Source of the DNA: Eledone cirrhosa
Taxonomy: Eukaryota
NCBI GenBank assembly: GCA_964016885.1
Contig: OZ024750.1
Coordinates: 31,558,001 to 31,622,000, forward strand
Reading direction: 5' to 3'
Length of the DNA stretch: 64,000 nt
The position numbers and the translations under genes were made by a program. Below are positions 1-64,000 of the stretch, one piece after another. How positions within the stretch are numbered: position 1 is the stretch's first letter; each line of letters opens with the position of its first letter. Under the pieces are notes generated by a model. That model had not been told where the DNA came from. It did no database searches and saw only the letters and a list, made by a program, of their open reading frames with translations.

Positions 1-77
1 ATTTGAATTCAGATCATAAAGGGATGTAACTCTATGCTTCAAAGCATGGTGTCCGACTCTCTACCGATACTGCCAAC
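1..77 (-). mobile_element. tRNA-derived SINE family 1, 5' part (cut by window edge)
   Basis: Reverse complement gives TTGGCAGTATCGGTAGAG (A-box-like) ... GAATTCAAAT (B-box-like), matching copies at 42666-42848 and 60932-61120. Confidence 0.75.
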
Positions 78-871
78 AAATAATAAACTATAATCCTTCT
101 ATTTTAGATCGATACATATATATAATTAAAAATTCGGACCTCTTTAAGTTTAGTTATAAGGCCGGTTGATACTTTAGGCACTCAAATATCTAACAATAAA
201 TTCTTTAATAAGTATAACTATAATTATTTTACAAATTATATTATAGAAATTATATTATAAATTATATTATAAATAATTTTAGTATAGATTACTTTCGTGA
301 AGATAGAAAAACATTATATGTATTTTCTTTCTCGTGTTTCGTAAATCCTTAAATTTGTTTTCATAAAATTTGAATTTTAGAAATTAAACATATTTATATT
401 ATAATATTAATACAAATATCTATTAACTTTTAAAACCTAAAATATTTATTCCTTACCCTGAAATATTTTGAAAATTAACCGCCAACTATATTATTTTGGA
501 CATGTGTTACAAATATTGATATCTTTGTATATAAACTTGAACATAAATTACTCCCCTTTGTCTCTCTCATTCTTTAATCATCTTTCATCCGTTTTTTCAA
601 GCCACCTACTAAATATATTATCACATCAGCTGTTCCTTCCTCTATGCTTTCCTTTCCCTCCTCTTTCTCCAGTACTTTTTAAAAATGTTATGAATGTTAT
701 ATTGATGCCATGTATCTCTTAAACTCTATTACACACATCCTCTCTATTGTTTGTATTATGTTATCTCATCTTCTCAATATTAGGGTATACATATTGAGTT
801 TTGTCATAAGTTAATCACTACCATGACTAAATCTTAACCATCTAAATGTCAGGGTATGTCATGTATCATTT

Positions 872-938
872 TATTTCATCTGATGAGGATGTACTGTTGA
901 ACTTAACTCAGTACCTCTGAAATATGTATAATAAAATA
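872..938 (+). ncRNA. Minimal type I hammerhead ribozyme motif, family A
   Basis: tatttcat-CTGATGA(880-886)-stem II ggatgtactg/cagtacctct-GAAA(919-922)-tatgt-ATA-ataaaata. Stem I pairs with one mismatch. The element ends in (TA)n at about 985. Confidence 0.75.
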
Positions 939-1149
939 TAATTGATCACAAGAATATCTATTTTGTTAATATTTTGATTTAATATATATACATATACATA
1001 TATATATATATATATATATAATTATTCTTAAAATTCGTAAAATCCGTAAAATCGCTATTAACAACAAGGTTATTAAAATTTTTACCATATTATCACATGG
1101 GAAACTTTTGGAGCATTTTAGCACGTAAAGAATTATCTAAACTGCAAGT

Positions 1150-1270
1150 GTAGAATGCGATCGACCTAGAAATATTGCTGGGAGTGACCCAGAGGTCAAT
1201 TTCCACCATCACCTCAGACAATTGAAACACCTATTTGTATTATCTATTGGATTTCCTGGTGGATGGTGAC
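1150..1270 (+). pseudogene. Possible relic of Tx1-type ORF1
   Basis: Translates *NAIDLEILLGVTQRSISTI...DFLVDG, resembling WSGVDLEILFQIRPENVKTI...HIITEG in the ORF1 at 12586-13248. Short and degenerate. Confidence 0.3.
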
Positions 1271-1484
1271 AATAAGTCTGGTGCATCCTTAGATCTCAAG
1301 GATATAAAAAGATGATGGAGTTAAATTCAAATAAGAGGCTATTTTATACTAGGTAATAAAACCTTATGTCGTCTTCACTCCATTGAACACCCTTATCAGA
1401 GAGGAAGATAGCCCTCCCACATAAAACACCCTTGCTTGATTTCAACGAAATGATTCCATCGTTCCCTTAGAATCCTATCCACTC

Positions 1485-1517
<33 letters not shown>

Positions 1518-1518
<1 letters not shown>

Positions 1519-1777
1519 GATATTAACAAATACATATTTCAAGGACACCAAGTTAAATTATGGTGTGCTTTCATCAGATAAAATATAATATAGAGCAGTT
1601 TTATAAATAATTATTGACAAATGGTGTCCTTGAAATGTGTATAATGAAATAAATATGGTTTTAAAAATATAGTTTCCATTTGTTAATATCGTATTTTTAC
1701 TCCAATAATTTGTTGAGTGCTTTATACCAGTTATAAAACTATTTGCTTGTTGTATCCCAACAATTTAAATAGAACTT
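1518..1777. mobile_element. PLE-type 3' terminus family B with inverted 5' segment; truncated hammerhead on - strand (1531-1585)
   Basis: - strand: tattttat-CTGATGA-aagcacacca/tggtgtcctt-GAAA-tatgta. The + strand part from 1621 repeats tggtgtccttgaaa...atgaaata and runs to the terminus. (TA)n on both sides. Homologous to 35120-35415. Confidence 0.7.
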
Positions 1778-2036
1778 ATATATATATATATATATGAAAG
1801 ACGTAAATAAGAAAGTTATGAAAATTGACTTACTTACTAAAATTTCACTCCAACTAATTAGTTTCTGTAAGAGGATAAATATGGTTACGGAGTGTACCCA
1901 TAGAGAAGCCTTACGTCATCAGGGAGTCTATTCTCAGCTAAGCTTCCAGGCAATGCGGGGGACACTGGGAACTTATATAAAAATAATTCAGTGGATGGAA
2001 AAAAGCGAGCGGGGCTAGATTCCAGGACATTGAAAA

Positions 2037-3303
2037 ATTCACTGCCTACTTGGCTTGGTTGCACGTCTCTGAACGGTTTCCAGGAGGTCAATGTTCTGAG
2101 CAAGATAGGTGTTCCAGACTGATGATGCGAATTCCAAGTTTGGTCGTACCATAGCTGTATACAGCTTTAAATAGATGGCTGGAGAGCGGCTAACAAAGGT
2201 CTTGCTGAATGATGCCAAGACACCCTCGGCCTTCTTGACAATCTTAGAGACATGCTTTGTCCAACGCAAATCGCTGCTGATAGTAATGCCCAGGTCACGT
2301 TCACAAGAGGACTTCTTGATATCAGTGTTGTGGAGGGAGTATGTGGACGCTGGATTTTTCCTCCCAAAATGCATGGTGGTACATTTGTCCACAGCCAGCT
2401 TCAGTTGCCAGTCTGTGATCCATTGCTGCATTGTGTCCAGGTCTGATTGTAGGAAAGAGTTGTAGATTTCAGGATCAGTCCTTTTGATTTCAAGGTACAG
2501 CTTGATGTCATCTGCATATTTCAGTACCGTGGCATTCTTTAACTTGGCATCTATGTCATTAATATATGCCACAAACAAAAGGGAACCAAGAACAGATCCC
2601 TGTGGTACACCAGATGACATCTCTTATGGTGAAGAATGCTGTCCTAGAACCGTGACTACCTCTTTTCGGCCGAGAATGAAGGATATCAGCCAGTTAAAAA
2701 GATCATCCCTCACACCCATTGCAGAGAGTTTTGCCATAAGTCTTTTCTGTGGCACAGAATTAAAAGCCTTAGCAAAGTCAAGGTAAACAACATCCACTCA
2801 TGAGCCGCTGTCAGTGATCCGGGTGATGTGTTCACTGAACTCGATAAGCTGATCACAGCAGCTGGAGTTAGGGATAAATCCAAACTGCGAGGGCCGGATG
2901 AGGTTGTGAGAGCTCCAGAAGTTCCAAAGTGTTTCTCTGACACAGGATTCCATCAGTTTGGCAATACAGCTAGTAAGACTGACTGGACGATAGTTGACAG
3001 GTGACATGCGGTTGCCCTTTTTGAACAGGGGAATGACACTGGCAATTTTCCACTGCTCCGGAGTAGCACCATTGTTGAGACAGTATTGAAAGAAGAAAGA
3101 AAGCTGGTGCAAAACGAAGTACCCGCCACGTTTGAGAAGCAGACACCATCAAGACCAGGGGAGGCATAGTTGCGCATATTCTTAAGGTGACGTCGCAACA
3201 TTGCAGGTGTAAATTCCATAGTTGTTATGGAATTTGATGTTAGAGATGGTGGAGATGTTACATTCTGATTTTCAACAGTAAAAATACTTGCATAGCACTC
3301 AGC
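2037..3303 (-). mobile_element. CR1/L2-group LINE ORF2 fragment (reverse transcriptase), frameshifted
   Basis: Overlapping ORFs give NYRPVSLTSCIAKLME, QFGF, YLDFAKAFNSV, GVPQGSVLG, YADDIKLY, ERDLGITISSDL and LYTAMVRPNLEFASSVW. Confidence 0.92.
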
Positions 3304-3314
3304 ATGCATCATCT

Positions 3315-3381
3315 TATTTTATCTGACGAGGACGTACTGTTGAAGATAGCTCAGTACCTCTGAAATATGTATAATAACATA
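3315..3381 (+). ncRNA. Minimal type I hammerhead motif, family A
   Basis: tattttat-CTGACGA(3323-3329)-ggacgtactg/cagtacctct-GAAA(3362-3365)-tatgt-ATA-ataacata. Abuts the upstream end of the CR1 fragment and is followed by (TA)n at about 3425. Confidence 0.75.
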
Positions 3382-4199
3382 TACTTGATCACACCAATGT
3401 CTATTTTTGTTAATATTTTGAATTAATATATATATATATATATTTGTCAGTGCTTATACATATCAACGAATTTGTATTTAATGTAAATTTCTTTCTCTTT
3501 GGCTATACTTGGCAGAGGAGAGAATAGAAATTGTCTTACATTCTCATCTGTTTGCAAACGTTCGACATTTAAGAAAAATTTTCCTCTTCATTTTTAATAA
3601 GTTCATTAAATTTTATTTATTCTATAATCAATCACAACATCTATAGTTAGGAACTAGCCTTCATTATTGTTATGCTGGTTAAATAAATATATCAGCTTAG
3701 GAAAGAGCTGGTTTAAACGTTCTATAAAGATTTCAAGAGATTTTTCTTATTCTTCATTTAGGGAGGAATGAAAATATTTGAAATAAACAGAGAAATTAAG
3801 AAAAGATTTCTATTTTGAGTTAATATTTACCGAAAACAAAACATAATGACTAAAGATTTCATTTTTACCTAAAATATTATTTTCTCTATGAAAGTATGAG
3901 ATATTATCTGCGAAGATTCCATACCTCAGGCAGATCATATGTACGGAACAAACTTCAACCTTCACCAAACTTCTATAGATATATTTGAATAAATTGCTAG
4001 GAAGGGATCAGTTTCCCTCTTACTTCAGATGCTTTTTGAGTATTTGTTTTTATATACAGTTTTCAACTACTACTTATCGAGTGACCAATACAACCAATAC
4101 TAAAATATGATGACCATTATTTCTGATAGTAAAGACGGTGTCATTAATACATGCATGGGTTAGGAGAGCTACTGTTCCCATCAAACCGTTATATATATA

Positions 4200-4258
4200 T
4201 ATTATCCTTATCGAACCCTCTTTGGATTTTAGTCTTTAAATTTATTATTATTACTATA
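4200..4258 (+). repeat. Short (TA)n-flanked dispersed repeat (about 60 bp)
   Basis: ttatcgaaccctctttggattttagtctt...ttattattattact recurs at 5815-5875 (+) and 27761-27820 (-). Confidence 0.65.
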
Positions 4259-4273
4259 TATATATATATATAT

Positions 4274-4470
4274 AACGAAGGAATTGTGGTAAGGAACCAG
4301 ATGGACCATAACGCACCAAAGTACTCAATACTTAGGGTAGTAGAGTCTGTAATAGGAACGAATATGACGCCGACGGCAGAACTCAAGCCGTTTCGACGGC
4401 TATTTCTGGACTAAATAAGAATTTTTAGCCTGGTAAATAAATAGCCAGAGCTCTGCCGTAGGGGTCATAC
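4274..4470 (-). mobile_element. PLE-type terminus family C with partial hammerhead (stems II/III) and inverted end
   Basis: Homologous to 18363-18574, 22301-22484, 52365-52540 and 55459-55592. The - strand carries GAAACGGC...GCCGTC preceded by a long hairpin. (TA)n flanks. Confidence 0.7.
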
Positions 4471-4472
4471 TT

Positions 4473-4530
<58 letters not shown>

Positions 4531-4649
4531 ATATATATACCAGCAAGAGAAAAGGGTCAATGTAAATTATCAGATGTATTACAGAGCAGAGATACAAAAT
4601 ATAAAACAATCAAATTTTTGCTTAATGCATTTAATACATATATATATAT

Positions 4650-4758
4650 AACGATGCAAATGTGGTAAGGAACCAGGTGGACCATAACGCACCAAAGTAC
4701 TCAATACTTAGGGTAGTAGAGTGGGTAATAGGAACGAGTAGGTCCTACTCGTTCCTAT
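4650..4758 (-). mobile_element. Family C terminus, short, with terminal palindrome
   Basis: tgtggtaaggaaccaggtggaccataacgcaccaaagtactcaatac..., ending in ataggaacgagtagg/tcctactcgttcctat. Confidence 0.7.
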
Positions 4759-4764
4759 ATATAT

Positions 4765-4901
4765 ATATATATAAAACAGAGGATGTATGTTTGTCTGTCT
4801 GTGTAAATCAAAAAGTACACACCTACACGCCTCAATCTTTGCATATGCGTGTTGCTATTTCACGTTTCCTACCCCGTGCAACGCCGGGTCCTGCTACTTG
4901 T
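4765..4901 (+). mobile_element. Short non-autonomous Helitron-like element
   Basis: Starts tatataaaa...gtatgtttgtctgtctg and ends with hairpin cccgtgcaacgccggg followed by a degenerate CTAG (cttg|t). Confidence 0.5.
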
Positions 4902-6497
4902 ATATATATATATATATATATGTATATATAGCTTTCGTTAGGTTATACACACCAACTCATTCAGCCTGTTATATAAGCAAAAAATGGCTACCTCCATAGG
5001 TTAATTTTGAAAAAAAACCGAGTGTTCTGTAATATATATGCAGAGAGAATAACCAAATTATACTTAAAATATTATTTAATTTCGACATATATTACAATGT
5101 AGAACGGGGGGGGGGGGGGGTCATACCACGATATATATGAGGCATTTGTCCGTCGCGCGGCATCTCTTCAGGAATTTATATAATGTTATAAGTTTCAAGA
5201 GAAATACATACAGGAGATAACTTGATACAATAGACGCGGTTCATAATATATCAGTTAATATAATGCAAAATACAAGTACATTAAAAAGAAACAGCAAAGC
5301 ACAGCAGAAGCCATGTTACAGATAGTATATGGACATTTAGTACTTCAGTGCATCCGTACATTAACAGACATATTACTAAATTTACAAGATATTTTAGTTT
5401 GCACATTCACAAAAAAAAAAAGGACACTAGTTAGTCAATTATGCGTTAGGCGCATACAAATATATAACAAAATATCAAATGGAAATGAGTTTAAAATAAA
5501 TTCGAATTTAAAATAAATTCTTTTCTCTAAGAAGATTTCTAAGAAGGTAAAACACTGGTATTAATCTTATTTATATTATAATAGAATACATTGAGATATC
5601 AATAAATAAATATAGAAAGATTAATAATTAAACAAAACCCACCTGCATATATATCCAATCCAAACCACAGTCTTATCCCTGGTTAACCTCCTCTCATTTC
5701 TGTTTGGTTTTCGTCTTGCCAGGTATGTAGACGTACTCACCACGCTTAAGAAATTGTGGGTTGGTGACGCTATTTAACCCATAGTTAGGATATATATATA
5801 TATATATATTTATTATTATCGAGCCCTCTTTGGATTTTAGTCTTCAATTTTATTATTATTACTATTATTACTATATATATATATAGGTTGGAGTTGATTT
5901 TGAAATACTCATTTGATCGGATGGTAAATTTAACAAATTCGTTTTAAAGGTATAGAAACAGGGGATAAATATGATGCGAATACATTTGAAGGTACCTGCT
6001 TTAGTACATCCTATTGAATGGTTGCAGCGACTCTTGTGTATTTTGAAAAGAAAATGAGGAGATCATAGACAGATGGCAGCAGTTGTATTTACAGAGTAGC
6101 AATCGGAAGTTACAGAAATGAATGAGTTTCCATGTGTGACAAGTTAAACAATATTTTTTGGTTTTAAATCCTTAAAAGAAATATTTGCATGTACCTTGAA
6201 TTAAATTAACTCGTTTGCTCTTAATCAGTTCTGTCACAAAAATTGTCAACACGAATTGAATGTAACACATGTCGCCAAAAATATGTATCAATAATATACC
6301 AAAACCTATTTGATCAGGAGGATTCATACTTACAGATCAAAGCGTGTCATTGAAATAGGCTTAACAAGTACGTACAGTTCTATATTATACACACATATAT
6401 ATATATATACAAATACTTGCATCATGGTTGGATGATCCGTTGTTTGTAATGTATGTGTGTGTGTGTGGATATAATATGATATAATATAATATATATA

Positions 6498-6500
<3 letters not shown>

Positions 6501-6571
<71 letters not shown>

Positions 6572-6580
6572 TGTGTGTGT
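6501..6580. repeat. (GT)n microsatellite
   Basis: Direct inspection. Confidence 0.95.
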
Positions 6581-6779
6581 CTGATGGTAGCTAAGATGCT
6601 ATCATAGGCGGTTTGCCGGTCGAGCATTCTATGCTCTTACAGAGCAGAGTATGATAGAATAGAAAACGAAAAATCAGTGATGCATCTGAACTCAATTTAT
6701 TGTGTGTTACAATTGTTTCCCCGGCGGACAGCTTGAGACGCGATCATTGTGTGGATCTGTCTGATTCTGGACCCGCAGG

Positions 6780-7040
6780 TTCGATGGGATTTGAACTCAG
6801 AACGTAAACGGCCATAACTATGCTGTAAAACTTGTTGTTCATCGTTCTCCCGTTACTGCCAACACATAGCCATAATAATAAATTTTTTTATTGGACACAA
6901 GAGCGCAAGACATTAATACTTGTTTCTACTTTTGGCACAAGGCCAACAATTATCTCAGTGTATTACTGGTACTTTATTTTATCGACGCTATAAGGATGAA
7001 AGGCAAAATTAACTTCGGCGGGATTTGAACTCAGAACATT
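6780..7040 (-). mobile_element. Two SINE family 1 fragments (about 6780-6870 and 6920-7040)
   Basis: gggatttgaactcagaac occurs twice; ggcacaaggcc...actggtactttattttatcgac...ggatgaaaggcaaa. Confidence 0.7.
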
Positions 7041-8109
7041 AATAATGATACAAGGACCAAGGCAACACAAACTGGTGTTGACATTATGTACATGAAAGGG
7101 GGTATCACCGCATTGAAAAGAGTAGGAACAACAATAATAGAAATTGTATTAAATATATATAACAATAGAAAAAAAATGTCAACAAGGACAAATTTATCAA
7201 TGAGGTGGGGGACTGCACCTAATCCCACAGAGAAACCCAACACAAAGCCCATAATAAAAAAATGAAGATACTATCAAATCGCTTTAATATAGATACATAA
7301 GATAATAAATTTGTATCGAGGAACGACGAAAAAATCAATAGTCAGCATAGCAAAAGCAAAAGCATTTACTTCCAAATCTTTATTCTCGATCTCCATTCAC
7401 AATATCAAACTAACAATGGGGGCAATAGGAACATATTACATAAGAGAAATAACACATCGTTAAATCAGCCTTTAATATTCCACGTATTTTCTCCCACACA
7501 CATTTTCTAAAATATTTTATAGATTCACAGTAAAATTAGCATACTCTACAAGACCAAACCTACCGAGTAATGCCAATGAATTGTAAGAAAGATAAATAAG
7601 AACTAAAAGAACGAGGTAATTATAACAAATGATTTATAAAAATGACTGTAGTGATTAAATTCCTACGAAAACTCACTCATAAGCTTACACATTTAACTCC
7701 AATGTAGGTGAAAATCCCATACACAAGGTTCGTTGACCGTCTACGTTGGATAATAACTATATTGATAATAACGTAAGCATCAGCATTCTCCTAATTTACA
7801 CATCAAGGCCGTCTCTGACTCTTCATTCATGTGGAAATGTTAGTCAAATTCCGAATTAAAAGCCGCAATCCCTACCTCCAGAGCGAAATTTCGTCCTCTC
7901 AGTCAAAGAAACATTCGTGAGGTCTATATGCTAAATACACATACGGCCATTTACAATATATGTAGACTAGACCCTATCAATATTTATTTTTTAACGATCG
8001 ATACGATCCCAGACCTCATTCGCTTACTGAGTGGGGTGGAACTCGTCAGATCGGACCAAAGAAATATTGTTTCTATTGGTTTTCCCATTGCTGATACTAT
8101 CTACCAGTC

Positions 8110-8220
8110 GTAACTCCTGGCAGAAATAAAGTGAAATAAAGTGTTTTACTCAAGCGTATAACACAGTGCACTGTTTAGGAATCGAGCTCGCAACCTTACG
8201 ATTGTGAATCCCTGCCACTT
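8110..8220 (-). mobile_element. tRNA-derived SINE head, degenerate
   Basis: aggaatcgagctcgcaaccttacgattgtga is the reverse complement of a B-box-like GAGCTCGATTCCT region. Confidence 0.45.
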
Positions 8221-8449
8221 GTATTTATAGATCCTATTCTATATATGGCCATGTCTGTCGTAGAAGAAAATAAGTGAAAGACGTCACTTACCTATGTCCT
8301 TACACTAGGATAGCTAATCCAATCACCTCTTAAGCAAAGATTTGATTAAATGCTGCCCCCCCCCCCTCTATTCCTAAATATTAGTAGGTTGCTAGGGATT
8401 GCTTCTTCGGTAAGTTTATGTAGAGTTAATTAAGAAATGACTTTCTCAA

Positions 8450-9350
8450 AGCTTCCTCCTTTTCTTTGTAATGTTCGTGCTTTTGTAACCATAGACCGCG
8501 TCAACACTTTGCCTCTTTGTCCAACTTTGAAGTTCATAAGTTGTAGTCCCTGTGGAATTAGCTGTTCTTGTTGATATGATGATTTATCTTCTGGTATTTT
8601 TGTCGAGTTTCTGTATCTCTTTCTTGTTGATTTTCTTGTTGGTACCCTTGTTTCTTTGATTGTTGTTTTTTGCTTTCTGGTGACCGTGGAATTTTTGGCT
8701 TAGGTGACATGGATCTATGGTTGGTTTTGGGCTTAGGTTACGTGGGTCTATGGTAGGATTTTGGTTTAGGTGACGTGGATCTATGGGTGGATGTTGGCTT
8801 AGGTGACGTGGGTCTGTGGTTGGATTTTGGGTATATCTGCGGCCTCGTCGTGTGTTTCAGAGTGATGCCCCCTCCACCCATTTTGATTTAATTTTTTGTA
8901 TTTTCGTGCCGACAACAAAAGCCATTTGCGATAGTTTCATCTGGCGCTCGTCGCACGGTGTGACTGCGGGGAGAGGGAGAGAGAGGCTTGGCAAACAGAT
9001 AAGCATAAGTGATTTGGTTTTTGTAAACATCTTCACTTCGTTTCGGTGATGATAGTGGTGGTGGCGATGGCGGCATGCTGCTCATCTGAGGTGTGTTGTT
9101 GATGTCTGTATCACTATCGTTGGTATTGTTTTAGAGATTTTGTTACAGCTGCCGACGTTTGTACTGGTGCTTTTGCTGCTCTTATTGCTGCTGTTACCGA
9201 TGTAGTTAATGTTGTTATTGTTGTTCGTAGCAATGGGGGAATCATAACTCTTGCGCTCTGCAGAAGGGTTTTATGATTAGCAATGCCAAACATGTGGCAT
9301 TTTCTTTTTCATTTCAGTAAACAACTGATTACTAATTATTCATGTTTGGA
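8450..9350 (-). pseudogene. Degenerate Tx1-type ORF1 relic with an approximately 33-bp tandem repeat (8695-8830)
   Basis: - strand reads Pro/Lys/Thr/Ser-rich (SPKPK...RSPESKKQQ) like 11958-12824, with a CHMFGIANH knuckle-like remnant near 9270-9300. Four units of (t)ggcttaggtgacgtggatctatgg. Confidence 0.4.
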
Positions 9351-10933
9351 GAATCCCAAACCTCTTCTCATCACATGGATCAAGAATTCTATTCCGACCC
9401 CAACAAATTTTCGCGACGAAGCTCGTGTATATTCAGAGCATTCATATTACCCTACATGTGGCCACCCTAAACGGATGCGGAAGACTCAAGTCATTTATTT
9501 TTAGTACCAGATCCTACTCATATATATCTATATGAGAAAGGAATTTTTCGCTCATGATTCAGACAGTGAAGTGGATATTCATGCCGTCTTTCTCATGGAG
9601 GAACTCACATTCTCTCTCTCATAGCTCCTGTTGTGGAGTACAAAGGTAGTCTGCCTGTATACCTCCTCTTGGTGCATGCGTTTGTGCAGTGCTCGACTGA
9701 CCTAAAATCTATATCTTGGGGCCATACCCTCGGTGTCTTCATTTTTTTAGAATATATCTTTATTATATCATTAGTTTTTATTCTTTAAAACTAATTCATA
9801 AAAAATCAGAGCCTCAAATTTCATGTTTAGGGTCTCAGCATGTAAAAGTCTGTCCCTGCAGATCTGTTAGTATGTTACCGTTGGTGGTATGTTACTGTAA
9901 ATATATCTGTGTGTTTTTCAAAACCTCCAAGGTTACATGGCTTCTCTTTATTTTCCTCTTTGGACCTTCAACAGTTTTCTAGGTCTTGCTGCCACATCCT
10001 AACAATTGCAGAAGTCCCACGACAACAGTCTCTCTATTTCGTATGGTTACTTCGTGCTGCGAACATTGATCGACAACGGTTTTTCTGTATTTTCTCTAGC
10101 ATATGGGTCACATCGCGTTGCTGTTAATAGATTTTCCCGCCTTCGTATTTTTACTGTTTGAGAGAATTATAAGATCGTTTGTTGTGTTAGGGATTGGAAA
10201 ATGGGGATAATTATCTTCAATGAAAACACCAACTTCCCCTTTCTCGCTGCCCCGCTCCTGCTATCATTAACATGTCTTACACCTTCAAACGGCAAGAAAG
10301 GGTAGAACCAATCAGTCTCTTTATTTCGTATTTGGTTCCCTAAATAAATAAACAACAATTATTTTCCACACTCGTTTGAGGAAGTAAAAAATGCCTTACT
10401 TAGGCAGTAACAACAACAATAATAATGATGAGAATAATTTCTACTTTAGGCACAAGGCCAGCAATTTAGTGGGAGGGAGTGTAGTTGTTTACATCAATCC
10501 TGTTATTTCACTGGTTCTTATTGTATTGAACCCAAAAGGACGAAAGTTGAAGTTTACGACGCACGTTTTGCACTCATAACGGGAAGATCTGGAGTAAAAT
10601 AAAATACTCGCCTGGTGTTCTAACAACAACAACAACAACAACAATATTAATAATAATAATACTGATTTCATTTATTGGCCACAATAGGGGACAATACAAA
10701 AGACTGGGACAGTGGGGTTTTACAGAAAAATCGAGTAAACAATATGAATAACAATAACAAAGTAACAATAACAAAGTAACAATAAAGTAACAAGAAAATT
10801 ACAACAACAAAAAATTCCCCAATAGGGGAGATGACCACCTAGGGTTCGCTCAGGTACCCCCACCAGTCCTGAACGACCCGACGCTTCGAGAGCACCCTGG
10901 AAGGGCACCCCTCTCCTCCTCAAATTTACCTAC

Positions 10934-11827
10934 CTACAGCCGCATGACCAGAGTAGACCCACTCACACGGGCGATTCTCGCCACATTGACCCACCTTTCA
11001 GCAAATGTACTGGGGGGGGGGGGGGGGGCAGCACTTCTCTGTCCACCCTCACCTTCCTTTCCAAGTGAACCTTGAAAAAGTTGATGAGGGATTGGCGGAA
11101 GAGAAACGTGTCTGTCTTCAGTCCTTTCAACCTCGTCCACCATACACCCTCTTTCGCTACTGCCACCAGACAGAGGAAAATTGCCTGCCCTTCCTGGCCA
11201 AAAGAAGGCGGCGGGTCGATCTTCACTATGGACTCGGCCTATAGCCGCATCCGTTCTACACGCGACAACAGCTGTTCAACATAGCTCCACAAGTCAGTAA
11301 TGCACGGACACTAGACGAGTGCGTGCAGAACGGTTTCGTCGCTCTGCGCGCATCTCGGGGAGGTCCGTCTGACAGCACTTCCGTGCCTGTAGAGTTTATC
11401 TCGAACCGGCAGTGCCCCCCAGTAGCACTGCCAAGCGAGGGATTTTTGGAAATTATCCATCGTCTCTGGCTCGAAAGTCCTCCGGTACAGACTGGTTAGT
11501 TCGACTTCGTTGACTCCCAGAGCCTCTCCGAGTGCGTCGTCGCACTTACCTTCCACTAATCCTCTATAGAACTCGAGAGTGGAAGTTCCACTGACCGCAT
11601 TGCCCGCCTGGTAGAGGGCAGTGAGTGCCTGGCAACATTCCAGATGCCAGTCACCCAGTCTTGGTCTCTTTTTGACCCAGAACTGCAGTTCGCGTGTCGG
11701 AAATCCTGGTCTCGCTGACGGCAATTACATCCATTTCTAGAGACCTGAGGTCGTTGAGCAGGTGACCCTGCTTCCAGGACGATCCCAGGCCTCGAACATG
11801 TAAACATCTTACTCTTAATACGGCCAT
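10934..11827 (-). pseudogene. LINE ORF2 remnant: first ~42 codons of APE endonuclease joined to the C-terminal Cys/His domain
   Basis: ATG 11827 gives MAVLRVRCLHVRGL...MDVIAVSETR (NVRGL/QET-type APE motifs). After about 11700: WQCYWGALPVRDKL...PRCAQSDETVLHALV...VWWTR...GSTLVMRL*. No RT motifs in between. Confidence 0.8.
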
Positions 11828-11859
11828 GTTGGCAGCTTAAAAAGAGAGAGAGGAAAGGT

Positions 11860-13824
11860 TTACTTACCTTCCGGGCTCTTGTGAAGGTCTGGTTGTTCGA
11901 CCTCCATAGTTGGTGGCGTTTCTTTTGGGAACCCCTTTAAAAGTCTTGAAGTGGGTTTTACGTTCGGGATTCCCACGTCCCGAGGAAAGCTGTCTCGTAT
12001 TTCTTTGTATAAACCGAGCGACATTCGCACCAGAACCAAATCTTCCGGCACGCGAAATGTGCTCGATTTAAAATTTTCCCCCTCTTTTGTATATTTTCAC
12101 TTCGTGCTACGAGGGCCATCAGTTCCTTGCTGGCCCTCCTGACGAGCACGAAGTTTTGTATGTTTTGTTGGTGTGATTTTATTTGTTTGCGTGGCTGTGG
12201 TGGTGATCGTTTTGGTGGTGTTGTTTCGGTTGTGTTTGCTGTGAGTGCGGTGTCTGTGGTTTCAGATGTTTGTGTGTATATTTGTTCTTGCGTCTGTTTA
12301 GGTTGTTTGCGTTTGGGGGATTCTGGTGGTGTTGATGTTGGTGTTATTGGAGAGATGTTTGCGTAGGTGGTGTCTGTGTTTTTTATTGTGGGTGATTTTG
12401 TGCTTTGTTGAGTTTTTTTGTTCTTTTTGGGTTTCCTTTTTTGTATTTTGGGGGATTTTGGTTTTCCCTCATCATCACTACTGGTAGATGAGGGGTCTGT
12501 GACTGTAAGTGTGTCTGTGTATATGTTTATGGTTTTATTGGTGTGTGTATTCTTTTTTTTGGGGGGAGGGGGGATTTGACAGCTTTCATCGTTTCCCCGC
12601 TGGGTGGTCAATGTTGGTGTTGGTCTTTCTATTGGTGTTGTTGTTGGTGGTTTTGCCGGTGCTGGAGTTGGTTGTGGTCCTCGCCCCGCCGTCGGCAGCA
12701 GTGGGGTCTTTCGACCCCTTGCCTCTTTCAACAGTTGGGGCAGAAGGCTCGCAAATGGGTTTTTCCCCACAAACAAAACAATGCGGCCATCTACCTTCGG
12801 TAATAATGTGAATGACCGTCCCATTCTGAAGGCGGATGTGGTCCGGGATAGTCTTCACATTCTCGGGCCTGATCTGGAAAAGGATCTCCAGGTCAACCCC
12901 GGACCAGTCCTCTCTGGCCGTTCTGGTCACTTCTATAGGGACGGTACCCTTCCCCTCTACAATCACACATCCCAGAAGCCACCACATGTCAAGTGCTGGT
13001 GGATTCTGGAAATGGGGAGACGGGCTGTTCTTTTTCCCATGTGGGAGGGGTACATTATGACCTTGCTGGTTTTGCAAGGAGTCATAGCGTGTTTCATAGC
13101 GAGGGCTTCTGACTTGAACAACACCGAAATGGTGCCGTACTGTCTGCCCCTCTCTGTGTATTCGGTGTCTTTTCTGATGCACCTCAGCGTGACTTCGACA
13201 TCTTCTTGTGGGATTAAAGCTGCCCTTTTGCTTTGTGCTGAGATGCATCTATAATGCACCATTCTGCGCTCCACTACCTCAATAACTTTTACCGGGACAG
13301 TTACGTTGGCCCAGGTTTGCTGTTGCTTGATGAGCTTCCATGCCTGGGCCAACTTTTCATCTTTGTTTGAGAGGTCCATGTTGAAGCATGGCCTCTTTTT
13401 TGCTGCTGCCGCCGCAAAAGTGTTCTTGTTTTCGTTGGGGATGTTGGTGTCTTTGTCGTTGTTCTTGTTGGTGTTGTTGTTATCACTGTCGCTCTTATCA
13501 TTGTTGTCTTTGTTGCCGACGTTGTTCTCGGTGCAGTTGTTATTGTTGCTGTTGGTGTTGTCGCTATTTGTTTTCATGTTAGTGGTGTTGATATTGTTGT
13601 TGTATTTGTCATTTTTTTTTGTTATCTGTATTTTCGTTGTCGCTGTTACTGTCATTTTTTTCAAAATTAGAGTTCTCATTGGTATCATTGGTGTCTTTGT
13701 TTACCTTGTTTGTGGTGGTGTTTGTGTTATCAATGTGTGTTAATTTCGCTGTAGCGCTCCTCTCAACTTCTACGTCGTTGTCGCACGACAGCAGACATAT
13801 CGCTGGGGGGCGTGGCTCAGCCAT
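11860..13824 (-). pseudogene. LINE ORF1 (gag-like), frameshifted
   Basis: Starts MAEPRPP (ATG 13824). Asn-rich N-terminus, central globular region, knuckle remnant CFVCGEK, and a Thr/Pro/Lys-rich tail, spread over several overlapping ORFs. Confidence 0.7.
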
Positions 13825-14052
13825 GTTTTTTATTTTCTCCGTAAATTTTTTAACATGTAAAAAAAGTTCAAATATTTGGGCCAAAAGGCCCAAATATTAT
13901 ACTTTCCCCTTCACAGGGCAAAGTCTAAGGGCTTATATCCCTTATACAAAAAGAAATATTTAACAACAAATAATTTTAACAGGCAAATAAAGCGACTTAC
14001 TGGGAGCGAGCAAAATACGTCCGATTAGACCAATAATAATGATAATAATGTT

Positions 14053-14525
14053 TTCATTATTCACCATAAAGGGTTTACATAAAGTACATTAAGGACGGTA
14101 CAATATAGGTTTCTGTGTGTAAAGATGAGTATAAAACAAAAAAACAAATAATGTAACAAATAATAGAAACAAAAGAAAATACCCCAATAGAGGGAAACCT
14201 CTGAGGGTTACTCGTGGAGAAAGCCCACAAAAGCCACAGTCACCCTGCCCGCCAGAGCAAGTGCCCTCTCCCAGGTGCCCTCCCTCAGTCTACAGGCACA
14301 CGCTCAGGGCAGATCCATTCACTCGGGCCATTCTCGCCTCTTTTACCAACGTTTCAACAAATTGCTTTGAAGGCGGCAGTTCCTTCTCCTCCCCGATTTT
14401 CCTCTTCAAGTGAAACCTGAAGAAATTAATCAGGGGGTCGCCGAAAAGGAAAGTGTCCGTCTTCAGCCCTTTCAGACCCCTCTTTGACCATGTCCACCAG
14501 ACATATATAAACAGCCTTCCCATTC
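14053..14525 (-). mobile_element. Second Tx1-type LINE, 3' fragment
   Basis: VWWT...GLKTDTFLFGDPLINFFRFHLKRK...ARMARVNGSALSVCL is homologous to 10934-11150, with a similar 3' UTR. Confidence 0.85.
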
Positions 14526-14886
14526 TTTATTAATCAAAGATGTTCACATGAAGAAATTATTTAGGACGGCATCACGATAATAAAATGTTGTTTATTTTTA
14601 GTGTAAAAATATGATCTCAAAAACAATTTGTGATATTAAATTAATATTTAAAAATGTCCAATAGGTGGGTGATTTCCAAAGAATAAAACATCAACAACAA
14701 CAATGGTTTTATTATTAGTTAGAGAGGGCTGTCATAATAATTATAGTAATAATAGCTTCTTAAGGGAGAAGGTTAACATCTTTGGAGAGGAAGGAAACCG
14801 GATTAAATGAAATCCAGTACTTGACAGGTACTTTCTTTTATCGGCTCCGACAGGATGCTGACCTTGGCGGGTTTTCAACAGAGAAC

Positions 14887-14917
<31 letters not shown>

Positions 14918-14934
14918 AATAAATAATAATAATT

Positions 14935-15075
14935 GTTTCTGATTTAGGCACAAGTCCAACAATTTTGGGTGGAGGGAAAAGTCGATTGAATTGACCCCAG
15001 TACTTGACTGGTACTTTATTTATCGACTCAGATAGGATAAACGATAAAGTTGATCTTGGCGGGCTTTCAACTATG
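14935..15075 (-). mobile_element. SINE family 1, 3' part
   Basis: ttgtttctgatttaggcacaag...gaccccagtacttgactggtactttatttatcgac. Confidence 0.7.
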
Positions 15076-15579
15076 TTCGGATGACGCTGATAAAAATATA
15101 ATTATTAATAATAATAATATAAAAAAAAAAAAAAAATCATATTAATAATAATAATGACAACAACAACAACAACAATAAAAATATCAACAATAAAAGTAAA
15201 ATAATAATAATAATAATAATAATCATAATAGTAGTGTGCGAAATAGAGATTCTTAGATAAAAAGGCGGACATATAATATGTTCTGTTGCCATGACTACTT
15301 CTCTACACGTCACGGAACAAAAAGCTGGTCACTAATCGAAGAAGACTAAGAAATATAACGAACTAGATGAGATATTCATTCCTCAGTTAAAATGTTAAAC
15401 TCGCCGAAACAAGTATCGCATCGCTGAAACAGCGAAGTCCTAAGTGCCAAGTAAGTCGTAGAAAGTACTACTACTTCTTTTACTAACGTCTATTCACCAA
15501 TGCTAGTACCGTATCCGTTACTTTATCTCTGTATTAGCAGGCATGTACGTGCGCCTGCAACTATGTTTTTATTTTCTTC

Positions 15580-15591
15580 TATGTGTCTTAA

Positions 15592-15626
<35 letters not shown>

Positions 15627-15732
15627 ATCATTGGCTCAGCACGTCCTCTATATATATATATTTATACACATATAGATAGATATATTTCTTTATTTGAATA
15701 ATCAAATGAAGAAAGATATCTATCTATCTATA

Positions 15733-15800
<68 letters not shown>

Positions 15801-15844
15801 TATGTATATATATGTGTGTGTATATATATATAAATATGTATGTG

Positions 15845-15897
<53 letters not shown>

Positions 15898-16231
15898 CAT
15901 CCACTCGATCGTTTATATGTGCATTCAAACATTTATACGTACATGCAGTTATATATATTTAAATTTTACATACAAACAAATATGCACAGGTACATACATA
16001 CCGATGTATGTAAACATACACATACACGCACACACACACACACATGCCGATATATCTAGATATACTCATACACGTACACACATACCGATATATGTAAACA
16101 TATGCATACACGCACACTTATGTAGTGTTTTTAAGTTTATGTTATACTCCGTGCGGTTCAGTTTTGCAATACACGTGTAGCTAGTATATATTGTGTTTAT
16201 ATACATACACGCACATACAGACACACACACA

Positions 16232-16303
<72 letters not shown>

Positions 16304-16320
16304 CGTGTTTATATATATAA

Positions 16321-16365
<45 letters not shown>
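15580..16365. repeat. Compound (TATC)n/(TA)n/(CA)n microsatellite block
   Basis: Direct inspection. Confidence 0.9.
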
Positions 16366-16508
16366 ATACAATAACAGAGATAGCTTTAAGCTAAACTCTG
16401 ACTGGCTACCATCTCACTCAACAAACATTAAGATATACCTTAGTATAATCCCAATTTTGTGTTTGGGGTGCTAACTATATGTATTTTGTGGAAATCCAGT
16501 TGTATTAT
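16361..16508 (-). repeat. (TA)n-flanked dispersed repeat family F (about 145 bp)
   Basis: Reverse complement of 21410-21556 (attgggattatactaaggtatatc...tttgttgagtgaga). Confidence 0.75.
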
Positions 16509-16693
16509 ATATATATATATATATATACTTATATATATATAAACACGTACCTTATACAGTGACTTATAAAAATCATCAAGCCGGCGAAATCGTTCCCTCA
16601 TCCCATCTGCCATCCTATATACTTTTACATTAGTAACGTATTTGTCCTGTAGTCTTCGTGATAATTGTCAACACATACACACATACACACGTT

Positions 16694-16744
<51 letters not shown>

Positions 16745-16879
16745 GTGTAAATATATATATATATAGTTGAATAAATAAACAGAGAACAAAAAACAGAGAG
16801 GCAGTACAAATGATATGGTTTTTAGTTTCACGATGTATATATATAATATATATATATAATATATATATACATATACAAG

Positions 16880-17157
16880 CAAAGATATATATTTAATTTG
16901 TTGGTAATTCAACAAATATATTTATAACAGATTCGAAGCACTCCACAGTTTTTCTGGAGTATAATATCAATGATATTAATAAATGACTATCCAAATAGAA
17001 CCTGAAATATTAAGGTCTGATACCTGGGTATGTCACTATTTAAAAAACAAATTTTGTATTTTATCTGATGAGTGCGCACACAAGTTTTGGTACCTTGATA
17101 TATATAATAGAATAAATATGGTTTTATAAATATAGTTTCCATTTATTAATATCATTG
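16880..17157. mobile_element. Family B terminus in inverted arrangement; degenerate hammerhead at 17057-17113 (+)
   Basis: tattttat-CTGATGA(17065-17071)...GATA (GAAA altered)...atagaata. The left part is the reverse complement of the terminus seen at 36515-36615. Confidence 0.6.
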
Positions 17158-17159
17158 AT

Positions 17160-17192
<33 letters not shown>

Positions 17193-17387
17193 CATACATA
17201 CATATACGCACATACGTATATACATACATATTTACATATATATCTACATACATACGTAAATACATACTTACATACACCCATACATACATGTATACTTGTA
17301 TATATACTACTTACATAATAAACATATACAAACCTATATATTATGAAATACTGTTGGCTTAACGCTCACAACAATTTCTATACTTTC

Positions 17388-17437
<50 letters not shown>

Positions 17438-17662
17438 GCATGTATACATTCATATATATATAAATATGCATAGATTCATACATTCGTACAAACATATACA
17501 CACGTGAACAAAGCTATATACACACTTTCACACATACATACATATATATACATGCACATGAGTTTATAGTATTTCAAAATTTTGTATAGTACTATGTTCA
17601 TCAATACACGTGGAATGAGTGTATATTTTGTGTTTATCTACCTTCACATACACTCCCTGAAG

Positions 17663-17845
17663 ACGAAAAAAGAAAAAAAGAAAAAAGAAAAAAAGATAAA
17701 AAGAAAAAAAGAAAAAAAGAAAAAAAGATAAAAAGAAAAAAAGAAATAAAGAAAAAACGAAAAAAAGAAAAAAAGAAAAAAAGATAAAAAGAAAAAAAGA
17801 AAAAAAGAAAAAAAAGAAAAAAGAAAAAAGAAAAAAGGAAAAACG
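17663..17845. repeat. (GA6-8)n purine tract
   Basis: Direct inspection. Confidence 0.9.
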
Positions 17846-17973
17846 ATAGACACTTACACACAAACAAAACGCACATATTCATATATGTATATATACACAT
17901 GTATATATACATATATGAATGTATATATATATATATATGCGTACAAACCCTCACAAACACACATATATGTTTG

Positions 17974-18004
<31 letters not shown>

Positions 18005-18072
18005 TGTATGTATATATCAATATATATAGGTTTGTATAAATATGCCTATGTACACATGAATATATAAATAAA

Positions 18073-18362
<290 letters not shown>

Positions 18363-18366
<4 letters not shown>

Positions 18367-18573
18367 AACGAGTAGGACCCCGACGGCTGAGCTCAAGCCG
18401 TTTCGACGGCTAATTCTGGACTAAATTTAGATTTAGTCCAGAATTAGCCGTCGAAACGGCTTGAGCTCGGCCGTCGGGGTCCTACTCGTTCCCATTACCC
18501 ATTCTACTAACCTAAGTATTGAGTACTTTGGGGGTGTTATGGTCCACCTGGTTCCTTACCACATGTCCTTCGT

Positions 18574-18574
<1 letters not shown>
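18363..18574 (+). mobile_element. Family C terminus with 62-bp fold-back
   Basis: Arms 18365-18426 and 18431-18492 with spacer ttag. Contains GAAACGGCTTGAGCTCGGCCGTC|GGGGTC. Ends cttcgtt-(AT)n. Confidence 0.8.
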
Positions 18575-18664
<90 letters not shown>

Positions 18665-18789
18665 GTAGAGATATGGTTTACACTTACGCAAGTTACGTGC
18701 CGGAGAAATGCTTCTACATTATCATCCGGCATACTAAGCGGTATGGTATTATTTTCAAATAATAATAACACATACATACATACACATAC

Positions 18790-18837
<48 letters not shown>

Positions 18838-18842
18838 CAGTA

Positions 18843-18893
<51 letters not shown>

Positions 18894-18925
18894 CAGTATA
18901 TATATATATATATATATGTATATCA

Positions 18926-18973
<48 letters not shown>

Positions 18974-19293
18974 ATTTATATATATTTATATATATATATA
19001 TTTATATAGTTGCTTATTTATTTTTATCCCTCGTTTTATTTCTCATAGTCTTCAACTTTGGAACCCTACCAAAGTATGTCCACAGATAGATGTTTGTGCA
19101 TGTCTCCGTGTTTAGCTATGTTTTTTGCTGGGTATAGTCGTGTGTGCGTTCGTGTGTATGTATCTGTGTGAATGTGTGTGTGTATCATAGTTTGAGTATA
19201 TTTTTTGCTGGGTGTATGTATGTATGTGTGAGTGTGTGTAACGTGTGCGTGTGTTTGGGTTTATTTTTTGCTCTATGGATGTACGTGTTTGGG

Positions 19294-19325
<32 letters not shown>

Positions 19326-19334
19326 CTGGCTGTG

Positions 19335-19702
19335 TGTATGTGTGAGTGTGTGTCTTATGTGTGAGTGTGTGCCTATGTGTGAGTGTGTGTCTATGTGTGA
19401 GTGTGTGTCTTATGTGTGAGTGTGTGTCTATGTGTGAGTGTGTGTCTGTGTGTGAGTGTGTGTCTATGTGTGAGTGTGTGTCTTATGTGTGAGTGTGTGT
19501 CTATGTGTGAGTGTGTGTCTATGTGTGAGTGTGTGTCTTATGTGTGAGTGTGTGTCTTATGTGTGAGTGTGTGTCTATGTGTGAGTGTGTGTCTATGTGT
19601 GAGTGTGTGTCTTATGTGTGAGTGTGTGTCTATGTGTGAGTGTGTGTCTTATGTGTGAGTGTGTGTCTATGTGTGAGTGTGTGTCTATGTGTGAGTGTGT
19701 GT
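19335..19702. repeat. Minisatellite, 18-19 bp unit gtgtgagtgtgtgtct(t)at
   Basis: About 19 tandem units by inspection. Confidence 0.9.
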
Positions 19703-19847
19703 TAACTTACTGGAAGGAAGATAATTATATACACTCCAACAGATAGTATATATGATAGTGAATGTGCATCTAAAGATAGGATTGCAATAACAACAGCGAT
19801 AACAATAACAGCAACAACAACAATAATAATAATAATTATAATTATAA

Positions 19848-20050
19848 TTGTTTCTACTTTTGGTACAAGGCCGGCAATGTGGGGGAAGGGAAAGTCGATT
19901 AAATCGACCCCAGTGCGTTACTGGTACATTATTTTAACGACCCCGTAAGGATGAAAGGCAAAGTTAACCTCGGCAGGATTTGAACCCAGACCATAAAGGG
20001 CCGTAACTCTATGCTACAAAGCATGGCGTCCGACCCTCTACCGATACTAC
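19848..20050 (-). mobile_element. SINE family 1, near full length
   Basis: Collinear with 42666-42848, with a (TAA)n tail on the left. Confidence 0.85.
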
Positions 20051-20313
20051 TAGTAATAATATTTACACATTTAATGATAACAAAATAAATAACAACAACA
20101 AAAAGACTTACAGATTAAGAACTGAAGCCGAAGGACTTAGAAACATTTATGGTACCCAGACAATAGGACTACTAGGCAGTGAACGCATATTACGAAGAAA
20201 AAATCAACCCTACATTTATCCAAGGTGCATACAGCTGTGCTCGGTAACGCTGTGACAGCTCACAATGGAAATAGGAATGCTGAATATAACAATAATATAT
20301 ACATAAATAACTA

Positions 20314-20363
<50 letters not shown>

Positions 20364-20373
20364 AACCAGTAAG

Positions 20374-20467
20374 ACCCCGACAGCTGAGCTCAAGCCGTTT
20401 CAACGGCTAATTCTGGACTAAATGAAAATTTATCCTGGTATTTAAATAGCCGATCTTCTCAAGGGAT
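20374..20467 (-). ncRNA. Family C hammerhead-like motif, most complete copy (core degenerate)
   Basis: - strand: atccc-TTGAGAA (CUGANGA with 2 changes)-gatcggcta...tagccgtt-GAAA-cggct/agctg-TC-ggggt. Stems I, II and III all pair, and the triplet is GUC. Confidence 0.55.
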
Positions 20468-21409
20468 AATTCCATATATGGTCAAAGTGATTGTCAAAAA
20501 TCAGTAGTAATTCTGTGGTTGCAAATTAGTAGGGGAGATGGTGGCTAAACCTGCCAGTAGGAGAAAGAGGGGAGGGGGTGGAGTAGACCCAATCAAGCGT
20601 TGGTAGTGCCAGCTACAGCTGGGCATGAGGTCAAAGAAGATACAGGGGAGGGGGAGGGGGAGGAAGTCGGAACGGTAGGTAGAACAATGGGGGGTAGAAA
20701 TATCTAGGAAAGAAAAAATACTGAGAGAGAAGAAAAGCAAATAAGTGTAAAGAAAAAAGTAAAGTAAATTAAATTCTACGACCTAGGTGTCAGGCTATTG
20801 TTAGGCTAGAATAAAATAAAGAAAGAAAGAAAGAAGTAAATAAATAAATAAATAAATAACGAAATAAGTAAAAGAACTAGGTGGTACGGTATAGGCAAGG
20901 ACCCTTTTAAGAGGTATAAGTACGTAAATGATACGGTGACGGGTCAACAAAAGGGGCCAAAATACTAAAGAGACTACCACGAAATAAACAATAAAGGTTT
21001 CCATCCCGGGCCAGCAACGACCCAGTGCAGCAAAGTGAACTTGTACGAGATAATAATTCTGAGTCCCGAGAAAAATATATACTAATGCTAACTCTAAAAG
21101 ATCTAAAACAAGCTACAAGAAAGTTCGTACAAAATAAAGGTAGAATACGGAGAAATAAATTCAGAATCCACCCCGCCCAGAAGAAAAGCGAAGCAAGTAA
21201 TACTGAAACGAAAAAATAAGGCATAAGTGCCACTAAGAAATATAGAGGGCACAGAGAATAGTGGGAGCGGTCGGAAAAAGGGGGCAAGTATCCGGGGTCT
21301 AAGCCAACTGCTATAAAGGGCGGAGTCCGCCAAATCTATCATAGACTAGGGGAGGGGGTGGTGGGGATATATATATGTGTGTGTGTATTTTAATTATGTC
21401 TCATATAAA

Positions 21410-21556
21410 ATAATACAACTGGCTATCCGCAAAATACGTATAGTTTGCACCCCAAACGTATAATTGGGATTATACTAAGGTATATCCTAATGTTTGTTGA
21501 GTGAGACGGAAGCCGGTCGGAGTATTCCTTAAAGCATTCTCTGTTAATGTATTAAA
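21410..21556 (+). repeat. Dispersed repeat family F
   Basis: Inverted copy of 16361-16508; ends in (TA)n. Confidence 0.75.
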
Positions 21557-22300
21557 TATATATATATATATTATGTACTTGAATTAAGGTATTTCTATCT
21601 GGCTAAAAAATTATTGTCATTTTGCAAAAAAAAACACAGTAGTGTTGATCATATATTTTTTTAAATTATAATGTAATGCTCAGAAGTATTTTCTTAGAGC
21701 TTAATATTTGTAACTGACTACAAAATTGAAATATATATATATATATATATATATACTATACACACTCACACACACACCAATACACTCACACTTATACATT
21801 GGTAAACTTTTTAATTTATATACGTCCCAATGTAAATGAATACAATAATATTCAATCTATTTGAGAAACTAGTGTAAAGTATTGTTGAAGACGGAAAATA
21901 TTCAAATATAAATTTCTTGGGAACGACTATTATAGCGGTTTTGCGTTAGGACGCACACGACTCAATTATATAATGATACTTATAAATAACTATATGAGAG
22001 AGAGAGATAGAGAGAGAGAGAGAGACTAATAGGCATAGGGCGATTACTGGTCATACCCAAACAACCTTGTCCGGATTTGTGCTTCGGAGGGAAACTTTCT
22101 AGGTATAAATCTCATGGTCATTCGTGACCGAAGAAGGTCTTTACTCATTATTTACACACACACACACACCTACACCCCCCACACATATCATCATCATCAT
22201 CGTTTAACGTCCATTTTCCATGCTAGCATGGGTCTGGAGATATATATATATAAAGTGTAACGACATTGTTCGGCCATATATATATATATATATATATATA

Positions 22301-22482
22301 TAGGAACAAGTAAGACCCCGACGGCTGAGCTCAAGCCGTTTCGACGGCTAATTCAGGCTACGTCGAAACGGCTTGAGCTCAGCCGTCGGGGTCTTACTTG
22401 TTCCTATTACCCACTCTACTACCCTAAGTATTGAGTACTTTGGTGCGTTATGGTCCACCTGGTTCTTACCACTTTTCCTTCG

Positions 22483-22484
<2 letters not shown>
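22301..22484 (+). mobile_element. Family C terminus with 46-bp fold-back
   Basis: Arms 22301-22346 and 22361-22406; (TA)n both sides. Confidence 0.8.
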
Positions 22485-22534
<50 letters not shown>

Positions 22535-22667
22535 TCTGTGAATGTATACATATATGTATGTTATATTGCACATTTTATTCACCCTAGGCACATGTTCTGT
22601 TTTATCTATAATACAACTATCTTTGTAAGAATGTATACACACACACATACACGTGCGGGTGTGTCTA

Positions 22668-22727
<60 letters not shown>

Positions 22728-22774
22728 TGGGTGTGTAATATATGCACTTGTCCGGATGTTTGTATTTCTGAATG

Positions 22775-22833
<59 letters not shown>

Positions 22834-23299
22834 ATATATATTCGCGTGTGTGTGAGTAATGCTGGGGGCGTGAGCGTTTGTATCTGTGTGTTTGTGTACC
22901 TGCCTTTGTGTCTGTGTCTGTGTGTGTGTGTGTGTGTGTGTCTTGATGTCTGTGTATGTCACTATATGTTTGTATATGTGTATGACTGTGTCTGTGTGTC
23001 CGTTTTTGAATGAGATTCTGAGAGTGAAGTTGGAACTATTCTTAATGAACGTAAGAAATCAATATTTATGTAGGCATTCAATATTCTGTAAGATACGACG
23101 ATACACAATGCGGGAATGCCGACACACATACACACTCTCTTACACCCACCAGACACCTACACACCACACACACACACATACCTACACCTCATCAACTCAT
23201 TCGCCGACACACATTCCCGCAAAGAAAAGAAAACTGTGTGGGTAGTAACATTTTATGTGGCTTCCACCATGGATTACTTTTCTGTTGTATATCTGAACG

Positions 23300-23630
23300 T
23301 AGCAGGATCGAGTAGTTAAGACGTTCGTAACGCAATTATTAGGTCCCGGTTCGATTCCGTGGTATGACACCATGAGCAAGTGTCATTTATCGTAGCCTTG
23401 TGAGGGAAATTTAGTTGACCGAAACTGTTCGGAAGCCCGTCGGATGGACTCTACCTGTAATTTAAAACGCCAGCCATATCACAATGAATGTCACACTAAA
23501 TCTCTTTGAGAATTATGTTAAAGTACATGTGTGTTTGAAATGCTCAGCCATTTACACATTAGTATCATGAGCAGGCTGGTTGTTCCGTTGATCGAACAAA
23601 TGGAACACTCAGCGTTGTAACCGACGGAGG
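23300..23630 (+). mobile_element. tRNA-derived SINE family 2
   Basis: A-box-like tagcaggatcgagtagttaag and B box GGTTCGATTCC. The 3' part aatctctttgagaattatgttaa...ctcagccatttacacattag is shared with 24365, 26230 and 29760. Confidence 0.7.
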
Positions 23631-24364
23631 TTCATTCTATTTTCCTTGTTTATCGTTTCGTCCAACTTCAAACATTCATCCGGCAGTCTTATGATTTGAC
23701 ATCAAATGACAGGATTCTGTGAGCTGTTTTGTCCTGTACTATACGTCTGGATTTCAAAACCTCACTATAGCCAAGCTGGATGGTAAACCTAACCCGTAGG
23801 TTATTTTAACACAGCTGTATGCATAGGGTCTAATTAAGCAATTTAGCGGCCCCAAATACTATAACGATAATGATACACCTATATAGAGAATATGAAATAA
23901 AAAACAAAAACTATATAGTGTATTCAACAGAAAAATTAAACACACTCTATGGGGTTCCTGCTTTAATTTCTGCTAAAACCACGTGCATATTTTTGTTTAA
24001 TTATCCTTGAGTGTCATTAGCGGAGTCTACACATTAGTAAGCAAGTTTCAGGTTTAAATGTAACTTCCTCGTTTCATTCACCGGGTCTTGCATGACTTGG
24101 ATTGTGTCATGAGTTCTCCCTTTCTTCCTAAACTAACCGATAAAAAAGACTTCTAGACATGTACAATATCTATGTATTTTTCAACTGACTGCTATTTCTA
24201 GCAATCAAAGTGTCGCCACATTGACTCTTCCATTGAATCGTAGATTTATATTTAAAGACATGTGTACTTGTAGAACATAATGAAATACCGATAACAGCTT
24301 TGTTCTTACAGTAGACACAACACTACGATAGTTACGAAGCAACTTGTTTAAGTATGTAATATAC

Positions 24365-24725
24365 AGGTGCCTGGCTTAGTGGTTGGAGTGTTAACTTACG
24401 ATCGAAAGTTCGTGAGTTCGATTCATGCAACAGCCGGCCCGTTGTATCATTCAGCAAGAGGAATTATTTCATGTTGCTTTAGTCCCCTCAGATACCAAAG
24501 ACAAGTTGAACCTGGAATCCACGAGGCCTTCATCGTCACAGATTATTTCAAACTAAATCTCTCTGAGAAGTACATTAAAGTTTTCCATAGCTGTGGAATG
24601 ACCAGCCACTTACACGTTAATATTTGTTTCTACTTTAGGCACAAGGCCAGCAATTACCCAGTGCATTGCTGGTACTTTATTTTATCTACCCCGTAAGGAT
24701 TACACGTTAATATTGCGAGCAAGTA
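24365..24725 (+). mobile_element. SINE family 2 carrying a nested family 1 fragment
   Basis: TGGCTTAGTGG A box and GAGTTCGATTC B box. The insertion at 24625-24699 (-) is flanked by the 15-bp direct repeat ttacacgttaatatt (24610-24624, 24700-24714). Confidence 0.8.
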
Positions 24726-24976
24726 GGAGCACTGATAGAGGTCCTACATAACTTATGTATGATTGTCCACGAAATCTCATCAAATGTTTCTTCACAAAAT
24801 ATCAGTCCAGTTACTACCCAAGTGACACAGCTTCTCTGTTTCAGCTAATAGACTTACAGGGCCGAAACAATATGCAAGTTCGAATTTGTTTGTATGTTTC
24901 TACGTCTTTGGTTGCATTGACGATACGAGTGTAGATATCTCGTATATGAACGGGTGTATGTATGTATGTATGTATG

Positions 24977-25020
<44 letters not shown>

Positions 25021-25023
<3 letters not shown>

Positions 25024-25306
25024 GTGGCGTAGAAACACAATACAACAGGAGGAACATAATAGTACCACTGATGATGTTGTAGATGTGCAACGAAAGAACC
25101 TTGTTACACTATATATATGTGTTTAGATCTATTTTATATCTGTATTTTTGACCGTTGGTCAGTCAATGGTAAATATTGAGGACGAAATGCATTAACTGTA
25201 GGGATATAAATGATACAGAAGCGAAAACCAACCAAACAGTGAGTGTGTTCTGTTATTATTTCTGGCAATATTATTACAACAATATGACCCTCCCCAAGTA
25301 TAACAA
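25021..25306 (+). mobile_element. Solo 3' terminus of the PLE at 52651-54983, with hammerhead-like motif at 25062-25107
   Basis: Collinear with 54687-54983: tggcgtag...acaacaggaggaaca...CTGATGA-t-gttgta/tgcaac-GAAA...aaaaccaaccaaacagtgagtgtgttctg...atgaccctcccca-gtataacaa-(TA)n. Confidence 0.85.
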
Positions 25307-25597
25307 TATATATATGCAAAAAGTAACGGAGCCATCAAAGCAAACAGCACAGTACAATGAAGAAATATATTAGTTTAATGCTGATATAGTAGGAAAAGAG
25401 GCTTAACGTTTCGGACAGTATTCCCTCATCAGTATATAAAATGAAAAATAAAAGATGAAATAGGATGATAGAGAGTAAGACGAGAAAGGAATGGAAAAAC
25501 ATATTTGAGAAAAAGCATGTGTGTATCAGTCAGCCTTCTCTTATATAAATACATTTATAATTTTCTTCGTTTACTACCGAAATTGTATATGTTTAAT

Positions 25598-25635
<38 letters not shown>

Positions 25636-25973
25636 GAATAAGGAAAAGCGAAGAAGTTTCAGATGTTCAAGTCTTTTAATAATACTGCTGTGATATATAT
25701 TCCAATGGCGAAATTGGCCACACTGTTCTGTGCGCCAGTTTCGCGACATCGTCAGGCAGCTTGTTACATAATAAGGTTATATTTCCGAGGCAATCCAAAT
25801 TGAATCGACACGGCGCACAGAACAGTGTGGCCACTTTCGCCATTGAAATATATATCACAGCAGTATTATTAAAAGACTTGAACATCTGAAACTACTTCGC
25901 TTTTCCTTATTCGATAATTACTCCGTCACCTCGTTGAGTGCTTGATTGGATTGCATCAATATTTACCCTAAGT
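25636..25973 (+). mobile_element. (TA)n-flanked element with 101-bp inverted repeat
   Basis: Arms 25636-25736 and 25812-25912. The unpaired tail contains GTTGAGTGCTT. Confidence 0.7.
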
Positions 25974-26011
<38 letters not shown>

Positions 26012-26229
26012 TTACAATTGATACGAGGCATTGTGAGATATGTAATAAACGACTGATACGTGTCAGAAATATATAAAGGGCAAAGGATAACATAAACATC
26101 CAAACAAAATAATGTTTTATCGAGCATATTTCAATATAATATTTCAGGGATCACCTTCTTTTCACATGCGAAACGGTAACGGTTCAAAACAAAAACGAAC
26201 AATCCATGTGATCTTCCTTAACTGTTCAC

Positions 26230-26505
26230 AGATGTGGGCTCCAGTCGTTATAATCAACGAAACAGCTCATGAAATTAGTGTGTAAGAGGCTGAGCTTTCC
26301 ATAGACACGTGTACCCTTAAATTTGATTTGAAGGGCATTCAGAGTGACACAATGTATGACAAGCAAGTCCCCTTGAATTACAGATACATCTTGTTTTTGC
26401 CAGCAATGTGGACTGAAGCAACGTGAAGTAAAGCCTCTAGCTTGGGTAGAAACAAACGTTCCGCCAGGAATCGAACTCACAACCATATGATCGAATTCTA
26501 ACAAA
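26230..26505 (-). mobile_element. SINE family 2
   Basis: ggaatcgaactcacaacc (B box on -) and gacacgtgtacccttaa in the 3' part. Confidence 0.7.
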
Positions 26506-27336
26506 TGCTCTCGAGTTTCAAATAATAGGGGAGTCTGGAATAAGTTGGGGATTTGGAATAACCGGGGGATGAGTGGTGGAAAATCGGTAATTCTTTCTAG
26601 ATTGTCTCTGCTGATTCTTTTAAAAATCAGAATTAGCCGATCGGTTTACATATTTGCAGGAATGCACTTTTTTTTCGTGTATAATGGTTTTTAATGTATA
26701 AAGAAAATTGATTGTTACAGGAATGCTACCAATTAAAATAAAATTTCGCCGGAGATTGATTAGCAAAATTTAATAAGGGAGGGGAATAAATTTGAAAAAT
26801 TAATAAGCGGAGACGGGGGACAATTATTTAAGATCAGTAAGCCGGGTGACTCTGAAGAACGCTATTATGACCTCAGATGCCCTGTGGGGGTGGGTGACCT
26901 TGAAAAATTAATGGACAAATAAAATTATACCAAGTATATGTACATAAAAAACTGTATATAGGATATGAGAAATATGTCTTACTAAAACATATTAAACTCT
27001 TACACAGTCGTTTCTTTATAGCATGACTGAAAGAAAGACTGTTCGCTATTTACACAAGCATAAACACACACATGCACACACATACACATGCACACGCACA
27101 CACACGTATGTGTGTATATATATATATATGTTTGTGCGTGTATAAGTATGTTTGTGAGTGTGATCGTGTCGGTCCGTTTAACGAATTGCAACAAATCTGC
27201 AGCTTACATGTTAAAGTGAAAGAGTTTATTAAAGCTTAACCATTAGTCTGTTGCCCTGATTTGGCCCAAATCAAGCAAGCACACACACATACACGCACAC
27301 ACACATACGGAAACATATATATATATATATATATAA

Positions 27337-27409
<73 letters not shown>

Positions 27410-27433
27410 TATTATGTATATATATATATATAT

Positions 27434-27492
<59 letters not shown>

Positions 27493-27497
<5 letters not shown>

Positions 27498-27631
27498 ATA
27501 CTTTGGGAGGGTCATGTTGCCAATAAGAAACACACGCACCAGTTGCTTTCACTTCAATTTATTATAATAAATTGAAGTGAAAGTAACTGGTGCGTGTGTT
27601 TCTTATTGGCAACATGACCCTCCCAAAGTAT

Positions 27632-27636
<5 letters not shown>
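27493..27636. mobile_element. 144-bp spacerless palindrome made of the family D 3' end
   Basis: 72-bp arms, centre 27564/27565, one mismatch. Both ends read atgaccctcccaaagtataacaa-(TA)n. Confidence 0.9.
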
Positions 27637-27685
<49 letters not shown>

Positions 27686-28149
27686 CGGTTTCAGCGCACG
27701 TTTTCAGATAAACAATCTTGCTAAACAAATTCAGAAATGAAATATATATATATATATATAATAGTAATAATAATAAATTTGAAGACTAAAATCCAAAGTG
27801 GGCTCGATAAGGATAAATATATATCAAATATATAAGAACCGTAGAGAAAATATTTATTAAAATAACAGATTAAATTTAAGCAAAGAATCGCTGCTTTCAC
27901 CCTTAACGGGATCTTCTGAAACTAACAAAATCAATCTGTGAACGCAGGAGTAAATATTTCAAAAAACGCTGCAACCGGAGGAAGACAGGAAGACGATACT
28001 TTGGTTCATGGAAACGTTCCCTGGCAAAGAACGGGAAAAGTAAATATATATATATATATATATACATATATATACATTCTTCGTTGCTAATATGATATAT
28101 ATATACACACACACACACACACATACACACACACACACATATATATATT

Positions 28150-28198
<49 letters not shown>

Positions 28199-28202
28199 AT
28201 AT

Positions 28203-28380
28203 ATATCACATAAGCAACGGAGAATCAGAATTTATTAGACATATTACAATCGTTTCTTTTTCTTTGGCGATTGTAATATGTCTATTAAATTTTATTTGTC
28301 GCAACAGTGATTCTCCGTTTCTTATGTGATATCATACTCTGCTCTGTAAGAGCATCGAGCGCTCAAACGGCCTACTGCTT
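28203..28380. repeat. (TA)n-adjacent element with interrupted inverted repeat
   Basis: Arms about 28203-28252 and 28268-28332. tatcatactctgctctgtaagagcat matches 6630-6655 in reverse. Confidence 0.6.
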
Positions 28381-28548
28381 ACGGACGCTTTAAGCATCCC
28401 ACACCAATTATATATATGTATATATATATATATATATACAGAGAGAGATTGATAGATAGATATACACACACGCATACATTTTTATATACGTATATATGTA
28501 TATATATATATATATATGCACATATATACACACACGAACGCACACATA

Positions 28549-28586
<38 letters not shown>

Positions 28587-28914
28587 CACACACATACACA
28601 CAATTTTGAGGACTTCTGCCGGTACCGGCTTCTTGGAAGTCATTATGATAAGACTCAGCAACGGAAGTCTATTTGATGGCCGTTCTACGTGCAGTTTTCA
28701 ATGGTGAAAGTAAACATCACATAACTATATTCTCTTCCTCCCCATTAAGTAAAATAATTGGATCAAAAATAATATATTATGTTAATCAATACAACAATAC
28801 TTGCAGAATTTTATATATATGTATATATATATTACATATCATTTTATTTAACAATGATAACAAAGGGAAGTTATTTTATATATCTCCTTCATTGTTTTAC
28901 TACTACTCCTAATA

Positions 28915-29331
28915 TCGGTTTCTTATATAGGCACGAGGCCAGCAATTTTTGGCGAGGGGATTAAAATCGACTTCAGTGCGTCACTGGTACTTAATTTATG
29001 GACTCCGTAAGGATGAAAGGCAAAATTAACCTCGGCGGGATTGAATTCAGATCATAAAGGGCCGTAACTCTATGCTGCACAGTATGGCGTCCGACCCTCT
29101 ACCGATACTGCCAATTACTGCCCTCAGTACTACTTGTAATAATAATTGTTTCTACGTTTGGCACAAGGCCAGCAATTACCCAGTGCATTACTGGTACTTT
29201 ATTTTATCGACCCCGTAAGGATGAAAGGCAAAGTTAACCTCGGCGGGATTTGAACTCAGAATGGCAAGGGCCGTAACTGTATGCATCAAAGCATGGCGTC
29301 CAACCCTCTACCGATACTGCCAATCCACCGC
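28915..29331 (-). mobile_element. Two tandem SINE family 1 copies (28915-29120; 29146-29331)
   Basis: Each has ggcac(g/a)aggccagcaatt...ggatgaaaggcaaa...ccctctaccgatactgccaat. Confidence 0.85.
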
Positions 29332-29759
29332 ATAATGATAATAATTAGGGAACAAAGAATCAGTGTTGCATCATATACATATTATACATATTTGATATCA
29401 CATATTACATTTTTCACTGCCGATCATATCAAGGAACGATCGGTCATGTTCGTTCCTGACTTCGTTCCTGGAATCGATAGCTCCTCAGATATGTGTTCTC
29501 ACACGTAGACTCACGTCCAAATGTTGCTGAAGACTCACGATTTTTTATTTTGGGTTATCACAGACTTTGTTAAAAGAATGGGTCATCGTCAATTTCTTCA
29601 TGCTAAATTCTATTTGGTCAAATCTCCGGGTTAGGTGACCAAGAATTCAACATCGTTCACTGTCATTCATTGGCCACGTTGGTAAATTATGCTGGGTGGG
29701 TGCATGCTCGATATTTGTGTGTGTGAGTGTGTGTGTGTTAGTGTGTATATAACCTGGGA

Positions 29760-30065
29760 AGTAGCTGGTAGATGTTCGCCTCGTGATCAGACTACGCGTT
29801 CGATCTCACTGCATAGTATTTCGGGCTAAAGCATAGTTCTACGTTCGACCAGACTTAGGCGAGTACTGTTTGGTAGACGAAACGCTGTTTGAAGCTCGTC
29901 AAACCACAGTACCCGTAATTCAAAGAACCAGCCTTGTCATAGAGTTTTACGCTGAATCTGCCCGAGAATTAGGATAAAATTACACATAGCTGTGTTATGG
30001 TCAGGCAATTGTTCGTTAATTTCCCCAATAGGGGGTTCTGCTGATCGACCAATTGAAACGACCAA
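29760..30065 (+). mobile_element. SINE family 2, degenerate
   Basis: gcgttcgatctc B-box-like; gctgaatctgcccgagaattagg 3' part. Confidence 0.55.
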
Positions 30066-30399
30066 CCAATTTCATTATATGTTAATTAATAGAATTTATT
30101 TCTCCATGGGGAAAATACTGATATTCCTAGAGGATATATTTAAGGAGTATATTGTGTAGGTTTAAACATAAGTCCTGATCAGTCACTAGCTTAATGTCTG
30201 TATATAGAGCAGCTCTAATTTGTAAATATCCCTGTGTAACAACTAGTATGTGTTACTCTTGTCCTTATACCGGTATTGGTTTCATTTCGATGTTTTTATG
30301 TCGCAGAACTGTATCACACATACTAATGTATTTCCTGATCTAGGATTGCGAATTTAAAGAAATTGCAGGAACGATGATTATTACTTATTAACTAAAATG

Positions 30400-31165
30400 T
30401 TAGTTTGGAAGGCGCCCTGACCCAAAATTGGACTATATCTCCTTTATTACTTATTGCACATCATTCACGCATGAAAGTGTCGTATGACAACATGAAGTTG
30501 CTTTTAGAAGTTGTACAGAATCAGAAATATAATGGAACCTCTGTGAAGATCTGAAGATAAGAGCTCTTTTGCTAGGGAGGCAACAATGCTAACCAAATAC
30601 TATTGTTATATATTTTTTGTGTTTTTGCATTTCACAGCAGAAAGGAAACCGTCACGTCCAAATGATTAGCTAAAAGGTATTTCAGATGTTTCAGGTAAAA
30701 AAAAAATTAAATGAATTTTTTTCAGATTTTCGCTTGTTGGATCCTGAGGAAATATACTCTCCCTCTATGTATCAAACTTGGACTTACGGAAACACATTGC
30801 TAAAACAATGGAAACAATGCAAATTGGATTCAAATAATGCAGGAATAAGGAATAAGGAATAGAGTTCTTCTCTACACGGGAGGAGGATTGTTGCGAGATG
30901 TGAGATTAAAATAAGAGGTGAATAAACTGAGAAATGTTTGTGGCAAAGTTTCAAATCAGTGTTTGCATACTTTTGGGAAATCACAAGGCTGAAAAATGTT
31001 TGTGAAATAGTAGGTGGCCTTTTGAAGTTTTACCAATCAATGGGAAGAAACAATTCATTAAAAGGTTTATTTCTTGGATATTATTTTCGAAAACCCCTGG
31101 GTACTGTAGGTGGTGATTATGGTGAGAAGTTTTATTTGATGTTTGCATCATGGAGTGGAGGTACC
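30400..31165 (+). pseudogene. Decayed DNA transposase, Chapaev3-like (CMC group)
   Basis: Across frameshifts: IAHHSRMKVSYDNMKLLLE, NLCEDLKIRALLLGRQ, TKYYC, PLCIKLGL, WQSFKSV, LGNHKAE, LLKFYQSMGRNNSLK, LGTVGGDYGEKFY, MEWRY. Order matches motifs I recall from Chapaev3 transposases. Confidence 0.7.
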
Positions 31166-31175
31166 ACACAGTTAA

Positions 31176-32500
<1,325 letters not shown>

Positions 32501-32651
32501 ATAAACTAATACATAGGATTATGCGGAACTATAATATCTGATAGAGGTCAACTGATAAGCAGGATTTCCTTATTATGTTCCATTTTATTATTTTCTGTGG
32601 TTTATTGTCTCCTTACCGCTCTCCTTTTTCTCTTTTTTTGAATTACATACA

Positions 32652-33206
32652 CTAGCAGACCTCCGACCCTCCCGGGTGGTTTTACTGTTAGCATGTATAG
32701 TGTGCATATTGATATTATATGCAAATATATATGTAGATATGATGCATGTAGATATGATACATCAAATAAAAATCATAATTGACAATATGCACAGAAATTG
32801 AAGAGAGACTGTGTTACACTCTCTTCTGTAATCAGTAAAGTAATCCATGATACATTTAAAAAAGACGATATTATATATAAACTGCATTACTGTGAAATTT
32901 AATGAAAACAAAAAAGAAAGAACATTAGCGACGGAAATATGAATGTTATATAACGATGCAAATATATTAACTTTTATATAGCGATATGTGATATAGCGTC
33001 CGTTATACCATAACCGGAAAGTATTGAAATTGAAACATTTTAAAAGAAGTAAATCTTAGAATAGTCAGTCATTATATGTAAGAATATTTACGTTTAATCA
33101 ACAGCTACGAAATTTAGTACATAAATTATGTAATATTCAACTCATTTTACTAAGGATAAAAAAATATATTTAGGACACAGTCCCACACTCAACCCTTTAT
33201 TATATA
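32652..33206 (-). mobile_element. Non-autonomous Helitron-like element
   Basis: Reverse-complement homologue of 42570-43228; - strand ends ccacccgggagggtcgg...gCTAG|t. Confidence 0.7.
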
Positions 33207-33334
33207 TATTTAAATGTATCCAGGTGAGCACTCGATGTTTAGGTTCCCGTCTGTATCGAGGTGTAGATCTAGACAGAGTGTGGTATAATAAAGTAAAGTA
33301 AAACAAGGACGACTGGTTACTCCTTCATTACGTT

Positions 33335-33387
<53 letters not shown>

Positions 33388-33550
33388 AAAAAAAGATGAA
33401 ATCGAAAATGCAACTGGAGTCTCTTTTTTTTATAAATATATATTTATTTGTTTCCTTTACCGGTTTTGCAGTTCTTCTGCTTTTAATAAGTACAATTGAG
33501 ATGGAGGGTTTCTGGTTTTTCTCACATTATATATATATATATATATATAA

Positions 33551-33815
33551 ATCATCATCACCAGGTCGAGCTTTCTCGGCTTTCTACGACACGTTTCCTC
33601 CAACCATCTCTGTCTCTCACAGCGTTTGCCAGTTCTTCCGCAGTGCATCCAGTATCGTCCTCAAGTTACTTGACGTATGTCTTCTTGGGACGACCAGCGT
33701 TTCTTGCTCCATGAGATGGACTCCATAACAACACATCACCTGCTATTTATTCCTTGCTGCTCCAACAATGGCCAGCAAATCTGAGTCTCTGTCCACGTAT
33801 TGACCTGCTGATAGG
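33551..33815 (-). mobile_element. RTE-type LINE 3' fragment
   Basis: - strand: QRLRFAGHCW...LLWSPSHGARNAGRPKKTYV...DTG...VRDRDGWRKRV, then a (TGA)n tail. Confidence 0.8.
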
Positions 33816-33944
33816 TGGTATATTGCCATAGAGATCCTTATTTGTTGGGTGTTCCGTCCAAGACACGTTTAAAGCAGCACATAGGTATATATATGTGTAT
33901 GTTTGTACGTATTAGAAGATTTCTGTATACTTATTTGCGTGTGC

Positions 33945-34215
33945 GTGGAGGCGTGTGGCTTAGTGTATGGGGCGTTGAGTTTACAAGGGTAAAGTTGTAA
34001 GTTCGAATCCAGGACTTGGTGGTGTGTGTTCTTCGGCAAAACACTTAATTTCATGTTCCAGTTCACTCAGCTGTAGAAATGAGTTGCGACATCACTTCTT
34101 TCCCTTCGACAACATCGGTGTAGTGGAGAAGGTCAACCAAGGAAAACTGATTGTAGAAAGTGTAGCATCAATGGCGGTGCCCCAGAATGGCTTCAGCCAG
34201 TCGGCTGGAACACAT
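33945..34215 (+). mobile_element. tRNA-derived SINE (third type)
   Basis: TGGCTTAGTG A box and AGTTCGAATCC B box, followed by ttcggcaaaacacttaattt...gttcactcagctg. Confidence 0.65.
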
Positions 34216-34395
34216 GATAAAGTAATAGAGTCATATATATATACACATATATATGATCTGTGATATAGTACAACTACTGTAATTGGATTAAATTCTGAAC
34301 TGTCTTTTACCAATCTTGCAGTGGACTATAAAATCACATTTGAATTGTAAAGTACTCTTTGACTTATATGTTTGTTTTACCAACTTGTCTAAACT

Positions 34396-34572
34396 ATGGC
34401 AGTATCGGTAGAGGGTCGGACGCCATGCTTTGACGCATAGAGTTACGACCCTTGCCATTGAGTTTAAATCACGAGGTTAACTTTGCCTTTCATACATACG
34501 GGGTCTATAAAATAAAGTACCAGTAATACACTTGGTAATTGCTGGCCCTATGCCAAAAGTAGAAAGAATTAT
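34396..34572 (+). mobile_element. SINE family 1
   Basis: tggcagtatcggtagagggtcggacgccatgc...gttaactttgcctttcat...gtagaaagaatt. Confidence 0.85.
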
Positions 34573-35263
34573 ATATATATATACAAGTAGAACCTTAGTA
34601 AAATCGAAGCTTTGACTGTGGCCAAACAAAGTCGACCTACAATAAGGAATGAGTTAGCAAAGCACTCATTGAAACCTAGAGCCGACCATATGCTAAACAT
34701 CCGTCAGGTTAGCTAACGACTTCAACGTCTTTGAGTGACCATTCATTTAATCTCAATGTAAACACCGTATTGGCTACAACAATATAATATACTGATACAT
34801 AGAAAACATTTTTGTTGGAATATTCCCGTTTAACTAATAGCATTGATTTGTCATATTGGTGCCAACAGTAATTAATAAACATTACTAAATAACCTTCACA
34901 CGCACGCATTCTCACACACACGCACACATACATATATATATATGTGCGCGCGTACATACCCACACACACGCACAGACACACACACACATACACACACATA
35001 TATATCTATATATATATCCTCCATTTCCACCAAACGTGAACCTAATGTAACTGTGTACAATTTCCGCCTGTGTATTGTTCGTTCATTTTCAACTATAAAT
35101 ATATATACTACTATATATGTAAAAGTTCTATTTAAATTGTTGGGGTACAACAAGCAAATATTTTTATAACTGATATAAAGCACTCAACAAATATTTGGAG
35201 TAAAAATACGATATTAACAAATGGAAACTATATTTATAAACCATATTTATTTCATTATACATT

Positions 35264-35328
35264 TATTTCATTATACATATTTCAAGGACACCAAGTTAAA
35301 TTATGGTGTGCTTTCATCAGACAAAATA
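35264..35328 (-). ncRNA. Minimal type I hammerhead motif, family B (element about 35120-35415)
   Basis: tattttgt-CTGATGA-aagcacacca/tggtgtcctt-GAAA-tatgt-ATA-atgaaata. Confidence 0.8.
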
Positions 35329-35418
35329 TAATATAGATCAGTTTTATAAATAAATATTGACATACCCTTAAAAAATGCAACCATTACTGTTGGAATCTCC
35401 CGGATAGTATACTACTAC

Positions 35419-35598
<180 letters not shown>

Positions 35599-35836
35599 GG
35601 AGTGAGAGATAGAGTGCTGTGGTGGTGTGTAGGGTGGGTAGAGAAAGTAATAGGATCCCGACCGCAGGATTTTGGAAAACCGCCACGAAAGAGGCTTACT
35701 GAGTATGTAGGCCGTAACCGCTTGGTGCCGCAGACGGGATATTTCTTCTCTACCCTCCTATCTCTGGCTCTCTCTGTCTCTTTCGGTCTCTCTCTCTCTC
35801 TCTCTCTCTCTTGCTCACCCTCTCGCTCTCCCTCTT

Positions 35837-35929
<93 letters not shown>

Positions 35930-35952
35930 TATTTATATATATATATAAATAT

Positions 35953-36297
35953 ATATTAATTCAAAATATTAACACAAATAGACACTCGTGTGATCAAGTA
36001 TATTTTATTATACATATTTCAGAGGTACTGAGCTCTCTTCATGACTGAATCTTAACCACCTATTGAGTCAGGGTATGTCATGCATCATCAAATTTTATCT
36101 GATGATGCCGTACCGTTGAAGATAGCTCAGTACCTCTGAAATATGTATAATAAAATATACTTGCTCACACGAATGTCTATTTTTGTTAATATTTTGAATT
36201 AATATTAATAACTCCGGAAAACCAAACTGTTGAGTGCTTCCAATCTATTGTAAAACTCATTCTTTGATTTATTCATTGAACCTTGTTTAACCTTTAA

Positions 36298-36298
<1 letters not shown>
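35953..36298 (+). mobile_element. Family A terminus with ~88-bp inverted repeat; hammerhead at 36092-36156
   Basis: Arms about 35953-36040 and 36117-36205. attttat-CTGATGA(36099-36105)...GAAA(36138-36141)-tatgt-ATA-ataaaat. Confidence 0.8.
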
Positions 36299-36329
<31 letters not shown>

Positions 36330-36354
36330 GATATTAATAAATAGAAACCATATT

Positions 36355-36415
36355 TATTCTATTATATATATTTCAAGGGCACCAAAACTTTGGTACGCCC
36401 TCATCAGATAAAATA
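36355..36415 (-). ncRNA. Minimal type I hammerhead motif, family B (element about 36330-36615, inverted arrangement)
   Basis: tattttat-CTGATGA-gggcgtacca/tggtgccctt-GAAA-tatat-ATA-atagaata. Confidence 0.78.
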
Positions 36416-37004
36416 CAAAGTCTGTTTTATAAATATCCAGGAACGAGACCTTCAGCGTTCAAGTTTTACCTGGATAGAATAAATATGGTTTTATAAATAT
36501 AGATTTGATTTATTAATATCATTGATATTATACTCCAGAAAACTGTCGAGTGCTTCGAATCAGTTATAAATATATATATTTGTTGAATTACCAACAAATT
36601 AAATATCTCTTTGCTTATATATATATATACTGTACACACACATATACATACATATATATATATATATATTGGAAAATGTGTGTAATCCTTGGTACAGGTA
36701 GGTATATTAAGATAGGGGGGAAGAAAAAATTGCTTCACTTGTGCTTTCAACAAATTTATTTTCTTTACAAAATCCAAAAAGAATTTTTCTTAAAAAAAAT
36801 TATTTTATAAATTAAGTTGTTGGTTGTTGGTTAGGTCTTAGGAGTTCTTGGTTAACGTAGGAGGTATTGTTTCGTTTTTAGAAAGACCTTTCACGCTGAG
36901 GTGCGCTTGTCAAATATATATATATTCATTTATTGATTTCAGTTATATTATGAATCTACTAGGTCTCACACACACACACACACACACACACGCACCATGT
37001 ATAT

Positions 37005-37076
<72 letters not shown>

Positions 37077-37284
37077 GGTGATCCGTATACGCACGGAAGT
37101 AAATCACAGTTAAAGTGAGGTACTCAATACATCATTTAGAGAGAATTTGTTTTTGAAGGGGACACTTTCTTTCATGTATGAATGTACGTGTGCGTGTGTG
37201 TGTGTATGTGTATGTGTGCATGTGTGTGTGTGTATGCACGTATGTATGCATGTATCTATGCATATATGTATATATATATATATG

Positions 37285-37373
<89 letters not shown>

Positions 37374-37412
37374 GTATATATATATATATGTATATATGTA
37401 TATATATATATA

Positions 37413-37712
37413 TGCCTTTCCTTTCTTCTATCCTACGCCATTTTTCAAAAATGGCGTAGGATAGAAGAAAGGAAAGGCACAGAAACGAAGAAAGGAATCC
37501 CCAGTCACTGAAGAGGTCACAGAGTGTGTGACGAAAGGACTATGACTATATATATAAACAACTATCTGGTTGTGGAACCAACCAACCAACCAGAAATTTA
37601 TAAGTTTGTAGATTTGTAAATTTATAAATTTATAAATATATAATAAATTGAAGTGAAAGCAACTGGTGCGTGTGTTTCTTATTGGCAACATGACCCTCCC
37701 AAAGTATAACAA
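37413..37712 (+). mobile_element. Family D terminus with 33-bp perfect fold-back
   Basis: Arms 37413-37445 and 37447-37479. Ends atgaccctcccaaagtataacaa-(TA)n. Confidence 0.85.
37503..37547 (+). ncRNA. Minimal type I hammerhead motif, family D
   Basis: agtca-CTGAAGA-g-gtcaca(gagtg)tgtgac-GAAA-gga-CTA-tgact. Stems I and II are perfect. Confidence 0.85.
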
Positions 37713-37768
37713 TATATATATATGTATATATAAGGAACTGTTTCATTGTTTTATTCATTATTTGTTTA

Positions 37769-37805
<37 letters not shown>

Positions 37806-38232
37806 GTGTGTGTCTGTGAGTACGTATGTATGTAAGTACTTTGTACGTACGTACTTATCAGCAGGCTTCTTAAATTCTAGCAGACATCTTAAATTCCAGA
37901 GCGCAATATTTACAAAGTGATATATTGGAGAGAAAGAAGAGAGAAGTGGAGTGATGGAGATTGTGTGAAAAGTGATTGGGACGAACTGGTAGATGGTGGG
38001 AAAGAGAGATAACAACAGAAATCAGTGTCCCATTGGGAAAGAAATGTCTGTTATAGTTTAAAGATGTCCAACTCTGTTGCTTCTCTTCGAATTTTCCACT
38101 CGTACGTTCTTCCTTCTCTATTCCTCTCCCTTATCTTTTTGTTTTATCAACATTTCTTTTCTTTCGTTCTTTTGCCATTTTCTCTCTTCTTTTCACTATT
38201 TTTTTCTTTCTTATTTTCCCTTCAACTCTCAC

Positions 38233-38289
<57 letters not shown>

Positions 38290-38478
38290 CACTTCCATTC
38301 TCGCTTCATCTCTCTCTCTTATTTACCTTTCAACTCTCACATCTTCTCTCTCTCTCTCTTATTTTCTCTTCAACTTCACGTCTTCTCTCTCTCTCTCACT
38401 CTCTCTTATTTTCCTTTCAACTCTCACATCTCCCCCTCACTCTCTCTCTCTCTTATTTTCCCTTAAATTCTCTCCTTC

Positions 38479-38515
<37 letters not shown>

Positions 38516-38685
38516 CACCACCCCACTCTCAAGACCGTGAAACTAATAAACCTTTGTTCGTACTGCCTCTCTGTTTTGTTCCCGTTCAATTTTTTACTAT
38601 ATATATATAGAGTAAACCTCTTCAAATGAAGTTGATGTTTATTACGGCATGTCGAATATATTTATCTATAAAACTGTTTATATTG

Positions 38686-38751
38686 TATTTTGTCTGATGA
38701 AGGCATAACATATTGTTAATATGATATCCCCGAAATATATATAATGAAATA
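38686..38751 (+). ncRNA. Hammerhead motif, family B (element about 38660-38885)
   Basis: tattttgt-CTGATGA(38694-38700)...GAAA(38732-38735)-tatat-ATA-atgaaata. Stem II is partly mismatched. Confidence 0.65.
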
Positions 38752-39134
38752 GATATGGTTTTATAAATATAGTTTTCCATTTATTTAATATTGTAAATAT
38801 ACTCCAAATATTTGTCGAGTGCTTTTATATCAGTTATAAATATTTACTAGTTGTAACCCAACAATTTTAAATATAACTTTACATATATATATATATATAT
38901 ATTTCTTCTCCATTGTTTATTTATTCATCATTGGAATCATTGTATTTCGAATATTTTTTCTTCTTTCTGTCTTGTTATTATTTCTGTAATTATATAGTTA
39001 CTTCTTATATATTGCATTATCTCTATTTTTTCCTCTCAATTCAGTCCTTTCATCATCTATCTAGCAATCTAGTTTTTATAGTCGTCTACTTGTTACAGCC
39101 GATGGTTGAAGCCACATTGGGGCGCAGGTATTAA

Positions 39135-39880
<746 letters not shown>

Positions 39881-40166
39881 TCTTGCGTAACAGATTTAGG
39901 TCTGTACGGGTATCAAAGGCTATTGCCCGATATAGGTTTGTTATTTTTATTGATTTATTACTTTAAATCGAGTCAGGCAAACCATATTGTTTTAAATGAG
40001 CATTTTTTCAACCTACCTAACTTGGTCATTTGCCATTGGAACACATGTATACTTGTATCTGTGTCCATCCCTCTTATATATACAATTATATTACACGGCT
40101 CAGAAAGATTCCCTTCTTTGAGCTATTTAATTGTAAAAGACTATTTTGAGTTTCTAACTCAATCTA

Positions 40167-40216
<50 letters not shown>

Positions 40217-40255
40217 GATACTAATAAATGCAAACTATATTTATAAAACCATATT

Positions 40256-40320
40256 TATTTCATTATACATATTTCAGGGATACCACATTAAATTATGGTA
40301 TGCCTTCAACAGACAAAATA
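40256..40320 (-). ncRNA. Family B hammerhead with core mutation (CTGTTGA)
   Basis: tattttgt-CTGTTGA-aggcatacca/tggtatccct-GAAA-tatgt-ATA-atgaaata. Confidence 0.6.
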
Positions 40321-40677
40321 CAATATATAACAGTTTTACAAATAGCTTTGACGTACCCTTTTAAGATGCAACCATTACTTTTGGAGGCTGTCTGGATAGT
40401 GATTTGTTTATATTATTTTAATAAGTCATAGTGTTAAGCACAATTAGAAAAAGACGGAGAGAAAAAAAAAAGAAAAAAGACGGAGAGAGAGAAAGAATAT
40501 ATATATACATATATGTTATAGTGGAAGTGATGGATCTACCGCGTGTTGTCCATCTTACCATGTATCGAGTATTTCTTTGATTCGAGGTCTTCCCCGTCTC
40601 AGTACCACAGACAGTCAATATATATATTATTATAGTTTATATATATATATATTATTATAGTTTATATATATATATAA

Positions 40678-41054
40678 ATTATAATAAAGTAAGAAGTGCG
40701 GGACTGCGTACGGTTTATAGTTTTTTTTATCCCATTAGTAAAATAAGTTGGATTACTTTGAATAAATAATTAATGAATATTACATAATTTATCTACTAAA
40801 TTTCGTGGCTGTTGATTAAATATATTTTGTTTATTTAAAGGTTCACTTCTTTAAAAATTCTGAAATGTCAACACTTCCGGTTGGCCATCGCGTAAATAAA
40901 CATACTAATTTTTTCTGTCACTAATTTTCTCCTAATGCAGTTTATATGATATCGTCTTGTTTAATGTATCATGGATTACGTTACTGATTACATAAGACAG
41001 TGTAACGCAGTCTTCGTTCAATTTCTATGTATTATATATTGTTTTTTCTGCTAG
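40678..41054 (+). mobile_element. Non-autonomous Helitron-like element, internally deleted
   Basis: Homologous to 42578-43105 without the SINE; ends ttttctgCTAG. Confidence 0.7.
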
Positions 41055-41204
41055 AAGTAATAATAATAAATGTGAAGACTGAATTCAGAATATACCGTTA
41101 AGGGTGAAAGCAGCGATTCTTTGCTTAAACTTTAATCTGTTATTTTAATATACATATATTTGTGTGTGTATATGTGAGTGAGTATATGTAAGTATTTAAG
41201 TATG

Positions 41205-41247
<43 letters not shown>

Positions 41248-42569
41248 GGAATAGAATGAAACGAAATTTCATTTCTCACTCTTATTACGGCAGTTACTTA
41301 AATGTAAGTATGTATGTATACGTACATACATATATGTATACAGACGTACAGTAGTATACATACATGCACACATATATATATGTACGTATCGGTTCACCGA
41401 ACATTTATTATAATGCTCGGTTTGTTTGTAAACAAACAAACAGCCCGAATTACGCCGTACAGTGTTTAGGCAACCTCATCACCTTTTTGTTCAACACTGA
41501 CACAGGAACGATGTACTAGTTTCAAGCTTATTAGCTATCGTCAGCATTGTTTACCTTCCTGCCAGATGGTTGAACGTCTGAAAGTATATACTTTCCTTAT
41601 GCATATTAACGGCTGAGCAGTCTAATTTGCATATCGAGTGAGTTTAGACGTACAGTAGTATGTATATATATATGCATACTACTGTACGTCTGTACACATA
41701 TATGTATGTACATATACATACATACTTACATTTATATATATATATAAATATGTGTGTGTGTGTGTGTGTGTGTATGTGTGTGTATACATGCACGCCCCCG
41801 TCACTCCTGGGAGTGTCATAGGTGCACCGTATTGACATGCATCGTTTGTAGGGCGCAAGTAATCCTGGCGGAGTCTATCTCCTCTCCAGGTCATATATAT
41901 ACATATGTGTGTGTATGTGTGTGTTTGTATGTGTGTGTATGTGTGGCGTGTGTAAAATAGTTCTATATATAGTCGTTCATAAACAATGCATGTTTATCAT
42001 ATCATTTCCTCTATCGTGCAATCACTTTTGATGTCCTTGCATTGTGTTAGTTTGAGGCTGAATTTCCGAGTGAATAAATCCTGTTATTCAACAATGATAT
42101 TTCTTTTCTGCTGTTGCTGGTGTCACAATGTCTCTGAGCAGGACACTTAAAATACGCATGCCTCACTTCCTCTAGCTGAATGTTTTGTGTTTAATATTAT
42201 CTGGGAAATGTTATCAGCTAAAGACTGCTTTGTCATCTAAATTCATAGGACACTCTTCATTACATTCGCTTTTTAATAACATTCACCTTTCAAAAACATC
42301 TACTTATAAATGATAGGATACATTACTCGTCTTCTAACTCTGCATTCATAGTTCGGAAACTGTGCCAGCAAATAAATGTTCAACAATAAATATTTTTTTC
42401 CTTTTGTATTCACATGATTATTTGCATTTAAATGATAGTAATATGTTATTGTTACATTTGTAATGTGAGTGAATCGCCTTTTGGTAGTTGTTGAGAACCA
42501 GGGCACCGGGGAATTGTGGGAGGAAAATATATATAAAAAATATGTATGTAAAGATAATTGTTATTTCTA

Positions 42570-43228
42570 TCTAAACTATAATAAAGTAAGGAGTGCAGGA
42601 CTGCGTAAGGTTTATAATTTGTTATCCCTTTAGTAAAATAAGTTGGAATATTTTGAATAAATAATTGTTTCTACTTTAGGCACAAGGCCAGCAATTACGC
42701 AGTGCATTACTGGCACTTTATTTTATCGACCCCGTAAGGATGAAAGGCAAAGTCAACCTCGGCGGGATTTGAACTCACATCGTAAAAGGATGTAACTATG
42801 CTGGAAAGCATGGCGTCCGACCCTCTACCGATACTGCCAATCCACCCCAATACTTTGAATAAATAATGAATGAATATTACATAATTTATCTGCTAAATTT
42901 CGTGGCTGCTGATTAAATATATTTTGTTTATTTAAAAATTCACTTCATTAAAATTTCTGAAATGTCAACACTTCTAATTTTCTGTCACTAATTTTCTCCT
43001 AATGCAGTTTATATATAATATCGTATTTTTTAATGTATCATGGATTACGTTACTGATTACATAAGACAGAGTAACGCAGTCTACGTTCAATTTCTATGTA
43101 TTATATATTGTCAATTACGGTTTTATTTGATATATCATATCTACATGCATATATACTTGCGTATAATATCAATATACACACTACACATGCTAGCAGAAAA
43201 ACCACCCTTCGGGTGGCTTTTCTGTTAG
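42570..43228 (+). mobile_element. Non-autonomous Helitron-like element
   Basis: 5' end a|TCtaaactataataaag. 3' hairpin cagaaaaaccacc-cttcg-ggtggcttttctg, then TTAG|t. A/T target, no TSD. Confidence 0.75.
42666..42848 (-). mobile_element. Full-length SINE family 1 with 19-bp TSD
   Basis: aata(t/c)tttgaataaataat at 42647-42665 and 42849-42867. Confidence 0.9.
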
Positions 43229-43594
43229 TACTTATGATAATAATGAAAATTGTTGTGTATGGTGCTCAGCTGCACTACCGCTGATCAAAGGGGCTTGTGT
43301 ATTACATAGAATGAAGTACAAAGGTTAGGAAAGTGAACAGTGTATTAGTCATGATATACTCACAGCCCTACATACGCACACACACATGCGTACGTGTGTA
43401 TGGTGGGGGAATATCAGGTGTAGTGTTTCTGTATATTACGTTAGCAATATACATTAACATTTTAAAAATCACATTTACAATATGGTAACTATAAAAAGGA
43501 AAACATAAATAAAACAAGAAAGCAGAATCAATATAAGAGGAATGGTGTTTAGGAAATTTCTACGTTCTTAACTAGGTGGTTATCTCGGTTGGGT

Positions 43595-43775
43595 TCCCAG
43601 AGAAGATGGCGAAACCTTTGACCCGAATATCCAGCGATACCCGCTGCATCAGCCATTCTATCGCGCACAGTCTTTCCTCAGGCGTAATGCTCTTGTACTG
43701 ATTTAACAGAAGTAAATTGCATATGCCAGACCGAGGAAAGCAGAGGTCTCAATAGTAACCGACACACATGGAAGA
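43595..43775 (-). mobile_element. CRE-like (restriction-like endonuclease) non-LTR 3' relic
   Basis: SVTIETSAFLG...IEWLMQRVSLDI...FAIF is homologous to 57240-57410. Confidence 0.5.
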
Positions 43776-43811
43776 CAATCAATCAGCATCTGGTATTATT
43801 TTAGGTATAAA

Positions 43812-43924
43812 GGCAAAGTTAATCGCGCCGAGGTTAACTTTGCCTTTCATCCTTTCGGGGTCGATAAAATAAAGTACCAGTAATACACTGGGTAATTGCT
43901 GGCCTTGTGCCAAATGTAGAAACA
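43812..43924 (+). mobile_element. 5'-truncated SINE family 1 with short 5' inversion and 17-bp TSD
   Basis: attattttaggtataaa at 43795-43811 and 43925-43941; inversion aaggcaaagttaa/ttaactttgcctt. Confidence 0.85.
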
Positions 43925-44099
43925 ATTATTTTAGGTATAAATGAGTGAACTAATTATTTTTACATCAGATGTTTTCGTTGTTATTGTGAGTTAGCATCAG
44001 GACGGTGCTGAACAAATGAAGTCTCTGATCAAAGGTATGTCAATGATATTTAAGCTAGACTTTTTAATATATTTAAATTATTACGATCTGCGTTGAGTC

Positions 44100-44500
44100 G
44101 GTTGTTAGGTAGAATCGCCAGAGTATCTTTAACAAAAATATTTATGGTGTTTGTTCTTGCTCTTTACGTTCCGATTTAAAATTCCGCAGAGTCAACTTTC
44201 GTCATCGATAAAAGCAAGTGTCACGCCAGTATTGGTGTTGATTGAATTGATTGTTCCCTCTACCGATTTATAATCGCGTGATGGTTTTAGTAATTATTAT
44301 TATCCGGGTGTTTAGGACGGTGGATTGGCAGTATCCGTAAAGAGTCGGACACCATACTCTGCAGCACAGAGTTACTTTGCGTTTCTTTGCCTTTCATCCT
44401 TACTGGGTCGATAAAATAAAGGACTAGTATCGCGCTGTGGTTAATTTAATCGACTTCATTTTCCCTCAAATTGTTGACTCTTTGCCTAAATCAGAAACCA
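44100..44500 (+). mobile_element. Two older SINE family 1 copies (about 44100-44260; 44317-44500)
   Basis: ggtggattggcagtatccgtaa...ctttgcctttcatccttactgggtcgataaaataaa. Confidence 0.65.
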
Positions 44501-46249
44501 TCTTTATCCAAGTGTTTCTTGACAGATTCGTTAGAGCGTCCATCAAAAATCCTTGTGTTATATGTACTCATTTCACGTTCTAACTTTAAAGGATGGGGAT
44601 GTCAACACCATTTTTAATCTAATAGTGCGGGTTCACTCGCTGGAATAAGTAGCTGCCAAGAAACAGCGGCTTTTACGCGGCTTCTGTTTATCCTAAATCT
44701 GATTAACCACGTATCTAATGGTAGAAACGGTGGTGACACCAATTTGATGGGGTGTATTGTTTAGTTACACTCCATTACATTCCTAATTCAAAAGCTTTAA
44801 CTATTCTGTTGAATCTTGTGAAGGTGGCACAAAATGTAAATGAAAGATGTTCCTTCAAGTTAACGAACGATCACAGGTGCATCTGTTTATAAGTATTTCA
44901 TGCTTGTGATTGAATTTACCTGGGCGTTTTTTTATAATAAACATTCTTGTTGACTATTGATAATTCTGGGGGCAGGTAAAATTGACTCCAGATTTTACCA
45001 GTTCTTAACATGTACTTTATGTAACGACCGAAAAACAGTAAAATGGTAAACATGACCAGTGTCGTATGGATTCAGAATTCAGCGAATCGGAATATATGCC
45101 GCAAGCCGTGCTACAAGACAGTCAACGTCGCTGCTTTCATGAAGTACTGTGTATACATGAAGTACTGAGTTAAATATAACTGACTACACCTAGCATTGTG
45201 ACATCGTAAGAAATCATTATTTCTATTTATATTTGGTCAACAGAGTGGCGGAAATGGTTGTGTACCAATGTGAATAATTAATCGTATTTACTTTACTATC
45301 TTCTCCTTCTGATTTTTCTTTTATCCCTACTAATCTCTACAATAAAAACCGTCATATAGTGTGGCCCCTTAACCCTTATATGACCATATTATTGATGTAT
45401 TGTGTTGTATTTCAGTTAATCTAAAACCTGAGGAATTTACTTACGTTATTCAACCCAGTGAAGCAAGAACACATCAATCTTTCGTTTTTGATTGAACCGT
45501 TTCCGTTTCATATTAGAAAAGAGGGCATTAGCCCTGAAATATGTTGAAATATACTGGGTAAAACATTACTATGTTTTCTTTTATTTCTCATCCTTTGTCC
45601 TTTATATATTTATACAACATTATACAGACTTCCTTAAACTTATTTATTAAAATTATTCATTATTTCGTTCGTAACATATCGTTCCTATATAAAATTATGC
45701 TGGAAGATTTTAATTTAAATAGGAAGCCTTTAAAATGGGTGGTTTTGCTTTATCTAACCAGAGCCATGTTTGAACGGGTTGGTACCACAAAGTTTTAAAT
45801 CAATATATAATTATCGAGAATTTATGAACTGGTGTTGAAGTTAACAATGATTATCATTAGAGCGATAGAATGGCATCAACGGTACTTGACTAAGTGCTTT
45901 GAATTATTAATTCTGTCTCTGTCTATTTAGATTTCTAATTCCCCAGGAAGAAACTTTAACTCTTATCCCGGTGAATGTTATCTGTGATGTCTTATTGGAT
46001 CAGCTGTCACGTTTATGATAGTAGAAGTTTGCTCGATTCTTAAGTTGGTCGAACAATATACTTGGAATTATTTGTTCCTCGTCAAATTACGCCGATGTCA
46101 AATTTGACTTTCAATCTTTGGAGTTCGATTACGTATATTGCTAGTCAAGTACTGGGTTCCATTCATTTGACTACCCATGAGATCCCAGCCACAAAAAGTT
46201 CTGACCGTCGACATTGATAAGTAATTACTTTTATTACTATGGCACTGGA

Positions 46250-46690
46250 AAGGATGGTAGATTGAAAGTATCGGTAGAGGGACGGACGCCATGCTTTGCA
46301 ACATCGAGTTATGGCCCTTTACGATTTGAGTTCAAATCCCGCCAAGGTTAACTTTGCCTTTCATCCTTACGGGGTCGGTAAAATAAAGTACCAGACGATT
46401 TAATCGACTTTCCCCTCCTCCCACATTGCTGGCCTTCTGCGTATACAAGAAACCATTATAATGGCACTGGAAGAGCAGTGGATTGGTAGTATCAGTAGAA
46501 CGTCGGACAGCATTCTTAGTAGCATAGAATTACAACATTTTACGTTCTGAGATCAAATCCCACCGAGTTTAAATTTGACTTTCATCCTTACGGGATCGAT
46601 AAAATAAAGTACTAGTAAAACACTTGGTTCGATTTAATCGCCTTTCCCCCTTCCCCAACATTTTTAGCCTTGTTCCTAAAACAGTAAATT
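46250..46690 (+). mobile_element. Two tandem SINE family 1 copies
   Basis: Each is preceded by atggcactggaag and contains gagttcaaatccc/gagatcaaatccc B boxes. Confidence 0.8.
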
Positions 46691-49600
46691 TATATAATGC
46701 CAAAGCAAGAAATAATTACGATTATTACCATTTGAATGATTGGGGATGAGTTCAAACCTTCTTACGAACTTGACTCACATCGCTTCGAGATCGATAAAAT
46801 AATAACCTGTGAAGTAATGTAATAAATTCAGTCAATTATACCTTTCCACGAAATTTGTAAGCTCGTGTCATAGTCGGATGTCATAATTACTATTATTATT
46901 ATTCGATCGACAGCAAGTCTACGTGCTGGTGTATAGATAATGGTTTTTATAAGTTTACAAAATAGAAACTCGAGCAAAAAAGGAAACATCACGTATGACT
47001 TTAACGCTACAATTTAGATTGGAAAACTATGCAACAAAAAGTGTTCATGTGAATTATTAACGGACAATTTGCTAACTGCTTATAGGTGGCGTTCTGTTGA
47101 CATGATGGCTGTTAACAAAAGCTAAGTAATATGAACAGCAGACACATTTGAACAGCTGGAAGTCCCAGAAACGAAGAAGTATAAATGGGTGGAGTTATGG
47201 TGTGAGGTGCAGTCATAGACTACACGAAAGTAGAATTAAAAAATAAAATAAAAGAAAGAACATAAAAAGTAATGAAGTGTGAATGTAAAGGTTGAAACGA
47301 GATGAGAAATATAAAAACGAATTCCATTATAACAACAACAAAACCTAGTTTTGTCGACGAGCCAAACTGTTTCATAGTTGAAGATAAATAGACCTTAATT
47401 TGCACTTGCATTAACAAGTGGAAATTTATGTCACTTTATCAAAGAAATGAGTGAACCTATATATGCATGAATTTAGAGTTTTGCGGAAGGCTACTATGAA
47501 GATCAAATGCATAGAAAACACAAGAATTGTTGTTTAAGTCTATTTAAATTATGTTGTTTGTATACTATTCATAAGATTCAGTACCTCGATATATACTGCA
47601 GCAGCATCTGTTCTTTCGTTGATAAAATTCACCGAATTTTCAGACACTAACGGAAAAAAGGAAAATGGAATGGGTAAGGATATCCATATACACTGCCCTA
47701 GGATGAAATATTCACTCTCCTCAAGGATGAAATAGTTTCATTTCTTCCTTATTGGCCTTCAGCTTCCACGCCTTAACAGCAACATGGAGAAAATAAATAA
47801 TACAAAGGACAAGCTGACATTTTAAAAGAGAATTGGTCTCAAATAATTCAGTTTGTTCCACTCAAACCCATCTAATATTTTAATCATGAAAGCAATCTAT
47901 GCGTAGTCGTTTCGTAAGCTCCCTGATGAGAGGAAATACATTGAACTACCAATCAGAATAACTTTTACGAAATGAAAACCAGTAAAACATTCGAGGAGTT
48001 AGAAAGGAATTCTCTCTCATAGGAGGGAAAATAAATGCTATTCTATTGTGTTATTATTGAAATTCCAACTCATTTTCATTCTGTGGAAATGGAAAATAGC
48101 ACTATTGGCGGATGGTTTAAACCTCTTAGCGATCGTCCAGACAGCAGGCAGGCACCATTGATCAATCTACGACACTTTAGAGATATTTTTCGGAAATATA
48201 TCAGTCACCACATTCCCAATTCATGTCTTATAGAAGTAAAGGGTAATACTTAAAATATTTTGATAACCACACTCATAATTTATATCTTGTAGAAGTAAAG
48301 TGTAGTGGTCAAAATACTGTTCTTACTATCACGTGTCAGAGGATTTCCTGTTAAAGAAAACCTCTCGAGTGAAGGTCAATGCGAAATTCCGCATTTATTT
48401 GATCACGACTCAAAACTAGTGTCAAAATGGCGAAGATTTGAAGCTCAGTGATGGACATGGATTTGAATTTAATGTTGGTTAGGAATTATTGTGCAGAACA
48501 ATTAACATACAAGTGATAGGATAAATAGAGACCAATAAGTAGACACATTAAAAGTGGTGGACCGCATTTAATAAACGTAGGGAGTTAGCCAGCTACCTAC
48601 TTTATGTTTATGGATTATTTCGATCTCAAAAGGTCTATGAGTATCAACAAACTCTATAAGAATATGAATATATATTAGAAAATACACTCTTAGGACTTTA
48701 AATATTTTGAGATTAGGCGATTAGTGGGATTGAGTAATCAAAAGAATGTTATAGGATTAGGTGTGTATCTGCATATAGATTAAAGCAGAAAGAAACACAG
48801 GAGAAGGGAAACTGAGCATAAACATTAGTCATATTCAGAAGCAAAGTGGAGGTAGTGTAAATTAAATTAGAATCGATCCTTGCTTGTATACTCAGAACGA
48901 ACTAGATCCTGCTCGATCGACGAACGTATAATAGGTCCAGAGATATGTGGAGGTTTGACAGGAAATATTCATCGGGACTACAGAGTGTCATACTCCAAGA
49001 AACGGAAGAAATTTTTAAACCTCTCTGAGACTACATTGCAAACGTTTAAGCACAGTATGTGGCCTTGATAAAGATAAACAGTAAATAAATTATACGCCAT
49101 GATTTTCTGATAGAAACATTGCGTAGTATGTTATTGCGATTCAGCTTGAGGTCGTAGCTTCGGTTTTCACAGGAATAAAGAACGGTAAATGTCAAGGCAT
49201 CTGTAGCCTCTCTGTTATATTTTATGAATTATTGACAGTTTTGTTTTCTTGAAAATTGAAATATAGAGCTTGGCTTAAAGAGCAATATGATTCTAAGTTT
49301 TATCCAACTTACGAAATGTCACAATGTGGAGAACTATTAATCATTTGGATGAGGTGGGGTGGGGGTATTATAATTGATTTGGTTTTACAAATAAACTTAC
49401 TGAAAATAAATTTACCCGACGTCTCAGAATATTTATGCTGTCAATATCTCTGTCAGGGGATCATTCCCTCAAGACAACGTTGCAAAGTTAATTGTATAGT
49501 CCAACACGACACAAAAGACTGAAGACACTTCGGATATTTCAATTATGAACACAAATAAATCAATGAAACTGCTGGAAGTGTAGATATACATAGCTCTATT

Positions 49601-50940
49601 TTCAGATGATCAACAGCTGAATGAGAGCATTGGATAGAATCACTGAAGCTGTTCTTTATTAGTTTATGTAACATCTTTCCACAAAATATATTACGACACT
49701 AATTCCTAAATGATCTTCAAGAAGTGACAATTAACTACCATATATGCCCGGAAAAAAGATAATATATTAACGAAATGTTTGAATCATGTTTTATGTAAAG
49801 GAATATTGATTCCATATAATCAGAAAGTATATCTTTACAATTAAGGATTCGAAACAATCGCTACGGTGCCTGTCCTGTCAATGTTACTACAAGATCGCCA
49901 TGTTCACGACAAGCTTTCAATGTATCTGACATAGCCTTTGGAGATGCTAAATATGTTACAATGACAGCGAAACACATGAATTTATGCTACCTCCTGTCCT
50001 CTTCATTACCAGTATCTTTGCTCAGGGACTTCTGTCACTGTAATGTAAGATGTAATTACCAATATATTTCCTGGTTGTCCCAGGGCAGCTCTGATCAAGT
50101 ACACTGATGATCTATATATTTCCACCGGCATCCATTCCATTTCGAAGGGAGAGTAACGCAGTGATATCAGCACCACCCAATGTACTCTATCTTAAGATAT
50201 TGGAGGGGACTCTAGCAAATAATTCTGGCAGTTCGAGATTTCATTGTAGCCTTGGTCTTACCTTGTTTATTTTTTGAACAAATTGTTAGTTATTTAGTCT
50301 TTTCAGATTTTCCAGTCTGTTATCCCGTGTTCCAATATTGTGTTTGAGTAGTGTATCACCATTTATGATAGATGTTTATATTATATGTTCAGGGAGCAAC
50401 AAAAATATTGGAAGAGATAAGAGGAAAACAAAATAGGGTTAGTGAAGAGAGAGCAGTGGAGGTAGAGCAAAAAGACTACAATTGTGTTACTGCAGGATAA
50501 ATATAGATATATGGGTATAAAATAGAGAACAGAGTGGAGACATTCTATTGACGTAAATAAGAGCGAAAGTGATACATAGACGGAGAGAGGAAAACAGAGA
50601 TTGTGTATGTGTCTGATTTTCTGTACAAGAATCTAAAGAAGATAGAGATATATAGCGAGTAAAAGAAATAATGTGAAATAATAACTGGAAGGATTTGCAA
50701 CCAAGGAATGAAAAAAGAAGGATACATGATATATCACGTGACAACCAGTCAAAAAGATGAATGCCCAACGGTCTTGTATCTGGTAATAATTTATCATGTA
50801 TTGCATAGCTATAAATCCATATGATTTAATCTAATCTAAGTAAAATATAATGAATGGTAGAATTATATATCGACTAGTTAACAGGAGCCCACATAAAGCG
50901 AATATATATGGTATATCTATCTATCTATCTATCTAATTTA

Positions 50941-51245
50941 CTGAAAGGTGGGTGAATGAAGCGAAAATGGCCCGAGTGATTAGGCCTTCTCTGTTTATAA
51001 ACCTGTAGGTTGAGGAAGAGAGCAAAAGGAAGAAAGGGGCACTTGCACAAAACGCTCTTGGAGTTGAGGGTTGTTCTATCGACGGGGTATTAAACAACCC
51101 ATTTGTGGCGCCTCCCCCCTATTGGGGATTTCGATTGTTGTACTTGTTTGTTTTTATATTTTTTACACGACTGTATGTAAAATCCCCGGCATGTCTTTGT
51201 ATTGTCCCCTTTTCTTGTGCGCCATTGTGGCTAATAAAGAAATAT
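50941..51245 (+). mobile_element. Third Tx1-type LINE 3' fragment, in (TATC)n
   Basis: RWVNEAKMARV compared with RWVNVARIARV. The 3' UTR gtctttgtattgtcccct...gtggctaataaag matches 10670-10705. Confidence 0.75.
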
Positions 51246-51260
51246 ATCTATCTATCTATC

Positions 51261-51459
51261 TTTTTCGAATATTAATAATAATATTCGATTCGTTTGCAAT
51301 TATGCAAACAAGCCCCATTTTTAAATGTGATGGCAAATTCTGTTTACATGCCAACACAAGAGCAAGAATGAGGGGCTCATTCTACTGACATGGCTTTAAA
51401 AATGTGGCGTGTTTGCATAATTGCAAACGAATCGAATATTATTATTAATATTCGAAAAA
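51261..51459. repeat. 65-bp inverted repeat with 69-bp spacer (MITE-like)
   Basis: Arms 51261-51325 and 51395-51459, two mismatches. Confidence 0.8.
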
Positions 51460-51512
51460 CTCAGATTACATTTATTGTATTCTGCCATGTAGAGCGAAAT
51501 GTTTTAATGTTA

Positions 51513-51610
<98 letters not shown>

Positions 51611-52325
51611 TTATATTTACCATATTTTTGTAGATACACACACACACACACACATATATATATCTATATCTATATATATAATGTATGTGTACATACATGT
51701 GAATTTATCTCGTTTGTATTTAAAAGTTGATCGAAACACCGTCTTAAAGTAAATTGTGATTGAAAAAATATCCAGCCCCTTTGCTTTTATTGTAATTGAA
51801 ATAGGCGACATCGACTTCCATATATTGATAGATCAAATTCATGGGGTTGTGACGTGATTGAACGAGAAGAGAAATGAGAGTGCTGGAATAGGTTTTAAAA
51901 CAATCGTTTCGAAATCTTCCGTTAGGAGATACATTTACGTGTCTGGGATAGAACCCTTTTTCTTGTGTATGTATGTATTCCTGTATATATGCATCTGTAT
52001 AGATGTTCTTCTGGTTTTATAATTTTATAAATGTTTACCAATAGAAAGTCAGTTTCTAACATTGATACAAGACTCATTGGGATTTAGACAACATCAGCTA
52101 CGTAGATATGTATGCATGTGTGTGCAGGTCTGCATGTTATTGTATGTGTGGATGTGGATGTTTTGGGTTACATGTATGCATGTTCATATGCTTTGCATCT
52201 GTACATATGCAGTTATTAGTGTGTGTGTGTGTGTCATATGCGAGTATTTTAGTATGCACATAAGTATAAACGTGTGTACGTATGGATATGTGTATATATA
52301 TATATATTATGTGTATATGTATGCT

Positions 52326-52364
<39 letters not shown>

Positions 52365-52366
<2 letters not shown>

Positions 52367-52534
52367 CAAAGGAATTGTGGTAAGCAAACTAGATGGACCA
52401 GAACGAACCAGAGTACTCACTACTTAGGGTAGTAGAGTGGGAAATAGAAAAAGTATGACCCCGACGGCTATTTCTGGACTGAATAGTCCAGAAATAGACG
52501 TCGAAACGGCTTGAGCTCTGCCGTCGGGGTCATA

Positions 52535-52540
<6 letters not shown>
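52365..52540. mobile_element. Family C terminus with fold-back
   Basis: aaagtatgaccccgacggc...ctggact-gaat-agtccag...GAAACGGC...GCCGTCggggtcatacttt. Confidence 0.75.
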
Positions 52541-52616
<76 letters not shown>

Positions 52617-52658
52617 CGGCGATGAATTAGTTTAGCGAGGTTTTTTATATGAAATCGT

Positions 52659-54458
52659 GTGTCAATGGTTATACGCCCCATAATCAAGATGTCCCCAGAT
52701 GTATGTGAAAGTACAGAGGACCTCCTCAGCAGAATCAGTGAGTGCAACAAAAACAGGAGCCTATCCAACTGCATAATAGGCAGCATGGATGTGGTGTCAC
52801 TGTACCCATCCATTAACATTGATTTTGCTGTGAAAAGATGTGTGGAGATGATCATTGAGAGTGAGGTGGAGTTCTGCGATGTCGACACAGACGAACTGGG
52901 CCTCCTACTTAGACTTACCTACGACACTGACTACCTAGACAGCCATGACCTTAGATGTTTCTGCCCTAGTAGACCTATAAGAGGTAGACCCCCCACCATA
53001 ACCTCAATGGCTAAAAAGACTCCCATAGGAAGGTGGATTGGGTGGACCAAAGCTATACGGACCCCCCAAAACACTGATCAGGTAAGAAAAATGGTCGCAC
53101 ATGCAATAGGGGCTAGTATCAAAACTACCCTAAAGGGCCACATATTTAAGTTCAATGAGAAAATCTACACCCAAAATGAGGGAGCAGCCATCGGCGTCAG
53201 CATAGCTGGCGATGTTGCCAACCTTTTCATGGTATGGTGGGAAAGGAGACTTAAAGATCTCCTTAATGAAAGCTCCATAGACCTCATCATGTACTCTCGT
53301 TATGTAGACGATATCAATATAGTTATAAGAACACCCCCACTAGAGAGCACTAACAAGTTTGATTTAGAACGTAGCACGATGGAAAGCATCCAGCAGATAG
53401 CTAATTCCATACACCAGTGTATAACTGTAACTATAGACTTCCCTTCCAAACACCCTAACAATAGACTACCTGTATTAGACACAGAACTCTGGATTAACAC
53501 TATAGACGAGAGAGCCCAAATTCTCCACTCACACTATGCTAAACCCATGGCCTCCAAATACCTGATACTCAAAAACTCAGCAATGTCCAGTAGTGCTAAG
53601 TTTAATATTCTGATCGCAGATTTGGTACGAGTGATGAAGAATGTGTCCAGCATGTGCGACCCAACAGAAATGGAAGGACACATCCAACACTTCATCAACC
53701 GCATGCAGTTCTCTGGCTACAACCAAAGAGACAGAGTCAGAGTATACGAAGGAGCCATGGAAAAGTATAAGACCCTCATAGAACTGGACATGAAAGGAAT
53801 TTGCCCACTATACAGGAGCAAATCATGGAATAGCTTAGATAGGGCTAGACATAAGATAGGGAAGGCCACATCATGGTACGACAACCAGAGATATCAGAGT
53901 GTCATGTTTGTGGACGCCACCCCTGGAGGGAAATTAGCTAACCAGTGTAGAAAGGCCCTGAGAAAGACCCACTTAAAAATAAAGGTGGTAGAAAAGCCAG
54001 GAACCACCATAAAATCCCTGATCAGCAAAACCTACCCTTTTAAGAAAACCCACTGTACCAATAGGAAATGTATCATATGTAAGGTGAACCCCCGGATAAA
54101 CTGTAAAACTAGAAACGTAGTCTATAGCATAAGATGTACAGAGGGTACTTGCAGAAACACGACAACAACATACATAGGTGAGACAGCTCGTAGCATAGGT
54201 GAAAGGATAGACCAACACTGGGGGGAACTAAAAGGACGAAAAAACGGGTCAGTACTATACGAACATGCTAGACAACATCATGACGGTAACATAGACAACA
54301 TAGAAATTAGAATAATATCTAAACATAGGAATGACCCAGCAGATAGGCAAATCAGAGAGGCCAGTGAAATAGAAATTAGAAGACCAAAGCTAAACAGAAA
54401 GAATGAGTGGAACAACAACAACACCCAAACAAACAACACTGACCTAAGAGAAGTATAA
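52659..54458 (+). CDS. PLE polyprotein (RT, Cys linker, GIY-YIG endonuclease), N-terminally truncated
   Basis: 599 open codons: SMDVVSLYP (motif A), QNEGAAIG (B'), RYVDD (C), LPVLD (E), CX4CX2CX7C linker, VVYSIRC...C...YIGET.R...R...H...H...H, RQIREA, LN. The start is a GTG just after a stop, so it is not the true N-terminus. Confidence 0.92.
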   Translation: MSMVIRPIIKMSPDVCESTEDLLSRISECNKNRSLSNCIIGSMDVVSLYPSINIDFAVKRCVEMIIESEVEFCDVDTDELGLLLRLTYDTDYLDSHDLRCFCPSRPIRGRPPTITSMAKKTPIGRWIGWTKAIRTPQNTDQVRKMVAHAIGASIKTTLKGHIFKFNEKIYTQNEGAAIGVSIAGDVANLFMVWWERRLKDLLNESSIDLIMYSRYVDDINIVIRTPPLESTNKFDLERSTMESIQQIANSIHQCITVTIDFPSKHPNNRLPVLDTELWINTIDERAQILHSHYAKPMASKYLILKNSAMSSSAKFNILIADLVRVMKNVSSMCDPTEMEGHIQHFINRMQFSGYNQRDRVRVYEGAMEKYKTLIELDMKGICPLYRSKSWNSLDRARHKIGKATSWYDNQRYQSVMFVDATPGGKLANQCRKALRKTHLKIKVVEKPGTTIKSLISKTYPFKKTHCTNRKCIICKVNPRINCKTRNVVYSIRCTEGTCRNTTTTYIGETARSIGERIDQHWGELKGRKNGSVLYEHARQHHDGNIDNIEIRIISKHRNDPADRQIREASEIEIRRPKLNRKNEWNNNNTQTNNTDLREV

Positions 54459-54732
54459 ATAAATAAGTAAATTAAATTAAATAAAATAAGATAAATAAAT
54501 ACATACACAAGCACATAAACACACACTAGTCACCCAGCAGACAACACTATACACACTAGTCACACATCACACATCACACATAACACTATACACACACGCA
54601 AACGCATGCGCAAAGAAGACAAAATAAAATAAGATAAACAAACAAGCAAATAAATAAATAAATATATAGACAGACTGAACAAAAAAAAAATGGCGTAGAC
54701 ATACAACACAACAGGAGGAACAATGAATATAA

Positions 54733-54776
54733 CACCACTGACGATGTTGCAGATGTGCAACGAAAGATTTATGTAA
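54733..54776 (+). ncRNA. Hammerhead-like motif in PLE 3' region
   Basis: CTGACGA(54738-54744)-t-gttgca(gatg)tgcaac-GAAA(54762-54765)-gat-TTA-tg. Stem I is weak (2 bp adjacent to the core). Confidence 0.6.
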
Positions 54777-54978
54777 ACTATATATATATGTGTTTGTCTA
54801 TATTGTATCTGTACTATTTTTGACCGCCGGTCAGTCAATGGCAACATTGAGGACCGAGTAAGCCAGATCGCAGATATATATATATAAAAGACAGCAAGAA
54901 GCGAAAACCAACCAAACAGTGAGTGTGTTCTGTTATTAATTCTGGCAATATTACGCAAATATGACCCTCCCCAAATAT

Positions 54979-55022
<44 letters not shown>

Positions 55023-55407
55023 ATGCATGTATTGAGGCATGTATGTAAAGAATGTATGTGTATCACCACACATTTGTAACTTTCTTATTTGAACGTGAAA
55101 TCCCGATGGTAGACGTCTTTCATAGTAACCAAATCCAGCTAAATAAGAAACATCTAAACCCGACACATTCGGCTAGGTGTTATATTTCTTAAAGGGGACT
55201 ATTGTTGAGTGTTTTAAAAAATATTTTCTATTTACAATCCCGTTATTTGGTGTATAATGTATTGTCTGGTTTATTTCTTTCTGAATGAAATAATTTTTCA
55301 TGTTTGTCGATATTCTGTGTGACGTCGGTGATCGACTCCTGCTCACGTCTCTATGCCGAGATCAGTAGCACGTTCCCCGGAGATTACACCTGTATTCATC
55401 TCTTTCC

Positions 55408-55458
<51 letters not shown>

Positions 55459-55462
<4 letters not shown>

Positions 55463-55592
55463 AAAAAGTGTGACCCCGATTGAGAAGCTCAAGCCGTATC
55501 GACGGCTATTTCAGTCCAGAAATAGCCGTCGAAACGGCTTGAACACTGCCGTCGGGGTTACACTTTTTCCTATTTACCACTCTACTACCCTA
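55459..55592. mobile_element. Family C terminus with fold-back, degenerate
   Basis: taggaaaaagtgtgaccccg...gacggctattt/aaatagccgtc...cggggttacactttttccta. Confidence 0.7.
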
Positions 55593-55844
55593 GTGGGGCC
55601 AAAGCAATATATATATATATGTGTATGTGTCTGTGTGTGTGTGTGTGTGTGCATACATATATATACATGCATATGTGTATGTGCATATATATGTGCATAT
55701 TATATATATATCTAATATCTCTCTATATATACATATATATAATATCTATATATAGTATTTTGGCTCTGTATTATATTTGTTATTTTACATTCAGCTACTC
55801 TCATACTTGTAATCGGATAATATTTAATATTTAATATTACCCAC

Positions 55845-55903
<59 letters not shown>

Positions 55904-56049
55904 ATACTTTGGGAGAGTCATGTTTCCAATAAGAAACACACGCACCACATGCTTTCACTTCAATTTATTATAATAAATTTATAAATTTAGGAATTTATAA
56001 ATTTCCGGTTGGTTGGTTGGTTCAACAACCAGATGGTTGTTTATATATT

Positions 56050-56092
56050 GTCAAAGTTCTTTCGTCACACATTCTGTGACCTCTTCAGTGAC
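56050..56092 (-). ncRNA. Minimal type I hammerhead motif, family D
   Basis: - strand: gtca-CTGAAGA-g-gtcaca/tgtgac-GAAA-gaa-CTT-tgac. Confidence 0.85.
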
Positions 56093-56188
56093 TGGGTATT
56101 CTTTGTTTTTTGTGCCTCTCCTTTGTTCTGTCCTATGGCGTAGGACAGAACAAAGGAGAGGCACAAAAAACAAAGAAAATAATACCCA

Positions 56189-56231
56189 GTCACTGATGAG
56201 GTCACAGAATGTGTGACGAAAGAACTTTGAC
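56189..56231 (+). ncRNA. Minimal type I hammerhead motif, family D
   Basis: gtca-CTGATGA-g-gtcaca(gaatg)tgtgac-GAAA-gaa-CTT-tgac. Confidence 0.85.
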
Positions 56232-57224
56232 AATATATAAACAACCATCTGTTTGTGGAATCAACCAACCAGCCGGAAATTTATAAATTCCTAAATTTAT
56301 AAATTTATTATAATAAATTGAACTGAAAGCAACTGGTGCGTGTGTTTCTTATTGGCAACATGACCCTCCCAAAGTATAACAATATCGGTGTCAACACACG
56401 TTTTCAGATAAAGAATCTTGCTAAACAAATTCAGAAACGATATATATATTTATTAAAATAACAGATAAAAGTTTATTACTATTTATATATATATATAACT
56501 TATCTAATTTTGACAACGTTTTAAATGATATTAGAATACTTCTTTGAAATTGAATATAATCGATTGTAGAGAAAATCCTAAATATCTCACGGGAAAACGC
56601 CTACGGAAATCAATATAAATAAAAATAGAATGAACGTATTGGACACAACGTTATTTTTATCGAGTTTACTGAGTCGTGATTTCATATTGTAAAAATATAA
56701 AAACAGGAAATTATTATATTCATATTGTAAAATGTTCTGTTTTTTAATTTTCTTATTCTTCATTTTGTGTATGACCCTATAGCAGGTGGGTATATTTCTA
56801 CATCTTTTTGGGGGGGAGTTGTGTTTCACATCCTATGTTCATTATTGGTTCATTGAAGTCTGCGATGCGATATACGAATGACGAATGAATCTCAGTCGGG
56901 TTCGACGTCAGCGTTCCGGTTCCTCTATGAAGAGAACGGGCTGCTCAGAAAATTAATACAAGTGGCTGAGCCTTTCACTGACACGTGCACCCACTACTTA
57001 ATGCTCAGTGAGAATCAGTGTGACATAGAATGTAACAATAGTAGCCCTAGGGACAGCCTTATACGATGGATCTCCACGCAATTTCTGACTACTCAATTTC
57101 CCTCACAATGGGTCAGGCCGAGGCTATGTTAAATGACATTTGCAGAAGATGCCACGCAGTAGTATATAACCCGGGTCCTAGTGGTTGTGAATGAAATAAC
57201 TTAATTATTCTCCAAGTATCAGTC

Positions 57225-57420
57225 GCTCTTCGACAGGCTTGCGGTCGTGCCCCTTGCGGTGGAGACTTATGGTGTTCCTGGCCCTAAGGCTACCTCCCTA
57301 CTTACCACCATAGGCGCTGAGCTGGCTAGCGTGAGCCTGGTGAGATGGAATGGCTCTTCCAGCGCATCTCCCTTACCATCTTCCGGGGAAACGCCTTCTC
57401 CATTCTGTTCGCCGGAGCCG
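57225..57420 (+). mobile_element. CRE-like non-LTR 3' fragment (restriction-like endonuclease C-terminus)
   Basis: VPLAVETYGVPGPKATSLLTTIGAELAS / EMEWLFQRISLTIFRGNAFSIL. Confidence 0.7.
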
Positions 57421-59514
57421 TGTGGCGGCCAGCAAGTGGGACCCCATTTGCTCATAATACAGAGAGATGGAGGCGATGAGAGTGGGGGTTCGGCTCTTCC
57501 GTGTTCGGACCTGGTGTGCGCTATTTTTCTCTGTCTCGAATTTATTTATTTCTAACATTTCACTGGTGTCTTAGGAATTCATAATTACTTGTTCCCTCTT
57601 TTCTGTCAATTGAAGTAGTTTTGAAGGATGAGGACCTGTCTATCTTTGTATTATTTCCAATAATATTTTTCTGGCTCTTCCTTCAACTGTAATGTAATTT
57701 TGGTCTGCTACTGGTATCTCATCAAATACTTCAACTTGCCATGTTTGTTTTAAGTCAACTGCTTTTGTTTGTCTCTAATTTGGAACGATTCTTGCTTATG
57801 TTTCTTATTAATGGAATTTGTGGCTTCAGACATCCAAACACTTTGCTCGATATATTTGTCATCGTAATGCTCATATTTGTTCTGTTGTTTGTGTATTTTT
57901 TTGTGTGTGTTGCTACGGACCATATTCGTCTAAAACACAGAATCCACTTCAGGTTAAAAAAAGTGGAAGCTACTTAAGCAAGCCACAGTTTATTTATAAA
58001 GCTTACTGTCACATTAGGTTACTACTAATTTGGTGTTTAGACACATTGATACTTACTCTCGGACCAGTTTGCTTCAGATGTGCTGTTTAGACACATTGCT
58101 ACTTCAGGAAATTCTCTGTGATAGAACTGCCGTTGGTCTATAACCATTTTATTGCTATGTTAATTAATTCATGTATAACATTTCTCAAGTATTTGTTGGA
58201 GAAAAGAGATACATGAATACAATATTAAGTGCACACACTAGCTATTATGAATATATTTTGTCTTCTTACTTATGCAAAATGAACTGGTGGAATAACATTA
58301 GAATACATTGATAACATTTATGAGGAATTCTTGTTTGTTGCTCTAACTTAAGTATTGTCAGACGATGTGACATAAGTGATATTGTGGAACATGTTATTTA
58401 TTATTAGGTGCTATGAAGTCAGTAATATTGGGTGATATATTATCCTAATACTAGAGATGGTTGACCAGTTACTAGCTAAAACTGAATGCAGTTAACCTAC
58501 TGACTCTAGAAAGTACTTCTGCAATGCTCCACTCTATATAGATATTATCTGGTTAGGATCTGTCACTCGTGGTGGAGTTGTAGTAGCGCCATTGTGGTAT
58601 GCAGCGATTCTTGTGCACCTAACGGATTATTTCCTTCTCCCTGTTTGATCGCAGCCGATTACTTTCATAGAAGAAGAGAGTGTGCGCGCGAGAGAGTGAT
58701 AGAAAAGGATAGAGAAAGAGAGATAGATCGATAGATCGATAGATAGATAGATATACAGACAGAGAAGAGTGGGGATAGACTCCAGTAGGGAACTCGTCCT
58801 TTACTTATCACACCCAGAACGATAAAAGGCAAAGTTAACTCGGTAGCATTTGAAACCAGAGCAGAGATGGGAGTTAAGCAGAGCGAATACCACAACGCTA
58901 TCTATCTTACGATCTAACGATGCATATAAACAGCGACGAGGAAATCGATAAATCCGGTGTTTTCTACCGAAGAGCCTTGTGATATTTGTTTCGTTTGAAT
59001 TGTGGCATTCGTCACTTTAAATGCAATTTATTGGTCCGCTGGAAACCTATAACGTGCTATGCTATAGTTCACAACAGATAATATAAATTATAAGTGTGTA
59101 TTGGTCCACTGCAACCCTATAACATCCGATTCTATTGTTCTCAAGAGGCAATATAATGTATAATGATCAAATATTTCTATGAAGAATAACAATAACGAAA
59201 ACAATGATATATTATTGCCGCCTGAAATATGATTATTTAATGTATTTTTGCTCTGACAGATATTCGATGTCAATGTCGAAAGGTACATGTTTAATTATTC
59301 GTCATTATTTCATTCACTTTTGCTTGTTTATTTATCGCCATGTTACACCAGTAGCTGACTTCCATAGCATCTTTTCATGTTGTCATCTGGGAAATAATGT
59401 CATTTGATAGCGGTTTGTTAGATGACAACACCTTATTATGTCTTTAACAAAATCTATATATTTCTATGACTGATGCAGTTTGGCATCACCTTTTAGCGTG
59501 TGCACTCAATCTTC

Positions 59515-59683
59515 AAAATCACCATCATAATCACTATCATCATCACCATCACCATCAGCAACATCATTATCATCACTATCATCATCACCATCACCATCAC
59601 CATCCACCTCTTCCCCCCTCCATCCTCCTCCTCCCCATCCTCCTCCTCCTCCTCCTACTCATCATCATCATCATCATCATCAT
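59515..59683. repeat. (CAT/CAC)n and (CCT)n trinucleotide repeats
   Basis: Direct inspection. Confidence 0.9.
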
Positions 59684-60000
59684 GTCGAGTTTGGCCTCGG
59701 ACAACGTTGATAATTATACTTCTCCACTTGTCCTTATCCAGCATGGCCTCTGTAAGCTCAGCTCTTTCTAAGAGCCATGTCTTTACATACCCATAGCAGT
59801 AACTGGTGTAATACATCTTCCTGATCTCTTCACCATACGTGACCTATAAGACCGAGTCTTCTAGCCTTCATGACACCTTATAATTAGTCTCAAGTCGCCG
59901 CACAAAAACTCGTTTTATCTTTGCTCCCTCCAAGAAATATTTTGCACTTTCCTTAGTAGTCATGTATATGTGCCATCTAACTGTTTTCAATCTCTTTTGT
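59660..60000 (-). mobile_element. RTE-type LINE 3' relic
   Basis: AELTEAMLDKDKWRSIIINVVRGQTR followed by (TGA)n. Confidence 0.5.
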
Positions 60001-60334
60001 GAGTGTCCAGCACTCCACTCCATACACAAGCACATTTTCAATTGTTGATCTACATCATAGGATATCTCATCTAAATAAATGATGGTTTGTTCTCCTAATA
60101 TGAATAAAAAATGGTGTCCGACAAAGATAATGTGGGAGTACATGCAATTGTTGAATGTGGATAAAATTGTTTAATTATTATTCAAATATTTGAGTATTTG
60201 TAATATTAAATTTCGTTCAAATTGCACGATATATTTTATCCCAATGTCACTGTTAGATAATTAGATTGCAAGGTTTGAGATAAAGCAAAATTATTTATAG
60301 ATTCTATATTCCAAATATATATATATATTTACTC

Positions 60335-60366
<32 letters not shown>

Positions 60367-60692
60367 GTTATTCCGGGTTGAATCGGAGGTAACCACAGTA
60401 AGTAAGGTACTCAATACATTGCAGAGTATAAAAGTTTTAATATAGATGAGATTATACAGGACTAGAACTGTTTCATTCTTTAGAAATCATCAGGAATCTG
60501 GGTATCAAAAAATAAATATGGTATTTATAGGTCTCTTCAGGTGGTATATATATATATGCAGAGGTTATATTTAATTTGTTGGTATTTAACAAGCTTAAAC
60601 ATTTTTATAACTGATATAAAGCACTCAACAGTTTAGTGGAGTAAATACATAATATTATTAATAAATGGAAACTATATTTATAAAACCATATT

Positions 60693-60758
60693 TATTTTAT
60701 TATATATATTTCAAGGGCAACCAAGGCAAATTATGGTGCGCTTTCATCAGATAAAATA
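60693..60758 (-). ncRNA. Minimal type I hammerhead motif, family B (element about 60560-60835)
   Basis: tattttat-CTGATGA-aagcgcacca/tggttgccctt-GAAA-tatat-ATA-ataaaata; perfect 8-bp stem I. Confidence 0.82.
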
Positions 60759-60862
60759 CAGAGTTGTTTTATAAATAAATATTGACATACCCGGAAAAAA
60801 GACAACCTTAACGGTTGGAGCTTCCTGGATAGTGGAGATAATATTTTATTGACGGTAATACA

Positions 60863-60930
60863 AAGTTATGAGGGAGTATGCAAATGAGGACAACTTTTCG
60901 GTCACTCATTTGCATACTCCCTCATAACTT
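60863..60930. repeat. 26-bp perfect inverted repeat, 16-nt spacer
   Basis: aagttatgagggagtatgcaaatgag / ctcatttgcatactccctcataactt. Confidence 0.85.
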
Positions 60931-60931
60931 C

Positions 60932-61120
60932 GTAGATTGGCAGTATCGGTAGAGGGTCGGACGCCATGCTTTGACGTATAGAGTTACGGCCCTTGCCATT
61001 CTGAGTTCAAATCCCGCCAAGGTTAACTTTGCTTTTCATCCTTACGGGGTCGATAAAATAAAGTACCAGTAATGCACTGCGTAATTGCTGGCTTTGTGCC
61101 TAACGTAGAAACAATTATTA
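60932..61120 (+). mobile_element. SINE family 1, full length
   Basis: A-box-like TGGCAGTATCGG, B box GAGTTCAAATCC, tail gtagaaacaattatta. Confidence 0.9.
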
Positions 61121-61359
61121 TCTCGTATTCTACGTCGGTCGTATGTGAAACTCAATACCTTATCAGACAAAATACGTTGTGCCATTTCGTTACAGCGTTT
61201 TATGCCCTGGATTCAATGACCGTAGTGGTCAATTTTATTTTTTATCCTTTTAGTACCGGTCAAAACATGAGGTTGATATAATCAAGCGTTCTTTTCAGGG
61301 AAATGTGAGTCCTTGTGCTTAAGGGAGAAATCTATGTAATGCTGTTCTATAATAAAATA

Positions 61360-61570
61360 CAATACTTCGGGTCGCTCTCCAAGAGGTTTTCGGTCGAGCC
61401 CGGAGCAGTGGAGACATTTGGTGTTTTTGGCTCTAGGACTACCTTCCTCCTCACCTCCATCGGCATAGAGTTGGCTACCCGCAGGTGTGAGTCTCGCGAA
61501 TTGGAATAGCTCTTCCAACGTGTTTTACTCATCATTCTCCAGCGAAACACCTTCTCTATTCTGTCCGCCG
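61360..61570 (+). mobile_element. CRE-like non-LTR 3' fragment
   Basis: PGAVETFGVFGSRTTFLLTSIGIELA...ELE*LFQRVLLIILQRNTFSIL; paralogue of 57225-57420. Confidence 0.65.
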
Positions 61571-61922
61571 CGACAGCAGAACGGCCAGTGCGTCGGCTCC
61601 CATTTGTATATAATAGTGAAAGATGGGGCAAAGCAAGAGAGGCGGTGGCATTGAGTAAAAGAGAGAAAATAACATTATTGTGTTTGATAACTTTGTATTG
61701 TATCTCAAGTATAACACCTATGATTGTGATTACTTAATCGTCCAATAACTAACGACGTATTCCATCGTGATAGAGTCATTAAATAACGGAATAATAGACG
61801 GTGCCGCAAAAATTGGCATTGTTGATTGAATTGAATAAAATTATTTTCGTGATGGAAAAATTATTCTACAAAACATTTGTAAATAACAAAGAAATCTCAT
61901 TTCCTCTTTTTCCTTCTTCAAC

Positions 61923-61988
<66 letters not shown>

Positions 61989-62199
61989 CTCATAATCAAT
62001 GAATGAGTCTGTATGTCGTCAGATACAGTTTTTAAATTTATGTATTTTCCTGTTTGTTTGTAGATAATAAACCCACTACCCATTACCTTCGCTGTTTTCC
62101 TATATTTTTTGATAGTACAGAACTACATATCTATCTACAAGATCTCTCTCTCCCTCCCTCTCTTTCTCTCTATCTTTTTACACGCACACAGAGACAAAG

Positions 62200-62239
62200 G
62201 CATATATATATATAGACATATTTATGTATATATTTATTC

Positions 62240-62281
<42 letters not shown>

Positions 62282-62320
62282 GTATATATATTCGTAAATA
62301 TATATATTTGTATATATATT

Positions 62321-62378
<58 letters not shown>

Positions 62379-62748
62379 TACATATACATATATATTGATA
62401 TAAACACACACATATATATATATATACATGTATATATATATACATATATATATATAGGTGTTCATGGATATATATATATAAGTATATGTATATATATACA
62501 TGCATATATATATAAGTATATGTATAAGTATATGTATATATACATGCATATATATATGTAAGTATATGTATAAGTATATGTATATCTCTATATATATATT
62601 TATATATGTATATATATTATATATATATATTTATATATTACATATTTATATATATTTATTTATGTTTTATATATATATATATATATTTATATATGTATAT
62701 ATATTATATATATATATTTATATATTACATATTTATATATATTTATTT

Positions 62749-62843
<95 letters not shown>

Positions 62844-62903
62844 TACATATATATATATGTATAAATGCATATTTATATTATATACGTATATATATATTTA
62901 TTT

Positions 62904-62950
<47 letters not shown>

Positions 62951-63010
62951 TACATATATATATATGTATAAATGCATATTTATATTATATACGTATATAT
63001 ATATTTATTT

Positions 63011-63083
<73 letters not shown>

Positions 63084-63375
63084 CATGTATATATTTGTAT
63101 ATTATATATATATATATTTATATATTACATGTATATATTTGTATATTATATATATATGCATATTTATATTATATACGTATATATATTTTCATATATTATA
63201 TATATATATACATATTTATATTATATATTATATATATGCATATATATGTAAATACATAGATACATATATGTATATTATATATGTGTATATTTATATACAT
63301 ACATATAAGTATATATTTATATGTGTATATATATATAGATATATACATATACATACATATATATATATATATTTA
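62200..63375. repeat. About 1.2-kb degenerate (TA)n tract with higher-order duplications
   Basis: atatttatttatgttttatatat recurs four times within longer duplicated blocks. Confidence 0.9.
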
Positions 63376-64000
63376 CACACACAAACACACACATAAATAT
63401 ATATTGATCTTAAACATCCACCTATCTATATACTTTCCTAATTCTCTAACTGTCAACACATTTCTGTCTATCTGCCAATATGTTCAACAGATAAACTGTT
63501 CTGTCTGGCAGTGTTTTCCTTTCACTGTTTATTCACAGCCCTATGTCTCAAGTGATCGATAGATCAATCAATCTCCATCTGTTCATTTATATTTCTTTTG
63601 ATCTTCCATAAATCAGCTTATCTATTTCATAAATATGGCAAGCTCTCACATATGTAAGATAATTATTTGAAAGAGAAACGTCAATTATTTGAGATTATCA
63701 TGCAATTAGTGAATAGATACTCCCTCTGTGAGTGTTTAAAATCTAAAAACAAACTCCCATGTGAAATAGCTCAAATCATTTGATTAAAATATTTTTCAAA
63801 TATACACAGTATGGAGTGGATCATTTCTTTCAAGTCAATTTGTAAAATCAATGGGTGTCTCTAATACACGTTGGAGATATATATTACTATAGTTTTCTCT
63901 AATACCCAGAACCCCGGGGGTATTGTATTTTCCTTTAACCTCAATCGTTGTTAATTATAATCAGCTTTATTTTCTCCGTTTCTATATATATTAACAAATC

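What the first reader, a model, noticed from the sequence alone, without database searches (positions are those of the whole stretch)
25021..25306. Independent solo termini all start at the same AAAATGGCG site
Seen: the solo units at 25021 (aaagtggcgtag), 37447 (aaaaatggcgtagg) and 56135 (atggcgtagg) begin, or fold back, at the motif found at 54687-54695 (AAAATGGCG) in the coding element. This holds although they belong to two diverged subfamilies. Established: AANATGGCG is the YY1-type motif found just downstream of start sites in internal retroelement promoters. Inference: the 3' repeat has its own start site, and the resulting ~250-290-nt ribozyme-containing RNA is mobilised as a defined non-autonomous unit rather than arising by random truncation.
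Basis: partly seen in the sequence, partly recalled or inferred. Interest (0 to 1): 0.75.

Follow-up and report, generated by a model that had tools for sequence, protein, structure and literature searches.

The report
Penelope copies ending at transcript start
These short repeats are cut-down ends of ordinary Penelope-type jumping genes; about one copy in ten begins just before a shared short motif, far more often than at neighbouring places, likely because the element's capped RNA starts there and the copying enzyme runs off its end.

Summary
The three cited copies do begin or fold back at ATGGCG. A fourth short copy in the window (27490-27639) does not. All are terminal repeats (pLTRs) of protein-coding Penelope-like families with 4.1-4.4-kb tandem units; D' has such units too. 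Genome-wide the clustering is real: 1,082 fold-back junctions at the motif against 28 and 1 at control sites, and 459 (TA)n-abutting starts against 38 and 13. But 'all' is wrong: only 26 of 224 sampled copy arms start there. At the sharpest point in family D (window 54672), 9 of 11 non-templated junction bases are G, the known mark of a copied RNA cap. This supports a start site 0-20 nt before a YY1-type motif. No separate non-autonomous lineage was found: short and long copies share haplotypes, and templates extend about 55 nt past the unit. Best reading: reverse transcription primes internally near the start of the ORF and runs off the capped 5' end of uncut sense RNA. No RNA data were available. 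The scan noted a similar pattern earlier for another family on other DNA (e1-9525717).

The parts
52617..52663 (-). Inverted 'tail' (47 nt of the ORF start that follows the pLTR) at the 5' junction of the coding copy
   Evidence: Matches the sequence behind the pLTR in many other copies and the first bases of the tandem unit
52662..54458 (+). 5'-truncated ORF of family D: RT core (YVDD), CX4CxxC linker, GIY-YIG endonuclease
   Evidence: relatives at 32-67% identity
54603..54612 (.). Palindromic CGCATGCGCA, NRF1-like (motif identity recalled), upstream of the inferred start; also present in D' and in the 25021 subfamily
54672..54672 (+). Inferred main transcription start of family D (A of AGACTGAAC), 18 nt before the ATG of ATGGCG
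   Evidence: 36 of 37 genome-wide hits of a boundary pattern are true ends here; non-templated base is G in 9 of 11
54687..54695 (+). AAAATGGCG, YY1-type motif; its ATG is followed by GCG TAG (two-codon upstream ORF)
   Evidence: reverse complement fits CGCCATNTT (PMC1904287)
54738..54772 (+). Minimal type I hammerhead motif of D (CTGACGA, stem II, GAAA); stem I weak
   Evidence: not found by Rfam among the 150 rows shown
54961..54986 (+). Start codon and first codons of the ORF (MTLPKYNN), tail-less 3' end joined to (AT)n
   Evidence: A 1208-codon open frame starts at this ATG in a fetched tandem unit
25020..25306 (+). Solo pLTR of an older D-related subfamily (F), single arm, starts at -4, no tail
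   Evidence: 79% identical to 54686-54990; subfamily has 1,464 exact 3'-end matches and long copies with the upstream promoter region
37413..37445 (-). 33-nt inverted copy of the 5' end of the adjacent solo pLTR (snap-back arm)
   Evidence: 100% over 33 nt
37447..37715 (+). Solo pLTR of D' (E1 type); hammerhead core 37508-37536; ORF ATG at 37690
   Evidence: nearest tree neighbours include a long copy
55896..56135 (-). Inverted, tail-less D' pLTR arm starting at +6
   Evidence: 94% to the direct arm
56135..56440 (+). Direct D' pLTR arm starting at the ATG of the motif, with ~55-nt tail (56386-56440)
   Evidence: tail equals the start of the D' tandem unit
27490..27639 (.). Fourth short D' insertion, fold-back pair centred near 27564 (about +175), not at the motif

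Best explanation
The short units are terminal repeats (pLTRs) of protein-coding Penelope-like retrotransposons, and an excess of them begins 0-20 nt before a YY1-type motif, likely because the element's capped RNA starts there and the reverse transcriptase, priming internally near the start of the ORF, would run off that 5' end. Shown: coding tandem units, fixed 3' ends and tail inside the ORF start, the excess of boundaries, the extra G, shared haplotypes of short and long copies. Inferred: (1) RNA polymerase II starts in the 3' region of the upstream tandem copy, with NRF1/ETS-like sites upstream and the YY1-type site downstream. (2) The more-than-unit RNA holds the priming region twice, about 300 nt from the cap and again behind the ORF. 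(3) Priming at the rear copy gives ordinary, randomly 5'-truncated inserts; priming at the front copy gives a 270-370-nt run-off cDNA, sometimes with a C opposite the cap. (4) With no template left, the enzyme jumps to its own or a sister cDNA, giving head-to-head pairs, or joins the (TA)n target. (5) The hammerhead lies inside these copies, so their template was uncut. The products lack the upstream promoter sites and are probably dead ends.
For: Tandem units of 4147 nt (D) and 4151 nt (D') whose frame starts at ATGACCC near the pLTR 3' end; a 1208-codon open frame in one unit. Fold-backs at the motif: 1,082 vs 28 and 1; 41 of 48 examined are D'. (TA)4-abutting starts: 459 vs 38 and 13. Ends per 100 nt at risk in the zone vs downstream and upstream: D 0.38 vs 0.15 and 0.09; D' 0.59 vs 0.19 and 0.13; F 2.4 vs 0.44 and 0. 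At D position 54672, 36 of 37 pattern hits are true ends; the non-templated base is G in 9 of 11 vs 2 of 9 at two control sites (Fisher p 0.02). Untemplated G marks capped LINE-1 and SVA RNA (PMC4859970). YY1 motifs act just downstream of start sites in human promoters (10.1101/2023.06.27.546584). Penelope's start site lies in the pLTR (PMC2377424). A purified PLE protein primes internally at two ORF sites that define the tail and uses uncut RNA (PMC11167929). Short and long D' copies need 32 label changes on a tree vs 34.6 for shuffles. Start-bounded D arms carry no more rare variants than long arms (0.40 in 53 arms vs 0.36 in 87).
Against: No RNA evidence of the start site or cap was obtained. 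The G count is small: of the 9, two rows are one duplicated event, and two (L252, L376) could take the G from the target or the partner arm. In D' the cap G cannot be told from a templated C in most fold-backs; only 3 of 34 listed (TA)-abutting loci show a clear extra G (by eye), and the automatic tally was not clean. At single-base resolution D is only about 2-5-fold above controls. The share of start-bounded arms varies widely (8 of 70 D arms reaching the zone; 13 of 21 in one young D' haplotype), which a short secondary source would explain as well. Start-bounded D arms rarely have an ORF-bearing partner (3 of 36 by eye), so genomic data do not show that the template was the long RNA.
Confidence: 0.65

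Rival explanations
1. Same start site, different template: 5'-truncated copies that keep promoter, pLTR and tail make short capped transcripts (at least 330-370 nt) that are mobilised in trans.
For: Such promoter-bearing truncated copies are common. Both arms of an insertion tend to be start-bounded together. One young D' haplotype has 13 of 30 arms in the zone, against 6 of 27 for the rest of its subfamily sample (by eye). pLTR sequences suffice for mobilisation in trans in a rotifer PLE (PMC3846280).
Against: That haplotype also has 4.3-4.4-kb tandem units. Start-bounded D arms show no excess of rare variants as aged sources would give. No short-only lineage survived testing.
Confidence: 0.2
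2. The pile-up is a sequence effect: the enzyme stalls or slips on the A-run, the CAGACTG palindrome or the CA repeat, and no RNA end lies there.
For: D has an A-run of 6 to over 20 nt before ATGGCG, and many D fold-backs join at CAG/CTG. D' boundaries fall on a CA repeat that offers microhomology with (TA)n.
Against: D' and F have no long A-run, yet show the effect. A control site behind an equally CA-rich stretch has 13 vs 459 starts and 1 vs 1,082 fold-backs. D ends lie 5' of the A-run, not in it. Stalling does not predict an extra G.
Confidence: 0.08
3. The solos are a self-propagating retrozyme- or SINE-like family, driven by the YY1 site alone and processed by the ribozyme.
For: They carry hammerhead motifs. 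Animal retrozymes are related to pLTRs (10.64898/2026.07.22.740005). One tree clade held 24 short and no long rows.
Against: That clade was a sampling effect: 21 of 30 unselected members continue upstream and some lie in 4423-nt tandems. No short tandem arrays were seen among the listed places (by eye). Boundaries lie about 90 nt upstream of the predicted cut site, where only 13 true ends were found for the D' variant tested.
Confidence: 0.05
4. Solos arise after insertion, by recombination or deletion between repeats.
For: Proposed for some solo pLTRs in a rotifer (PMC3846280).
Against: The tandem unit is continuous across the motif, so there is no repeat edge to recombine at. Head-to-head pairs with one tail (32 of 48) and extra G are insertion-time marks.
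Confidence: 0.02

Closest known systems
Endonuclease-bearing Penelope-like elements with C-terminal GIY-YIG (Neptune/Nematis-type linker; PMC8557442)
   Same: One ORF with RT then GIY-YIG, CX2-5CxxC linker, tandem and inverted copies, one-sided tail, (TA)n targets, frequent 5' truncation, hammerhead in the pLTR.
   Different: Tail about 55 nt rather than 30-40. A sharp excess of boundaries at an inferred start site is not described in the passages read. Clade not placed by a tree here.
Drosophila virilis Penelope promoter (PMC2377424) and Chlamys-3_cRei (PMC8557442)
   Same: Start site inside the pLTR; the 3' region of the upstream copy drives the downstream copy.
   Different: Penelope uses an internal Inr/DPE promoter. 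Here the candidate motifs are YY1-type downstream and NRF1/ETS-like upstream, so copies starting at the start site lose part of the promoter.
Poseidon of Anolis, internal RT initiation (PMC11167929)
   Same: Two 3' ends inside the ORF start that define the tail; AT-rich targets; uncut RNA as template.
   Different: That work is in vitro on short templates and does not discuss solo pLTRs as run-off products or cap copying (parts 1-2 of 4 read).
LINE-1 5' end: YY1 site and untemplated G (PMC4859970)
   Same: YY1-type motif about 15-20 nt after the start; extra G at insertions that reach the RNA 5' end.
   Different: LINE-1 primes at a poly(A) 3' end, so copies reaching the cap are full length; here they are the shortest defined class.
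Animal non-LTR retrozymes (10.64898/2026.07.22.740005; PMC4209133)
   Same: Short, non-coding, hammerhead-bearing, pLTR-related sequence.
   Different: No short tandem arrays, no separate lineage, and ends not at the ribozyme cut site.

Membership tests
EN+ Penelope-like element (C-terminal GIY-YIG) | Single ORF with RT followed by GIY-YIG endonuclease | tested here: met
   RVT_1 E 8.8e-5, below the curated cut-off; YVDD and YSIRC..C..YIG motifs and a 1208-codon frame; a relative passes Pfam GIY-YIG
EN+ Penelope-like element (C-terminal GIY-YIG) | [quoted passage not shown] | tested here: met
   YSIRCTEGTCRNTTTTYIG; candidate histidines seen downstream in the translation
EN+ Penelope-like element (C-terminal GIY-YIG) | Tandem, partial-tandem and inverted copies forming pLTRs, with a one-sided tail | tested here: met
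   32 of 48 fold-backs have one tailed and one tail-less arm
EN+ Penelope-like element (C-terminal GIY-YIG) | Hammerhead motif in the pLTR | tested here: inconclusive
   Core boxes and stem II in all four copies; D' copies fold stems I and II, D only stem II, 25021 neither (z-scores not significant); Rfam gave no hammerhead among 150 rows shown of 235; cleavage not testable
Neptune/Nematis clades | CX2-5CxxC linker before the endonuclease | tested here: met
   CTNRKCIIC
Neptune/Nematis clades | Placement in the clade by RT phylogeny | not tested
   No named reference set was in hand
Hydra clade | No CCHH, DKT motif, CxCX5C linker | tested here: not met
   Cysteine pair present, DKS in both units, CX4CxxC linker (definitions)
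Non-LTR retrozyme / non-autonomous family | Own lineage without ORF-bearing members | tested here: not met
Non-LTR retrozyme / non-autonomous family | Short tandem units, each with a hammerhead | tested here: not met
   Same-strand spacings in the listed places are mostly 2.9-4.4 kb; no array of short units seen (first 100 places each)
Non-LTR retrozyme / non-autonomous family | RNA ends set by ribozyme cleavage | tested here: inconclusive
   13 true ends of 30 hits at the predicted cut site of one D' variant, no matched control; the main peak is about 90 nt upstream
YY1-positioned polymerase II start (LINE-1-like) | AANATGGCG shortly downstream of the 5' ends | tested here: met
   Boundaries at -20..0 in three subfamilies; A/G variation at the N position; consensus
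YY1-positioned polymerase II start (LINE-1-like) | Capped RNA 5' ends | tested here: inconclusive
   Indirect only: extra G in 9 of 11 D junctions
YY1-positioned polymerase II start (LINE-1-like) | YY1 binds and sets the start | not testable with these tools
   Needs EMSA, ChIP or a reporter

The most novel reading that the evidence does not exclude
Penelope-like elements make a strong-stop-like product that integrates by itself: the enzyme primes inside a capped, uncut, linear sense RNA and copies the cap. Truncated copies that keep the promoter then act as secondary sources of a capped 330-370-nt RNA, a polymerase II SINE-like class born repeatedly from the pLTR, and a direct route from pLTRs to retrozymes.
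Probability: 0.2. Interest if true: 0.7.

Novelty: new member of a known kind. Interest (0 to 1): 0.45.

Why it matters
How Penelope-like elements are copied is open. Papers read here propose an antisense template (PMC3846280), a ribozyme-cut circular template (PMC4209133) or uncut RNA primed internally (PMC11167929, in vitro). More than a thousand natural insertions that stop at one inferred start site, keep the hammerhead whole and sometimes carry an extra G favour a capped, linear, uncut sense template in the animal. They also map the start site from DNA alone, offer an origin for solo pLTRs without recombination, and give exact coordinates for CAGE and in-vitro tests. The elements themselves are ordinary members of a known class.

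Tried and rejected
Rfam and the repeat finder were swamped by microsatellites and hairpins and gave nothing on the ribozyme. No RNA holder listed. Laying four contig sets on the pLTR showed the family in them, but the tool skipped 54587-54690 as repeat, so it says nothing on the boundary. A short-only clade of 24 rows looked like a non-autonomous lineage and was rejected by an unselected sample; a young haplotype was then tested and also has tandem units. An automatic tally of junction bases in D' fold-backs was confounded by a subfamily missing from the reference panel and by CA repeats, and is not used as support. The idea that the second arm is always copied from the first cDNA fails for unequal pairs: the tail is on the shorter arm in 13 and on the longer in 9 of 31 pairs; it still fits arms such as 37413-37445. 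The automatic 'ends' label for the upstream control (20 of 30) was wrong for 15 rows that continue in a sister subfamily; 5 of 30 was counted by eye. Literature searches gave no paper on start-bounded solo pLTRs, cap G in PLEs or YY1 in PLEs; subscription papers are not covered. The LINE-1 YY1 paper (PMC506791) is not held; only its title was seen. Supplements of the cited papers were not read and could hold boundary data.

Full report
What the window holds. The three cited copies are at the stated places. They share the 3' end ATGACCCTCC..TATAAC followed by (AT)n with the element at 52617-54986, whose 601-codon frame holds an RT core, a CX4CxxC linker and a GIY-YIG domain with two cysteines. 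Relative to the A of ATGGCG, the 25020 copy starts at -4, the 37447 copy at -4 (with a 33-nt inverted arm), and the 56135 pair at 0 and +6. A fourth short insertion of the D' family at 27490-27639 folds back near +175, so 'all' fails inside the window.

The families are coding elements. Exact 3'-end patterns occur 3,512 times for D, 21,247 times for D' and 1,464 times for the 25021 subfamily, here called F. D and D' both form head-to-tail units, of 4147 and 4151 nt, 72% identical over the coding part. The frame starts at ATGACCC, about 25 nt before the common 3' end; one fetched D unit has an uninterrupted 1208 codons. The short unit is therefore the 5' leader plus the first codons, that is the pLTR. 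About 55 further nt of the ORF form the one-sided tail known from PLEs (PMC8557442, passages and section 10 read). The best protein hit is named by its source from an octopus (67%). Although the pLTRs of D and D' hardly align, both keep ATGGCGTAG and, upstream of it, CGCATGCGCA; D' also has CCGGATGT. That these are NRF1- and ETS-like sites is recalled, not taken from a call. AANATGGCG is the reverse complement of the YY1 consensus CGCCATNTT (PMC1904287, passages), and the recurrent A/G variation falls on the N.

Sample of boundaries. I took the first listed places of each 3'-end pattern: 100 of 100 listed for D, 94 of 100 for D' (6 not fetched), and the first 30 for F, all on contig C1. Each arm was extended upstream against long copies. 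After normalising the D A-run and counting five D' arms as continuing (judged by eye), 8 of 100 D arms and 10 of 94 D' arms end at -25..+5, and 8 of 30 F arms at -33..+12. Ends per 100 nt at risk are 0.38, 0.59 and 2.4 in the zone, against 0.15, 0.19 and 0.44 downstream and 0.09, 0.13 and 0 upstream. Of 107 short arms, 26 start in the zone. Arms of one insertion are not independent, so these ratios are descriptive.

Genome-wide counts. Head-to-head junctions with at most 30 nt between the two ATGGCGTAG arms number 1,082; 41 of 48 examined are D'. The same test at +49 gives 28, of which 4 look unrelated by eye, and at -54 gives 1. D' copies with (TA)4 within 22 nt upstream number 459 on the reverse strand (forward counts are inflated by overlapping matches), against 38 at +49 and 13 at -54, which has an equally CA-rich upstream stretch. 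In 48 fold-backs the arm starts spread over -17..0. The clustering is thus real, 12-fold or more for these junction classes, and about 20 nt wide.

Is it a start site? In D, a pattern for copies that break off at (C)AGACTGAAC, window 54671-54672, gave 37 hits, 36 of them true ends; two pairs of rows look like duplicated events. Control sites gave 47 hits (5 true ends of 30 examined, by eye) and 43 hits (11-12 of 30). Where the base before the A is not the templated C, it is G in 9 of 11 cases, against 2 of 9 in controls (Fisher p 0.02); both control Gs come from the partner arm. By eye six events have a G that neither partner nor target explains, two are ambiguous, and two partner arms show it as well. 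Untemplated G is the accepted mark of a copied cap in LINE-1 and SVA (PMC4859970, passages). YY1 motifs activate initiation immediately upstream of themselves in human promoters (10.1101/2023.06.27.546584, passages). In D' the evidence is weaker: 3 of 34 listed (TA)-abutting loci show a clear extra G (by eye), and in CA repeats a cap G cannot be told from the partner's templated C. No RNA test was possible. A start site in the pLTR is known for Penelope (PMC2377424, parts 2-3 of 4) and for Chlamys-3.

Is there a non-autonomous unit? On a tree of 131 D' pLTRs (86 short, 45 long; short rows were enriched by my searches), the label needs 32 changes against a shuffled mean of 34.6, with 94 of 500 shuffles as low. 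One clade held 24 short rows only. An unselected search for it gave 2,092 matches; 21 of 30 examined continue upstream, 9 end at about -16..-3, and three lie in a 4423-nt tandem. A younger haplotype (111 matches) also has 4.3-4.4-kb tandems; 13 of 30 examined arms end at -14..+1, 8 further upstream and 9 downstream, about six of the 30 being diverged chance matches. Start-bounded D arms carry 0.40 rare variants each (53 arms) against 0.36 in long arms (87). Of 48 fold-backs, 32 have one tailed and one tail-less arm, 3 have no tail, and in 13 an end was not found. The template therefore ran at least 55 nt past the unit, and the 3' edge is a priming site, not an RNA end. At the predicted ribozyme cut of one D' variant only 13 true ends were found among 30 hits, without a matched control.

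Mechanism. A purified Poseidon protein primes at two sites inside the ORF that define the tail, and uses uncut RNA (PMC11167929, parts 1-2 of 4). A transcript that starts in the upstream pLTR and reads into the next unit holds this region twice. Priming at the rear copy explains the scattered truncations; priming at the front copy would run off at the cap after 270-370 nt and give exactly the start-bounded class. This step is inferred. The data do not separate it from short transcripts of promoter-bearing truncated copies: start-bounded D arms seldom have an ORF-bearing partner (3 of 36 by eye), and the share of start-bounded arms differs between haplotypes. In unequal pairs the tail is on the shorter arm in 13 and on the longer in 9 of 31, so both arms can be primed on RNA; 5'-only arms such as 37413-37445 point to snap-back copying as well.

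Relation to what is known. Minimal hammerheads in pLTRs, single scattered motifs and a circular-template proposal are in PMC4209133 (parts 1-2 of 4). Palindromic 5' junctions, solo pLTRs ascribed to recombination or deletion, and an antisense-template proposal are in PMC3846280 (passages). Retrozymes as pLTR derivatives are in 10.64898/2026.07.22.740005 (parts 1-3 of 5). An octopus repeat survey lists active PLE families without such detail (PMC13282606, passages). Searches gave no paper on start-bounded solos, cap G or YY1 in PLEs.

Verdict. The start-site inference is probably right; the separate non-autonomous unit is not supported. The elements are new members of a known class. The value lies in fossil evidence for a capped, uncut, sense template and in exact, testable coordinates. 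Interest 0.45.

Noticed in passing
window 54690-54698, 37451-37459, 56135-56143: The ATG inside the YY1-type motif is followed by GCG TAG in D, F and D', a two-codon upstream ORF. The stop is not part of the YY1 consensus and may be kept to neutralise this first ATG.
   Followed up: no
window 4278-4472, 18359-18570, 20356-20422, 22297-22480, 52368-52541, 55455-55592: Another family of (TA)n-embedded, head-to-head short elements with a one-sided extension like a PLE tail; no coding partner found in the window.
   Followed up: partly
window 27640-27721: The tail of the 27490-27639 pair is split from its arm by an (AT)n run inside AATAT, as if the microsatellite expanded or was inserted at the proximal end site.
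   Followed up: no
L091 unit 720-1200; L093 unit 710-1030: Both ORFs carry long asparagine-rich low-complexity inserts before the RT, as reported for rotifer Penelope families.
   Followed up: no
window 54856-54862 and 54919-54924; 37667-37672: Possible splice donors in the leader (GTAAG; GTGAGT in D, GTGCGT at the matching place in D'); Penelope has a 5' leader intron.
   Followed up: no
window 20021, 29084, 29291, 34428, 42808, 46294, 60969: A different dispersed repeat carrying ATGGCGTCCGACCCTCTACCGATACT, seven copies in the window, probably a SINE.
   Followed up: no
window 880, 1577, 3323, 17065, 35320, 36099, 36407, 38694, 60750: About nine further CTGATGA..GAAA hammerhead-like motifs of another repeat family with a long stem II.
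   Followed up: no
window 2039-3318 (minus) and 11311-13700 (minus): Fragments of other retroelements: an RT fragment (Pfam RVT_1, E 5e-15) and a decayed LINE-like element with long open frames.
   Followed up: partly
L424/L425, L380, L230, L368, L391: Some start-bounded junctions hold short tandem re-copies of the first 10-20 nt, suggesting repeated template jumps at the RNA 5' end.
   Followed up: no
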